Shown piece by piece: positions 1-64,000 of a stretch of 64,000 nucleotides of DNA (position 1 is the stretch's first letter; every line of letters starts with the position of its first letter). The notes beneath the pieces are model-generated. The model made no database searches. It was not told where the DNA came from and worked only from the letters and a program-made list of their open reading frames with translations. Made by a program: the position numbers and the translations under genes. The stretch is from contig CM119372.1 in NCBI GenBank assembly GCA_051294905.1, positions 4,402,001 through 4,466,000 on the forward strand. The letters are read 5' to 3'. The stretch comes from Botryllus schlosseri (taxonomy: Eukaryota).

Positions 1-412
1 GAGTTAGTCGACACTGATTATTTGATGACTAAAAATTGACTCGAAAATTTTGCTTCGAGTCGCGAGTAAATCCACATGTTTTAGACACCGAGTCAAGTCA
101 AGTCAAGACATTTTTCCAAGGTTACTCGAGTCAAGTCAAGGCATCTGAAAAAGTTGATCTGAATCATTCCAACATACTGACTTGGTCGGACTTCAAACCC
201 TTCTTCTCTAGATATTGTCGAACAGAAGAATATTATTCGAGTTGGCGTATAGTCGGTTAATGTACGGTATTCAACGCGAAAGACTTAATCGACTCTCGGC
301 GCTAGCAGGTTTATCTGGGCAAAATAATTTTACCTTGAATCAGCAGACTAACGACCGTAAAATAACATGAGTACTATCATGAACGAAACCCTTAAAATGT
401 CACTTTCTAGTA

Positions 413-1080
413 CAGGGGGTCAACTCAAAACGGGTCGCGGGCAACTTTTCAAATTTCGTACAGGTCGCGGGCCGCAAGAATTCAATATTGATATAAAATA
501 GGTCGCACAGTTTTACAACCACGTTTTTGAAACCTTCAGTCAGTACGACGCTGTGCTCTGTAACATGAGTGACGGGCATAATTATCACAAAAAAGAAGAT
601 ATTCTACTAAAGGCATACAACAAAATTATCACGATCATCATTTTCATTCTATTTTGAACTATTAACTCACGATGCCCGACATTGACAACTCTTTTCAGCG
701 AATAAAGAATCGATATTGGGATTAGCTAGACACGGTACTTCTGGAAAAGCTTGATCTTGTTAGAAAGCCTCAAGTCACTTTTTAAGCGTCTTGGTTTAGG
801 CACTAAACTGGCCATTGCATGTCAAAGCAATAGGCCCATTCGTATCAGCTAAATATTCTTCTGTGGACTCTTATTACCATTGCCGAAGACTTATCAGCAA
901 GTAAGGACTAGTGCTGTTGGGTACAGGAGAATAGCTCATATCGAACGACAAAAACAATACTTTTAAACTGAAATCAAGTTCCACTTTTTAAAATGTTTTG
1001 CTAATAGGCGTTCTTCCGAAATCTCAAATCAGGTGGAGGCCCGCAAAATATGACCTGGCGGACCACGTGTTGGTGACCTG
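413..1080. mobile_element. Degenerate hAT-type non-autonomous element
   Basis: Left end CAGGGGGTCAAC...CGCGGGCCGC and right end GTTGGTGACCTG resemble hAT ends. The TSD is not clean. Confidence 0.4.
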
Positions 1081-1216
1081 TTCTCTAGTAGGCCTACCAC
1101 GAGGGAAAAAACGGTTTCATACTTTACATTTTAGGTTGATTTCAATTTTTGAAAGTCCGCCAAATATTTTTTGAAATTTTACCGGTCCGCGAAGTGAAAA
1201 AGGCTGAGAGCCACTG

Positions 1217-1719
1217 ATGTACACAACATTGTCAAAATCAAGCAACACGGTTTGTCACCAGCAGTGTACGCACAACTCCAGTGTTGCAAGCCAACAACTG
1301 CTGCTGTTGAACGTTCTTTCTCCATTCTCGGCAAGCTACTTGGTAAGGACAGACACTTTCTACCCGAGAATGTAACGAAGTATCTTTCGTTGAACTAAAA
1401 CAAATTTTAATTATTTCTACCATAATAGGTAATGTAACTACTGGAATTCTTCATAAGGCCAGATTACGTTAAAATAAAGTTTTTTCATGTAAAAAGTTGT
1501 CAGTTTTGGAGTCAAAAAAGTTTTTCAGGCCAAACCACTTCGTATGGGCAGACAGTTCCAACCAGAAATGAAGATCAGTAGTCCAATTCTAACATTGTGT
1601 GGGAAAACACCTAATTTGCATACGTTAGGTCAAAATGAAGTTTTTTTATGGTCAAAAAATGTTAAAATTTTGTTTTTTTTAGGTCAAAGTCTTCCGTTTT
1701 AGGTCAAAAAATCGCACTA
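1217..1719 (+). mobile_element. Truncated hAT element with a transposase C-terminal (dimerisation domain) relic
   Basis: 1219-1398 reads VHNIVKIKQHGLSPAVYAQLQCCKPTTAAVERSFSILGKLLGKDRHFLPENVTKYLSLN*, with the hAT motif P-T-x-A-x-V-E-R-S-F-S. Homologous to 47464-47945 in inverted orientation; ends ATCGCACTA. Confidence 0.8.
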
Positions 1720-3276
1720 CTCTTAACGAACTGATTCCACCTGGCGGCGTGGCAGGTACCCATCATTGTAATGTGTATATATATAGCTATATAGCATTGT
1801 TTAATCCACCACCATTGGCACGGAGACTGCAGTTCGGGAGACTGGATCACGGACGAATACTGTTATGTCGGGGCATCAGTGCTAGTAATACCAGTAGGCC
1901 CTGGTATATGTTAGATTGAGACACCGCACTTAATCGTATCTACATCCTCCTTATTGCATTGCATTGTAAATTGTGAGTCTAGTACGGGTACAATATACTA
2001 GCGCCGGTGATTGATTGATTAATAATTAGAATTTTCTCAAAGGGTGCGTGTTGTTGCGCAGGTTATAATTCAGATGACATGAAAAATAACTCGCATGGTG
2101 ACGCTGTCGGCTCACCACCACATCTTTGTCTGATAAATAAATATTTGGTAACTCAGATATAAATAACCTTACGTGCAAAGTTTCAACAAACATGACGCGA
2201 ATATGGTCATTGGTCATCGCATGATATACAGACAGAGTATAGAGAAGCTGCGCGAATGAGAGAATCGGAATAGTAGTCTTGATTCGTGTAGCTCGCTTGG
2301 ATCAGTGGTCTTTAATCATGAAAAAAGACTAATCGAATCAACAAATGCTTTGCCGTCTGTAGCTGCAATTGTCTGTGTGTGGTGTGCAATGTCCATTGTG
2401 CAGCGTGCACGACACTTTTGAAATAACTGACTTTATGCAATTCAATGCCGTTTGCTCGAGGCAACGTTCAATTTTACCGACTATAATCGAAAGGCAGCTG
2501 TCCCGTCAGCATGCGACACTCAGGCAAGTCTTTCTCGAGTACAATGCGGAAGAATAGCGTAGCGTTAGAGAATACTGAATGGCCTACGCAAGTGAGCGTC
2601 GTTTCCGCTTTGAAGAGGGCTTTGCTGTCTTCGAGGGACGCGTAACCTAACGTCAGAGCGAGAGAGACGCTTTGCCGAAGAGGCGTATGCGTCAAAAGCA
2701 GCATCGATACCTAGCTGCGTATGTAGTGCGGCGTAGTGGGGATGGCGTGTAGTGCTTCGCAAATCAATAGCGGGGATTCAAATGGTGCGCTTTGGAATAT
2801 GGAATATTGAGTTATGAATATACTGAATTCTATACCGTCAACACGGTAATTTAGATAGCTGTGGTAAGACGCAGGGCTGCAATGAACAGGTTTGGAATTT
2901 AACTTCAGAAGCAGGGATATTTCACTGCTTGACATAAGATATTCGCAAATATCATTTTATGAAGCTATGTTTTCAGAGGTCTAACAGTTAACTTCATACC
3001 AGCACGGAAAGCTGACTAAGAAGGTGTAATCGGGATTTAGAAGTTACGTTTATTAATTGATGCCGCTGTACTGCTGTAGTAGAGCGACAGGATGTAAGAA
3101 CATGGTGCGTAGTCATTTTACGGAGTGTGTATGCGTAATCTAAGCAAGGTGCTGTTCGTTTTCCGTTACAGGCGTGATTATGAATTTATAGTAGTACAAG
3201 CCAGCTTTATTCTGCTGCAGACACCATACCATATTCAGTATTTTGAAACATATGCCGGCGCTCGTCACAGATCACA

Positions 3277-3343
3277 ATGGTCGATAGACAATTTGTTACA
3301 TTGACACCCGCTGAATTTGAGACGCTACAGAAGTATACCGATT
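3277..3343 (+). CDS. DGKB: Type I diacylglycerol kinase, coding exon 1 (MVDRQFVTLTPAEFETLQKYTD+T)
   Basis: ATG at 3277; donor T|GTGAGT at 3344 (phase 1). The peptide matches the type I DGK N-terminus pattern (L-S/T-P-x-E-F-x-x-L-Q-K-Y-x-x-Y). Candidate upstream UTR acceptors at 3171 and 3220. Confidence 0.93.
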
Positions 3344-4346
3344 GTGAGTACTTGGTGAAATGTTTCGTGTGTTTCGTACAAGTGTGCAAACCGGCGCGCG
3401 GGTTGAATTCACGTGTAAATATGTGTTATTATGTTAAGGTTGATGGACACAAGGTAGTTCCTGGTGCGTCGTTCAGGGGATGTTATTACTAATCAATTCG
3501 CGGGTCTTAAAACGGGCAGGCATTGATGACAATCCGAACGGGGTTGACCCTCCAGCACAAACAGAAATACAGTTCTAGTTTGATCTAACTATTGCATTGT
3601 CTGTTATTACTATTGAGCTTGCAGTTCTATAATGTTGACAAAGCAGCGTCTAGATTCTGGACTCTAGAATCTTGATGTTCTGATGATGAGTATATTGGGT
3701 TGGAATTTATTTTACTACCATAACTTATACAATATAATATCAGAATCTTCTGAATTATCTCGAAATTCGAGCATATCATTGACTCATAACAAGGCATTCA
3801 CGATGTTAGCCGTAAGTTCGGATTTATTACGAGCGTTATGGACAATGATTTGTGGTTACATCCTCAAATTACGTTGTAGCACGCGCGATTGTAGTTAAAA
3901 AGGTTTTAAAGAGCCTTTTTAAGGTACATAACTTCAATATACAATTGAATAAAATATTCATATTGAAATGAACCCGAATATTTTCGGCTGACACTCGTCA
4001 GGGGTAGTCGTCAGTGGAGAATTGGAATGAACAATGTATATCAAAATTCCTAAGGAAGTTGTATGTATATTCTCATTGAAGAACTTGTTTACGATACTGT
4101 ATGTATTGGTGTTACATTGTGCTATAGTAATCAGGGGTATCTAGATACCCCTGCATAGTAGTAAAAGCCTCGATAACATACAAATACCATTTTGGCGATC
4201 AGTGGTAGGTGGGCGGAGCTAGGTAGGGAGGGGAAACACGACACAGTATGGCGTTGAAATGCTGGCCTGGATCTTGAAACATAATCTACACCACACTGGT
4301 AACTATACAATCGCCAGCGGCCGTGATAGACCATTTCTATTTATAG

Positions 4347-4423
4347 ACTCGACGAAGAAACTTTCAGACGTGCTGCAAGAGTTCAACTACGGGGGATTGC
4401 TGTCAGATTACCAGAAGGATGGG
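4347..4423 (+). CDS. DGKB: DGK coding exon 2 (YSTKKLSDVLQEFNYGGLLSDYQKDG)
   Basis: Acceptor tttctatttatag|AC completes TAC across the phase-1 intron; donor GGG|GTAGGT (phase 0). Matches the recalled DGKB motif YSTKKLKDVLEEF. Confidence 0.95.
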
Positions 4424-4949
4424 GTAGGTATCCTGTTGAATAGTGAGTGATTGCAATTTGCAAGACTGTAATAAACCGGGTAATTTAACCGCATTCAAGT
4501 GTCAATTATCAAAAGCGTGATACCATATGGAGTGGGGTCGTCGTGATGCGTGTGTGACTTCCTATCCCGCTTTGGCTATCATTTCACGATACAAAAAATA
4601 CGCAGACCGATGTGTCTCAGTTATATCTGTCGCGAGAATGTGTTTAAAACCACATCCATCGTGGTATGAGCATGAGCATATGAAATATGATTATCCGAAA
4701 TCACATATGCCGAGGCAATGTCTCGTGAAATTGGATAAAGCTGTGACCTGTCCATTAATCGTAACTATAACGGTACAACTGTCTCCTGTGCTGACAGGGC
4801 GGTTACCCTTGTTGCAATGACCCGAACAAGGACGCGTCCTCGTAGTTCTATTCGACTATTACGAGTATATAGGTCCCGTAAATTTGCGTTCAGCTTCAAG
4901 TTTCGATGAAATAGTTGACGTTGATCTGTACCTAATATGCAGAGTTGGA

Positions 4950-5575
4950 CCATAGTGTCCTATATGGTGTCGACACAAGCAAATCTCACGGCTCAGTGAA
5001 ATTGTATCACGTCACAATTTCCATTTGGCTACAGGCAATTTGACGGTCATTTTTGACCGGCTTGCCGAGCATTAAATTTGGTAAAACGGGTATCAATCGA
5101 AAGCTAACTCTCCACTGATTACGAAAATATAAATTTTATTCCGCTCGTGGCCCTGGAACTCCCACAATCAGCCTCGAATTTTTCATTGTTATGGAGATTG
5201 GCATTGGGACGCAACAATGCTGTCTGTCGAAACGAGAGTGTAGCTCAGGACGTAACAATGCTGTCTTGCGAAAATAGAGTAGCTCAAGAGAAAAAGAGCG
5301 GGCAGGATTGTTACGTCTCAATGTCAATCTCCATAACAATGAAAAATTCGAGGCTGATTGTGGGGGTTCCAGGACCGCGAGCGGGATAAAATTTATATTT
5401 TCGTAATCAGTGCAGAGTCAGCTTTCGATTGATACCCGTTTTACCAGATTTAATGCTAGGCAAGCCGGTCAAAAATGACCGTCAAATTGCCTGTAGCCAA
5501 ATGGAAATTGTGACGTGATACAATTTCACTGAGCCGTGAGATATGCTTGTGTCGACACCATATAGGACACTATGG
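4950..5575. mobile_element. 626-bp fold-back MITE with CCATAG termini
   Basis: 269-bp inverted arms (4950-5218, 5307-5575) with few mismatches and an 88-bp spacer; perfect 5-bp direct repeat TTGGA on both sides. Confidence 0.9.
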
Positions 5576-6271
5576 TTGGACACTGAACGGCTATAGAAAA
5601 TTTTCAACTTTTCCGAACTAGATTTGAATTAGGATTATTGCTACACAGTGTTTGTACAAATTAGACCAGATTTAGAATTATACCTACACAAGTTATTTCC
5701 TAACAAATACATTATAATTACAGCTACACAGTTTCTTCCGAATTAGAACTAGAATTATTGAATTCGACTTGGGGCACTGAATGAAGTTCAGTTGATATTA
5801 ATACAGAGTACATTCTCATAAATGTGAGAATGGAAAATGTCTGTAATACCAAGCTTGGCTCGTTTCGCACGATACTGTTCTCCTGTAGCATTTTCAGGAA
5901 AACGGGAGATTCGATAGGAACTAAGTTGGATTGACATACTTTCTCAGCATTCGGGTAATGTCACGCTCATCTTATAACCTCACAGCCACTCTGATTTTAT
6001 ATCGATTAAGATCCGCGTCTTCAGAAGCGGACCCGTAGCCAAAAACGCCGATGCTATGTGTCAGCATACGCGATCTATATATAGTTGATAATTAGGGTCG
6101 CGATTTTTGAAATAGCTGCGTGCAATAGGTCACTCGTCAAATATACAGCTATGAGCTATCCCATGAATCTATCCTTCGAGACTGTTCCGTCGTGTATTCG
6201 TATTGTGGCGCGACGTCGACATTACGCGCACTGGTTGTGGTTGGCATGTGTAGAAACATTGTGCTGTACGT

Positions 6272-6470
6272 TAGGGCTCTTCCAAAATGACTTTTTTCTC
6301 AAATCGTACTGGCTACTTCATAAAATTGTTAGGTTACCTAATTTACGCCTACACACAAAATTTGGTTCAATTGAACCAAATTTTGTGTGTAGGCTTAAAT
6401 TAGGTACCTTAACAATTTTATCAAGTAGCCAGTACAATTTGAGAAAAAAAGTCATTTTTGAAGAGCCCTA
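6272..6470. mobile_element. 199-bp pure-hairpin hAT MITE (TAGGGCTC ends)
   Basis: Whole element is an inverted repeat; TSD ctgtacgt / ctgtacat (7/8); arms homologous to 56276-56792. Confidence 0.88.
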
Positions 6471-6614
6471 CTGTACATTGTGCTTCTACGTATAGGGAGT
6501 GCTTTTCACACAAACGACAAAAGAGTCAATTCGGTCATCCCGATTTCGTTTGTTGTGACATCTATCATTGAGATGACTGTCTAAACATGCCTACCTATTC
6601 ATAATATGATATAA

Positions 6615-8036
6615 CCCTTTGCGACCGGCGGACCAGTATACTGGTCCGCGATTGTTTAACACGGAGGAGTCGCTATTTATTCTAAGATAGCTCGACCTGC
6701 ATTACTTTCTAAACTGTAAAAATCGATTTATATGGATAGCTATTATGAATACGCATTCATAAGACCATGTACAACCTATTATATCAATGTATATCTGCTT
6801 GAAATGCAGATTGAACACGCAAAAACGTTCCCCGCAAAATTGAATTTGTAATGATGTTCACGTGAATGAACGCCTGGAATATAAACCATTGTATCTTCCG
6901 TTCTAGACGTCATATAACCAATTACAGTTATCTTCTATGACTTTTTGTTGATCATACTATTCTATGAAAGTCCCTATATCGAAGATTATCACTTAGAGAA
7001 GTTTCAAATCGACGTGAAAGAAAGCAATACCTTATTACGTGAAAATCATGGCTGCGTAAGTTCATCCGACTCGTTGCGGCTTCAAACAGATGTACAATTG
7101 CTTCAGGCAATTGCAAATTGTACATATGGTTGGTTGGTTGGCCATTATCCTGGCATATTCATCAATATCCCTATCATGGGGTTTAGTATTGTATAACAAG
7201 GCCGACACCAGCCCTAACACTACACAAATAAGCGTGAGAGTTAGGCTATTTTGGTACCAGACCCTGTAATAGCAACATCATATAGAGGCAGTTATACATC
7301 TGTTTAGATGGCACACGAAGTTACTGTTGGCGTCTATGACTACTGTTTATCATTCATGGAACATTAGCCATGTAGAATACAGTTCAAATTGATGTGAAAT
7401 AAAGCAATGATGTATCACATGAAATGACTTCTCGAGCGTATATGGGCACTGGGCAGTGTCGAATAAGCCAATATGTGTATACTTACGAATCCGTTATGCA
7501 GTTGCAAGTTACATAACAAGCCACTGGAGTTGATACCACTTCAATAGCATGGAGATATATAAAATAGTTACTATGTTATGTAGACTTGGAAGTGAATTGC
7601 CTTCCGCGAGATTACGCGATTACGTAATCGATTACTCATCGGCGGCGGCCGCGTGATGCGTGCTTATCATGTCTACCTTTCCAAGATCGTAGCGCTGGGC
7701 TATGAAGCGCTATAGTAGCGTGTAATGTCTCCTTGGAACGTAGAGATTCAAGCGGAACGCAATCAGTTGGTCATATACCAAGAGAAGGCCTAAGTATGAC
7801 GTCAGGAGATATAGAAGAACGAAATTGTATTATATTTTCAAGAAATTGAGAACATTTTCTCGCACACCGCTAATCCCTCTGGCGTCTGATCCGTAAGAGT
7901 ATCTCAGACCGCTAGGCGGCTAATTCAGGTTTACAGCAATATATTGGGCGTCGATTTAAGCCATATGGATGACATATTATCGTATTTTTTGTGGATGCAG
8001 TAAATTTTGGTCAGTAGGCCGGCCGATTAGAAAGGG
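6615..8036. mobile_element. Possible piggyBac-like non-autonomous element
   Basis: ATAA|CCCTTT ... AAAGGG|TTAA. TIR identity is weak beyond 6 bp; contains a degenerate internal duplication (~6930-7130 vs ~7320-7520). Confidence 0.4.
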
Positions 8037-8782
8037 TTAATGCATACGATGTATACTGTATAGGTATCAATGCCTTTGCGGCGTAAGCGAAATCTTGGCA
8101 CATGCCCGCATACAGTATACGCGTTGATCGTCGGTCCAAAGCTGAGGATTTGAACTTATACAATAGCGGTGTTCAAAAATGACTTGTTCTTTTACCGCTG
8201 TTGTTGCAAAAAGATCACTATAAATATATCCTGTAAATGAATGAGACTTCTGATGTAATCGTGGCTTGTGTGTCCGGACCTCCCGCGACCCCCTGGGTTA
8301 GTGTCAACCCCGGTCAAGACCTGCTCATGCTCATCAGCGTACCAAGGTATTCCGCGTTTGAAGTCATGTTACGATATAAAAACTATCCGCTTGTCCTGAT
8401 AAATACCGCCTTTAACACGCATGTACTTAGCCATCGCATCACCCATATTTTGCTTTATCTCTTGCTACTTGCTCTCCGGGTCGATAAGGAGGAACATATC
8501 AAATCAATCGTAAGAATGATTGCCTATTATAGATGTCGTTGTATGTGAATGTTGTGAGTTCATGGTTCGGTCAGTATGGTCTAGTCGCCGATCGTTTTTC
8601 GGACATCAGGTACTCCATGCAGTAGTACGCAATGCTGCGTATTTATTTTCGCGATATTCTAACGGTGCTATTTCGGGCTTGTATTGGATTTATATCTATA
8701 TCTGTATATATATCATATTCACTTACTGAATATTGTAATTGAAAAGCACTGCTAGATATTGATAAATCTAATGACGCGTAGT

Positions 8783-9816
8783 CAGGGCCGTAACTGCACT
8801 TCGTCAGGCCCCCCAAAAAACTTTGGTCTTGGGCCCCCCATAGGGTTATAGGCCGAACCACTCAATAATAATTAAACATCTTCGGGCGTATACCCGTTGG
8901 CAGGAACGAAACAGCACCTCGTCAGGCCCCCAAAAACGTGGTTCTTGGGCTCCCATAGGGTGATAAAACGACCCCCCGTCACGTTGTTCGCGTTTGTCAC
9001 GAAATTATCTGTACTGTATTGTGAGCCAGCGCGAAGCGCGAAAATTTTCGATAATTTATGATAAAATCGGTCAATCAGATCGGCAATTGCATGTATATTA
9101 TGCTATCAATTTATTGTCCTCTCTACTCACGTAATTAGATTTACCGGTAGAGCTGAGTGAAGTGTCTTGAAAACGGGAGGGCCCGTAAATAATAATTAAA
9201 CATCTTCGGGCGGGCGGACCCGTTGATATGACTTCGTTACATGATGTTATTTCGTGACTTCCAGTCTGCTATATCAAAAAATATATAATCGCCCAAACGT
9301 AGGCTTCTAAAGTAAGAGACGCACACGATTTCAAATTGGTGTTTCTTCACTGGCATAAAATTTTTTCCAGCGAGATGGTATTTGTCTTGTGAGGTTCAAA
9401 TTGCAAAGACAGGAACATTGGGCGCCAGTCATTTAGGCGCCTATGGACAATTAAACCTATATGTATTTTGTATAGCCGATATAACGAAGTCTTCGGTCTG
9501 CATAAGGGCATAGACCTTTTCGGCCAAGCTTTTCTCGCTGTCCATCGTTCTGACACACTTCTTGGAGTCGCATGTTATATTGCCTAAAACTTGATTGTAT
9601 GTCTTGGTGGGTCGTGGCGCGGTAATGGCCCAATACCCAATAATATAGATAAATAGCTACTTGAATTCGCGCGCGGCGCGAAAACTTTTTGAAAAAATTG
9701 CATAAATTTTCAAAAAATACTCTATGTTTTATGCTAGTTCACGAAATAATTTTGGGCCCCTTCCAGCTCGGGCATCCCCCAATTGGGGGGTTTGGGGTGC
9801 GGCAGTTACGGTGCTG
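8783..9816. mobile_element. 1034-bp hAT-type MITE
   Basis: TIRs CAGGGCCGTAACTGC / GCAGTTACGGTGCTG; flanks cgcgtagt / tgcatagt (6/8); internal duplications (caggccccc...cccatagg twice, aataataattaaacatcttcgggcg twice). Confidence 0.75.
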
Positions 9817-11884
9817 TGCATAGTCGTGTAGTGTACGGCGATCTTGCTCGCTGAAGACCTTGGTGTTCTGTAACACGAACGTTGATTAAATGTGGTACAA
9901 TTCTACACACACCCGTATGGATTTGAAATACATGTCTGGCATGCGGCATGGTATCCAACTAATGTCCAAACTATTTCTATAAGCAATGTAACCAGGTCTT
10001 ACATACGACGTACGTGTGTGCGCTATGGTCCGTTTTTGCGTATAGCAGACCATGCACTGTTATGTTCAATTGTTCACGCTTGAAGAATTAGGATCACGGT
10101 AAAATCATATTCCGTGATATTCCGATGCACGCTGGATACTGCCGAAATGTCACCGTCATCATGCTTCATTCTTCGGGCTATTGTATTCAGTCTTGCGTAA
10201 AAGCCTTTAACCAGCATTTCGTCAATGCCGAATGTATCGTTAGACATGCTGTTTTGCGTTGAAGTGGCATTCTGCACGATTGGCAATACGTGTGTTATTG
10301 ATGCTTGCCGTTCGTGTACGTCTCATCCATAAGTGTATCTTGTTTTAGGCCTACGCTTTAGAGAAACTGATCTATAGTGCTGCTCAAACGAATATAACTA
10401 TACTTACTAGGAATATACCAATATGCGTTGATGCATTATTATTAGTTACGTTGTAGATGTCGCAAAAACGATGATTGACTATTTACCTGTCTTGAAAAGC
10501 TGTCGCTTAGACTGTTTTATGCCAAGTGTTCACTACTCCTGACAACCCCGTGGTAAAATCCTGGCTTTATGGCAACTCCCTCGTTGAGTCTACACATGTC
10601 ATGGCCATCGTCTACATCAGTGTTTCTTAATCTTGTCGTCGGCGTCCGCCAGGGGGCGATTTGGATTTTGAAGGGGGCGGTAACGCTCAGAGGGCGATAT
10701 GGGGGGTGCCGAAGAAAAATGGTGTCGCAGTAGAGGGTGCAGTAGGGACATATGATTATTGATTACATAGTAGAGCAACAACAGTTCTATATATCCCTGA
10801 GTTCTCATTGCAAATTAACACTCTACAAAATCAGTCAAATTTCAAAATTTTTCGTCGCGCTCTGCGCGAAATATGTGCCGGCAGTGTTTGCAACATGTTT
10901 CCATGATTGCAGTGGTTTATTATAATTCATGTAAAATAAATTGTTCGTGCTTTTGTATCGCCAACTTCCCGTTAAAATACTCCCGTCACGCCGGCTCGGG
11001 TTATTTTCCACAGAATGTTTCAAACTAGGTATTATATCCAGCAGCGCACAGCGTGTCGAGGCACTGTAACTGTGTAACACTTTTGTAAAACTTTGTACAT
11101 TGGAGATGCCTTGAAGCTTTTTGGTCAAAATGAATAACTAAACATATTTGTATTTGAGAGTTACAAAATTGAATTTTCGGAATATTTCTTCATCGTATCA
11201 TAGAGGATGATACTATTGTTTAGTGTTGTGACCCGCAACATCACATGAACGTTATATAATATGCGTTGCTTTGTTTGGAATTCTTTAATGCTAAAGATAA
11301 TAACTGGCTGCAGTACTAAACTCGATGTGAGCAAAAATCACAATCTGCGATGATGTAATAGTCACAGAAGGCAATAAAACAAAACTCAATTCAATTAACG
11401 TCCCCATATTGCCAGTCGCAGAGGTGAATTCTGCATGCGTACACCGGGCTCGAACCTAGATGGTATAAGCCTGTACCCGATGGTTGTTATAACAACCTTG
11501 ATTTGATCCCGAACATAAAGCGTACAATTATCGAAGCGTTAATTAGTCGAGTGGTACTCACGCGCGATTCACGCTATTTCCACTACTGAATTCGATAATA
11601 AATAAATAAATAAAATATGATTGGGGGGGGGCCAGACATAGGTAATTTTCGAAAACGGGAACTGCGAGAAAAGGTTATAAACCACTGGTCTACGTAATAT
11701 GTTTGAAAGTAAAGAGCTTCCAGCTTTTCCCGCGTACAATCGGCCCGCTATCTTATGCCATTTATCAATCCAGATGTACAGCAGATACGAATCAAATCCA
11801 AGTGTAAGCCGCTGATGTACGATTCGCAGCCTCACTGGCGCACTTCGTGTGTATTCCTCGAATAAATCTATCACGATTCCCTAT

Positions 11885-12135
11885 CAATAATACATTTGCA
11901 CTGTTGGCTTGTTAGGCGTGTGGATCGGATAAGGTGTACTGTGATGATTGATGCGTGGCGAACCACGTCAATCTACACAAAATGTACATGGAACAGCGTT
12001 CATTGACGGTCCTTTAGATGCATTGTGGGCGCACAGTGTTAGCTTATTAGGCAGATTTGTGGATCTAATGAGCGGTCCGGTTATGATGGATACGAAGCGA
12101 ACCACGTCAATGCCACAAAATGCGCGTGGGTCAGT
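11885..12135 (+). repeat. Diverged ~140-bp tandem duplication
   Basis: gcgaaccacgtcaat.tacacaaaatg occurs at ~11958 and ~12098 with matching upstream blocks (tgttggcttgttaggcgtgtggatc / tgttagcttattaggcagatttgtggatc). Confidence 0.7.
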
Positions 12136-13669
12136 GTTGATTAACCATCTGTTACACGTAGGTCTAAGTATTGGTGACACGGGCTGCAAAAATATCCGCG
12201 CTAATCTCAGTCGTTTAGGAACATTTCACGAAAGTCAGATCCATAGCGGTCTCTGTATCATCGAACGGTATACACTGCAGTCTAAAATATCCATTTCCAG
12301 TTGGCAAATACAATCTATATATGAGGGTCTTTACCTTAGTATCTAGTACTCTCGTTCAACGACAACGGGAAAACTTCGGGTGTCGTAGGATATTCAAGGG
12401 ATCGTAAAGATGTCATTTAAATATTTAATTTCGTTTTGGTTTCGCCGCTAACGATCTGTGATATATCGTGATGGTCATAGTAGTTAGGTTTCCTGCTCAA
12501 TTACAAGCATTTAACAGTTTACATGACATTTCAAAACTACTTCCTGTCGAAGTAGAAAATGAAGATATGAAAAAGAGTCAAGTAAGCGTGTCAAAAGTCT
12601 ATTCGGTCGATGGGTCGCATAGTTTTGCAGTCAATCGGAGGTTGCCACTTCCGAAATTGCATGGTGCAATGCAAAATGACCAATGATGCTTGAAGTCGGT
12701 GCAATTTTCGAGTTTGTTGTGGTCCTACGCTTGATTTTGATCGGCTGGTGCAAATCCAATGATCCGGCAACGCCGAGAGGCTATTGCTATGAATATTTCA
12801 TTTTCAATTGCGCGTCTTTGCGAACGACGCGGGCTTTAAACAGACAAGATGGGAGAAATCGATATATTAAACGCCTGGCGATTAGGAATATGATGACCGC
12901 TCCGAGTAAATCCCGCACCCGGGTCTTGCCAAAAACAAGTTTTACAATGTTCTGTGATATACGATGTTCTTCCAATCATGTACTAGTTGCTGAGGTTTAC
13001 CACTGACGAGTGTCAGCCGGACATATTCGGGTTAATTTCAATATGAATAAACCATTCGGTTATAAAATAAGTGACGGGATGATATCCATGCATAACCTGC
13101 AGGTTTTGTATAAGGTGTCAATTGTGCGAATAAGGGTGGAAATTACGTTTACCATGAAGGCGAATTCCTGGGTTGATATTCCTACATATATGGTGCATGT
13201 AGTTCGCGAACCACCTTTCATGGATCAAGACACATTTGAGTTAAGAGTACACGTCCGTTGATTAAATCATGCATCTTGAATCCCTCGACTTTAAATGTAA
13301 TTATGACGATGTTTTGACTTATTTCTTATCCGTTAGCTTCCATTGTAGAATGCCAATGTCTGCTCAGTCGCAAATACCTTGCGACAGTCTCGATAAATCA
13401 AATCTAAATCGCGATTTTTGTCCCGAATTAAATTCCATTACTCCAGTCCAGTAGATTTATTTCAATCCATATGCAAGCCTATACCTAGTATTCGTATCAA
13501 GTTATCCTGCATGTGTAATTGTGTATATCCAGTACACCGAATGCAACATTCAAACTGTTTACTCCGTATCATTCTGCTGAAGTACCAGTTACAATATTCA
13601 AATCTCGCGCGGAATATGCAGTCCCGGTCGACTACGGTTAGACTCGTAATTCATGAATATTATTTCTAG

Positions 13670-13790
13670 CCCATCGATTACAACGGCTTCAAGAAGTTTA
13701 TGGTCGCTTACTTGGAGGCGGAACTGCCCGACCTGCTGTGCATTCACATGTTCAGATCATTCCAAAAAGCAAATACTGAGAAAGGAATCG
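13670..13790 (+). CDS. DGKB: DGK coding exon 3 (PIDYNGFKKFMVAYLEAELPDLLCIHMFRSFQKANTEKGI+G)
   Basis: Acceptor tatttctag|CCC (phase 0); donor G|GTGAGT (phase 1). Matches the DGK N-terminal motif IDFEGFKLFMKTFLEAELP..F..HLFMSF. Absent from the ORF track. Confidence 0.95.
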
Positions 13791-13961
13791 GTGAGTCCCG
13801 CTATAGTTATTATATTATAGTTATTATATTCCCTATTACTAAATGACTTCAATGTTGATCAGTATAGTGTTGAGTTGACCAAGCTCTTATTCGTGGGGCA
13901 CTGTCATAATTTCGATGTTTCATCGTACAATAACTTGCAGAAATGTACTCGTTCATACACC

Positions 13962-14373
13962 TGTAGGTTGCATTTAAAACAAAAATCAATGTAAAATAAT
14001 CCTATTTAAAAGATGTTCCGGGGCCTACGATAAGTTATCGTAGGCCCCGGTTGTTCCTTGTTTGTTGTTATTTTTCGCCGTGACGTCACGAATGTTCAAT
14101 TGTGTCATCGCATGGAAATGGCATTGTTCTATGGTATATGTTGAATGTGAATTAAAAATATACAATCAAGGTGGCTCCTTTGACGAAAACGCTTTCGTAC
14201 ACGGCTGAAACGGACCGAAAAATATCCTTGACCTGGACTAAATCATCATGCAGCATGTTTTTTCTAATGTATTTACAGAATTTTAACGTAATTGTAAACT
14301 TCAGAAATATTTTTTCTAATGGCTTTTGTTCAGAATGTTTTAAAACACCCCTTGTTTTATATGCAACCCCACA
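13962..14373. mobile_element. TGT...ACA-ended non-autonomous element (family H)
   Basis: Ends TGTAGGTTGCAT / ATGCAACCCCACA with TACACC on both flanks. Related copies at ~26000-26133 and 43511-44324. Confidence 0.75.
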
Positions 14374-15123
14374 TACACCGCTGTCTAGCACTTCTTTAAT
14401 TGTTCAAATATTCAATGTTCATTACCTCTATTCTGTAGTTTTTCGGAGAGGGCGATTAAGAACATATACTTTTTATGTCATCATCTGAACGACGTGGAAG
14501 TACACGTTTCCTAAAATACGTTCAAGGCATTTGCGGATTTGCATCTTCTCTGTGCTGATGCACAATGTACAAGTACATATAGACTCCCCCGATTTATTCA
14601 CCCTTTTGTTACTCAGTTATTGGAGTGTTGTATGTCCAAAACGGGGCAGATTTATTTATTTATTTACAAAATCGGATCTATCAGTGTCAAATGTACTTTC
14701 GGAAGGATAAGGTCCTTGGGAATACACAGTCGTTTATCCGCAACTACTGTCGATAATACTGTAATGCAGATTGTGATCGATACCTACAGATACAGTCTCA
14801 ATCGGAAGGTGGTTTGCCTGGATTTCGCTGTCCCACTCGTAAATAATTCAATGCATTTAGCAGACTTGCGTTGTAAATCCATGTTCGCGATATTCTCTTT
14901 CCGTGTCACAAATACGCCCGGCACCTGATAAGCAGGAATTCCAGGCTCTGAGATGGCTACGCACTTACGCAGGGACTATTTATTTGATTATAAACAAGTG
15001 TCAAGATCGTCACTCCCGAACTGAAGAGAGACTGTGTGTGTCAATTGCACGAGTGATTTTTCACCCTTTTACACAATAACTAACATAACCGAAACTTGTT
15101 TCGTTGCACGGTAATCACTATAG

Positions 15124-15607
15124 CAGGGGCGGGCAACTTACGGCCCGCGACGGGATTTTGAGCGGCCCACAGACAGATTCTACCGTGAAAGAGAAATCCC
15201 AACTTGAAAAATGGAAACTTTTTGCGTCACTGAATGAATCCAAATTTGCCAACCTGATAAAAATGGCCTTGTTCTGTTCGGTTCTACATCTGCATGCGTT
15301 CGCGAGCAACTATTTTCGATCATGAACATTAACAAGACAAAAGCTGCGTCCCAATCTAACTGATGTTTACGTGCAGCCTTTACAAAGGGTATCTTCATCC
15401 AGCCAGAGTCCACAGATGTCTCATTGACATCAACGGCTATTGAAGAACATCACGTTAATAAATTCATTGAATACTGTTTTGGTCTATATGCTTTAAACTT
15501 AAAGTTTACATTCGGTACGATTTATTCCTTGTATAGTTGGATAAATACTCAAATAATGTATCGGTTCAGGAATCCGGCCCGCCGATTGGAAGAGTCGCCC
15601 GCCCCTG
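15124..15607 (+). mobile_element. 484-bp hAT (Charlie/SPIN/Buster-type) deletion derivative with transposase relic
   Basis: TIRs CAGGGGCGGGCAAC / GTCGCCCGCCCCTG; perfect 8-bp TSD CACTATAG; frameshifted peptide FASLNESKFANLIKMAL / LFGSTSACVREQLFSIMNINKT / KLRPNLTD. Confidence 0.9.
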
Positions 15608-16124
15608 CACTATAGTCACTATAGTCTCATTTCTGGTTTTCCTGAAAATGCCTCAGGAGAACTGTACAGCGCGAAACGAGTCAAGCTTGCTGTACACTGT
15701 ACAGTGTACACGTACAGATATTTTCCATTCTTGTGCATTGTGCAAGTCTAAGCTAATGTGGAAAAGACTATGTAGCTATAATTCTAATTCTGGTCTAATT
15801 TGGAACAGCCCAAAATTTTCTAGTTGTACAACTCCCTGTTAAATCCTTGTATTCTAACAGGCCGATAGTGGGATTGGGAAGACTCCTCAGCCTCCCATGG
15901 ACACATTTAAATGTTTAACTATCGAATCTAATTTCCGCGGAAAATATTGCGGTAATCCTTTACCGTGCTATCAGGTTTAAGATGATTGCATTACGGGATT
16001 ATTCCGTGGTCTAATATCATTTCTATTGTCTTCAGATCGCCATTGTTGATTACAAAATAGATTAAACTAGATCATTTTGCTGTCTTGCGGTATCACTAAT
16101 CACGAATAATGATCCTTCCGTCAA

Positions 16125-16300
16125 GATAGCGGTCCGACTTCTTGATCGGTGTAGGTTGTGGGTTCGTTCCCCAGACCAAAGACTTGCAGTAAAAGTGGTA
16201 TCCGTGGCTTACCCACTTGGCGCTCAGCATTTCCGAGATAGCATGGAGGGTGGTGCAAGACTTAAAAAGCCGTACACGGCTGTATCTCATTTTCCTTGTA
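16125..16300 (+). mobile_element. tRNA-derived SINE remnant
   Basis: tRNA-like head with B-box-like GGTTCGTTCC (16161-16170), followed by GACCAAAGAC...AAAAGTGGTATCCGTGGCTT...CTTGGCGCTCAGCATT. Confidence 0.6.
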
Positions 16301-18739
16301 AAGCGGCATGCATATCATAGACTCATGGTATGCTTATGCGCAGATCGTATGTATATTTTGACATGGCGTATATGCCGCAAAAGCTATCACGGACAAAAAT
16401 ATATAACGGCCTATTCCTATCCCATCTACACCTTTCTGGCGAATGATACATTCTCAAATGTGCGCAGATGGGTATTAATCTAGTCTTAATGCGTATCAGC
16501 GGCAGATACATCAATATCAAAACATTTTTTGTGGAGGACTACTATTTGAATGCATGAACCCTGCGGTTCGGCCGCCGTGACAAAATATGTATATCGTCGC
16601 GATGGACTCAGAGTAGCTTATGTCTATTTTTACGTCTTGGTAAGATCAGGTTTTTGTAAGATTTTCATTTTCTATCGGCTATGGTTATTGGTTATGTTTG
16701 ACGCAATGTGACAAATAGAACCGTGGTCAAGTTATGACCGAAAGAGAAAGTAAATCTTACAAAAACTTGGTTTCCCAAGATGTTCGCAATGGACATCACC
16801 TAGTCACATCCCACTGCAACGGTGCGAGGAAAACCAATAACTGATGCTATAGTGGCAACATACAGTCTTCTGTAAGGAAAATTTTTTCTCTGTAGTAAGG
16901 CATACGAGTAACCAGTGCATACTTAGCCAGTTATAGCACAACTTACTACAAATATGCTGATCGGAGTCGATGATAGATAATCACCACGTTGCTTCATGTA
17001 TTGATCGTGTAAACAGGCCGTGTTGAGTGTTTAGTTATCTTGGTAGTAACGTGCGGTATCAGATGAGAAATTTTCGATGTGTAACCTTTGTAGTCTGAAA
17101 ATTTTCCGATCACTACTACACCGCGTTCGACATCATTACAGTGAAATTGCCGTATTGTCCCACACGTTGTCTGTAGTATACACTCGAAAATATAGCTACC
17201 AACATACTGTTTCCCCCCAGGCTTGATTGCAGTGTGACTTTAAAATAGTAATGCGAATGCCGCAGTCCGTGAAGTGACGTGCGGCGAGTTTTTACGGTTA
17301 TTTGTGCACCAACTGCTACTATGGCGTATCATTGGTCCGGGAATCCCTATATAGTCGAATACGTTTCTATGCGCTAGACTAGGACATTTTCAGCTTTTTC
17401 AAATTAAATCATAATTATAGCTACACAGTTTATTCCCGATTAGATAGAATTATGAATTATAGCTACACAGATTTTTTCAAATTAGATTAGAAATTGGAAT
17501 CGCAGAATTCGCGAAAACCTGTTTATCGAATCACGGTCAGTTCATATCAGATTAGAGTCTAATCTCGTAAGCACGTGAATGGTAAATGTATCTGCAGCAA
17601 TCTCGGCTCTTTTCGCACTATAGAGTTCTCCTGTTGCGTTTCTTTGAAACACCAGAAGTTAGATTTAAATAAAATTAAACTAGATTGGAATTTGAATACC
17701 GGCATTTCGCTACAATTAGTCTAATTAGATCACTAGAATTATCTAGTTGTCGTCTGATAAGTAGGCTACACACATGGTCATGATCACGTACAACGAATTT
17801 CGTTAAATCTCTCCATATCAGATAATGACGGTGTTGCCTTTAGCAGAAACTTTCAAGCATCTATAATTAGCACTGCGGTTGTGTTGTGATCATCAAATTT
17901 TTCGTGTCTTCACCGACAATTTCTTTCCATATTTGCATGCTGCTCTGATTCGTCATGACTGACCGCAAAATCAGACAAGATAGACATGACGCTGTCGGGG
18001 GCGACCGTGTGTGCCTTATCGTCCGTCACAGGTTGGTAGACTTACCCGAATACCTTTTTGACACGTGCATGGGTGATTCCGCAGGCCGTGACATCACATT
18101 AATCGAATCACACGTGCTATTGAGTTGATTCCTCATTTGTAATCGCGGTATGGATGCGTTTCTATTTGATCAATCGGATATGGAGCTAACAGCTGCGCGT
18201 GATTCCCGAAGCCCGTATGTAAACACAGGCGCTGGGCAAGGCCGAGTAGCCGTGTGTTTCGAATCCGAATCGAGTTCTAGGATACGAGTCCGGTCGAATA
18301 TTCTTGTATCATTCGTTATGACCTCGTAGGAGTGTGGATGATGTGGGAAGTTAAAATCCTACCTTTCGCGCCACCGCAAAGAAAATAATGTCAGATCTAC
18401 TCAGATGTGATCAAAGTAATAGCGTAAATTTCTACTCAAGCACAAGCAGAAGTAGCGATTTACAAGTATATAAGTAAGTATTTCGGCCCAATTTTGCCGA
18501 AAAATCAGAAAAACTCAAGTAGAGGTAAGATGTGGCTAAAATCGTAACAACTTTAGGAAGTACTACAAGCAGGATAAACCGATTTAAAGTACTTCGAAAT
18601 GTAGAATTACTTCGATACCGACCGCCGGCCACACAAAACCTGCTCACGGGCCACGGGTTGGCCGCCACTGGCCTGAAATGACCAAAAAGACCACAAAGGA
18701 TGTCATGACAAATGATGTCATGTGGGACTCTTATATGAA

Positions 18740-18990
18740 AATTGACCTATTTTTAGTCAACACTGACAATATACCGTGAAAGCGGATATTTCTGGAGTCA
18801 AATGTGAAAATGGCCTTTTTTTAGTCTACTTCAACACTGAAAAAGTGACAATACAAGTTGAAAGCGGATATTTCTCTAGTCAGATCTGAAACATGACCTC
18901 TTTTTAGTCAACAGCACATAACTATTGGTAGAAACTGGGTGATTTGGAAGTCGAGCAGGAGTGATGACCTTTTTCTTCAGTCAACACAAG
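18740..18990 (+). repeat. Tandem repeat, ~85-90-bp unit, ~2.5 copies
   Basis: Recurring tttttagtcaacac and gaaagcggatatttct motifs. Confidence 0.7.
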
Positions 18991-19666
18991 ATTTCCATTT
19001 CTATTTCGGTAAACTCACTTTTATGATTTCATGAAAGTGTCATCCTTTTCCCGATTCTAAAATATGGTATAACCGTAATTTTGCGTCAATACTGTGTGTT
19101 GATCATAACTTCACATAAGGTTCATTTCCACTGACATGTGTACAGTGTAGCATTGTTTCATGTTTTGGATACTCTGATACGACTAATTCCGTTGTCAATA
19201 GACTTCCACGTGGGGAAAAAAGCGTTGAAACTATAATTTTCGTTGGTAATGTGATTTTAGTGCCCGAAAAAATCGTCTGTTACTACTAGACTCAATTCAA
19301 TAAAGTTCATGCTCGATTCGGATACTCGAAACACTCTGCCCAGCTCTATATAAGCATTCGGATATTGCTGATTTTTTTCGCCACAAACCGTGATTGGATG
19401 GTGAATTAGTTTATGATTTGTGACCGAAGATTCCGATGTGTACAATCAGTCTGCAGCGTGCCGTGTTAGGATACCATGACCGGCCGATCAGACAAAATCG
19501 TGACTTAGACCAACGCAGGCCACAACCGAACTGCGTCGATCGTCGACTGGCGTTTGAACGCTCAAATGTTTCGGCGCCGATGCAAATGTTCCCCATTGAT
19601 GGCAGAAAGATAGAGTGCCGGCGAAATTGGTGCCGCCCGTCCGATGAGTCTTGTTTTGTGGAACAG

Positions 19667-19768
19667 GACACCAGACCGGTAATATTGTCAACAGCATGGT
19701 CGGTACGCCAATCGCGCTGAGACGCCGGTTCGAGGATGGGAAGCAAAATAACGAAGAAAGAAAAGCCG
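19667..19768 (+). CDS. DGKB: Candidate phase 1-1 cassette exon in the DGK variable linker (GHQTGNIVNSMVGTPIALRRRFEDGKQNNEERKA)
   Basis: Acceptor cttgttttgtggaacag|GA; donor CCG|GTAACA; 102 nt, open, and frame-compatible with both flanking exons; sits in a locally GC-richer block. No conserved motif supports it. Confidence 0.5.
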
Positions 19769-20590
19769 GTAACACCAGCACGAACGCTTGCACGCACTTT
19801 GTATATGCGCAGTCTGATTTGCATGAGCATGCCTGTCGAAAATCATCGAATTAATGTATCACTGTCGCTTCTGTGTCGTAAAGCCGTTAAACTGTGGTAA
19901 CATGGTACTATTGCGACATCAAGCAGGAGTTATTACAATGTTAATTGTGTTAACATTTTCAAGCCGGTGACGTTACGATTCTTACGGGGTGTTACGATTG
20001 TTGATTTACAATGTTCTTCCCAAGTCTCTACTAGTTGCTGACGATTACCCCCGAAGAGTGTCAGCCGAAATTATTCGGGCTCATTTTAATATGAATATAC
20101 TATCCGTTCGTATATTGAAGTTCTGTGCCTCCAAGAAGCTCCTGTCTTAAAGATTGGAAGTATACTCAAAAATCTTTGATGCGCCATGGGGGAAGTTGGT
20201 TTAATGGGGCGATTTCCTTCCAAATCTAGGAAATAATTTTTTTTAACGGACGCTGGATGTCTGTTAAGGCCAGAGTAGCTGGATCACCAGAAAATTGTCA
20301 CCCTTTCAAATTAGATATAGCTCTCGTAATAATGGCTACTCATTTTTCCAAGCTATAACAGAATTAGATTTATGGCTGCGTAGTTTCTTCAAAATTAGAT
20401 TGGAATTAGAATTAGGGAATTCGCAAAATTGCGAATTGAATTAATCACAGTTCGTGCTGATAAGCAGGAGAATGACAAATGTCTGAACACCGTACTTGAA
20501 TTAAAATTAGAGCACTGAAACATTTCACAGATTCAAATTGGTCTAATTAGAGTCTTATTGTCCCCGTCTGACTGTAGTCACGTGATATCA

Positions 20591-21036
20591 TAGGGCTGGG
20601 CACAATGATTCGAGTACTGGAATTTGAATCGAGTATTAATAGTAAGTATTAAAAGTTGATTTTTTCGAGCACTGAATTATACGCTCCTCGCAACTGAAAA
20701 TTAATTTACTAACGAGAGATAAAGTTTTGCTGCTATTTTCCGCTGTGGAAGCCTTGAAGTGACCGGGTCGCAGCATACGAGACATAGTACAAGGCTACAT
20801 GTCAAGAAATGCAATGAAATCGGTATGGTCGAAAAAATACCAAAGTATCTTTATTGTGACGGATAACGGGCAATATGTTCTTAGTAGTTGCGTAAAAGGT
20901 ACACATATTTGAACTTTGACATGGTACATTCTGTTGTGACGTCGTAATGAGTGATACTCGAATGCTCGACTCGACTCGAAGCGTAATACTTGATTCAGAA
21001 TCGAATCACTCAGGTACTCGATTTTGCCCAGCCCTA
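20591..21036. mobile_element. TAGGG-ended MITE rich in (c)tcgagt/gactcga subterminal repeats
   Basis: TIRs TAGGGCTGGGCAC / TTGCCCAGCCCTA; no TSD match. Similar fragments at 1-140, ~23680-23755 and ~45500-45650. Confidence 0.65.
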
Positions 21037-22249
21037 TTTATGAGTGGGAATGTAATTGTGTTGACACCTTGATAGCGTAATTGTACCTGACACATTATCG
21101 TATTCGGTGAAGTACAAGCGGCTTACCTGGAGCACAAAACTGCTTGGTGTTGAAATAAAAGCAGGAAACAAAGTCATATGGTAAGCGGGTGCCGACCTTG
21201 TGTTGAGATTGTATCAGTTCGCGATAAAATATGGGTCTTGTATCTTGAGACAAGATTATAGTGATCAAGTATACGTTTGTAAACACCGGATATGAAGCTG
21301 CGGTTCGGATTAGTTCAGATTTGGCTTTGGATATGAAGTTAAACTCCAAACCCTGTTTTAAATATTAAAATCGGTCATCGCTGGCACATAGGCATAGGTA
21401 CAATTGTATATTCATATTGAAATAAACCCGAATATTTTCAGCTGACACTCGTCAGGGGTAATCGTCAGCAACTAGAAGAGAATTGGAAAGAAAATTGTTT
21501 ATCAAAAATCGTGTCGAGATGGCTTACGCTCAATGTAGCCTACTGCTTTTAGTTGGTACGAGAACTCCTTCTGTTGCGACAAACTAGGTTGGGGTATTTT
21601 GATACAAGTTGACTGTAAGACAGACAAATGAAAGTGTGGCATGATTCCTTGCTTTCACGCTCATTCCAATGGATGAAAAGGAGTCGGGAACACCAATTTT
21701 AACAGAGCTATCTCCATGGTGGGGTGGGTGGGGGTTTCTTGCACGACCTCAAAAGAGCGCATAACGTTTGTACAGTACCGTACGCAGGATCCATTACACC
21801 CCTAGATGTGGCGAGATAGCGTGTTGGTATATGGTTCACCGCTTCAACACCAATGGGCTACTGGTTCTAGTCCGACCGAGGTCGACTCCAGAATTCTTAT
21901 ACCCAAGTGTTGGAGGTTTATCTAGGCTCCTCCACGCCATGTCATCCGCGCAAGCGGTGTTTTATAAAAGCCTAGAAGTGGGCCGTGCTACAAGTCGGTA
22001 AATACGGAATCAATATAAGGAATATTAGCCTGGTGTAAAATGACCAATGTAGCCGAAACACGATGAACATCAAACAAACATACACTTCCATAAGGTTTGG
22101 TGTATTTGAATCGGTTTCACTCTGTGGATGGGTGTGAAAGCAAGATTGAATACATCTCAATGTCAATATATTTCACCTCACTCTGTACTGTATGGTGGAA
22201 TTCTTATAAAAGCTCCTATTTTACACCCATTTATGCAGTGGGTATGGGC

Positions 22250-22460
22250 GAATCGCTTGCGCCTTCACGGTAGGATTACTGCGTGTTACAGACACGATTA
22301 GCCGTTTCATCCAGCCTCGTTAGCATTTAATGTTCATCGACCAGGTAATGCTTCCGAAAATAAATTTGCCACCAGAGCGCACATAGCTTCGGAATCTCAA
22401 TACGCTACCATACAGTAAAGACTGGGAACGAACTTCCGCAAATACTGTGTCTCTCTACGC
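22250..22460 (+). mobile_element. Possible degenerate LINE ORF2 3' relic
   Basis: ccatacagtaaagactgggaacgaacttccg approximates P.TVKDWNELP after one indel, like the CR1-type C-terminal FFPRTIxxWNxLP motif. Confidence 0.35.
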
Positions 22461-25314
22461 GCGCAATACGGTCGTTAAGCACCCAGCTTCCGTTCAAAAA
22501 TTGTTGACACGCGCCAGCTGTATACTACAAGTTTTGGCGAGTAGAGTGTTTTCACACCCAAAGGGCGGTACACATATATGGATTCACAGCGTGCTCCTAT
22601 ATCTATATCCTATATCGATGGAGTAATCCAGGGTTTGTCATTCCGCCTACCGTGTTCGTCGCCTGTATCGCACGGCGCTAAATTCGCGGAGATATCCCTA
22701 CATCACCCGTAACATCCATTATTCAAGGGCGATGACGCAGATAAGAATATTTGGTTGTAAAAATAGAATTTATACCGCAGGGACTGTGCGTCTCTGATTG
22801 GTGTACTGATTGCAGAGCTTGACAACCAGGAAACTTTAAATTTTTTCAAATTAGATGCGAATTAGAATTACAGCTGCACAGTATTTTCCGAATTAGACTT
22901 GAAGCAGAAATAAAGCTGTACATATTTTCCGAATTATATCCTAATTATTGAATTACTGAATTACTGAAACCTCAAAAACATGGAAATTGATTGAAATTCC
23001 GAATTACAAAGACATACAACAAAAATCGAGTTCGTACCAAATCATAGTTCATTCCCGCAAACACGAGAATGGCAAATGTCTGCACACCGAGGTTGACTCG
23101 TTTCGCGCTACATTGCAGCGCGAAACTGCAGCATTTTCAGGAAAACCAGTAATTAGATTAGAATTACAATTGGAGCATAGGAATATTTCACAAATTAGAT
23201 CAGAATGAAATTAGAGGCATTTCCCGAAAATTCGTCTAATAAGACAACTGGAGCAGGGGTTCTCAAACTTTATATTTTCGGAATCGGTGCGACAGTAGCT
23301 TTGGATCAAGACCAGATTCAGTAAATTCTGCGCTATGGAAGATAACTTTTGGATTGCTAGAAATCCTACTGTCGCTGCGCCGCAAAACAATTCGGATTAC
23401 AGCTTCAAGCGTATAGCGGAACGAAGCTGCAAAATCGGTCGTTGCCATTCCAAGTTAACATTCGATGGTTTCACAGAACTTTGTGTCAATACTGCGGGTT
23501 TATCACAACTCCACAGATATGTTGTTTCCACTAACGTGCGTAGCTTAGCACTACATGTTGCGTATATGCTGCAATACGACCAATCGAGGTTTGCTGCCTT
23601 CCACGGTGGATGATAGTATCGGAACTATAATTCTCGTCCTAGTGGCAAGCAGCGTAAAATTTTAGTACTCAAATAAACCGTCTCTTAATATTCGACCCGA
23701 CTTATTAGAATTATTACTAGATTCAGGTTCGCGCACTCGAATCATTGTTAGCCCTAGTAGCAATAACAGTCGAGAGGCGCTACCGTGACGAACCGGGAAA
23801 TAGCAGATCTTAGCCACCGGTATCAGCGCGTAATAACCTTGCGAGATTGTACCAACAAACAGCGTGAAGTACGTCCGGTCGAAAGTCGCAGGTGACGAAA
23901 CTCTATCTCTCGAGGATATAATTGCATAGCGTCACTCGCTCATCAGATAGAAACAATATGCTCCTTTGCAAGGACAATACGGATATGACGACAGCGGCTT
24001 GATGATAGAGTATTTACCGAACGCTGTCATAGTGCATGTTGTTTTTGATGAATTCATTTGCTTGTGAATGTGTTGTGTTCACTACCGCGCGCTGCGTCGA
24101 TACATCTGGCGACAGATATACTGTTACAAATAAGCCGCCGTTAGATTGGGAATGGCGATTTGGATTGGCGGTGGTGTCTATCGTGCTGGTAAGCGCTGTC
24201 GGGCACGCCACGTATTAGCAGATACAGAGATTAACCATCTTACTGACCCTGATGCATAATTTAAAACATTCTCACAATATTCTGGCTTGGTTTCAAGAAG
24301 TCGGCTTTAGTAATTTATTTCCGATGCTGTTCTCGCACGAAACTTAGTTTCCTTGATATTTCGAAACCTCTTCCTGTCGATTCTACGTCGCCCCCCCTCA
24401 CTTTGACCTTACATTGCCCACAGCCGCTTCTCCAATAATTTATTGCTCTCGGTATGAAGACATGACATCTGGCATTTTTGTCTTGCTAGAAGCAAGTACT
24501 CCATAGTTTTGCGACTTGGAAATTTTCAACTATTTCAATTATAATTACCATTACTGAATTCGCAAAAAGAAATTGGAAATGGAAATAATTTCCAAATAAG
24601 AAAGAAACACAGCAAAAATCAAGTTCAGTTCATATCAAATCAGAGTTCATTATCGTAAGTATGAGAATGACTAATATCTGTACACCAAGCCTGGCTCGTT
24701 TCGCACCATACAGTTATCCTGTAACACTTTTAGTAAAACCAGAAATTAGATAAAGATTTTAAATTAGGGTATAGAAACATTTCACAAATTAGATTACAAT
24801 TAGGTTACCGGCATTTCCCTCCCAATAATCTAATTAGACATCTAGAATTATATAGCTAAAGTTTGATCTCTGCCCAACTATATGCGCGCGCGCTCTAGTA
24901 ATCTGGTCAGTAACTCCTTATTATTGGGAGTACTCAAGTATAGGCTTTGTTGACTTACGCTACTTACTCTAATGGTTATGATTTAGTTAGACCATTTCTA
25001 CTTCACATTTCTCAGTTTTTTTTGGTAAAAACTAGGCTCAGCATACATACTTTTTACTTACTTTGAAATATATATTTCTGCTTGTCCGTGAGTAGAGATT
25101 TTGTTACTTAATCTTGACTACCAACGAAATGACCACTTTAACCACCTTTATCCTATAGTGAAGCGTTTGTCACGTTCACGTCATAGATATCGATAATTGA
25201 ACGAGAATCCATCATTTATTAATACAGCGAGACGCGCTATAGGTATGATTTCTTGTCGTTGTCGCCTATAAGGCGAAACGAAACAGTTTCTTTTTACCAT
25301 CCCTTCACTTCTAG

Positions 25315-25458
25315 AGGTGGACGGAAAAGCCAACTCCCTCCGCCCGCCCGCTTCTGGGGATGAGCCGTCCGTCACAATCGAGGACTCGAACGATAACGTT
25401 GTCAAGAAGACGGCCGACAATAGTGAAACGAAAAATCTATCACTGACTGTACCATCAG
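25315..25458 (+). CDS. DGKB: DGK linker exon (EVDGKANSLRPPASGDEPSVTIEDSNDNVVKKTADNSETKNLSLTVPS+G)
   Basis: Long pyrimidine tract ending cttcacttctag|AG; donor CAG|GTTTGT; 144 nt, phase 1-1, open; low-complexity S/P/D-rich linker. Confidence 0.8.
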
Positions 25459-28400
25459 GTTTGTACGTTGGTCAGTGACCATCAGCATCGCCGCATGGGA
25501 TGTTACGCCAATATACTCTTGACTTCTTTGAAAAATACTAGATCTCTACTTACTGTACGGAATCACAGTAGCTTATCTCCATTTTAAACATTTTGCGAGA
25601 TGAAGATCTTTTGCAAAGGTAAAGTTTTCCTTTTCTTTTCGGTCCTATCTCGGCCATGGTTAACTTTGATACAACATGACAAGCATAACCACGGCCAAGG
25701 CATTTGTTTTCAAACGATCTATAAATTATGCCATAATTGTGTGTAAATACTTCCGAAAAAGCATGTATATTTACACCCGGTATGTTTGACGTATTGGATA
25801 TGGAATGGTTTGAACCGTCGACATCGCCATCGGTTCGACAGTTATAGCTTGTAGATATATATCATTGGTACGGAATGGATTTTGTGATGATGATGACCTC
25901 CTACAAAACGATGTGGTCCTGGTTAAAGATATTTTTGGTCCGTTTGTGGCAGGGGTCGGAAGCCTTTTACGTCTTAGGATCCACATTCACATAATAATTT
26001 CATTTGTTCATGCCGGTCCACTGTGACCTCGCAATTAAATATTCGTGACGTCATGGTTAAAACAATAAAAACATGTTTCAAACAAGGACCTTATTTGTAT
26101 TATGTTAATATTTTTTTCAAATGCAACCCTACATACTGGCGTCGGAATCCATATTGGTGTATTCATATAAACTGCTGCATATGGTATGTTTTGAGCATAA
26201 ATAATAGTCAGCGGTAGGTTGATATTGTAAATGTCAAAGATGTTACAAGATAAAGTCCGTTCTTCCGCAACGCGTCGATGATTTGAATTATTCACAAGAG
26301 TGAAATCTTCAGTGAACCTCGATGGCAACTCGGAATGTGCTGCGATGTCCTATCGATATCGTCCCTGTTCAGTGTTCAGTGTTCACATATATAAGACTCG
26401 TTTTTGTTGCCATAGTTTCAGCGTTCTAGCCGACAATTAGAATTATAACTACACATTTGTTTGGTCTTCCCATACCCACAGTTTGTCTTAGGTGCCCCAG
26501 CTGTAGTCGGGAATAGTCCCAATCTCCGTTGATAGGTTTCCCCAACACTGTGTATTCACGACAGACCATACTATATACCCCAGGCCATCAATGTCGCTGT
26601 ATAAACATATGTCCAATTGTCCATTCATTCATTTGTGCATTGATTTTGTCGTGATAACTCTACTACGCCATGTGATGGGAAGGCTGGACTGCATCGCTGT
26701 GACGTAACGAATCCTAATATAATCGCCCATGATCAACCCTATGCAACTACAGTGAAAGTCGTGTAGCTGACCTTCCGCTGGTCGCATTCTTCGAGCGAGA
26801 TATGCATCGCAGTGACGTCACGTTGCTGTCATCTCAAGTGTGTGCTATTTCTCGACTTTTCCCACGGGCTCGATTAGCCAAAAGTGCGCTCGCTAGCATT
26901 AATGTATAGCGCCGTTGGTCTTCGAATAATGACAACTTACTTCATGTGCTGAAGCAAATCAAAGGGTCGCGCGGTCGTTATTTAATGATGCGAATTACCA
27001 GCTGCCGTGTTTAATGCGAATTCGTCGGAAATCGTGCGCCCACAGTCGTCTGTAGCTGTTGAAATGTACGTGCGCCAGAGGTACAGTACATGTAGGGATC
27101 TGTTGTGTTGTTCATATGCAACATTTTACGGCCTTGAATATATTCACATTGAAATAAACCCGGACATTTTTGGCTGACACTCGTCAGGGGTAGCCGTCAG
27201 CAACTAGTTTGTCTGGTTTATTTCAATATGAATATATTATTCAATAGTATATTGAAGTTCAGTACCGCACATAGTCTCTTCAACTGTATGTTTCGAACTT
27301 GATATGCAGTGTAAGCAGTCATTATTGCAATAGCCGATATCTACCGTAATAATATTATCTGTATATGCGATCCATGTCAGTACTAAACACTCTGACTAAC
27401 GTTCAATATTCGTAATTCGAACCTGTATACTGCAATTTATATAATTTCGACGGCCGAGAACCGTTTATGTTTGTAACGGGATTTGGGTTACGTCTTGGGA
27501 TTACATAGAATGTTACGCGCAAGGCCGTGAACACAAAGGGTATGTGTGGCAATCCTATTTCAATCCCGACTACACCGGTCGGTCGATTCATTCATAAATC
27601 AAGCCCTCACGGAAAGCAGTGATACCATAATACCGAACCAAATTTCGTGATATTTGGCTACGCGAGATGTAATCGCAAGCTTTGTACCTACTTCGACACG
27701 TCTACGTATACATAACCGATAACCGTACAAAGGCGAATCCTGTGATGATATCATCTAACGGCCGACACAGTGCGCGTAGTATTTGCTGTCAACTGAAATC
27801 GACATTTGTACAACCTGTACATCATCGACAATATGTGTAGTGTATGCGCATTAGGGCAGTGCTACTCTCTACTTATTAAAATGTCAGGTCGCTTATAGAA
27901 CGCTGCACGCCAGATTCGCCTCATTTCCAACCAGTAGAAGCAAAGTTATTACAATTCGAAATTTCAACCATTTTATAAAATAACAGTGGTGGCAGATTTC
28001 GTCACTTCGCCCCGACCAAATACCTTGTTCCGGGCGCGTGCCTGAAGGGAAAGTGATGAATTGTCAATTGGTTTTCACCTTGACACGATCCTGTGATAGC
28101 GTGTGGGTAAAGACATTACTAATTATTCAAAGAAATTATGACGTTGATTAACTGGAATTTAGTCAGCTTCGTTAAAACGATTGTTATATCTGGCTGGAAG
28201 AATCAAATGTCAGGCCAATGTCAATTTCCGACACTAGAACTACGCGTGTGGCTGTATTATTCACGTGTATTATACATTTGAATGGCATGGTATATTGATA
28301 TCGATACGAACCCAAATATTTTCGGCTGACACTGGTCAGGGGTAACAGAATAGTCTGCAACTAGTAGAGAATTGGAAAGAACATGGTATTCACCAATCGC

Positions 28401-28620
28401 ATCACCAATTTCAATTATAGTTGCTGACGATTACAACTGACGAAAATAGTTTTCAATATGAATATACTCTTCAATCGTATGTTGAAGTACTATACCTCCA
28501 AGAGTCTATGCAATGTATTATGACATTAGTTTTTCAGCACTCCTGTGAAACAGTGCCTATATTGCGCACTGCGCATCTTATTCCAGCTTCCGCCCCTACA
28601 TAAGACATGTAAAATTTCAG

Positions 28621-28791
28621 TTCAATCGCCCTCGCGGTCGACTTCAATATCCGTCGCGCGGCCCGTCGACACCACGGCGCGTTCCAGCAACCCAGACCAA
28701 GTACCCTTGGACGAAGAATTCGTCCATCTCAAAGACATCGTTTGTTACTTATCGTTGCTGGAAGGAAACAGGCCCGAAGATAAACTGCAAT
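28621..28791 (+). CDS. DGKB: DGK exon ending the recoverin-homology region (VQSPSRS...[26 protein letters not shown]+F)
   Basis: Contains [24 protein letters not shown], the hallmark type I DGK motif. Phase-1 acceptor aaaatttcag at 28620; donor T|GTGCGT at 28792. The 5' boundary is less certain because of an alternative AG at 28586. Confidence 0.93.
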
Positions 28792-28852
28792 GTGCGTATT
28801 CCGCGTCTAAATATAGACGTGAGCCGTGCTTAAAATAGAACCGCTTTTACAG

Positions 28853-28902
28853 TTGTGTTCAAGCTGTACGACACAGACGAAAACGGAAACCTGGATAGCA
28901 GG
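28853..28902 (+). CDS. DGKB: DGK EF-hand 1 exon (FVFKLYDTDENGNLDSR)
   Basis: Follows a 61-bp intron; acceptor ccgcttttacag; donor AGG|GTGAGT (phase 0). EF loop DTDENGNLDSR-E. Confidence 0.96.
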
Positions 28903-31900
28903 GTGAGTTATAGCGTTCGGCTTTCATTGATCTGCACTGAAACGTGTTTTCATATTAGAATATTAACACCCTTAGAGGTACAGGTCTTCAGTATACTATT
29001 GAAAAATATATTAATATTGACGCAATCCCGAATATTTTCGGCTGACACTCGTATATTTACACGATTATTGATTAAAAATGTTATTTTCAATTCTCTACTA
29101 TAGTTGCTGACGATTACCCCGGCGAGTGTCAGCCGGAAACGTTTAGCTTTGGACATAGTATTAAATTATATTAGCATGTCTCACCACACAATACCTTGAG
29201 GTTGTGCTCGCCTTCTTACTTTGAACTGCAATCATTTACGCTTGTGATTATTATTATCAATCGGCATTCAACATTGATAATAATTAGTTTGTGATTTACA
29301 CACCCGGGCTTGTACAACTGTAGAGTGTACACTCGTATTTTATGCAAATAGGTGACCTAGTTTAGCCTATATAGCCTATAGTTATAAGTTTGGAAATCAA
29401 TTGTATAGGTTGATTTAGTCCGTATGATAGCAATCTCCGGCAATTATAAAGTATGATGAAGTATTCATTCGGCGAACAAATTATTATTTAAGGCATTGAA
29501 TTTATAGCTACTGAATATCACGAGAACGTCGTGTTCTTATGTTTCCAATTCGTACCGACTGATTATGATATGGCGTACGCTGACGCAGAAAACGTATCCC
29601 TCGCAACAGAGGTTTGGCGTGCCAAGTTACTGTACGATACAGTCTCGGTGACAAATAAGCACCGTTGCAATGCGATTAGGGTTGATGCAACCTTCTGGTT
29701 TGCAGCTTATGACAATAACCATCAATGATTTGATGTCAGATGACATTACAGTACATTGATAATGTACGAGATGAGAGGTTTATCACAATTCGCACATTTG
29801 GGTTGACCGAGATAACTTGACACGGCAGAGTTGGGACGAGAAAATTTTCTTTATTTGCAAACTGGATTAGAATTGGAATTTTAGATTAATTTTTTTCCAA
29901 ATTAGATTGAAATTATATTTTAGAACATAGAGATCATTTATAAGTTGGTTTGACTTGGATCAGTATCAGTATCAGTTTATTAATATTTTCATCATTTCAA
30001 AACACCACAAAACTTGGCAATTTCTAGCTTCGTCATATCTTCTATGTTTAGAACAACAAATGTTTTGAGTAGCGATTTATCAGTTTTCAGATTTTCAACA
30101 TTTGTCTACGATTAGTCCGATTGTACAACTAGAATTATCTAGTATCTATTCTCAAATTCCCAGGATGTATATTTGCGTTTGCCAGCAGCTTTGCATTTTA
30201 TACACAGCGTATAGTTGACCAAACGGTATGCCTTTAAATACCGACGCAAACGACGCATGCTGCGTCGCGCATGTTAGGCACACCCTTCTCGACGTTGCAG
30301 ATCTAATTTTCGTAAAATTAGACGGTGCTCATAAAAACAAATCTCGCAATTTCTAAAGGTCCGCGTTTCGTGCGCAATGGCCTGATGAAGTATCATATCG
30401 ATGATATTCTGTGTTTACCTAACGGACCATGCATAGGCTACGTCCAGAAACTTGCGCAAAGGTATTGATGTCATGCTGCGAGTGTCGTGTTGACTAGTCC
30501 GTGACGCGGGTTGGAATTTACGATGTACAACCCCACCTTTCGTACACTCTACTATCGGATCCCCGTGACCCCATAATAGGGTACAGGTTTTTGTAATGAT
30601 AGACTTTACAATGTGCATGTGTGTCGGTAAAAATGATTTAGTTTTGCAGAGAGTTGGTGTGCGTTGACACATGACCTACTAAACTTTAGTAGGCCATGGT
30701 TGACATGATTTTTAGAGCAACGTCGTGGAAATATGGTACAGCGTACAGCACACATATACCATTCCACATTTATTGACAGAAATGTATATCTGTTATGTCG
30801 CCTATTGTCATGGGCCCAGTTGTGCCTTTCTGACTGTGTAGTTTGTGGTTTCGTAAGCCATGGGTGTATAATTCACACCCATATATCACAGGTGGTGCTC
30901 GGGAGGAAATATACACATTATTTTAGCTAAGAATTTAGCGTATGGTGAAAATCAATTAAACGACACTTTTGAGTACTAAATCATGCTTCCGCACTCTTCC
31001 AATGGGTAAAAATGGTTCACCAATCCTTACGGACATATATCCCAGGGATGCAGTGGGTCATGTTTTCGTCCCAAGAATGAATATATTCATATACTGAAAT
31101 AAACCCGAAAATATACTGGCTGATTTCAATTGATTATATTATTCAATTGTGTATTGAAGTTCTTTATCTCCAAGAAGCTCTCCAAATATCCCGGAAAATA
31201 TTGAAAATACGGTTCACATGAACCGGGGGTGTCAAACATACGGCTGACTAGCCGCGACTAGCCGCATCCAGCCCGACAAGTAATTTTAAGTAGATTGAAA
31301 ATGCGTGTATTTTCGAGAATGTTGGTAACTGCAAATGTTGAGATTTTTAGTAAGAAACACTTCCGCTGAATGATCCCTCTCGAATACAAATATAGTATGT
31401 TCATTATTCAAAAGCCATAACCATCCGACAGCGGTGTTGTGATTTCACTATCATTACCGTCAGGAACAAGTCTTTCATGTTGACACCCAATTTCGAGAAG
31501 GTAAAAATGTGCCCAAAACTAGTTATTCACAGAAGCGAAAACGTTAATGTCAAACCTTTATATGCAGGTTACATGGAGAATATAATAGTTACAGGAAAAT
31601 ATAATTCAAATAACTGTGGTCAGCTCTTGTATTCCTAAAACAAAGGGTGCATAGAAATATGACAACTCATATCATCGTAAGAGCGTCCGTTCAAGCCCAT
31701 GCAATTCAATTGTATGTTGAAGTTCTGTGTCTCTAAGAAGCTCTTCTATTATAAAGTTGCACTTTGACACGGTGCCAATATCAAGTTCGCAATCAAAACT
31801 TCATCTTCCAAACGCTGCCCGAACGTAAAGCGCGTCAGTGTGACGTGTTTACGTTATCGGAATACATAACGAGGCGCAGCTAAGTAGGCATTCACGCGCG

Positions 31901-34500
31901 TTATCGGATATTAAATATCAATTTTTCGCTATCCGACGCGCCATTTTCTCGCTTAACGCGCGGCGTTTTCGCTTCGCAGTTACGGTAATCATGTCGATTG
32001 CCGGCGACACGGGACTCGGCCGGCTATTTATAGACTCCCGGTATTGATTTCGTAAATGCGATGGAGATAAGTATTGCTCTTGGAATTATTTTATGGGCGA
32101 GCCATCACACTAACTCGAATCCGTGTACCGCATATGCGCATCGGGGACTTTTTGCGTTGTTGTTTTCGACGTGCCAATCATTCTGGATTCAAGCCGTGCA
32201 TAGGAGATACAGAACTTCAATATGCAATTGAGCAATATATTCATATTGAAATAAACCCGAATATCTTCGACTGACACTCGTCAGGGTTAATCGTCAGCAA
32301 CTAGTAGAGATTTACTATACAATGTTCTTTCCAGCTCTTCGCGAGTTGCTGGTGATTACCCCTGACGACTGTCAGCCGGAAATATTCGGGAATATTTCAA
32401 TATGAATACATTATGCCATGTATAAATGTCAGCAGTCAGACTATTGCAACAACGGCACTGCACGACTTTCAATGTGTATAGCTACATATATATATGGCTT
32501 GGAACAAACCAGTGTTCTAAAGGAGTATATGAAGTTCTTGTTGTATCGCTGTATAAGTAGAACTGAGTAAAATGACTCTAGCACGCTAATTTGAATTGAG
32601 TATTAATTGCAACCATTCAAGTCTATTAGTGATGGACGAATCTTTCGATTACTGAAATTCTGAGGCGCTTTTCACTATGGATCTTGTGTTCTTATATCAA
32701 TGAGACGCTTTCACGCTTGCACGCTATGCACATTTGAACTTATCACATCACCCACATTGTCGTAACGTCATAACGAGTGATACTTAAACACCCCACTGGG
32801 AGCCCAAACCTCGATTTAGCATAGTCCGATGTAGATGACTGTAGGAATGTCGCTTTTTTTGCTGCCAAGATGTGTGCGAATTTGAAATTTAAATTTTGAT
32901 CTATTCTTGAATTTCATGTCCACTCAAACCGATATCGTCAGCAGCTGTGTGAGCTCAAGCCATTGGGTCTCACACTACACTTCACATTTTATACGATGCT
33001 ATATCGTTCAGCTAATGCGGTCTCAACGTACTTATACCAAGGTCGTCACTCGCAAATATATGCTTTTAGCTACGAGGCTGAAGCACGTGTGTACACATAA
33101 TCGGAGAGTAGATAAAAGTGTAGTTTGGGACCACTCTAAATTTTCTCATAAATTATTAGCGAGAGAGCGAGCAATTAAAGTCATTTCTCATATTTCTCAC
33201 GTGTTGGTGTGTACCGTAATATCGTACCATTCCCAATATCATCTGCATGTGAGGCAGTGGAGGTGGCGTCACGCTAAATCGATTCAGCGAGTGTGACTTA
33301 AGGGTTCTGGTCAGGGTCGTAAGTCGTAACTGTATGTCAGCCCCCTCTAAAAAGCTCAGTATCGGGCCTCCAAATTACGTCACCTGAGTACTTGTCAAAT
33401 ATGTTGCATACTACGTCTGTACTTGAAATGACTTTGGTAACGCATAACTTTATTCATCTGTCAATTCCGCAAAAATCGCAGGAAAAAAAAACAATTGAAT
33501 ATTTGAATTCAGCAGCCGAAAATCACCCAAGCACTAATCAGTTTAGTTGGCACAAAATTTCGTTGGGTAGTGTCTCGGCCTATTTTTGCTCGTTGCCAGG
33601 CAACCGCTTGTCGGATCCGGATAAAACCGGTATCGCCGAGTCCGTCTCTTCGAGACGCGTACGTAAATGCTCCGTATAACACCTATAGACGATTTCCACT
33701 GGCTGCGCATGGGTGGCGCCATTGTTACGAAAGGCTGGCCAGATGTCGGATCGGAGGTTTTGATACCCCATCACTTTTGAAGGGGCGTAACGTAGGTCAT
33801 TATAGTTGTAGATCTATATGTGCCGGTGCCTGCATATAGCATGTAAAAACGAAGCCGAGTGGTGTCTCACACCCTCATTGTTGCGTCCTTATGTGCATTA
33901 TGCAGTAAAGAGAGAGTGGTGAATGGTACCGGTATAGCTTCAATCGCAAAGGACAAGAAGCTATAAAGAAAGATTGTATTACGTTGGAACATAGGAGAGG
34001 TTACTGTGGAAAGGATTTTATTTAAGGTTTGTGTAACATTGGCATATTTGTGAGAAACTTGTTATTTATAACATTTATTTCCACATACTTCTATCATAAA
34101 CATCATATTATTATGACAATCTGCATATTATTATTGCCTCGACTCCTATTTGTGTTTCTTCTTCTGTTACGTCCACTGAGCTATATCCTCTATAAAAATG
34201 AGTACACTGTATTAGTCCACTGCAATAGTTGCGACGAGTAGTATAAGACCTTTACATGTGATTTCGTGATTTCCAGTCAAATTTGTTTATTTTTGACGAA
34301 GCAATAAATTGTCAATATGTCTGTAGTTTGTGATTTACATTTCTAGATCACTCAGAGAATATAAGAGTCTGTGAAAGACATTTCCACGATAGTGATATCA
34401 GGCTTGTCTCAGTCAGTGATTTACATTACTAGAGCTCTCGGAATACAAAAGTATATGGAAGACAATTTCGCGATGATAACATCTGGCTAACGCATTGCTG

Positions 34501-34558
34501 CAGACAGAATACGAGATATGGCTCTGTCCTGGCAGAATACGAGATATCGCTCTGTCCC
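34501..34558 (+). repeat. Two-copy 28-bp tandem repeat
   Basis: cagaatacgagatat.gctctgtcc occurs twice. Confidence 0.8.
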
Positions 34559-36265
34559 ATCTAAATTTCCGTGGCAAAAGATTTCAGTCGAGCAACAACG
34601 AGTGAAGAGAATCTCTGCATGACAGACCGTGTTGACGTGGATATTTTTCTATATAGCCTACTCATAGAGACAGATCCAACCAGTTCGTACAGCAGGGCTC
34701 GCCAACTCAATCCCAGTCTCAAGGCAACATCGATACCAAATAAGTCACACATAGTTACCACAAAAGAACTAGTATTTTATTGAAGGAATATAAATATAAC
34801 TAAGAATATCGGGACCATGAATTTCATTTTATTCTACAGTATGAGCTGCGTACGATACCTGACAACAGTTTGCATAACAGTACTATCTGAAAGACATCTC
34901 TTAATCTTGTGGGAATCCCCAAGTGGTTTTCTAAGACTCTCAGTCTTGGCAGTATCTGCGCCATCGCACGTCAAACCAAGATACCCCACCCATTCTGTCT
35001 CGATTAAATGCTGTTACCATCACCGAAGCTGTTTCAGCTAGTGAGACAGGCCACCCCTGGGTTTTTTCACCCAGATCTGTGGTTTTCGAGCATCCCCTGG
35101 GTTCATCAGAGTGTTCGTCAGGTCAATTTTACGCTCGAAAATCAATTATTAGACCAGTAAGATCATTATGTCGTGAAATGTACGTCCTTCAGTTCGAGTT
35201 CGCCATTGTCGATGGATTCAGCTGTTATTGTAACGGGAGAGTCTTGAGAGACTGTTTACATTCGATAGTTTCACTACTAAAATGAGATGCCTTGCGATGC
35301 GATGGAGCTTCATTGAATGCTGACTGTCAGGCACTTGGCTGCAATCATGTATGTCTTCATCTTTGGATTCTTTGCAAACTAAAGATTGAATGAGCATATA
35401 GGAGTCAATATTGTTATGCCGTTTAGGTATGCCACATCAAGATAGGCAATCATCTCCAAATAAGTTTCATGCAGCATTAATGCCAATAAACGAACACAGT
35501 AAATTAATATGTACCGGTGCTGTGTCTGAGAAAATGAGAATACTGAAATCCATGTTTTCTACAAACATTTTGTAGCTTAATAATCAATGTCCCCTCTAAT
35601 TTTTGACGAGTCTGCGCACACTCACCAACTTACTGCGCAGAGCCTTGGACAACAGTGCGTAACGACTAAAAAAATGGTCCTGATCACTTCAGATTTTTTG
35701 TGCGCAACTCGAATTTTCTGTGCGCAGAGACCGTGTAAGCACTGCGCACGTGCGAAACTTCGAGGGTACATTGCTAATAATCTATTATTTCCAGATCAAG
35801 TGAATTTCAGTGCAAACGTTTCAATGTCCACAAACGTAAAAACTGTTGAATATGCATAGGCTACACCGGTAGCCATGCATCTGTTCGCGACAACAAGAAG
35901 CCAAGAACTACGTTCTTTACAGTTCCAAGCTGAACTTCTTACAAGATATTAGCATAAACTAATATTAAATCACCTTATATATACGCGGCTTCCTTACATT
36001 CCAATGGCGCGGTATTCAGAAACGTCGGCGAATAACCTCGTCAGGGGAGCAAAATGTGACTGGTTCTAATCTTGGCCAGTCATACACTACTGGCGCCAGA
36101 GCGCTGGAAATCGTCTATTATACATACATGCAACAACTTGGAATTACTGCATTCGCGAAAACTTGGAAATTCGATCAAGTTCTGATCATATTAATTAAGT
36201 CATAATTCATTCTCTTGAGAGTGGTAAATGTCTGTACAGCATGCCTGGTTCGTCTCGCACTAAAC

Positions 36266-36800
36266 CGTTGGTCGTCAAAGTTTTTTTTAAGACACGTCCC
36301 CCTCGATGATAGTAAAAAATTTCGCGCCCCTTACCGTCATATCAAAAGATATTACAAAGGGCAACCAGAATGTTGGCAATACCAGCACATTGTTTGGTGG
36401 CATGGAAAGTGTTATGGCTGTCGAGACGCTTCTCAAATATCGAATTCGAACTATACATAGCGCAAAAATTACGAGCTGGAAGTGTATCGCGCGGAGCGCA
36501 AAATAATATAAAGTTGAATATTTTGTTTAACATAATCATGTGCAATGGTAGCAATTAGCATATATGTTTTTAGCGATTTTGGTGCCTATGCCCTTTTATT
36601 GAACCACTTGTGTTTTCTCAAACATACCGGACCGTGAGCTAACGAATACAAGTGACACAGCTACATGCATTCACCAGTTGCAGCACAAAGTAAAGTCATT
36701 CCGAGTTCAAGAGACATCATCTCTCTCAGGCGGCCTTGCGTCTCCCCTCAGATGCTTCCACATCCCAACGGGGGGGGGGGGGGCAGTTTGAAAATCACTG
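36266..36800. mobile_element. hAT-type MITE inserted inside a family E repeat
   Basis: Right end GTTTGAAAATCACTG; degenerate left end; flanks cactaaac / cactgcac (6/8). Family E sequence stops at 36265 and resumes at ~36809. Confidence 0.65.
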
Positions 36801-38029
36801 CACTGCACCGTTATCATGTATAGCATTCTCTGGAGAACCAGAAATTACGTTAGAGATAAAACTATAACAAAGAAACACTTCACGAATTAGATAAGAATTA
36901 GATTGTCGGCATTGCGCTCATGGCAACTAGAAAGATCTAGTAGTCCAAATCTGACCAATGCATGTGCTGCACTACGTTTCGATTGAGTTCTGAGATTTTT
37001 CAGTGCGTTCACGTGTGAGCGGTTGCTAAATTACAAAACCGGCGACATATTTTTAGCCAACATTATTAGGTTACGACACCGGTATGTTGTTCTCACGATT
37101 TCACCTGTTGACCATTGTGGCGATTCAACCAATTACGCTCCGCTAATTCGCGTTATTTCATTGATGCGACAGCGGACGACTAGAGGTAATTCTATTATCG
37201 CATTAGAAATCGAATTATCGCGCCGAGATACAACTCGATCCATTTTGAAACAATGTGGGAATCCGCGCCTAGTAAAAGACGGTGAGAATGGCCGGTACGC
37301 GGTCGGTAAAACACAGTTTGACACGGTCTTGGGTTCATTTTAATACAATAGAACGCCATGAGAAACGGTACGCGCATAGTACTGTAACCGGGGCCTACGA
37401 TATTCGAATATCTGACACTCATTAATGGTAATCGTCAGCAACTAGTAGAGATTTGGAAATAACATTGTGCATCAACAATCGTATCACAAACCATAACGTC
37501 ATCGGTATGAAATGTTGAATAATCGGGACGGAGAGAGCGCTTAAGCTCAATGCACTATTTTAGATGGTTCAGATGTTTTCTATACATTGGTTTATGTTCA
37601 AGGTATCAAGATAAACTTATCGGTTTTAAACTTCGTGTGAACCTCGCATTCGTGTGAACCCCGGTTAAGAACCCCCGATATATTGTAGTTCCAAGTAAAC
37701 GCGTACTTCGTGCTTGTTTAGGCTTGTTACTTAATGCGTTTCCGGTCGCCAGAGTTTTCGCGGCGAGATTCGCACAAAACGCTGGTCGCGGATACTCCCA
37801 CTGCGCCGCGACATTCAAACCCTCCGGGAATCGGCATGAAAAATTGATCTCTGTCGTAAAATAATCAAGCATGAACGAGAATTTTGCAGCAGTTTCGCCA
37901 CATATCCGATCAATTATACATATACTCGTAATTCGATGCTGCACTCGCGATCCGAGTGCGTACGGGCCGAGATATTTGACGCTAATTTATGCGCAAGCAA
38001 TGTTGGTGTTCCCGGCGTGTCATCTAGCC

Positions 38030-38446
38030 CAGTGCTTCCCAACCTTTCTCAGTTCGCTACTCAGTTTTGTTGCGCGACCCACAAAGAGATGCGACCAAAC
38101 TAAGGAAGAACAAATTAATGAGAAAAGAAACCTCGAAGCCACAACGCATACAAACTACTATCAACGCGAAAGTTGAGCTTGCATATTATAGAATAGATTT
38201 CATCAGATCAAGTCTAAGCTTTATTGGCTTGATTTGCCTGCTCGTTATATCTCCAGAAATACATAACATTGAGGCACACCTGTTTTCGACCAATCGCGAC
38301 ATGTAAAATCTTCAGTATTCCAAAATTTCTTTTATTTAAACCTATAAAATTGTTATCATGTTAATTAGAAGATTGCAGCCTCTATGATCATATTGAATAG
38401 AATACTATTACGGAGTGATTTGCTGCCCACTGGTCGGGAAACACTG
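38030..38446. mobile_element. 417-bp hAT (Charlie-like) MITE
   Basis: TIRs CAGTGCTTCCCAACC / GGTCGGGAAACACTG; flanks atctagcc / atgtagcg (6/8). Confidence 0.7.
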
Positions 38447-41353
38447 ATGTAGCGCACCCGCACAGTCGATGATGCATTTTGACGATCATACAGGTTGGAC
38501 ATTCCAAATTTTAACCAAGAATTCCATGTAAGCCTCGAGATTTGGACGTTTTTTTAAATCACTGGTGAAGTTGGATGATAACGCATGTTAGCATGGATTT
38601 GGACATGTATTCCCAAATTGAGGATTTGGGTTTTAGAATATGCACTTTATGCACTCCACTCAACTTTTGGTTTTCCACGTATTCAGCCACTTGTTATTTT
38701 TGTGACGCAATAGCCGCCCGATCGCTTATATCCTTGGAGTGGAAAATCAATTGACATGTGATGATCGTCTGAACTTGACTGTACATTTGTTCAATGTGTA
38801 CACGTACATATAGTAGTGCTATGTACTAATCGTTAAATCTTCACATTGAAGGATCGAGTTCCATTGGGAAAACAGAAAGGTATAGGGCAGGAATGAAAGG
38901 GCATGTTCCAAATTGAACGGAAATCTAATATTTTGTGTCGAAATATATGTTTTAAACCCGTTCAACGGATTCGGACGAAGATAATGGATTTGAATAGTTT
39001 TCTTTCCATAAATGATTTCACAGAACCCCTGTGCCCAGCCGCATTCGCGAGCTTGTCTTAATGCATACAGTGTTCAGTGTCGCAAAATAGGTTGGAAACA
39101 CTGCTACAAAATACAGCACGCAGGCATTCTGTCTGTGCATTCGCGTAACGTGCTGACAAATTGGTGTAGAAAAACCTCGATGCTGCAAAACCTGATTACC
39201 ATTGCCTAACGACAATGTTGTTCGTACTACATCCGCCCACAAAAGAACTAAACCGCCCTGCGTCGACGCGAGTAATTGCTTCACTTTGAAACGACAAGCC
39301 AGTGCTTTTCCACGGATGCCCCGATATTATTTCCTGTCAGCGTCTGCACAAGCACATGCATACTTAGGTAAAGAGCTCGGTCGCACCAGATTGGCTTATG
39401 CGAAGCTCTAGCGTTTTTAAAACATCCCTAATTATTTACGGCATTAGCTTTACAACAGGTCTCAAAAGATCAGCGCATAGCGCAGTAATATCGCAATATT
39501 GGCGAAATTTGAAGCATTTGAAGCTGACAACAAATCACTATGTCTGCGCTATGTGATGTCACAAATCCAACGTTGTCCGTGAGAACCGTTTGGTGGTGTT
39601 GGCAGGGCGTTTAGGAGGCGCGGCTATAGTATCTATATTTTGCCAGTGTTTTTGCGGGAATAACATATCAACTGAGTTGGAATAGTTCTTGATTAAATTA
39701 GATCATAATTGGAATTACTGAAACCTTGAAATTGAATAAAATTCTGAATTGGAAAAAACTACTACGAAAATTAAGCCCGGTTCATATCAAATCGAACATC
39801 GAAGTTCATTCTTATAAGCACGAGAACGGCAAATGTCTGTACAACTACACCAAGTTTGGCTGTAGGCTAAGTACAGTTCTACTGTAGCAAAGTAAGGAAA
39901 ACCATTCACTGGACTGGAGCAGAGAGACATTTGAAAATTCGATTAGAATTAGATTACCGTCATTTCGCTATATAGGCAGTCTCGTTGGACAACTCTGGTT
40001 GTCCAGGTTTGTGAATGCAACGATTCTGAAGTTTTGCCACTGTCGCCACAATTCGATGAGTTATCCATGCAATGAGTCTCAATGTAATGACTACAGCATA
40101 ACTATCTCATACTGTCGGAAAATACATACCGACGTAATTCGTGCTGGACTTTCGTTCCCCTTGTGTCCGATCGATAAAGCGCCCGGAGACGATCTCCGAA
40201 AATAATCCAGTATTCATTGATTTATGGACGCCGTGTAATTTAGTGAATTCTAGCGTGGTTGCGTGCCCTTTTCCCAAAACAGCCGAGAACGTTCGCTGTA
40301 GAATCGTTAGGCGGGTCTATTATATCTTTCCTGCGCGTCGCGTTAAAGATCCGTATTCCATGCGACCCGAATCAAGTAACCCGTGTCGATTCGAAGGTTT
40401 CTGGCATCCGTTCCTAGACTAGGTCCTCCCTCGCCATCTGATCCGCGATAGCGGTGTCTTTAAAAGCCTATAAAGTGAATCGTGCTTTAGGTCTGCAGCT
40501 ACAGAATCATAATAAAGAATATCGGCTTAGTGCAAATGACCATTGTGGTCAATAAACGCCATGAATACCACCAATAACAACAATTCCTTGTTAGACGGAA
40601 TTTATGATTTACGTCTGAATCGATTTGTATCCACCGTATAGCGTATTCTTTGGAGACGCTTGTCTCGTCTCTGCGTCAGGCGTGGGGGTTTTCCTAACCG
40701 GTCGCCCCAATCAAAGCATTTTGGGCTAATCGGAATCGATTATACTCCATGAATATTCGATTATATCCTGCGACATGGGGATTAGCCCATCTTTCGTTGT
40801 TAAGAGGCTGGATTTTGAGCAGATGCTGTGTTCGCCGCTTAGCGTAATTCTGTTTGACCGAATTTATACCAGGGAGTCTTTTTAACTTCTAAACTCTGGG
40901 TGGGAATCAACTATTTGTGCTATCGGACTATAGATGATGAGATAATAAGATTCAATTGAATAGAGTATATAATTCATATTGAAATCAACCCTAATGTTTT
41001 CGGTTCACACTCGTCATGAGTAATCGTCAGCAACTAGTAGAGAATTGGAAAGAACGTCACATTCGAATTCTCTATACTTCTTGCCGACGATTACATCTGA
41101 CGAGTGTCAGTAGGAAATATTCGGGTTCATTTCAATATGAATAATGAATATACTATTCGATTATATTAACCTATCGTACTTCACAATACCTCGAGGTTGT
41201 GTTCAGCACCTTATGCATATTGAAGTTCTCTACCTCCAATGCTATTTTATAATAATATTGAATTGCTGTCATGTATCAGTATCAGTGTAATGTAATAGGG
41301 CTGTGATGCGTTGTTCCGTCGTTTCCAAATCTTATTCCATTGTGTCGTTACAG

Positions 41354-41428
41354 GAAATGGATAGGATTGTGAACCAAATGATGCGTGTGGCAGAGTATCT
41401 CGGATGGGATGTCACGGAACTGCGCCCA
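41354..41428 (+). CDS. DGKB: DGK EF1/EF2 connecting exon ([25 protein letters not shown])
   Basis: Acceptor tgtcgttacag; donor CCA|GTAAGT; 75 nt, phase 0-0. Matches the motif QMM.VAEYL.WDVTEL.P. Absent from the ORF track. Confidence 0.96.
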
Positions 41429-43049
41429 GTAAGTAACATAGTATAGAACTAATTCTAATCTAATTTGTGAAATGTTGTTACCTCTAGTTTTAATTCTAAT
41501 CTAATTTATGATTTCCTGAAAATACTACATAGTGTGAAACGACCCATACTTGGTGCAGAGATATTTGCGATTCTCGTGCTCATGACAATAAACTCTGATT
41601 TGAACTTGATTTGTGTGGTATTTCTTTCTAATTTTGAATTAGATTTAATTTCCAAGTTTTGCGAATTCATTAATTCAAATCTAATTCATAATTCAATTCA
41701 TTCGAATCTAATTTTGAAAAAAAATGAATTATAATTATAATTCTAATTTAATTTTTAAAAGCTGAAAGTTTCCTACGGTTGTCCGTCTCTGGTCCAAAGC
41801 AGGGCGTGTATTTGCAAGAACAGGCGTGTTCAAAAGTCGTCCGTGTTTATTGCGATCGCTATGCATGCCACGCTGTAGGCCCGCAGCACACTCTACAACG
41901 CGCAAAGAATTGATCAGAGGCATGAAAACGTTCAGACATGTGTCTCTGTGTATCGTTGAGATTCCGCGCGTGAGAATATGTCTAAATCAGAATGTCCGCA
42001 ATCTGGGCAAATATTTGAATTGACGTCATAGCGCTGTTTGCCAGTGTACTTAATCTTTATAATATTGAGATTCTAAGCCGCGTGTTTATAGATATGTACA
42101 CACCACTACACAGCGAGACAGTTTGGCATTTTCAGTAACTTACATTCGCAATCCGCAAATATAGACTGTCTTGTTATTAATAGCAACGATATCTCGCTTG
42201 TCTTCAAGATTGATGACTGCGACTAAGGCGTTAGCAATAGTTGTTTCATTGTGACGTCTCAATGCGTTTCGATATGTCGTCCGCAGCGCATTTTCATAGA
42301 GATACAATGATACACGCCACAAATAGCATCGGTCACCGAAAATAGCCCGCGCAAACGTACACTACACTGCACGCATTGATGTTGAAACGGGTTTCGTACG
42401 CAACTGCATCTTGTAATGCGTTATTTTGCGTCACAGATGCGTTGGTTATATGCCGTCTTGTTCTGCTAACAATAGAGAGGATAGAGTTGCGTGCGTTTCA
42501 ATCTATTTTATGCGTGGCTTACGCAAGCTGCGTTTGCCGCGCTTCCTGTTGTAAGAGACATTGCATTTATAGAAGTCGTTCTACTTCGCAATCAATGGTC
42601 ATTTCTGTATCGGCAACAATGATATATCGGCAAAGTTGTAGTAAGCATGAAAGCTTACAAGTTGCTTTGTCCGTGATGCGTGCGTTTCGTGAGTAACCGA
42701 ACTACAGACGCTGTAACTGCGACCCCATTGATAATTTCGCTGCCTCGCTTCTGTCTGGAACTTGCTCGCCATCACCGGCTAGCGGGCGTCAATATTTTCC
42801 TATTGAAATAAACCCGTCAGGGATAAGCGTCAGCAACTAGTACATAATTGAATAGTATAACGCGACTTAAAGTAGTCTTTGGAATCGGACACCCACCTTG
42901 GCCTAGGCGAGGTAGAGAGGCATGCACACTGAATGAAAATTTAAGAAGAAAGGATCGAAAAAAATCAATCGACAAAAAATGGGGTGGCATGTCATGGAAG
43001 GCGAGATCGATAGGTCAGGTCGTGGTTCGGTAATCTTGAGGATGGACCA

Positions 43050-43320
43050 GTATTTATTTAGTAGTAATTGCTTGTATTTCGACTTGAATGTGGACTAGAC
43101 ATGGATATGCTCGTCGACTGTTGGATGGCCGGCGGGATAATGTTCCACACGTCACGTCCGGCATATTTGATAGAGCGATGATCTTTTCGGTCGATCATAT
43201 GATTTTTGAATGACGTGGACGCGCGTGTGTTGTACTTGTGCGCTTTTGATTCCGAGGTAAAAAAGTCATTGAAATATTCGGGGCAATGACCGCAGTGGAG
43301 CTGATACATAAACTTGGCGA
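43050..43320 (-). mobile_element. 3' end relic of a CR1/L2-group LINE ORF2
   Basis: Minus strand: KFMYQLHCGHCPEYFNDFFTSESKAHKYNTRAS...SIKYAGRDVWNIIPPAIQQSTS, then after a frameshift STFKSKYKQLLLNKY; typical HxYNTR / SIKYxG..WN..P / FKxxxKxxLL tail. Confidence 0.8.
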
Positions 43321-43510
43321 TATTCATATTGAAATAAGCCCGAATATTTTCAGCTGACACTCGTCAGGGGTAATCGTCAGCAGCTAGTAGAGAATTGGAA
43401 AGAACATGGTGTATCAACAATCGTATCACAAAATATGACGTCACTAGCATGAAATTTCGAATAAGAGAGCGTTCAATGAAGTTCTGTACTTCCAAGAAGC
43501 TCTTTAAATA

Positions 43511-44324
43511 TGTAGGGTTGCATTTAAAACAAATGGTTGTTTAAAACACTTTGTTTAAACAGTGTTTTAAACAAAGGCCTTTTTAAAGGAGCTTTGTTGT
43601 CAAGTTGAATAATCATACCATAATGGTTTAAATACTTTCCAAAAAACATGTTGTATGAGCCTACGGACGATTACCACCCGATATAGCCGACGTATACGAT
43701 ATGGGATGGTTTTAACCCTCAAAATAGTCGGTTCAACAGCTATAGTGCGTATATTTTTCGTCAAAGGAGCCATAATTACTAGAGCCCGACCGATTAATTA
43801 TATCGGTTCGCCGATAATATCGAGTCGATATTACACTTTGAAACAATTATCGGACATTGGACAATTTTAGTGACGTGACAACGTGAAGATACGAAGTGGA
43901 AGTATTGCTATATTTCATATACCTTACACTTTCATAGTGTCCTGATGCGACATTTCTAGTATATTATATATATTATATATAGTATGACAATGGCTGTAAA
44001 GCTGTTGAAATAAATGTTCCTGAAGTTTTGAAAATGCGTCTTTTGAAATAAATTCCACCTCATTTGATTATCGGAATATATCGGTGTTATCGGTGACGTT
44101 GTTAGATATTGGTTTTATCGGTATCGGCCCGAAAATCAAATATCGGTTGGGCTCTAATAATTACCCTGTATTTTCGATTGTCAATGTCAATCCACTATGA
44201 CGTCACAATCGAATGTTCGTGACGTCATGGCTTTAAAAACAATAACAATAAAAACAAGTTGTATACGAGGGTCTTGTTTTGAGCATGTTTGTTTTTAAAT
44301 TGATTTTTTTTATGCAACCTTATA
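43511..44324. mobile_element. Family H element carrying a nested hAT MITE
   Basis: Ends TGTAGGGTTGCAT / ATGCAACCTTATA. Removing the nested element plus one TSD leaves ~430 bp, similar to the 412-bp copy at 13962. Confidence 0.7.
43780..44156. mobile_element. 377-bp hAT MITE (TAGAGCCC ends)
   Basis: TIRs TAGAGCCCGACCGAT / ATCGGTTGGGCTCTA; perfect 8-bp TSD ATAATTAC; many atcgg/ccgat subterminal repeats. Confidence 0.9.
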
Positions 44325-44373
44325 TATATGCGACTGTTGATAAACTCATATTCGCAATTTATTCACTAGAAGC

Positions 44374-44570
44374 TTTTCTACTGATCCTCGTCGGCAGTGG
44401 CCGTCAGTATAATACGGAGATTGCAATTCGAAATATAAAGATGAAATAGGTAGTGTGACGTTGTTGTTGTTATACCATTCTTACGCCACACTACCTATTT
44501 CATCTTTATATTTCGAATTGCAATCTCCGTATCATACTGACGGCCACTGCCGACGAGGGTCAGTTGAAAA
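44374..44570. repeat. 197-bp near-perfect inverted repeat (88-bp arms, 21-nt loop)
   Basis: Arms 44374-44461 and 44483-44570 differ at 4 of 88 positions by my manual alignment. Confidence 0.92.
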
Positions 44571-44734
44571 TGTTGATATACTGTACAATGTTCTTTCCGA
44601 TTCTGTACCAGTTGCGGACGATTACCCCTAACGTGTGTCCGCCGACTGTATTCTGGTTTATATCAACATAAATGTACTATTCAATTTTATTTTGAAGTTC
44701 TGTGCCGTCAATAATCTCCATAATGTTTCGGCAG

Positions 44735-44854
44735 ATCCTTCAAGATATGCTGCATGATATCGACTACGACGGAGATGGAGTCGTAACTCTCGAAGAGTGG
44801 ATACACGGCGGCTTGACCACGATCCCGCTCCTTGTCCTGCTAGGTCTGGAAACG
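44735..44854 (+). CDS. DGKB: DGK EF-hand 2 exon ([40 protein letters not shown])
   Basis: Acceptor gtttcggcag; donor ACG|GTAAGG; 120 nt, phase 0-0. Canonical EF loop [12 protein letters not shown] followed by [12 protein letters not shown]. Confidence 0.97.
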
Positions 44855-47463
44855 GTAAGGGCAGGGGTAGTACGCTTTCTTATGCATGGGAATTGGGAGG
44901 AAATCAGGAGAAACGCAGTTTTGGCTGCGATAGAGCGTATTTTAGTCTTACATCCAGATGTGGTCAGTGACGAAGTGCCTCTACCTAAATTAACTGTATT
45001 TTAGGTAAAACTACTTACACCGACTTTTTTCCCACTATTAGATGCGGTCTACGAGATTGGATCCATTTCAGATAACTTATAATCAATCAAATATATCCAC
45101 CGCCAACTGCATTGCGCCCTACGATGATTACTTCGACCACCTCTGGTAAGATTACCGTGGCTTGGCATAAGGCTAAGATTCGCTCTCGCGGAAATTTGGT
45201 GGCTAGATTTGATTATTATCGTGAGGTGGCGCCGAAGAGTCGCATAGTTTTGATTGTTTAGAAAATTTAATCGATCGAAACGCAAAGCATAGCACTTGGT
45301 AGGCTTAGGCGTAGCACAATCCAGGGATAGGCAGAAACTGGGAATAGGAACAAAAATTGCAAGGATTATGCGCAACTACTCACAGTACATTTCGATGTCC
45401 CTGACAGGAAATTTACATAGGGAATGTTGCACTAGGATGGCGTTTACCATTCAATGGCATTTGAAACTTGCTGATTAGTGCTGCAAGAACACAGACCACC
45501 CGGTTGCTTCCGAGTCGAGTATTACATATGACTCTTGATGTGAAGGCGTCTATTTCCGGTACTCGAAGAACATCGACTCTCCCTACTCCACTCGAAGCAT
45601 TACGATTGATATTCGATTCGGAGTAGTCGAACCGTTGTGCTCGACCCTAATGGTTCTACGACGTTTGGGTTAAGACTAAGTTGTCAATTTTTGCAACCTA
45701 TCAAATTTAGGAAGTCTACGGCTATTTCGCTTCTTCTTGATGGTGATCACTTTTTCGCGGTAGCATACCATACGCCCATGCTGGGGAGCATTTAGTAATT
45801 AAAGTTCGGGATGACGCGTTTACCGCACGTATACTCCGCATTATCACACATTTAGCACTACCCCAACCGCTAATAATCATAAATTTACGATAATCCACAA
45901 CGCATGGAAGGGTGGGGTAAACATATCATACCCAAGTATGCGATTCGAGGCATTAGGAAAAGCGTGCACAGCATAATTGGAATTTGGATCCTTTTTTCAG
46001 GCGCGGTCTTTACTGTAGATACATAGATTGGTGGAAAATAGGTGTATTTTCAGGATTTCCACCATAGCTCGGTTGCTGAATCGGGCCTTCGGCAGCTTCT
46101 GGAACCAGTTTTCGCTAAAATTTGATTTTCAAGTATAAATCGCTACGAAACTCGCACCCGAAATCATTTTCTCTTTCGCGATCAGAATAGGACCGACATT
46201 TCAACACGTGGATTTGGGTTGACAGTAAAATTTGAAGAAGAAAAAAATCTTTAATTTTTTTTATATTAAATTCAAAATTTTCAAACTCCGGTGTGTTCAC
46301 ATCTACCCGATGGAATCGAGCCAAATTTGGTGTGCATCGTTTTTATAGGTAACCTAACAGTTTAGTCAGTGAATCCCTGGAATCCGGACAAACAAGTTAT
46401 TTTTCAACAACCACAGTGACCACTGGGTAAAGCTACAGTCTGGCAGTATAAATCCGGTTCAGCCAGTAGAGTCCAGTAATGTGTGCTAATGCGTGCAAAA
46501 AATCCGCGCTTTTTTGAAATCTGAATTCTGAGCAAACTCGCTTTGATCCGCCGAATTCGATTGCGTCACGATGCCCGTTCGTGCGTGGCTAACTAACTAG
46601 CGATTCGCTGTGACCTTTCAACAAGGCTTTCGCCGAACCTTACCTTAAATACACTCTCGTATTGGCTTTGGATGCTTCTCGATCAAGGCGAACAATCGGT
46701 GACATTTTGAGCTCGGCCGCTGTTTACACGTTGCTTCAAAAGGTCGTACTCGGCGGTTGCTCGAATATTTAAATATACACATCAACTATTTGTAATTATT
46801 TAACATTTCCTAGTACTTGAAACGTTGTATTCTTTGTTGAAACTACTGCCGATTCGATTTCAACTTCCGTAACGGACTCTAGTCTACTGACTCACTCGCC
46901 AGATATAGATTTTAACTCAAGGCTTGTATGGCACGGCTCTGACCTATAGCACAATTTCTGCGTTTGTTGCCTGTTTTGTTGAAGCCATCTCAAGTAGCAT
47001 CTGCGTAAGTTAAAATCCGAAACACGCATTTTCTGATAAATTGAAGGTCGTCTATATTGGAGATAATGACTTTGCCTGAGATTGATCTCTTCAATCCACT
47101 TTATTCTTCATATGAAGCAGTAATCACGACAGGAAGTTTCTGGCAATGGCATGACGTCAGGAGCTTGCAATGACTTCACAAACGTCACCTAAGACATGCA
47201 GTTCAAAATGAGACGTTCGTAATGGCTGTCAGCATTGTTCCCCGCCTTGAACACACCTTGAAGATGCGGCTTCGTGTCGTATTTGTGCCCTGGCGGTCGA
47301 TTGTACATTTACAAATGCCAGAACACTTCAATATCGATATTGTAATCAAACTATGTGGATAAAATGCTGCAAATTTAAAGGGTAATCAGCTAATCACTAT
47401 TTAGAACGCACGGACTCACATTTTCCGGAATGGCTATGGTTCGACGTGAAACTTACTGATAAC

Positions 47464-48307
47464 TAAGGCGATGTTTTTTACCTAAAAAACGGAAGATTTT
47501 GACCTATAAAATCAAAATTTTGACCAAATTTTGACCTCTCGTGTGTAAATTAGGTGTTTTCGTACGTAATGTTAGAATTTTACTACTTATCTTCATTTCT
47601 GGTTGGAACTGTCTGTCCTTACGAAGTAGCTTGGCCTGGAAAAACTTTTTTGACTGAAAAAGTGACAAGTTTTTACATGAAAAAACTTTATTTTAACGAA
47701 AGCTGGCCCTATGAAGAATTCCAGTAGTGACATCACGTATTATGGTAGAAATAATTGAAAAATTTGTTGTTGTTGTAGTACAACGACAGATACTGTCCTA
47801 CATTCTCGGGTAGAATGTGTCAGTCCTTACTAAGTAGCTTGCCAAGAATGGAGAAAGAACGTTAACAGCAGCAGTTGTTGGCTGGCAACACTGAAGTTGC
47901 GCGTACACTGCTGGTGACACACCGTGTTGCTTCATTCGGACAATGTTGCCTACATCACAATTTTTCATCATGTTCTTCTTGATATAAAAACCATGCAATG
48001 CCCACGCAGTCTTGCTTCAGTTTGGCTATTGCGGTACGTTGAGCATAACACCATATCAACATATTTGTTTCATTTGACCGTTTATGAGTCACAATGAGCA
48101 GACAACGCTCCGTCTACAACGGTGGGCCTATAAACTAGGCTACAAGCTGTAAAATTTCAAATGATAAGTTCACAGACAGTGCAAAATCTACGATACAAAT
48201 GAAATACAGGTTGGGAAAAAATGTTTGACTTTGTAAACAATTTTGACAATTTTTTGACCTAACGGTACAATTTCGTCTTATTTTGACATGATAAAAACAT
48301 CGCCCTA
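47464..48307 (-). mobile_element. 844-bp hAT deletion derivative, same family as 1217-1719
   Basis: TIRs TAAGGCGATGTTTTT / AAAAACATCGCCCTA; flanks ctgataac / ttgataaa (6/8). The transposase tail has a 1-nt deletion in VERSFS. Confidence 0.8.
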
Positions 48308-49184
48308 TTGATAAACAATCAGCACTGTAGATATGGATGGGAAATAGCTGTATTTACCTGATCTCTGCCCTAGTGTAAAGTTCTAATCAACCCATATGTA
48401 CTTTCTGGTACCGATTTCTGTTTTCACTGCTATTCGAATGAGGTAAAACGTGTGAAAAACACCAATCCTTATGGAGACCAGAGGTTTAGTGGGTACTATT
48501 TTACGTGGACCTCATTCTTGCGCCTTCGTGGTGGTCTACGAAAGCAGAACTTTTCCGCATCCGTTAGACTACAGAATTCCTACCTAAGTGTTGGAGGTGT
48601 ATCTGTAGGCGCCATATCGCCGACCGCTCAGCGTAAAAGTGGGCCGTGCTAAAAGTCAGCAACTTAGGAATCCAGGTGGAAGATAAAATGACCCAGATCG
48701 TCACAACACTATGACCACTAAAATAACTACTACGCCCCGGCCATAGCCCTGACTCTATAGCAGGGCGAAAGTCCAGCGAAAGAATACTCAGACGCGACCT
48801 TCCAGATCATGCTGGATCGGTCACCTTGTTATGAGCGAGTGACGTAATCGGTTTACGTCAGCGAGCTCCGTAGCGTTGCATAGCAACACTCCTTGAACCG
48901 ACCAGCGATCGCCGATAAGAAACCGGATTTTGATTCCGCGCGCTATTTTTGTAGCGCGGGAAAGAGCCGTTCCCATCGCAGGAATCTGAGCGCTGTCTGG
49001 CCGGTGTCATCCGCGCAAGGCTATTGCGTTGACAAATTAGCTGTTGCGGTCCCGTTTGAGGGAACACAGCGATCTTCTTTTTCACCCGGCGACCGATCTC
49101 ATCCAGGAAGATTTTTGGCAACGACTGGGTGGTTTTGTGACCATTATGTTCACGAATATACGACGTACTCGAATTGCAGATGTG

Positions 49185-49540
49185 GTTGTGGTCAGTAACG
49201 AAGAACTCATACTTTTGCGCTGTATACTCAAGTTAATTTTGCCTACTCTTGCACTACCAGTACTTACTCAAGTTGTTATGTTTTAGACTACTTTCACTAC
49301 TTCCTGGCAGTTTCTAGACGAAACTACTACTCTATCTATTCTGAATTGTTTTTAAAGTAGAGAGTAGTTCCGTGATAATTTTGCTTCTACCTATTTTATG
49401 AGTCAAATTGTCATAAAAACCGCGTGGAAGTATCATCTGAAACCATAATTAGTGGAGTTAGCTCAGTGCAAGTAAGAAGAACCTACTTGGGCACACCGAA
49501 AAATCAGACGTACTGACTACTTAGTTACTGACCACCTCTT
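49185..49540. mobile_element. Degenerate MITE rich in agta/tact subterminal repeats
   Basis: Ends gtggtcagtaac / gttactgaccac. Similar tacttactc-rich tracts at ~24900-25130 and ~18400-18620. Confidence 0.55.
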
Positions 49541-52500
49541 TGTAGAGGCGTGTGCTTGTGAGTGTTTGCGGATTACTAAATTTAGAAAATGTACAAATCA
49601 ATGTCTAAACCTAGTAATACCTGATAGAAGTTACGTATATTAAGATATATCTAAAATGTTAGTGATCATTCGAAACATCACGACCTGATCTCAAATATAT
49701 TTCGGATTCGCAGAATCCACAGATTCGGTAATTGTTATTGATCATGTTTCTACAACACCTGTCTGTATCGCTAGATGGCGCTACTGTCGCAAGTACCTTG
49801 GTGTAACCCGTAGCTGTCCGCAGTGTACGCAACCGATCAATACAAAGAGAAGTTATTATCACTATCAGGACAAGGTGAAGCAAGTTCACTTCTGATTAAG
49901 ATAAAACGAGTGTCAAGTACTCAAGTAGCTTTGGAAATGTGATTTGTGACGACGATAGGCATAAATACTTGACAGGGATTTCCAACCTGGAGGCATTTTT
50001 CAGCGAGCCCATGAAGAAATTTTCAAAAAATTATCAACTCTATATCTACCCCGCTATAACAAAAGAATTCAATTAAAATATACTAAAAATACTAGTACAG
50101 CAATAAGCAATAATATGAGTTTAGATTTTCCCTCTACCACCAAATCAACAATTAAGACACTATCTTAGCAAGACCAAGCTCAACCATCACATTAACTGAA
50201 TATCTAATGATCATATCTATTGTGTGCTGTATTTATGTCATTTTATCGTTCTAACTACCAGTTACTGTACAAACCATTATTATATTATAAATAACCCTAA
50301 TTTTTCAAAGGGTTGAAAAAATATGGGGGATTTGATTTTACAAATTTTTTAAAGGGTGGCCAAGGTGTAAAAGGTGTTGAGGACTCCTGCTTTACTGCAT
50401 ATCCGATATTAAGAAGATTTAGCGGAAAAGGCTGGAGTTTAACCCGTCCGTCCACAAGCTTCGTATAACATCTAGTTCAGATTATATTATTATATATAAT
50501 GAGTTTTCCAACTCTATTTGAAATGATAAATTCCCGAAAATATTTCAATCGCGGTGTATCGAAATGAAGTATGAATGTTACATTACGGACGAAAATGCAA
50601 CTCTTTCGTTATCAGAGCCGTTGGTTACGCCATAACTACGCGTCCTGGGTGCAAAGAAAAGAGCGATCAACTATAAGTTAACATCGCAGTGAACATTTCT
50701 CAATATGGCGCGCCGTATTCTGGTATTATAATTATGAGGTATGTTATTATGAGCTGACCAGATGAGTTCGCTAGGATACCACGTCTTGTAACTCAAGATA
50801 AATATAGACGCATCCGATTCAAATAACAATCACAGAACACTTTAGCGGGATTAACAGTATAAAAATAGAGAACTGAAGTATTACAGAGAAGGCGTTTTTA
50901 TACGACAGAATTAATAACGATCTCGGTAATCAATTAACAAACAACTTGCGAGTGCATTCAATTCTGATAACGATCGGCATAACACCAGAAACTCCTCGGA
51001 AAATTGCGTTTATCACGTTATCTGACTGCTTTATCTCACCAAAGATTTTTTATATAAACTTCAGTGTGCTATTCTTCCATATCAGTTTGCAACCGTTAAT
51101 ACGTTAAGCTCCATACAGAAACAAGTTTTGACGAGATGGAACGGAGATTAGATTGTAGATAGGAAACGATTGAATAATATAGCGATACCGGCGACAAAAT
51201 AAAATGTAGATTTCACGATTTCATTGAGATTATTTTGGTGCAGGACCAGACACTTTGAAACGGAAGTTTCTTTTTCGTCCTTTACCGGTGAATTGTCAAA
51301 CAATGTACTAGCATGATACATTTTGAAATGAACAGCGAAGTCAAAGGAGCAAAACGAGTCCTACGCCCCTTTCTCGCTAAACCGAGTGCGTGCCAAAGAT
51401 TTTATTTAAAAGGACTACAATACCGTCGATGACGGATTAATTGACTGATAGGAATCTATCTAAAATACACCCGATCTCGTAGATCGAGGATTATAGCGAC
51501 AAAAATGCGCAAGCAAACGTATTGCCGATTTGAGTGACTCGAACGCCCACTCGTCTACGCCCCAATGCGATTTACTAAACGTGTGTAAGGTAGTGTGGAG
51601 CGGGTCGACAAATTCTCTATCCCTACGTCACCAGCGTTGAGTCGACTTTTATCAAAATACACCAACCTAAACTCTGCCAACACAAGGAGTTCGTGTACCA
51701 CCTAAAAATAGTACATTGAACGCTCCTACCATTCGAAATTTCATGCTGGTGACGTCATATTTTGTGATACGATTGTTGATGTACAATGTTCTTTCCAATT
51801 CTCTACTAGTTGCTGACGATTACCCCTGACGAGTGTCAGCCGAAAATATTCGGGTCCATTTCAATATGAATATACTATTCAATTGTATATTGACTAATGA
51901 TTGAAATAATGCAAACAGGACATTAAAAACTTGACGATCAAACCCAACCCTTATCTGAAGTAATTATGCCAACTTGGACTTAGCATGTGGTTTATTTCCA
52001 TGAACGTTTCACTTTAACTATTTATTCGAGGGTGGAAGAGGGTAAGGTTGTCATATTTTTAGTAAAAAGTATTGATCCGGCTCTGGCAAAAATGAGAAAA
52101 TCCCGCCGGATATCCAATCCGGCTCCGGTCTCTGCTCCGCCCTGGCCCCACAAGGTATCGGTGCTGGCTCAAAAATCCGATGTCTGCCAGGCTCACGACA
52201 TCATAACAGTAATGACTTGAAAAGTCAAATTCGTATCATTTTTGCGGCTACAAGGAAAATGATGACTGCCACATGAACATTCACAACATTTTGTAATTCT
52301 GGACCATGATTATTTCGTAGCACTCCGTGACCATCACTGGTCGATCACTACTTGACAGAATAAAGTTCCATGAATATTCTTAGCCTTGTGTAACACGTTT
52401 TTCGTTGCTGAAATACGATCAATTGAGGTTTCGAGGCAAAAACGTTGGAAATAAAGTATTTTCGTTGATAAAACATTACTCATAGTGTCAAAGCGTACAT

Positions 52501-55500
52501 ATTGGGTACTGGAAAAATCGACTCGAATTATTAAAAATGATACCTAAAACAACAAACAAGTCACAGAATGACTTATTGTTTGCACGATGGAATCGACTAT
52601 AATTTGGAGTTTCACCCAACTATTGCTACCGATATTCTGCTGACCTGTCGCCAACAGTTCGTACTGGCCCATTTTTATAATGTCTGCCTTGAGATTTTAA
52701 AGTTAAACGGTAGCACAGTGTCAGCGTAATTTTCAAGAATCAGCCCGGAAAAGCTCACTCGGCCGCAACTTTCGCGAGCTTGTGACGTCATAGAGGTCTC
52801 AGGGGTGCGCTATCTGAAGAGTAAATGTTGACATTTGTCTCGCTTATCGAGCACTTTGCCGCAATGACGCACATTTCAACATTTTCAAGTGCTATTTGTT
52901 AACTTATCTGCTAGGACGATAATGAAGGATATCGGTGTAGTTCCGTGGCGCGTGATTTAGATTTCTAACGCTAAGATCGTACATTAGCTGTGGGAGGTAT
53001 TATAATAATCACAAGTGCCAATATTAATCAGTGCTATTACATGAAATCGCCAGTCACTTTTTCGACATGCGACCCATTTTGGATGCAAGATGCAACGAAA
53101 TGTGCAAAAACGCATGGAGGATATATATGCGGCGTAGCGTAACTGCAATTGACATCAAAAGAACCCGTATCCAAAAATGTGGGTTACGAGACTCAGATGA
53201 CCCTACCCATGACCCTAACCCCTATTACTAACACACATTGTACAATGTCGCGTTAGAGCTTGGTTCAATCGATTTCTTGGATTCGTGGACATAAATTTGA
53301 CATATATCTGGGTATGTTATGTAGTATATGCCAATGTTGCGTATATATATTATGAGATTACTTTTGTTGATTGCGCAGCGTAATATCGAATCGTGACTTA
53401 TAATATGTTACTAAGCGATACCCCGACAAGTCCCGACAGGCTTATAACTGCGATTTTGTGCATAGTTTCTTCCCTTTCTATAGCAATGGCGTGGTTATCC
53501 AAATTCCGATGCTTGCGGAAGCTCGATTTAGCCGTGACTTGACCTATATGCAGCTTGTAACGGGTTCAGTTTATTAATAAAATAATATCATTTCCGCATC
53601 TTGAATCGGTCGATTTTGTTACCTCCGGCTTGCGACGCCTCGCGACAAACGCCGTGCTGTGGTGGGTCATTTAGATTGCATATTATTATGACTACTTCTA
53701 ATGTTAGTGTTTACCTGTGACAGGTATAGGTTGAATGAGGGTGTTCAGTGTACACTACCTTTATATTAGCGTTCGCCGGATTATCGTGAGGACTGTATGT
53801 TATTCTAGGCTGCAAGTACCGTTCTTGAATCAGATGTAGGCTTTGAAACGTATCGACTTTTCGTCTTGAGTTGACAGGTCAAGCCTGTAGTGAAGTGCGT
53901 CCTTGTAATTAGATCACTCATATTACGATGTCCGTTGATGCGGGTTGAATCTACCTCGAGGTCTATATTTAGAGTTTGCTTCAATGTTGTGAAATCCTGT
54001 AATTCTATATTAACGGCCGTTGATTCAAATTCTTTGCGCATCGCCGTAATAGGACCTAGCCGTCACCTCGCGCCCCGTAATTGCAGGCCGTAAACAGGGA
54101 TATCTAGTCTAGATATCCCTGGCCCTAAACGACACATACGGTAGGCTAATACTTATAGTGCAACGTCCCTGATATAGCTAACCTAGGCTTAACTGGAACT
54201 GCGCCGTATTCCCGGTTCAGAAAAATTGCGTCCCTTCGTGATTACAACCAGCAAGTCCAGACCATAGACGCGGTAGATGATTCCGAATAACAGCCAAGTA
54301 GTAGACCTCGGAAAACAAACTCCGCCTTTGAACGGTGGAGGGCGCGAACAATCCCGGTAACACCAGCCAGGATCAGGTCAATGATGAAACAATGTGCTTA
54401 CCAGGGCTTTACAGTGTCAAGAAGCTTGCAACTATAGGATAGGTAACTAACCTATGATAAATTAGAAGTAGTTTAGTATCTATCTTGAGACACGAGAATA
54501 AGGATTAATGCTATCGCCACTGTTCAGTAACTCTGTGACATAAAGACATAAATCAAGTTGGTGGGCTATACTATAGAAACAGAGACGAATTTACAATGAT
54601 TCGGAAATCATTTCAAATGCAAATACATCACTAGTCCGTGATCAATTTTATATTATGCCTGCGTGATTGACCTTTCGAACCAGACCGTTAATCGTTAAAA
54701 TGGCATGCGTTTGCGGATACAACTTGTAAGCTGTTTCCCCAAACAACATTGTTATCGTTGGACCTGGATTAAGGAAAATTCTGATTCGGGTCGATACCAA
54801 ATAAAATTAGCTAGGTAAGAAAATAAGTTTTGATAAACTGTGCGGTTAAATGTGATTTCTCAGTCACGATGGAGCACTGTTCAAAGATACTAAATTGGTT
54901 GTAAGATCCTCACGCCTTTAAGTGGATCCATCCGTCTTTTCCAAGCGGCTGCCATCTCTGTGCGAACCAGGAAGCATTCGCTCGAACTGGGATATGATAT
55001 TGTCCTGCTATATGCTGACGGAATCAAACACAGCAGGAATTTATCAACTGTCCTTCATACTGGTTATTGTAATTATGAACATAACCGCCTAATTCTTTGT
55101 CTGGTCCGACGACTCGCGCCTGGCGTGTTAGTCACGAAATCACACGATGCTATCGCTATGCAAACCAAGTGAGTATTTGACCGAGTCAAATTATTTATAG
55201 ATTCCAGGATATCCGTCCGCTATAGTTTATATTCTTGGTGTCATTGTGACATCGCTTCAGCGCGCATCATCGTGACTCGTGCAATAAATCAGAATTCGTT
55301 TTGATTTTCAAGGGCACGCGTGAGGTATTTGGTGGTACTGAATCCACGGGGAAACAAATGGATAACGGCAAGGTGACCGGGTGCTGTGAATATAGCCTTA
55401 ATTCGAGGTTGACGACTTATCGTGTGCTGTGCACATAGCGAATTGTAGACATTTGTTACTAATTTCATCATTCCCAGCTAACCGTGCGTGGTTGTTTATT

Positions 55501-56275
55501 CTTATCATGCGCGAACGATAAATTGCCGAGGGCATGCTGCGTAATTTTAGCTATTTTGTAACGAAATTTGCTGCGTGCAAGCGTAGAATACATTGTGCAT
55601 AATAATTCAGCAATCGATCTAATTCGAGTGTGCCTCGGTCATCAGAAATCAGGAATCGCATGAAGTCTCAAATCAGTGTTTGCTTGCTGATCAATTTGTC
55701 ACCGACAATAGTAAAATATTCAGAATTTAATTACTAGCAATCACAGGCGAAGCCTGCATTTTTCGGGAAACTTCCAAGCGCATATGCGTCAATCATGTCG
55801 TGCGACACGAACATTTTGTAAAGCAACGTCAGGAGTAATATTGGAAATAATTGTGACATTATTGTGATGTCCCAAATTTGAGCTGTACCCAGACAGATTC
55901 CGCAGCCTTTTTGGGCTCATCAGCGGTGGCACGGGTGATTTACTCGTATATACTCGATCCAATCGCATCACTTTCAAATAACTGCATTTATGCTCGCGAT
56001 TTAAAATCACCCCTACCCCCATTTTCTTCCGGTTTCACATCTGTTTTCGTACATGAGACTTTTGGTTTCACAATCATGGTCATCGTTTTGGTGTCTTATA
56101 AAGCGGTGGCTCTTAACCCCTTTGCTAGCGCGGATCCCTAAAGTTCTTTTGGGTGGTTGCGTGGATTCTCTAACCGCAAAATTTGAGAAGCTAAAGACTG
56201 AAGAAATTGTCATGCCTTTCACCCAGACCTCGTCACAGCCTGATCACCAGATGGAGTGTAATTACTAGTGTTGAT

Positions 56276-56792
56276 TAGGGCTCTTCAAAAATGACTTTTT
56301 TTCTCAAATCGCACTGGCTACTTGATACAATTGTTAGGTTACCTAATTTAAGCCTACACACCAAATTTGGCTCAATTCCAACCAGTAGCCGCATTGCTAC
56401 AGGAGAAAAAAGTTTCTATTTATTATATAAAAATAAATAACAAAAAATTTGAAAATTTTCTGTTCACCCCATGAAAGTGTTAGGTTGTCTATAGAAACGA
56501 TGATCACCAAATTTGGTTCAATTCCAAACAGTGGAAGCGGAGTTATTGCCGTCGAAAAATTTGGATTTGAATAAATTAGTATTTACGGTGGGCTCCACTA
56601 TAATAAATAATTAAAGAATTGGTCACCGTAAATACTATTTTATTCATAATCTAAATTTTTCGACGGCAATAACTCCGCTTCCACTGGTTGAAATTGAACC
56701 AAATTTGGTATGTAGGCTTAAATTAGGTAACCTAACAATTTTATCAAGTAGCCAGTACGATTTGAGAAAAAAGTCATTTTTAAAGAGCCCTA
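56276..56792. mobile_element. 517-bp hAT MITE (TAGGGCTC ends, ~100-bp TIRs, internal secondary palindrome)
   Basis: TIR TAGGGCTCTTCAAAAATGACTTTTTT; TSD gtgttgat / gtgctgat (7/8); inner inverted repeat at ~56505-56710. Confidence 0.9.
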
Positions 56793-59700
56793 GTGCTGAT
56801 ATCGTCGGTGAGGCTATTGTGACCCGCGGCGAGCATTGGAAAGAAAGGACATAAGACAAGAAACAAGGACAATGAAGTTTTGTATAGCTGTAATTTCAAC
56901 AGGTCCCCTCAAACTAAATTGCGGACCCCCGTATCGTGGCTCTATTCTGCCAAATGACTGACCTCTTTTGTGCCTCTATATCGAACATAAATACCACCCC
57001 ACAAATACCATACCAATACCAACTCATTTTCTTCCGGTTTCGCACCTGTTTTTTTTTCTTTCTTATATTTGATATTCTTTGTATAGGGATCACACTGCAC
57101 AATTATTGCTTTGGTGTATTTAAAAGGGAAGTGCTTAGTGCTTTACGAATTCCATCATATCTTTATCATGGCACAATTTTAGCGATAGACGGACCCTTAT
57201 AACATACATGAGTTTTCGGGCCTCAATCGAACATAAATCTTCAACCGTTTTGTTTGCATAAGGTGTAGGCCATGCTTACTGGATACTGGACCCTCCTTCA
57301 TCGCGTGCATGCGTACCGGCACATAGCGGACTTCTACCTATACTTAAATCGCTGGTTGTACAGTATAACACAACGCAAACGCATACATACAGGTGTTTGC
57401 AGCTGAGCATATGTAACGCCACTTCAAATTCTTGGAATAGGCGTTGCGATTGTTAGAATCTCATATCCCGACCACAGGAATGCACCGAATAACCGCATTC
57501 GAAAACCCTCATCTCTTCATCGCTAGGCCATTGTCACCTTTGTGACCTTTATGACGTCGAGCGCCTTGTGTTCGTTGCGGTTGTTCATTCCCAAAATAGA
57601 ACCTTCACTCAATGGGCAATCATAACAATTTCGGACTTCTCCAAATAAATATCACGGCGCACTGATTCACCCGCTGCCGCGAATAATTCGCTGTTGAGAT
57701 CGCGCTTGAGCCTGCGGAGTTCTGAAAAAAAATGACACCTCATCGATACTCGAGGGCTGGTTAATGACTGGATGACAATGGCGTACGTTATTAACTCACA
57801 ATGGTAATCGCGCGATATGCCGCTCCAGTGTCGAGGAGAAATGATTTATTCGAGTCTCGGGGATTTACACAAAATTCAGCGTGAGTTGCAACTTGAACTG
57901 CCTGTGGGTTGTAACAGCCGCTGCGAAGCGCAAGTTTTCACCCCGTGAAGGCTAGATTATCCTTAAATTCCGCTGTAATGGTCCACGGCCGTGGACTGCT
58001 ATGGATATCGTATTCTATCTCAAAATTGTTGTAATCAAAATCGGAGGATTGTGTAATCTAGCGATCGCCCAGTTGCAGATTTCAAACTCAACTCTACATA
58101 AATTCGATCCAAAATGTGTCGGTCTCACACGTACACTGCTGGTTTCTGTTTTCAGAAATGGCGTGCCTCGTTAGAGTCGTTACTCGTCCTGTATCAAGAA
58201 GATATAATGTTTGGTTACAGCTTTCCCGTCACTAGGCAGACAAACTCTATATTTCTGTGTCCTGATGTAGGTTGACTTTACGTATTGGATGACGTCACAT
58301 TGATAGGAGAATGGGAGAATGGCTCTCTTTGACACTGCTTGAGATGCATCTGGCTCCATTCCCAGGTGCTGGAAACGATAAGACGCTATCGTGCTCAATG
58401 AGCAACACCGATTATATACGCTTGGCTATTATACTCCATTCCAAACAAATTCTAGTCATGAAGAATGACGACCGCGAGCATATATTTCAATTCAGAAATA
58501 TCTGCGGTCGGCTACTACGAATTATTTCGTTCTAGAATCTAGATGTTGACAGGTAGCTAGTAACAACGCAATTACGTAACTAACTGAACTAAAAGAGAAA
58601 GCGCCGATACTGCTGCCGTAAGCCACGATGACCCTCTAAAAAAGCACCCTGTCATTCAATCTCCCGACTCCTTGTATCAAAATGCTGACAACAGAATGCA
58701 TTTCGCCGATCAATTGAGCGTGGTATTATAGCTAGTTAATTTTCCTTGCGTTTCACCCATTTCCAACTCTCGAGGGAACTGCTGTGAGTCATTGAGACTT
58801 CCCCGCACTATGCAGTTGATATAAACCATAGGAGACAGGTGATGACCCAAAATTCTGAAATTTATGGTGTAAGTAAATTCTGCTATCGTCCAAGAGATTC
58901 TCGTATTTCATGCGCGAATGTCATACTTCGACAAATATTGAATTAAGAATTTTCTTTTTACATTATAATTTTTGTCAGACTACAAACCTAAGAACTGTCG
59001 TGCACCTTGCGAAAATATGTAGCGGAAATATATGTGAAACTATAGGAGAAATGGAAATGTAAGACAGCTCATCGTGACCAACATTGTTTTATTTTTCAAC
59101 ACCCGTTTTCAAGTAGGTTAATTTCTGAAAAGGCCCATGTCGCAACTAAAATTTGATAAGTCCAGTGAATAGAAACATCCTTAGTGGAAACGACATTGGA
59201 CGGTGATAACTTTAAAAGAGATTGTGTTTTTTCGGTGACACATTTCGGTTTTGAGGCGACGTACGGTGTATAAGTCGCTGATGCATTGATTTACTTGTAA
59301 GACTCAAGCAGTGGCCACACGTTGCCTAGAATCTAGTTTTCAGTCGCGTATAACTGTGTCAGAAATATGTCTTAAATGTGCAGTCGGAAATATGTCTTAA
59401 ATATGCAGTCGGCTGTGCGCTTAATTTGGGCACAACGCATTCAAAATACGGTACTGTTGCGTAATAAATCAATTGTAACTGCGCAATATTACAGTAGTTG
59501 ACACAGATAGCATAACACGCACATTAGTTTACCTTCTGGTTAGTCTCATTGTACAGTATTTTCAATACAAAATCATTCAGCAAAAACTGTGTGCTGTAGT
59601 ACTGTGAAATACACGCAGCATATACGGGTGAAATAGTACTTTTCGATATCCAACCAACGTAACTAACTGCCGAACTGTCAAGGATGCGTCTTTACTGTTT

Positions 59701-59929
59701 CTTTACTTTAGTGAGCATAATTTCACTTTTTCTGCTAAACTTCCCTATACCACTCTGTATCACATGGTGCACGCAATTGTACCAATTAAAAGCGACTATG
59801 ATGCCGTCACGGCCGTGTATAAGGTCATTGTTGATGTTACTGCATAGATCGTCATTGTTTCACTGTAATCTTTCACCTAGTCTTAAAATGAATGAAGTAC
59901 TGTTTATTGTGACACATCCTAACGATAGG

Positions 59930-60065
59930 AATTGCGACCATGTGTCCGAATTAAGCGGATAATTGATTTAGGTGCAATTTTTTTTTATCCGTTACTGGAC
60001 GTTTCAGCCGAATAAAGCGGTTGTCCGAGTTATCCGGTGTCCAAATTAAGTGGGGTCGACGGTAT
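59930..60065 (-). mobile_element. Tigger/pogo-like MITE end fragment
   Basis: Minus strand TA|CCGTCGACCCCACTTAATTTGGACACCGGATAACTCGGAC with repeated gtccga.ttaag/atccgg subterminal motifs. Confidence 0.45.
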
Positions 60066-61272
60066 GTGTTTTGTTTAAGTTTCCAGCTATTGTAAGAGGC
60101 AATTAGAGATTTGATTATAATGCAGATGATTGTCTCTAGTCTGATTAGCGTCTCGAAGTCGGGCGATTTGTTCATTATTCCCATTTTCTGTCCTTTATCA
60201 GAATTACAGCGCTATAAATAGACTTTCCATTTATAGTCCGCCGCGACTATATTTAGCTTTCATTTCGACCAAAATTAGAGTCAGATGTATACCGAAGAAT
60301 GTTATATCAAATATTTCTAACAATGCTCCGTACCTCTTTCGGTATAGCGTCTATTATGTCATGTCAGGGTGCGATGGCGCAATTTGTGGCGCATGTGGCC
60401 TTTGGTCTAATTCCATACGATCGCATGAATCGTATGATATAGCTACATTATGATCAAGTCACATACATGTTGGAGATTATGACCTGAAATTCTGCGTTTT
60501 AGTCACACATCACTGATGAAAATAAGGCTATGCGTCTATTGATAGGTAGGAAACACTGACTTCATAGGATATACACCTAAAATAGCTTTCACCAAATGTA
60601 GTACATGTTACTAATTTTTACATCCGGCGAAGTCGCTAGAATTCGCGCATGTTTTGGCTAGCGAGAACTGGTGTAGTCCCTAGTTCGATAATGAAGTTCT
60701 TAAAAATCTTAATTTTGGTCCGATTGGGTTTCACTTATTCACGACGCCATTGATTTCTAAAATTCATTATTGCATAAGTGTGGTCATGAGGTTGCATTCT
60801 TTTTAGGGATGCATTTCTATCTGATGCGTCACATATAGATCTCAATACGTACTGCACATGAAGTTTCGTATTTTGACTCTTATTTAGACTGTTGCAAGCG
60901 CGTGACAAATTCAGTAGGGATTATTCGAATATTTATAGTAGCATTGGTTGGTTTTAGTAGTTTTTTGCGTTGTTTATAGTACTGCGATAAGGTTATAGCC
61001 TGGCGGGTATGCCGCGAACAAATCAAATGCATAGTATGCCGCGCCACGAGTAACTAACCAGAAAACGAGAGACCGGCATATTGAATGACTTCATTCAGAT
61101 CACTGAAGCGTGTCTCGATCTGAGAGAATCAGTTCATTCATTAGAAGTCGGTATCTGCGTTGCCCAGATCACTGTGTGTAGCGTCTTCGCTTGTGCGGAG
61201 CTAACCTTTGGAAGCTTCGGTTACTCTTATTTATTTGCCTATTTATTGAAAGTTACTGTAGAAAAACTATTT

Positions 61273-61335
61273 ATGAAGTTAGCGAGACCAAAATACAAAA
61301 GATTGGAGAATATGGTTCAAACGTGCGGATGCAAG
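61273..61335 (+). CDS. DGKB: Candidate alternative start exon for a short DGK isoform (MKLARPKYKRLENMVQTCGCK)
   Basis: ATG at 61273, 21 open codons, donor AAG|GTGAGC in phase 0 matching exon 63425. Inr-like TCAGTT at 61129 with no ATG between it and 61273. Confidence 0.6.
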
Positions 61336-62723
61336 GTGAGCATAAGCGTAGAGGCTGTACTCATTTACGAGTCGCGCAAATCAATTAGCAAGTTAATGAC
61401 TCTGCGAATAAGTCAATCTTGATGCTGTGCTAAAGGTGTACTGCATGTAAAATTACTTCTTCAGTGAACGACGGAAGGCGATAAATTCTTTTTAGCGGCA
61501 TACATTATAGCCAGCGTCTTGTATGCGATTATGTTGACACTATACAATGTGTATTGTTTAGACTCGTATAACATTGCAACGTTATCGTTAGATGTCGGCT
61601 TAGGCTTTTTAAATAACTAGGTCACTCTCTCTTAGGCCCGTTGAAGTATTTTTGTATGCGGAGAGAATCTTTGGAGTTATAGAACTTCACAGCATACAAT
61701 TTGGTAGTATATTCATATTGAAATAAAACTGATACTCGTTAGCAACTCGTAGATAATTAAAAAGAACATTGTATGTCAACAATCGTATCACCAAATATTT
61801 TAGTATTTCTTGTACGTAATGCACATGTTAGAAGAACCAGATAGTTCGCTGCCTGCACTATGTAGTCTATACAGGGTATGATGTATTGTTACTACCGCTG
61901 TAAGTACATGAGTTATTTTGTTGTGATGTTGCGATACTGCTTTTCTCACATCCACAGTATACTCACGCATGCGTCAAACGATATCTATAGGCAAAGGAGA
62001 TTACGATGCGACACGCTATATCTTCGGATTTCGTATATTGTGGGGGTTTGATCGAAATAATACTTTCTCCTGAGATGATTTTGAATTTGTAGGCGGCGAT
62101 TAGTATTGTACGCTAAACGAGTGTTCAAATATTACGAAACGCGGTATTCATTCGTTTCGCCGTTGTCTTAACCTTAAGCTATTGTTTCCGAGTTATCATA
62201 GGCCAGGCCTAACCTTTATCGCCGGAACAATGTGAAGTCTATGGGTACATCATCTGCTGTCCGAAGTCCAAACTCGTATGGTTAAATCTGTCTTCAACAT
62301 TCAGAGTAATATTTATTGACCTCTGTGTGGGAGAATGAACTCCGTTTTGGTACAATATCTTGGAGTCGGCATTGTATATTCAAATTTCATCACCGAAAAT
62401 TCCCTCGCCGAAAATTGTAGACAGTGTCTAGATTTGGTTTTTCTAAAAGGAAATAAACGCAACTGATTCTCCTCTAAGCGGTCGAAGATTGGCCGCGGCG
62501 TACCGTAAGTGCGAAATTGGGTTATTACGCGTCTTTAGAGTTGAGGTAATGATCGGTTGCCAGCTGATTTCTACCATAAAACAATGAACTCGCTGTTTTA
62601 ATGATACGGCCGTGTTGATTTTACGTTTGCACACAATTATTCAACGTCTGGTGCACGGGCTGTTGGAAATCGTCATTGATAAATTCGTCACCATCCATCA
62701 CATAAAGCAACTTATATCAGATC

Positions 62724-62832
62724 AACACAGCACTGCATTTCAGATAATGTATATACTTCCCGCTGTGACATAAATTGTAGAAGCACAGCATTTCAGATAC
62801 TGTATATACTTCCCGCTATGATGTAAATTGTA
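62724..62832 (+). repeat. Two-copy ~50-bp tandem repeat
   Basis: gcatttcagata.tgtatatacttcccgct.tga..taaattgta occurs twice. Confidence 0.75.
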
Positions 62833-63424
62833 AAGTGTAACGGATACGCGTGTGTATTTTTAAACTGTATCGCTGTGTTAACGTCACGCTGACGTTTTTC
62901 CTTTATGTCAATGGGCTAGATAGCAGCGATACTCTGTCGTCTGAATTGGTTTCAATCAAAGCCGGTTACTGCTTGGTAGCAAGCGAAATCAGTACGCAGC
63001 TAGCCGACAATGTCACATTTGCTTTACGAATAACGTAAAATTTGCATGCTATTTCCACCCATGGTCTTCGCCTTCGAAAACACTTTCGGGTATGTTTTTA
63101 AAATCGGAATGGCGATGGTTATATTGTTGCTGGCGCGTAGCGCAACTAACTGGTCAAAATCAGCCGGCTGTCACACATCAGGAGTATTTTTAGACGTTCT
63201 TTGTTATTTTACGCGAGGTGTTATCATTCTTCTCCTTGTGTGTAAACCCAAGGGTCGATTATGCACCAGACAAAGATTCCACGTACTGTTTTTGTCTTGG
63301 TATCGTATGAAGCGCATCTCTCTTTTGAAGGTTGCACGGTCCATGTCCAAAATTCACCGCGTTATATAATTACGATGCGATGCAACTTACCGGGGCCCTT
63401 TTTTATTCGTGTCATGTTTTCCAG

Positions 63425-63542
63425 AATATAAAAGACGACGGAACACATTCTTGGCGAATGAAACACTTCACTTCGCCCGCCTATTGCAACTACTGTCTCA
63501 ACATGCTCGTGGGCGTCGGGAAACAAGGCCTGTGTTGCACTT
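63425..63542 (+). CDS. DGKB: DGK C1a zinc-finger exon ([39 protein letters not shown]+F)
   Basis: Acceptor catgttttccag; donor T|GTAAGT (phase 1). H-x12-C-x2-C spacing and the motif [28 protein letters not shown]. Confidence 0.97.
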
Positions 63543-64000
63543 GTAAGTAGTCTCGCATCGGATGCGAGTAATGCGTGTTTAAATTAGGGTAGGCTGTTCA
63601 GTGCTCCCACCAGAGTTGTGGACCCCTAGAAAATTTTAACCTTTCTTAAATTAGATTATAATTATAGCTATACATCTTTTTCTAAATTATACTAGAATTT
63701 GAATTATACCCAGGTTTTTCTAATGAGATTAAAATTATAATTAATTAATTCGCGAAAACGTGGGAATTGAATCAAGTTCATATCAAACCAGAGCTCATTC
63801 CCATATGCATGAGCGTGGCGAATATCTCTACACGTACAGCAAGCTTGTCTCGTTTTGCACTATACAGTTCTCCTCTAGCGTTTTCAGAAAAAAACAGAAA
63901 TTAAATTAGAATTAAAATTAGAGCGTGGAAGCATTTCACAAATTAGATTAGTATTATAGCAAAGAAACACTTCACAAGTTACATTAGAATTAGATTACCC

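Follow-up and report, generated by a model that had tools for sequence, protein, structure and literature searches.

The analysed window, a 64,000-nt stretch of the Botryllus schlosseri genome (contig CM119372.1, forward-strand positions 4,402,001 to 4,466,000), accommodates a diacylglycerol kinase (DGK) locus recognized as type I by profile searches, which place RVH, EF-hands, two C1, catalytic and accessory domains together (Table 1). By sequence matching it is the only type I DGK gene placed in the genome, other matches to PF14513 being confined to small unplaced contigs. The PF14513 match at 28.6-28.8 kb exceeds the family cut-off of 23 bits, and the 28.85-kb exon in addition gives a weak match to EF-hand_6. 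The exon of EF-hand 2 (EF2) matches EF-hand_5 (E 7e-5) and EF-hand_1 (E 2.5e-4), taking into account that one exon alone scores under the family cut-off, while over the EF region tblastn returns 60-76% identity to known type I DGKs. C1_1 was matched twice, DAGK_cat on three exons, and DAGK_acc scores 95.8 bits at C2:4474423-4474794. The Ca2+-sensing head composed of RVH and EF-hands is the defining feature of type I DGKs. All exons encoding it lie at 13.7-44.9 kb, upstream of an alternative exon situated inside the 18.6-kb intron between EF2 and C1a, and would be skipped by the transcript of this exon.

Table 1. Features of the type I DGK locus and of its alternative 5' exon, in window coordinates.
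Feature	Position	Strand	Evidence and remarks
RVH-domain exon	13670..13783	+	DAG_kinase_N PF14513, 45.8 bits; tblastn
RVH/weak EF-hand_6 exon	28662..28903	+	PF14513 E 4e-7, 30.8 bits; tblastn
EF-hand linker exon (approximate bounds)	41351..41431	+	tblastn; vertebrate type I DGKs 70-74% identical
EF-hand 2 (EF2) exon, canonical isoform	44698..44854	+	phase-0 end; EF-hand_5 and EF-hand_1; tblastn with type I DGKs
Long form of alternative exon	61000..61335	+	contigs; X1 to 61000, X2 colinear from 60801 or further upstream
Two short upstream ORFs, long leader only	61009..61123	+	four upstream ATGs
TCAGTT hexamer	61129..61134	+	chance frequency; without support as start site
Short form of alternative exon, 135 nt	61201..61335	+	raw-read 5' edge 61201-61208, directly after AG 61199-61200; without upstream ATG
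Coding part of alternative exon	61273..61335	+	ATG and 20 codons MKLARPKYKRLENMVQTCGCK, phase-0 end
Second in-frame ATG, codon 14	61312..61314	+	A at -3, G at +4; context GAGAATATGG, strong
Intron, alternative exon to C1a exon	61336..63424	+	GTGAGC...TTCCAG; L008 joint 533->2623 (cut +2) = 61335->63425
First C1a exon	63425..63542	+	PF00130 C1_1 E 6.6e-7; phase-0 start, phase-1 end

The first-pass annotation had predicted that this exon is joined to C1a by splicing from 61335 to 63425, and the predicted GT..AG junction is indeed present in public RNA, in an assembled contig of run X1 and in two raw reads of run X23. The X1 contig (record 1; 815 nt, depth 22.3, 120 nt on the shorter side of the joint) is composed of the blocks 61000-61335, 63425-63542, 64745-64833, 64897-65013, and 66575-66674, separated exclusively by GT..AG gaps, so that the junction is followed by four further DGK exons with no branch at the acceptor. 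The two reads of X23, a set of raw reads recorded as RNA, cross the same junction and have different starts. Record 5 of X2 is colinear with the genome exactly up to 61335 and continues with 17 letters not matching the intron. These three runs represent three studies; the RNA status of X1 and X2 is a guess from their records, and the spliced contigs show cDNA. Thus the alternative exon and its junction are directly established: the exon is spliced onto the C1/catalytic part of the DGK gene, 63425 serving as common acceptor for it and for the EF2 exon. Run X20 (organism B) gave no read on the stretch and carries no weight either way. Exon depths in X23 were not taken to reflect the proportion of the isoforms, since reads exceed all of the exons in length and their placement is uneven.

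The 21-codon frame opening at ATG 61273 (MKLARPKYKRLENMVQTCGCK) is present as previously described, running up to AAG/GTGAGC with the donor G at 61336, and the phase match proposed for it is confirmed, the EF2 exon ending and the C1a exon starting (63425) in phase 0. Just two ATG...GTRAG phase-0 mini-frames of at least 10 codons occur in the 18.6-kb intron, and the exon is more than a chance combination because the use of its donor is seen in RNA. If exons are joined at the RNA-derived junctions, the frame of ATG 61273 (MKLARP...) is free of stops through C1a and C1b, both being read in one frame. The region of the alternative exon is single-copy, and none of the Rfam families matched positions 60000-62000.

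The first-pass annotation went further and argued that the exon cannot be a cassette, given that the AGs at 61252 and 61261 are phase-1 acceptors. The corresponding exon starts, 61253 and 61262, are phase 1, and joining EF2 to either of them leads to an immediate stop; the exclusion of a cassette is nevertheless unsupported by sequence alone, since four AGs allow an in-frame, stop-free cassette exon starting at 61072, 61099, 61168, or 61201. Internal use of the exon would imply either the joining of EF2 to 61201, with EF-hand 2 and C1a set apart by 45 additional residues in frame, or, via 61253 or 61262, a poison exon. The 5' edge of raw reads coincides with the AG at 61199-61200, the segment 61201-61335 (135 nt) is in frame and stop-free, and the frame stays open back to 61054, a situation encountered in any one frame at only about 1% of positions. 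Against this, the acceptor is a poor GAG preceded by a tract that is only 60% pyrimidine, and all seven open-frame variants upstream of the ATG, three of them in 61201-61272, are amino-acid-changing, as for non-coding DNA. The 63 coding nucleotides are free of variants in X1, X2, and X23, although compared with seven variants in the preceding 219 nt this falls short of significance (P about 0.13). Besides, the X1 contig is colinear through 61201 and unbranched, and the runs listed for the EF2 exon do not include X1, which fits a 5'-terminal exon better than a cassette. Altogether, the cassette appears very improbable.

As for the 5' end of the exon, transcription had been supposed to start at an Inr-like TCAGTT. 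The hexamer is found at 61129-61134, and no ATG occurs in 61129-61272; its role as a start site is not upheld, the RNA of X1 and X2 extending upstream of it and the edge of raw reads lying downstream (61201-61208). With 38 matches in the window versus 40 +/- 6 expected, the motif is at chance level and therefore carries no signal. Two forms of the exon are documented instead. The long one derives from contigs, that of X2 containing 225 more letters upstream and reaching about 60576. Both X1 and X2 also hold low-depth intronic contigs, and contig 5' ends therefore are not mapped start sites; the long form corresponds to an outron, a long leader, or a precursor RNA. The short form is delineated by raw reads of X23, with zero depth in the bin 61001-61200, 9 reads at 61213-61214, and 15 at 61241, the exon being shorter than a read since all placed 150-nt reads match the stretch only partly; no pile-up of read begins or ends was listed. 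Due to the AG located directly before this edge, a transcription start site, a spliced-leader acceptor, and a cis acceptor may all be considered.

The spliced-leader option assumes that the exon has no promoter of its own and that the canonical pre-mRNA is trans-spliced at 61200/61201, RVH and EF-hand exons being lost in the outron, so that the switch would take place at the level of RNA processing. As expected for a site of this kind, the raw-read edge is sharp, an AG is positioned exactly at the mature 5' end, and both X1 and X2 contain precursor RNA lying before it. Trans-splicing is also widespread in Ciona, where it affects at least 58% of expressed genes (PMC7986045), and a cellulose-synthase-like match gives weak support to a tunicate origin of the DNA. 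However, the Ciona spliced leader followed by GT gave one match with one mismatch and is not multi-copy in this genome, and the Ciona-style pattern of spliced-leader genes was encountered twice compared to 3 and 9 times in controls, that is, at chance level. The GAG acceptor is weak for this purpose too, and the lack of EF2 words in X1 fits an internal promoter at least equally. We consider the production of the short mRNA solely by trans-splicing of the canonical pre-mRNA quite unlikely.

Use of the exon across samples is directly seen to be uneven. It is best represented in X1 (0.67) and X2 (0.50), neither of which is listed for the EF2 exon, with runs down to a share of 0.25 included in that listing. 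Both exons are present in X3-X7 and X12, and X25-X28 contain the EF2 exon and are not listed for the alternative one, which in total is present in runs from at least five studies. Such a distribution suggests regulated use.

Conservation of the frame in relatives, which the first-pass annotation had named as a check, was not borne out by the one genome compared. In the complete EF2-to-C1a intron of this relative (L015 6381-16752), neither the 21-residue peptide nor the exon was traced: the best tblastn match (E 0.4) fell outside the site or on the opposite strand, and blastn gave none, while the exons flanking the same intron are 88% and 74% identical. No homologue of the cysteines and basic patch of the leader was revealed either in this orthologous intron or elsewhere in the ascidian's own genome, where the peptide is unique. 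No database protein carrying it was found among candidates of 67-213 aa (122-aa open frame as the query, region 50-94). The 120 listed of 798 matches obtained with rotifer DGK P0152 (region 338-400) include none from this genome and none having its own leader before C1a. The exon is thus, judging from these comparisons, probably lineage-restricted.

The same observations raise the question of whether a real exon may be young transcriptional or splicing noise, arising from a promoter or splice site that is cryptic within the intron and yielding a low-value transcript, poorly or not translated, with a functionless leader. The absence of an exon homologue in the relative's intron next to well-preserved neighbouring exons, the uniqueness of the peptide in the genome and among database proteins of the above size range, the weak context of the first ATG, and the upstream ORFs in the long leader would all agree with this. 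On the other hand, the assembly of X1 extends the C1a exon in the 5' direction by this exon alone, at a depth of 22 versus 2-6 for intronic contigs; its occurrence in runs of at least five studies and its use differing from that of the EF2 exon are hardly what noise predicts, and in frame it agrees perfectly with a protein comprising the complete C1-kinase part. Noise is therefore regarded by us as unlikely.

The interpretation that we favour with considerable confidence is that the type I DGK gene possesses a genuine alternative 5' exon, extending from 61201, or from further upstream, to 61335 and giving rise to a head-less C1-kinase mRNA. The donor 61335/GTGAGC is spliced to the ordinary C1a acceptor 63425, and according to this proposal the resulting mRNA would be devoid of any RVH or EF-hand exon. 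The exon would be 5'-terminal, its mature 5' end near 61201 being set either by a local start site or by trans-splicing of a spliced leader, with removal of an outron that begins upstream of 61000. The first long frame may open at ATG 61273 or at ATG 61312, the context of which is better, and passes through C1a and C1b, with frame-compatible catalytic and accessory-domain exons following downstream. The short protein, if made, would have no autoinhibitory N-terminus and might be free of Ca2+ gating.

The latter expectation relies on mammalian DGK-alpha, which upon removal of RVH and EF-hands becomes constitutively active and moves to membranes (PMC4050180). The deletion mutant retains what the predicted product would have, the catalytic region and the two C1 domains, and has likewise lost its N-terminal Ca2+ sensor, but it is a laboratory construct from a mammalian enzyme, whereas here a natural alternative 5' exon would supply its own leader of 21 (or 8) residues to a predicted protein. 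The activity of DGK-beta and -gamma shows little effect of Ca2+ (PMC4050180), and since the evidence comes from one isozyme, the opposition of "constitutive" and "gated" forms may not transfer to the ascidian enzyme; we infer Ca2+-independence of the predicted head-less isoform with this reservation.

Translation of the leader depends on the choice between the two in-frame start codons. ATG 61273 has a weak context with T at -3 (CTATTTATGA), and initiation at the stronger 61312 would produce MVQTCGCK, in which the basic patch is lost. In the long form the start would be preceded by an upstream ORF with ATGs at 61009, 61027, and 61036 and a stop at 61051-61053 and by another extending from ATG 61085 to the stop at 61121-61123. 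Translated from the first ATG, the peptide would contain the basic and cysteine residues K2, R5, K7, K9, R10, C18, C20, and K21, its cysteines adjoining a basic cluster near the terminus as far as the letters tell. It is possible that such a leader functions as a palmitoylated polybasic anchor, which is the weakest step of the proposal. N-terminal anchors palmitoylated on two cysteines are known for GAP-43, PSD-95, and SCG10 (Cys22/Cys24). The leader shares with them a pair of cysteines (C18 and C20) spaced two residues apart, near the N-terminus and beside basic residues, but its acylation is putative, a Gly2 whose myristoylation could prime contact with the membrane is lacking, and the start at Met14 would drop the basic patch. 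We infer palmitoylation of the predicted leader from these likenesses only tentatively. Very improbable is the composite proposition, in which the sole type I DGK would be switched between a Ca2+-sensing and a constitutively membrane-engaged head-less form via trans-splicing at 61200/61201, with the palmitoylated basic di-Cys leader acting as a tether.

Among related enzymes, DGK-epsilon belongs to a separate gene family and has a hydrophobic N-terminal helix. This type III kinase has in common with the predicted isoform a minimal layout, in which a short membrane-directed N-terminal segment precedes the two C1 domains and the catalytic one, and differs in that here a basic, Cys-containing leader takes the place of the helix in the product of a type I gene. 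For DGK-beta and -gamma, which are of type I, the variants described concern the C-terminus or the catalytic domain. DGK-zeta1 and DGK-zeta2 differ in their N-termini. The same is true for DGK-delta1 and DGK-delta2, which have differing N-terminal regions (PMC7555651). The delta and zeta genes thereby parallel the present one, a single gene yielding isoforms distinguished by N-terminus and expression pattern, but encode enzymes of types II and IV, respectively, rather than type I. Similar in layout are short predicted type I models in databases (for example bird DGKB P0193 and P0196, spider "diacylglycerol kinase 1" P0223) of about 580-620 aa, for which C1, DAGK_cat, and DAGK_acc are the only Pfam domains recorded; unlike the isoform proposed here, they start from a Met situated within the linker of the EF-hands, with EF-hand 2 retained. 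In the DGK reviews consulted, no natural type I isoform losing RVH and both EF-hands is mentioned, and none was found in the open-access literature, which is weak evidence of absence.

So far, the autoinhibitory role of the head has been deduced from engineered deletions of mammalian DGK-alpha. The importance of the exon is limited by its seemingly lineage-restricted character, by the commonplace nature of alternative 5' exons, and by the conjectural status of its functional attributes. Still, a natural head-less mRNA produced from one placed type I locus would offer a ready test of whether cells use such a kinase to clear diacylglycerol independently of Ca2+. At present, the practical value lies in annotation, as the exon, its junction, and the junctions of downstream exons are documented by RNA.

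Pfam scans of exon translations and whole-genome family searches revealed one placed type I diacylglycerol kinase (DGK) locus, which by tblastn with retrieved type I DGKs shares 55-60% identity with hemichordate, echinoderm and vertebrate DGK-beta-like proteins.

Features of the type I DGK locus and of its counterpart in a related genome (window numbering, carried on beyond 64000 into loci L002-L007; L015 is a contig stretch of the related genome)
Feature	Position	Basis or remark
RVH exons	~13.7 and 28.7 kb	Pfam/family searches
EF-hand 1	~28.86 kb	Pfam/family searches
Linker exon	41.35 kb	
EF-hand-2 (EF2) exon	44698-44854 (44.7 kb)	ends at codon boundary
TCAGTT hexamer	61129-61134	read from sequence
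ATG-opened 21-codon frame MKLARPKYKRLENMVQTCGCK	from 61273, ending AAG/GTGAGC	sequence
First C1a exon	63425-63542	starts at codon boundary, ends one base into codon
Second C1a exon	64745-64833	just past window end
C1b exons	64897-65013 and from 66575 on	
DAGK_cat exons	69.3-71.3 kb	
DAGK_acc	72.4-72.8 kb	
EF2 exon of relative	L015 6258-6380	88% identical
C1a exon of relative	L015 16753-16869	74% identical

Four runs were aligned to positions 60801-66800 of the window numbering (L008); run X20, from organism B, yielded no aligned reads and so has no bearing on the junction. In run X1 an 815-nt contig (depth 22.3) spans 61000-61335, 63425-63542, 64745-64833, 64897-65013 and 66575-66674 with GT..AG ends at every gap, and is a spliced DGK cDNA whose 61335->63425 junction is exactly the one predicted. 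Two reads with different starts from X23 (raw reads recorded as RNA-seq) cross this junction too. In X2, one contig follows the genome up to exactly 61335, its final 17 letters not being placed on the intron; another, made up of the shared exons, is deeper (29.8 vs 6.2), and a third represents the unspliced intron-exon boundary. Since spliced reads use donor 61335, the alternative exon is real, and the structural reading of the first-pass annotation, namely an mRNA without EF-hands produced from an alternative 5′ exon, is supported by RNA. With exons joined at the RNA-derived junctions, the frame is open from MKLARP... through both C1 domains.

Reading of the window bore out all sequence statements made earlier (the hexamer, the stretch 61129-61272 devoid of ATG, the 21 codons, the donor and the exon phases). 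Only two ATG...GTRAG phase-0 mini-frames of at least 10 codons are found in the 18.6-kb EF2->C1a intron; the exon stretch has a single copy in the 495.5-Mb genome and no Rfam match, the 21-residue peptide occurs once in the same genome, and a word-indexed protein search detected no carrier of it among proteins of 67-213 aa. The assertion that this exon cannot be an in-frame cassette holds for starts at 61253 and 61262, which are phase 1 and meet an immediate stop if joined to EF2, but not for 61072, 61099, 61168 and 61201, where four further AGs permit an in-frame, stop-free cassette, so that the exclusion was incomplete. Inclusion from 61201, in frame between EF2 and C1a, is nevertheless weakened by variation: of the seven variants that fall in the open frame before the ATG, every one alters the amino acid, as expected for non-coding sequence. 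The 63 coding nt are variant-free, but this difference does not reach significance (P about 0.13). Runs containing the alternative exon overlap only partially with those containing the EF2 exon: X1 and X2, with the highest shares of the alternative exon (0.67 and 0.50), are absent from the runs listed for EF2 (shares down to 0.25), X25-X28 contain EF2 and are absent from the runs listed for the alternative exon, and X3-X7 and X12 contain both. This distribution, together with the lack of branching of the X1 contig at the C1a acceptor, favours a 5′-terminal exon with sample-dependent use.

As for the 5′ end of this exon, the data do not support a start at the Inr-like hexamer (61129): RNA extends to 61000 in the X1 contig and at least 225 letters upstream of 60801 in an X2 contig, and TCAGTT, counted 38 times in the window vs 40 +/- 6 expected, therefore gives no evidence for a start site. 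Low-depth intronic contigs are present in both runs, and the upstream extensions are precursor or outron RNA rather than a mapped start. In X23, depth is 0 over 61001-61200, 9 reads at 61213-61214 and 15 at 61241; since none of the aligned 150-nt reads fits entirely on the stretch, the exon must be less than one read long, which together with the depth profile places the mature 5′ edge in this run at 61201-61208, directly downstream of the AG at 61199-61200. A start site at ~61203 and a cis acceptor both remain candidates for this edge; spliced-leader trans-splicing at 61201 is plausible in a tunicate by analogy with Ciona, where at least 58% of expressed genes are trans-spliced (PMC7986045), and the Ciona leader was not found as a multi-copy sequence in the Botryllus genome. 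A tunicate source agrees weakly with a cellulose-synthase-like hit of 26 bits. In the 61201 form no AUG precedes ATG 61273, and the long form has four upstream ATGs opening two short ORFs. A TATA-like TTTATAG (60973-60979), ~25 nt ahead of the X1 contig's 5′ end (61000), is a lead to one possible start site of the long leader, nothing more.

ATG 61273 lies in the context CTATTTATGA with T at -3, and the in-frame ATG 61312 in GAGAATATGG with A at -3 and G at +4; leaky scanning to the latter could yield MVQTCGCK..., without the basic patch. Initiated at either codon, the predicted protein would comprise two C1 domains and the kinase with neither RVH nor EF-hands. Di-cysteine palmitoylation anchors are known in other proteins, and palmitoylation of C18 and C20 is putative, suggested only by resemblance to them. 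Removal of the RVH and EF-hands leaves DGK-alpha constitutively active and bound to membranes, but Ca2+ has little effect on DGK-beta and -gamma (PMC4050180), making the size of the inferred functional switch uncertain here.

The related genome was reached via ORF P0001 on an ENA contig (84% identical in a catalytic exon) and followed along that contig. Neither tblastn of the 21 residues against the relative's whole 10.4-kb EF2->C1a intron (best E 0.4 or worse, off-site or on the wrong strand) nor blastn of this intron against that of Botryllus revealed similarity; conservation of the frame, whose lack the first-pass annotation would count against its own reading, was not found in the one relative compared. 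Since mean identity across conserved exons is ~77%, the exon may be conserved solely among closer kin or be young, and judged by sequence comparison it looks lineage-restricted. A search of open-access literature found no described natural type I DGK isoform losing RVH and both EF-hands, and N-terminally short models among the 120 type I DGK database matches listed start within the EF-hand linker and retain EF-hand 2; thus, alternative 5′ exons themselves being known, what appears to be new is the predicted naturally head-less type I DGK encoded through one. The exon is well documented and testable; interest in it is tempered by how ordinary alternative 5′ exons are, by its apparent restriction to one lineage and by a function that is inferred.

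Further features were noted in and beyond the locus. Across 59000-62750 each 500-nt window has an observed/expected CpG ratio of 1.0-1.5, so the intron shows no CpG depletion there, and a 53-nt unit is tandemly duplicated (2 copies, 90% identical) at 62729-62832, between the alternative exon and C1a. Segments L008:930-1000 (~61730-61800) and L008:5020-5150 (~65820-65950) reach X1 contig depths of 4,250 and 19,177 with many chimeric joints and loose ends, resembling copies of a short interspersed repeat that is very abundant and strongly expressed. Translated motifs of a similar "...LELKLE..." kind occur at 22960-23205, 63879-63956 and near 71300 and 73100. The second C1a and first C1b exons are separated by a 63-nt GT..AG intron (L002:834-896, 64834-64896) backed by X1 and X2 contigs and 2 X23 reads; the gene also has introns of 16-18 kb. 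In the relative, the intron between the C1a exons measures 13.7 kb vs 1.2 kb here, and a 421-aa reverse-transcriptase ORF (RVT_1; L015:15433-16698) lies on the opposite strand, ending up only ~55 nt short of the C1a exon on its upstream side. Elsewhere in the Botryllus genome, the RVH-end exon (PF14513, 30.7 bits) has three identical-scoring copies on small unplaced contigs (C21:42782-42883, C21:199694-199795, C32:51952-52053), which probably represent the DGK 5′ region duplicated in assembly or as haplotigs. Unlike the exon-fragmented type I gene, two tandem loci at C5:235070-241831 each encode the DAGK accessory domain in full (155-162 bits) within an open frame of 312-313 aa that has no interruption, and they seem to be DGK genes poor in introns.
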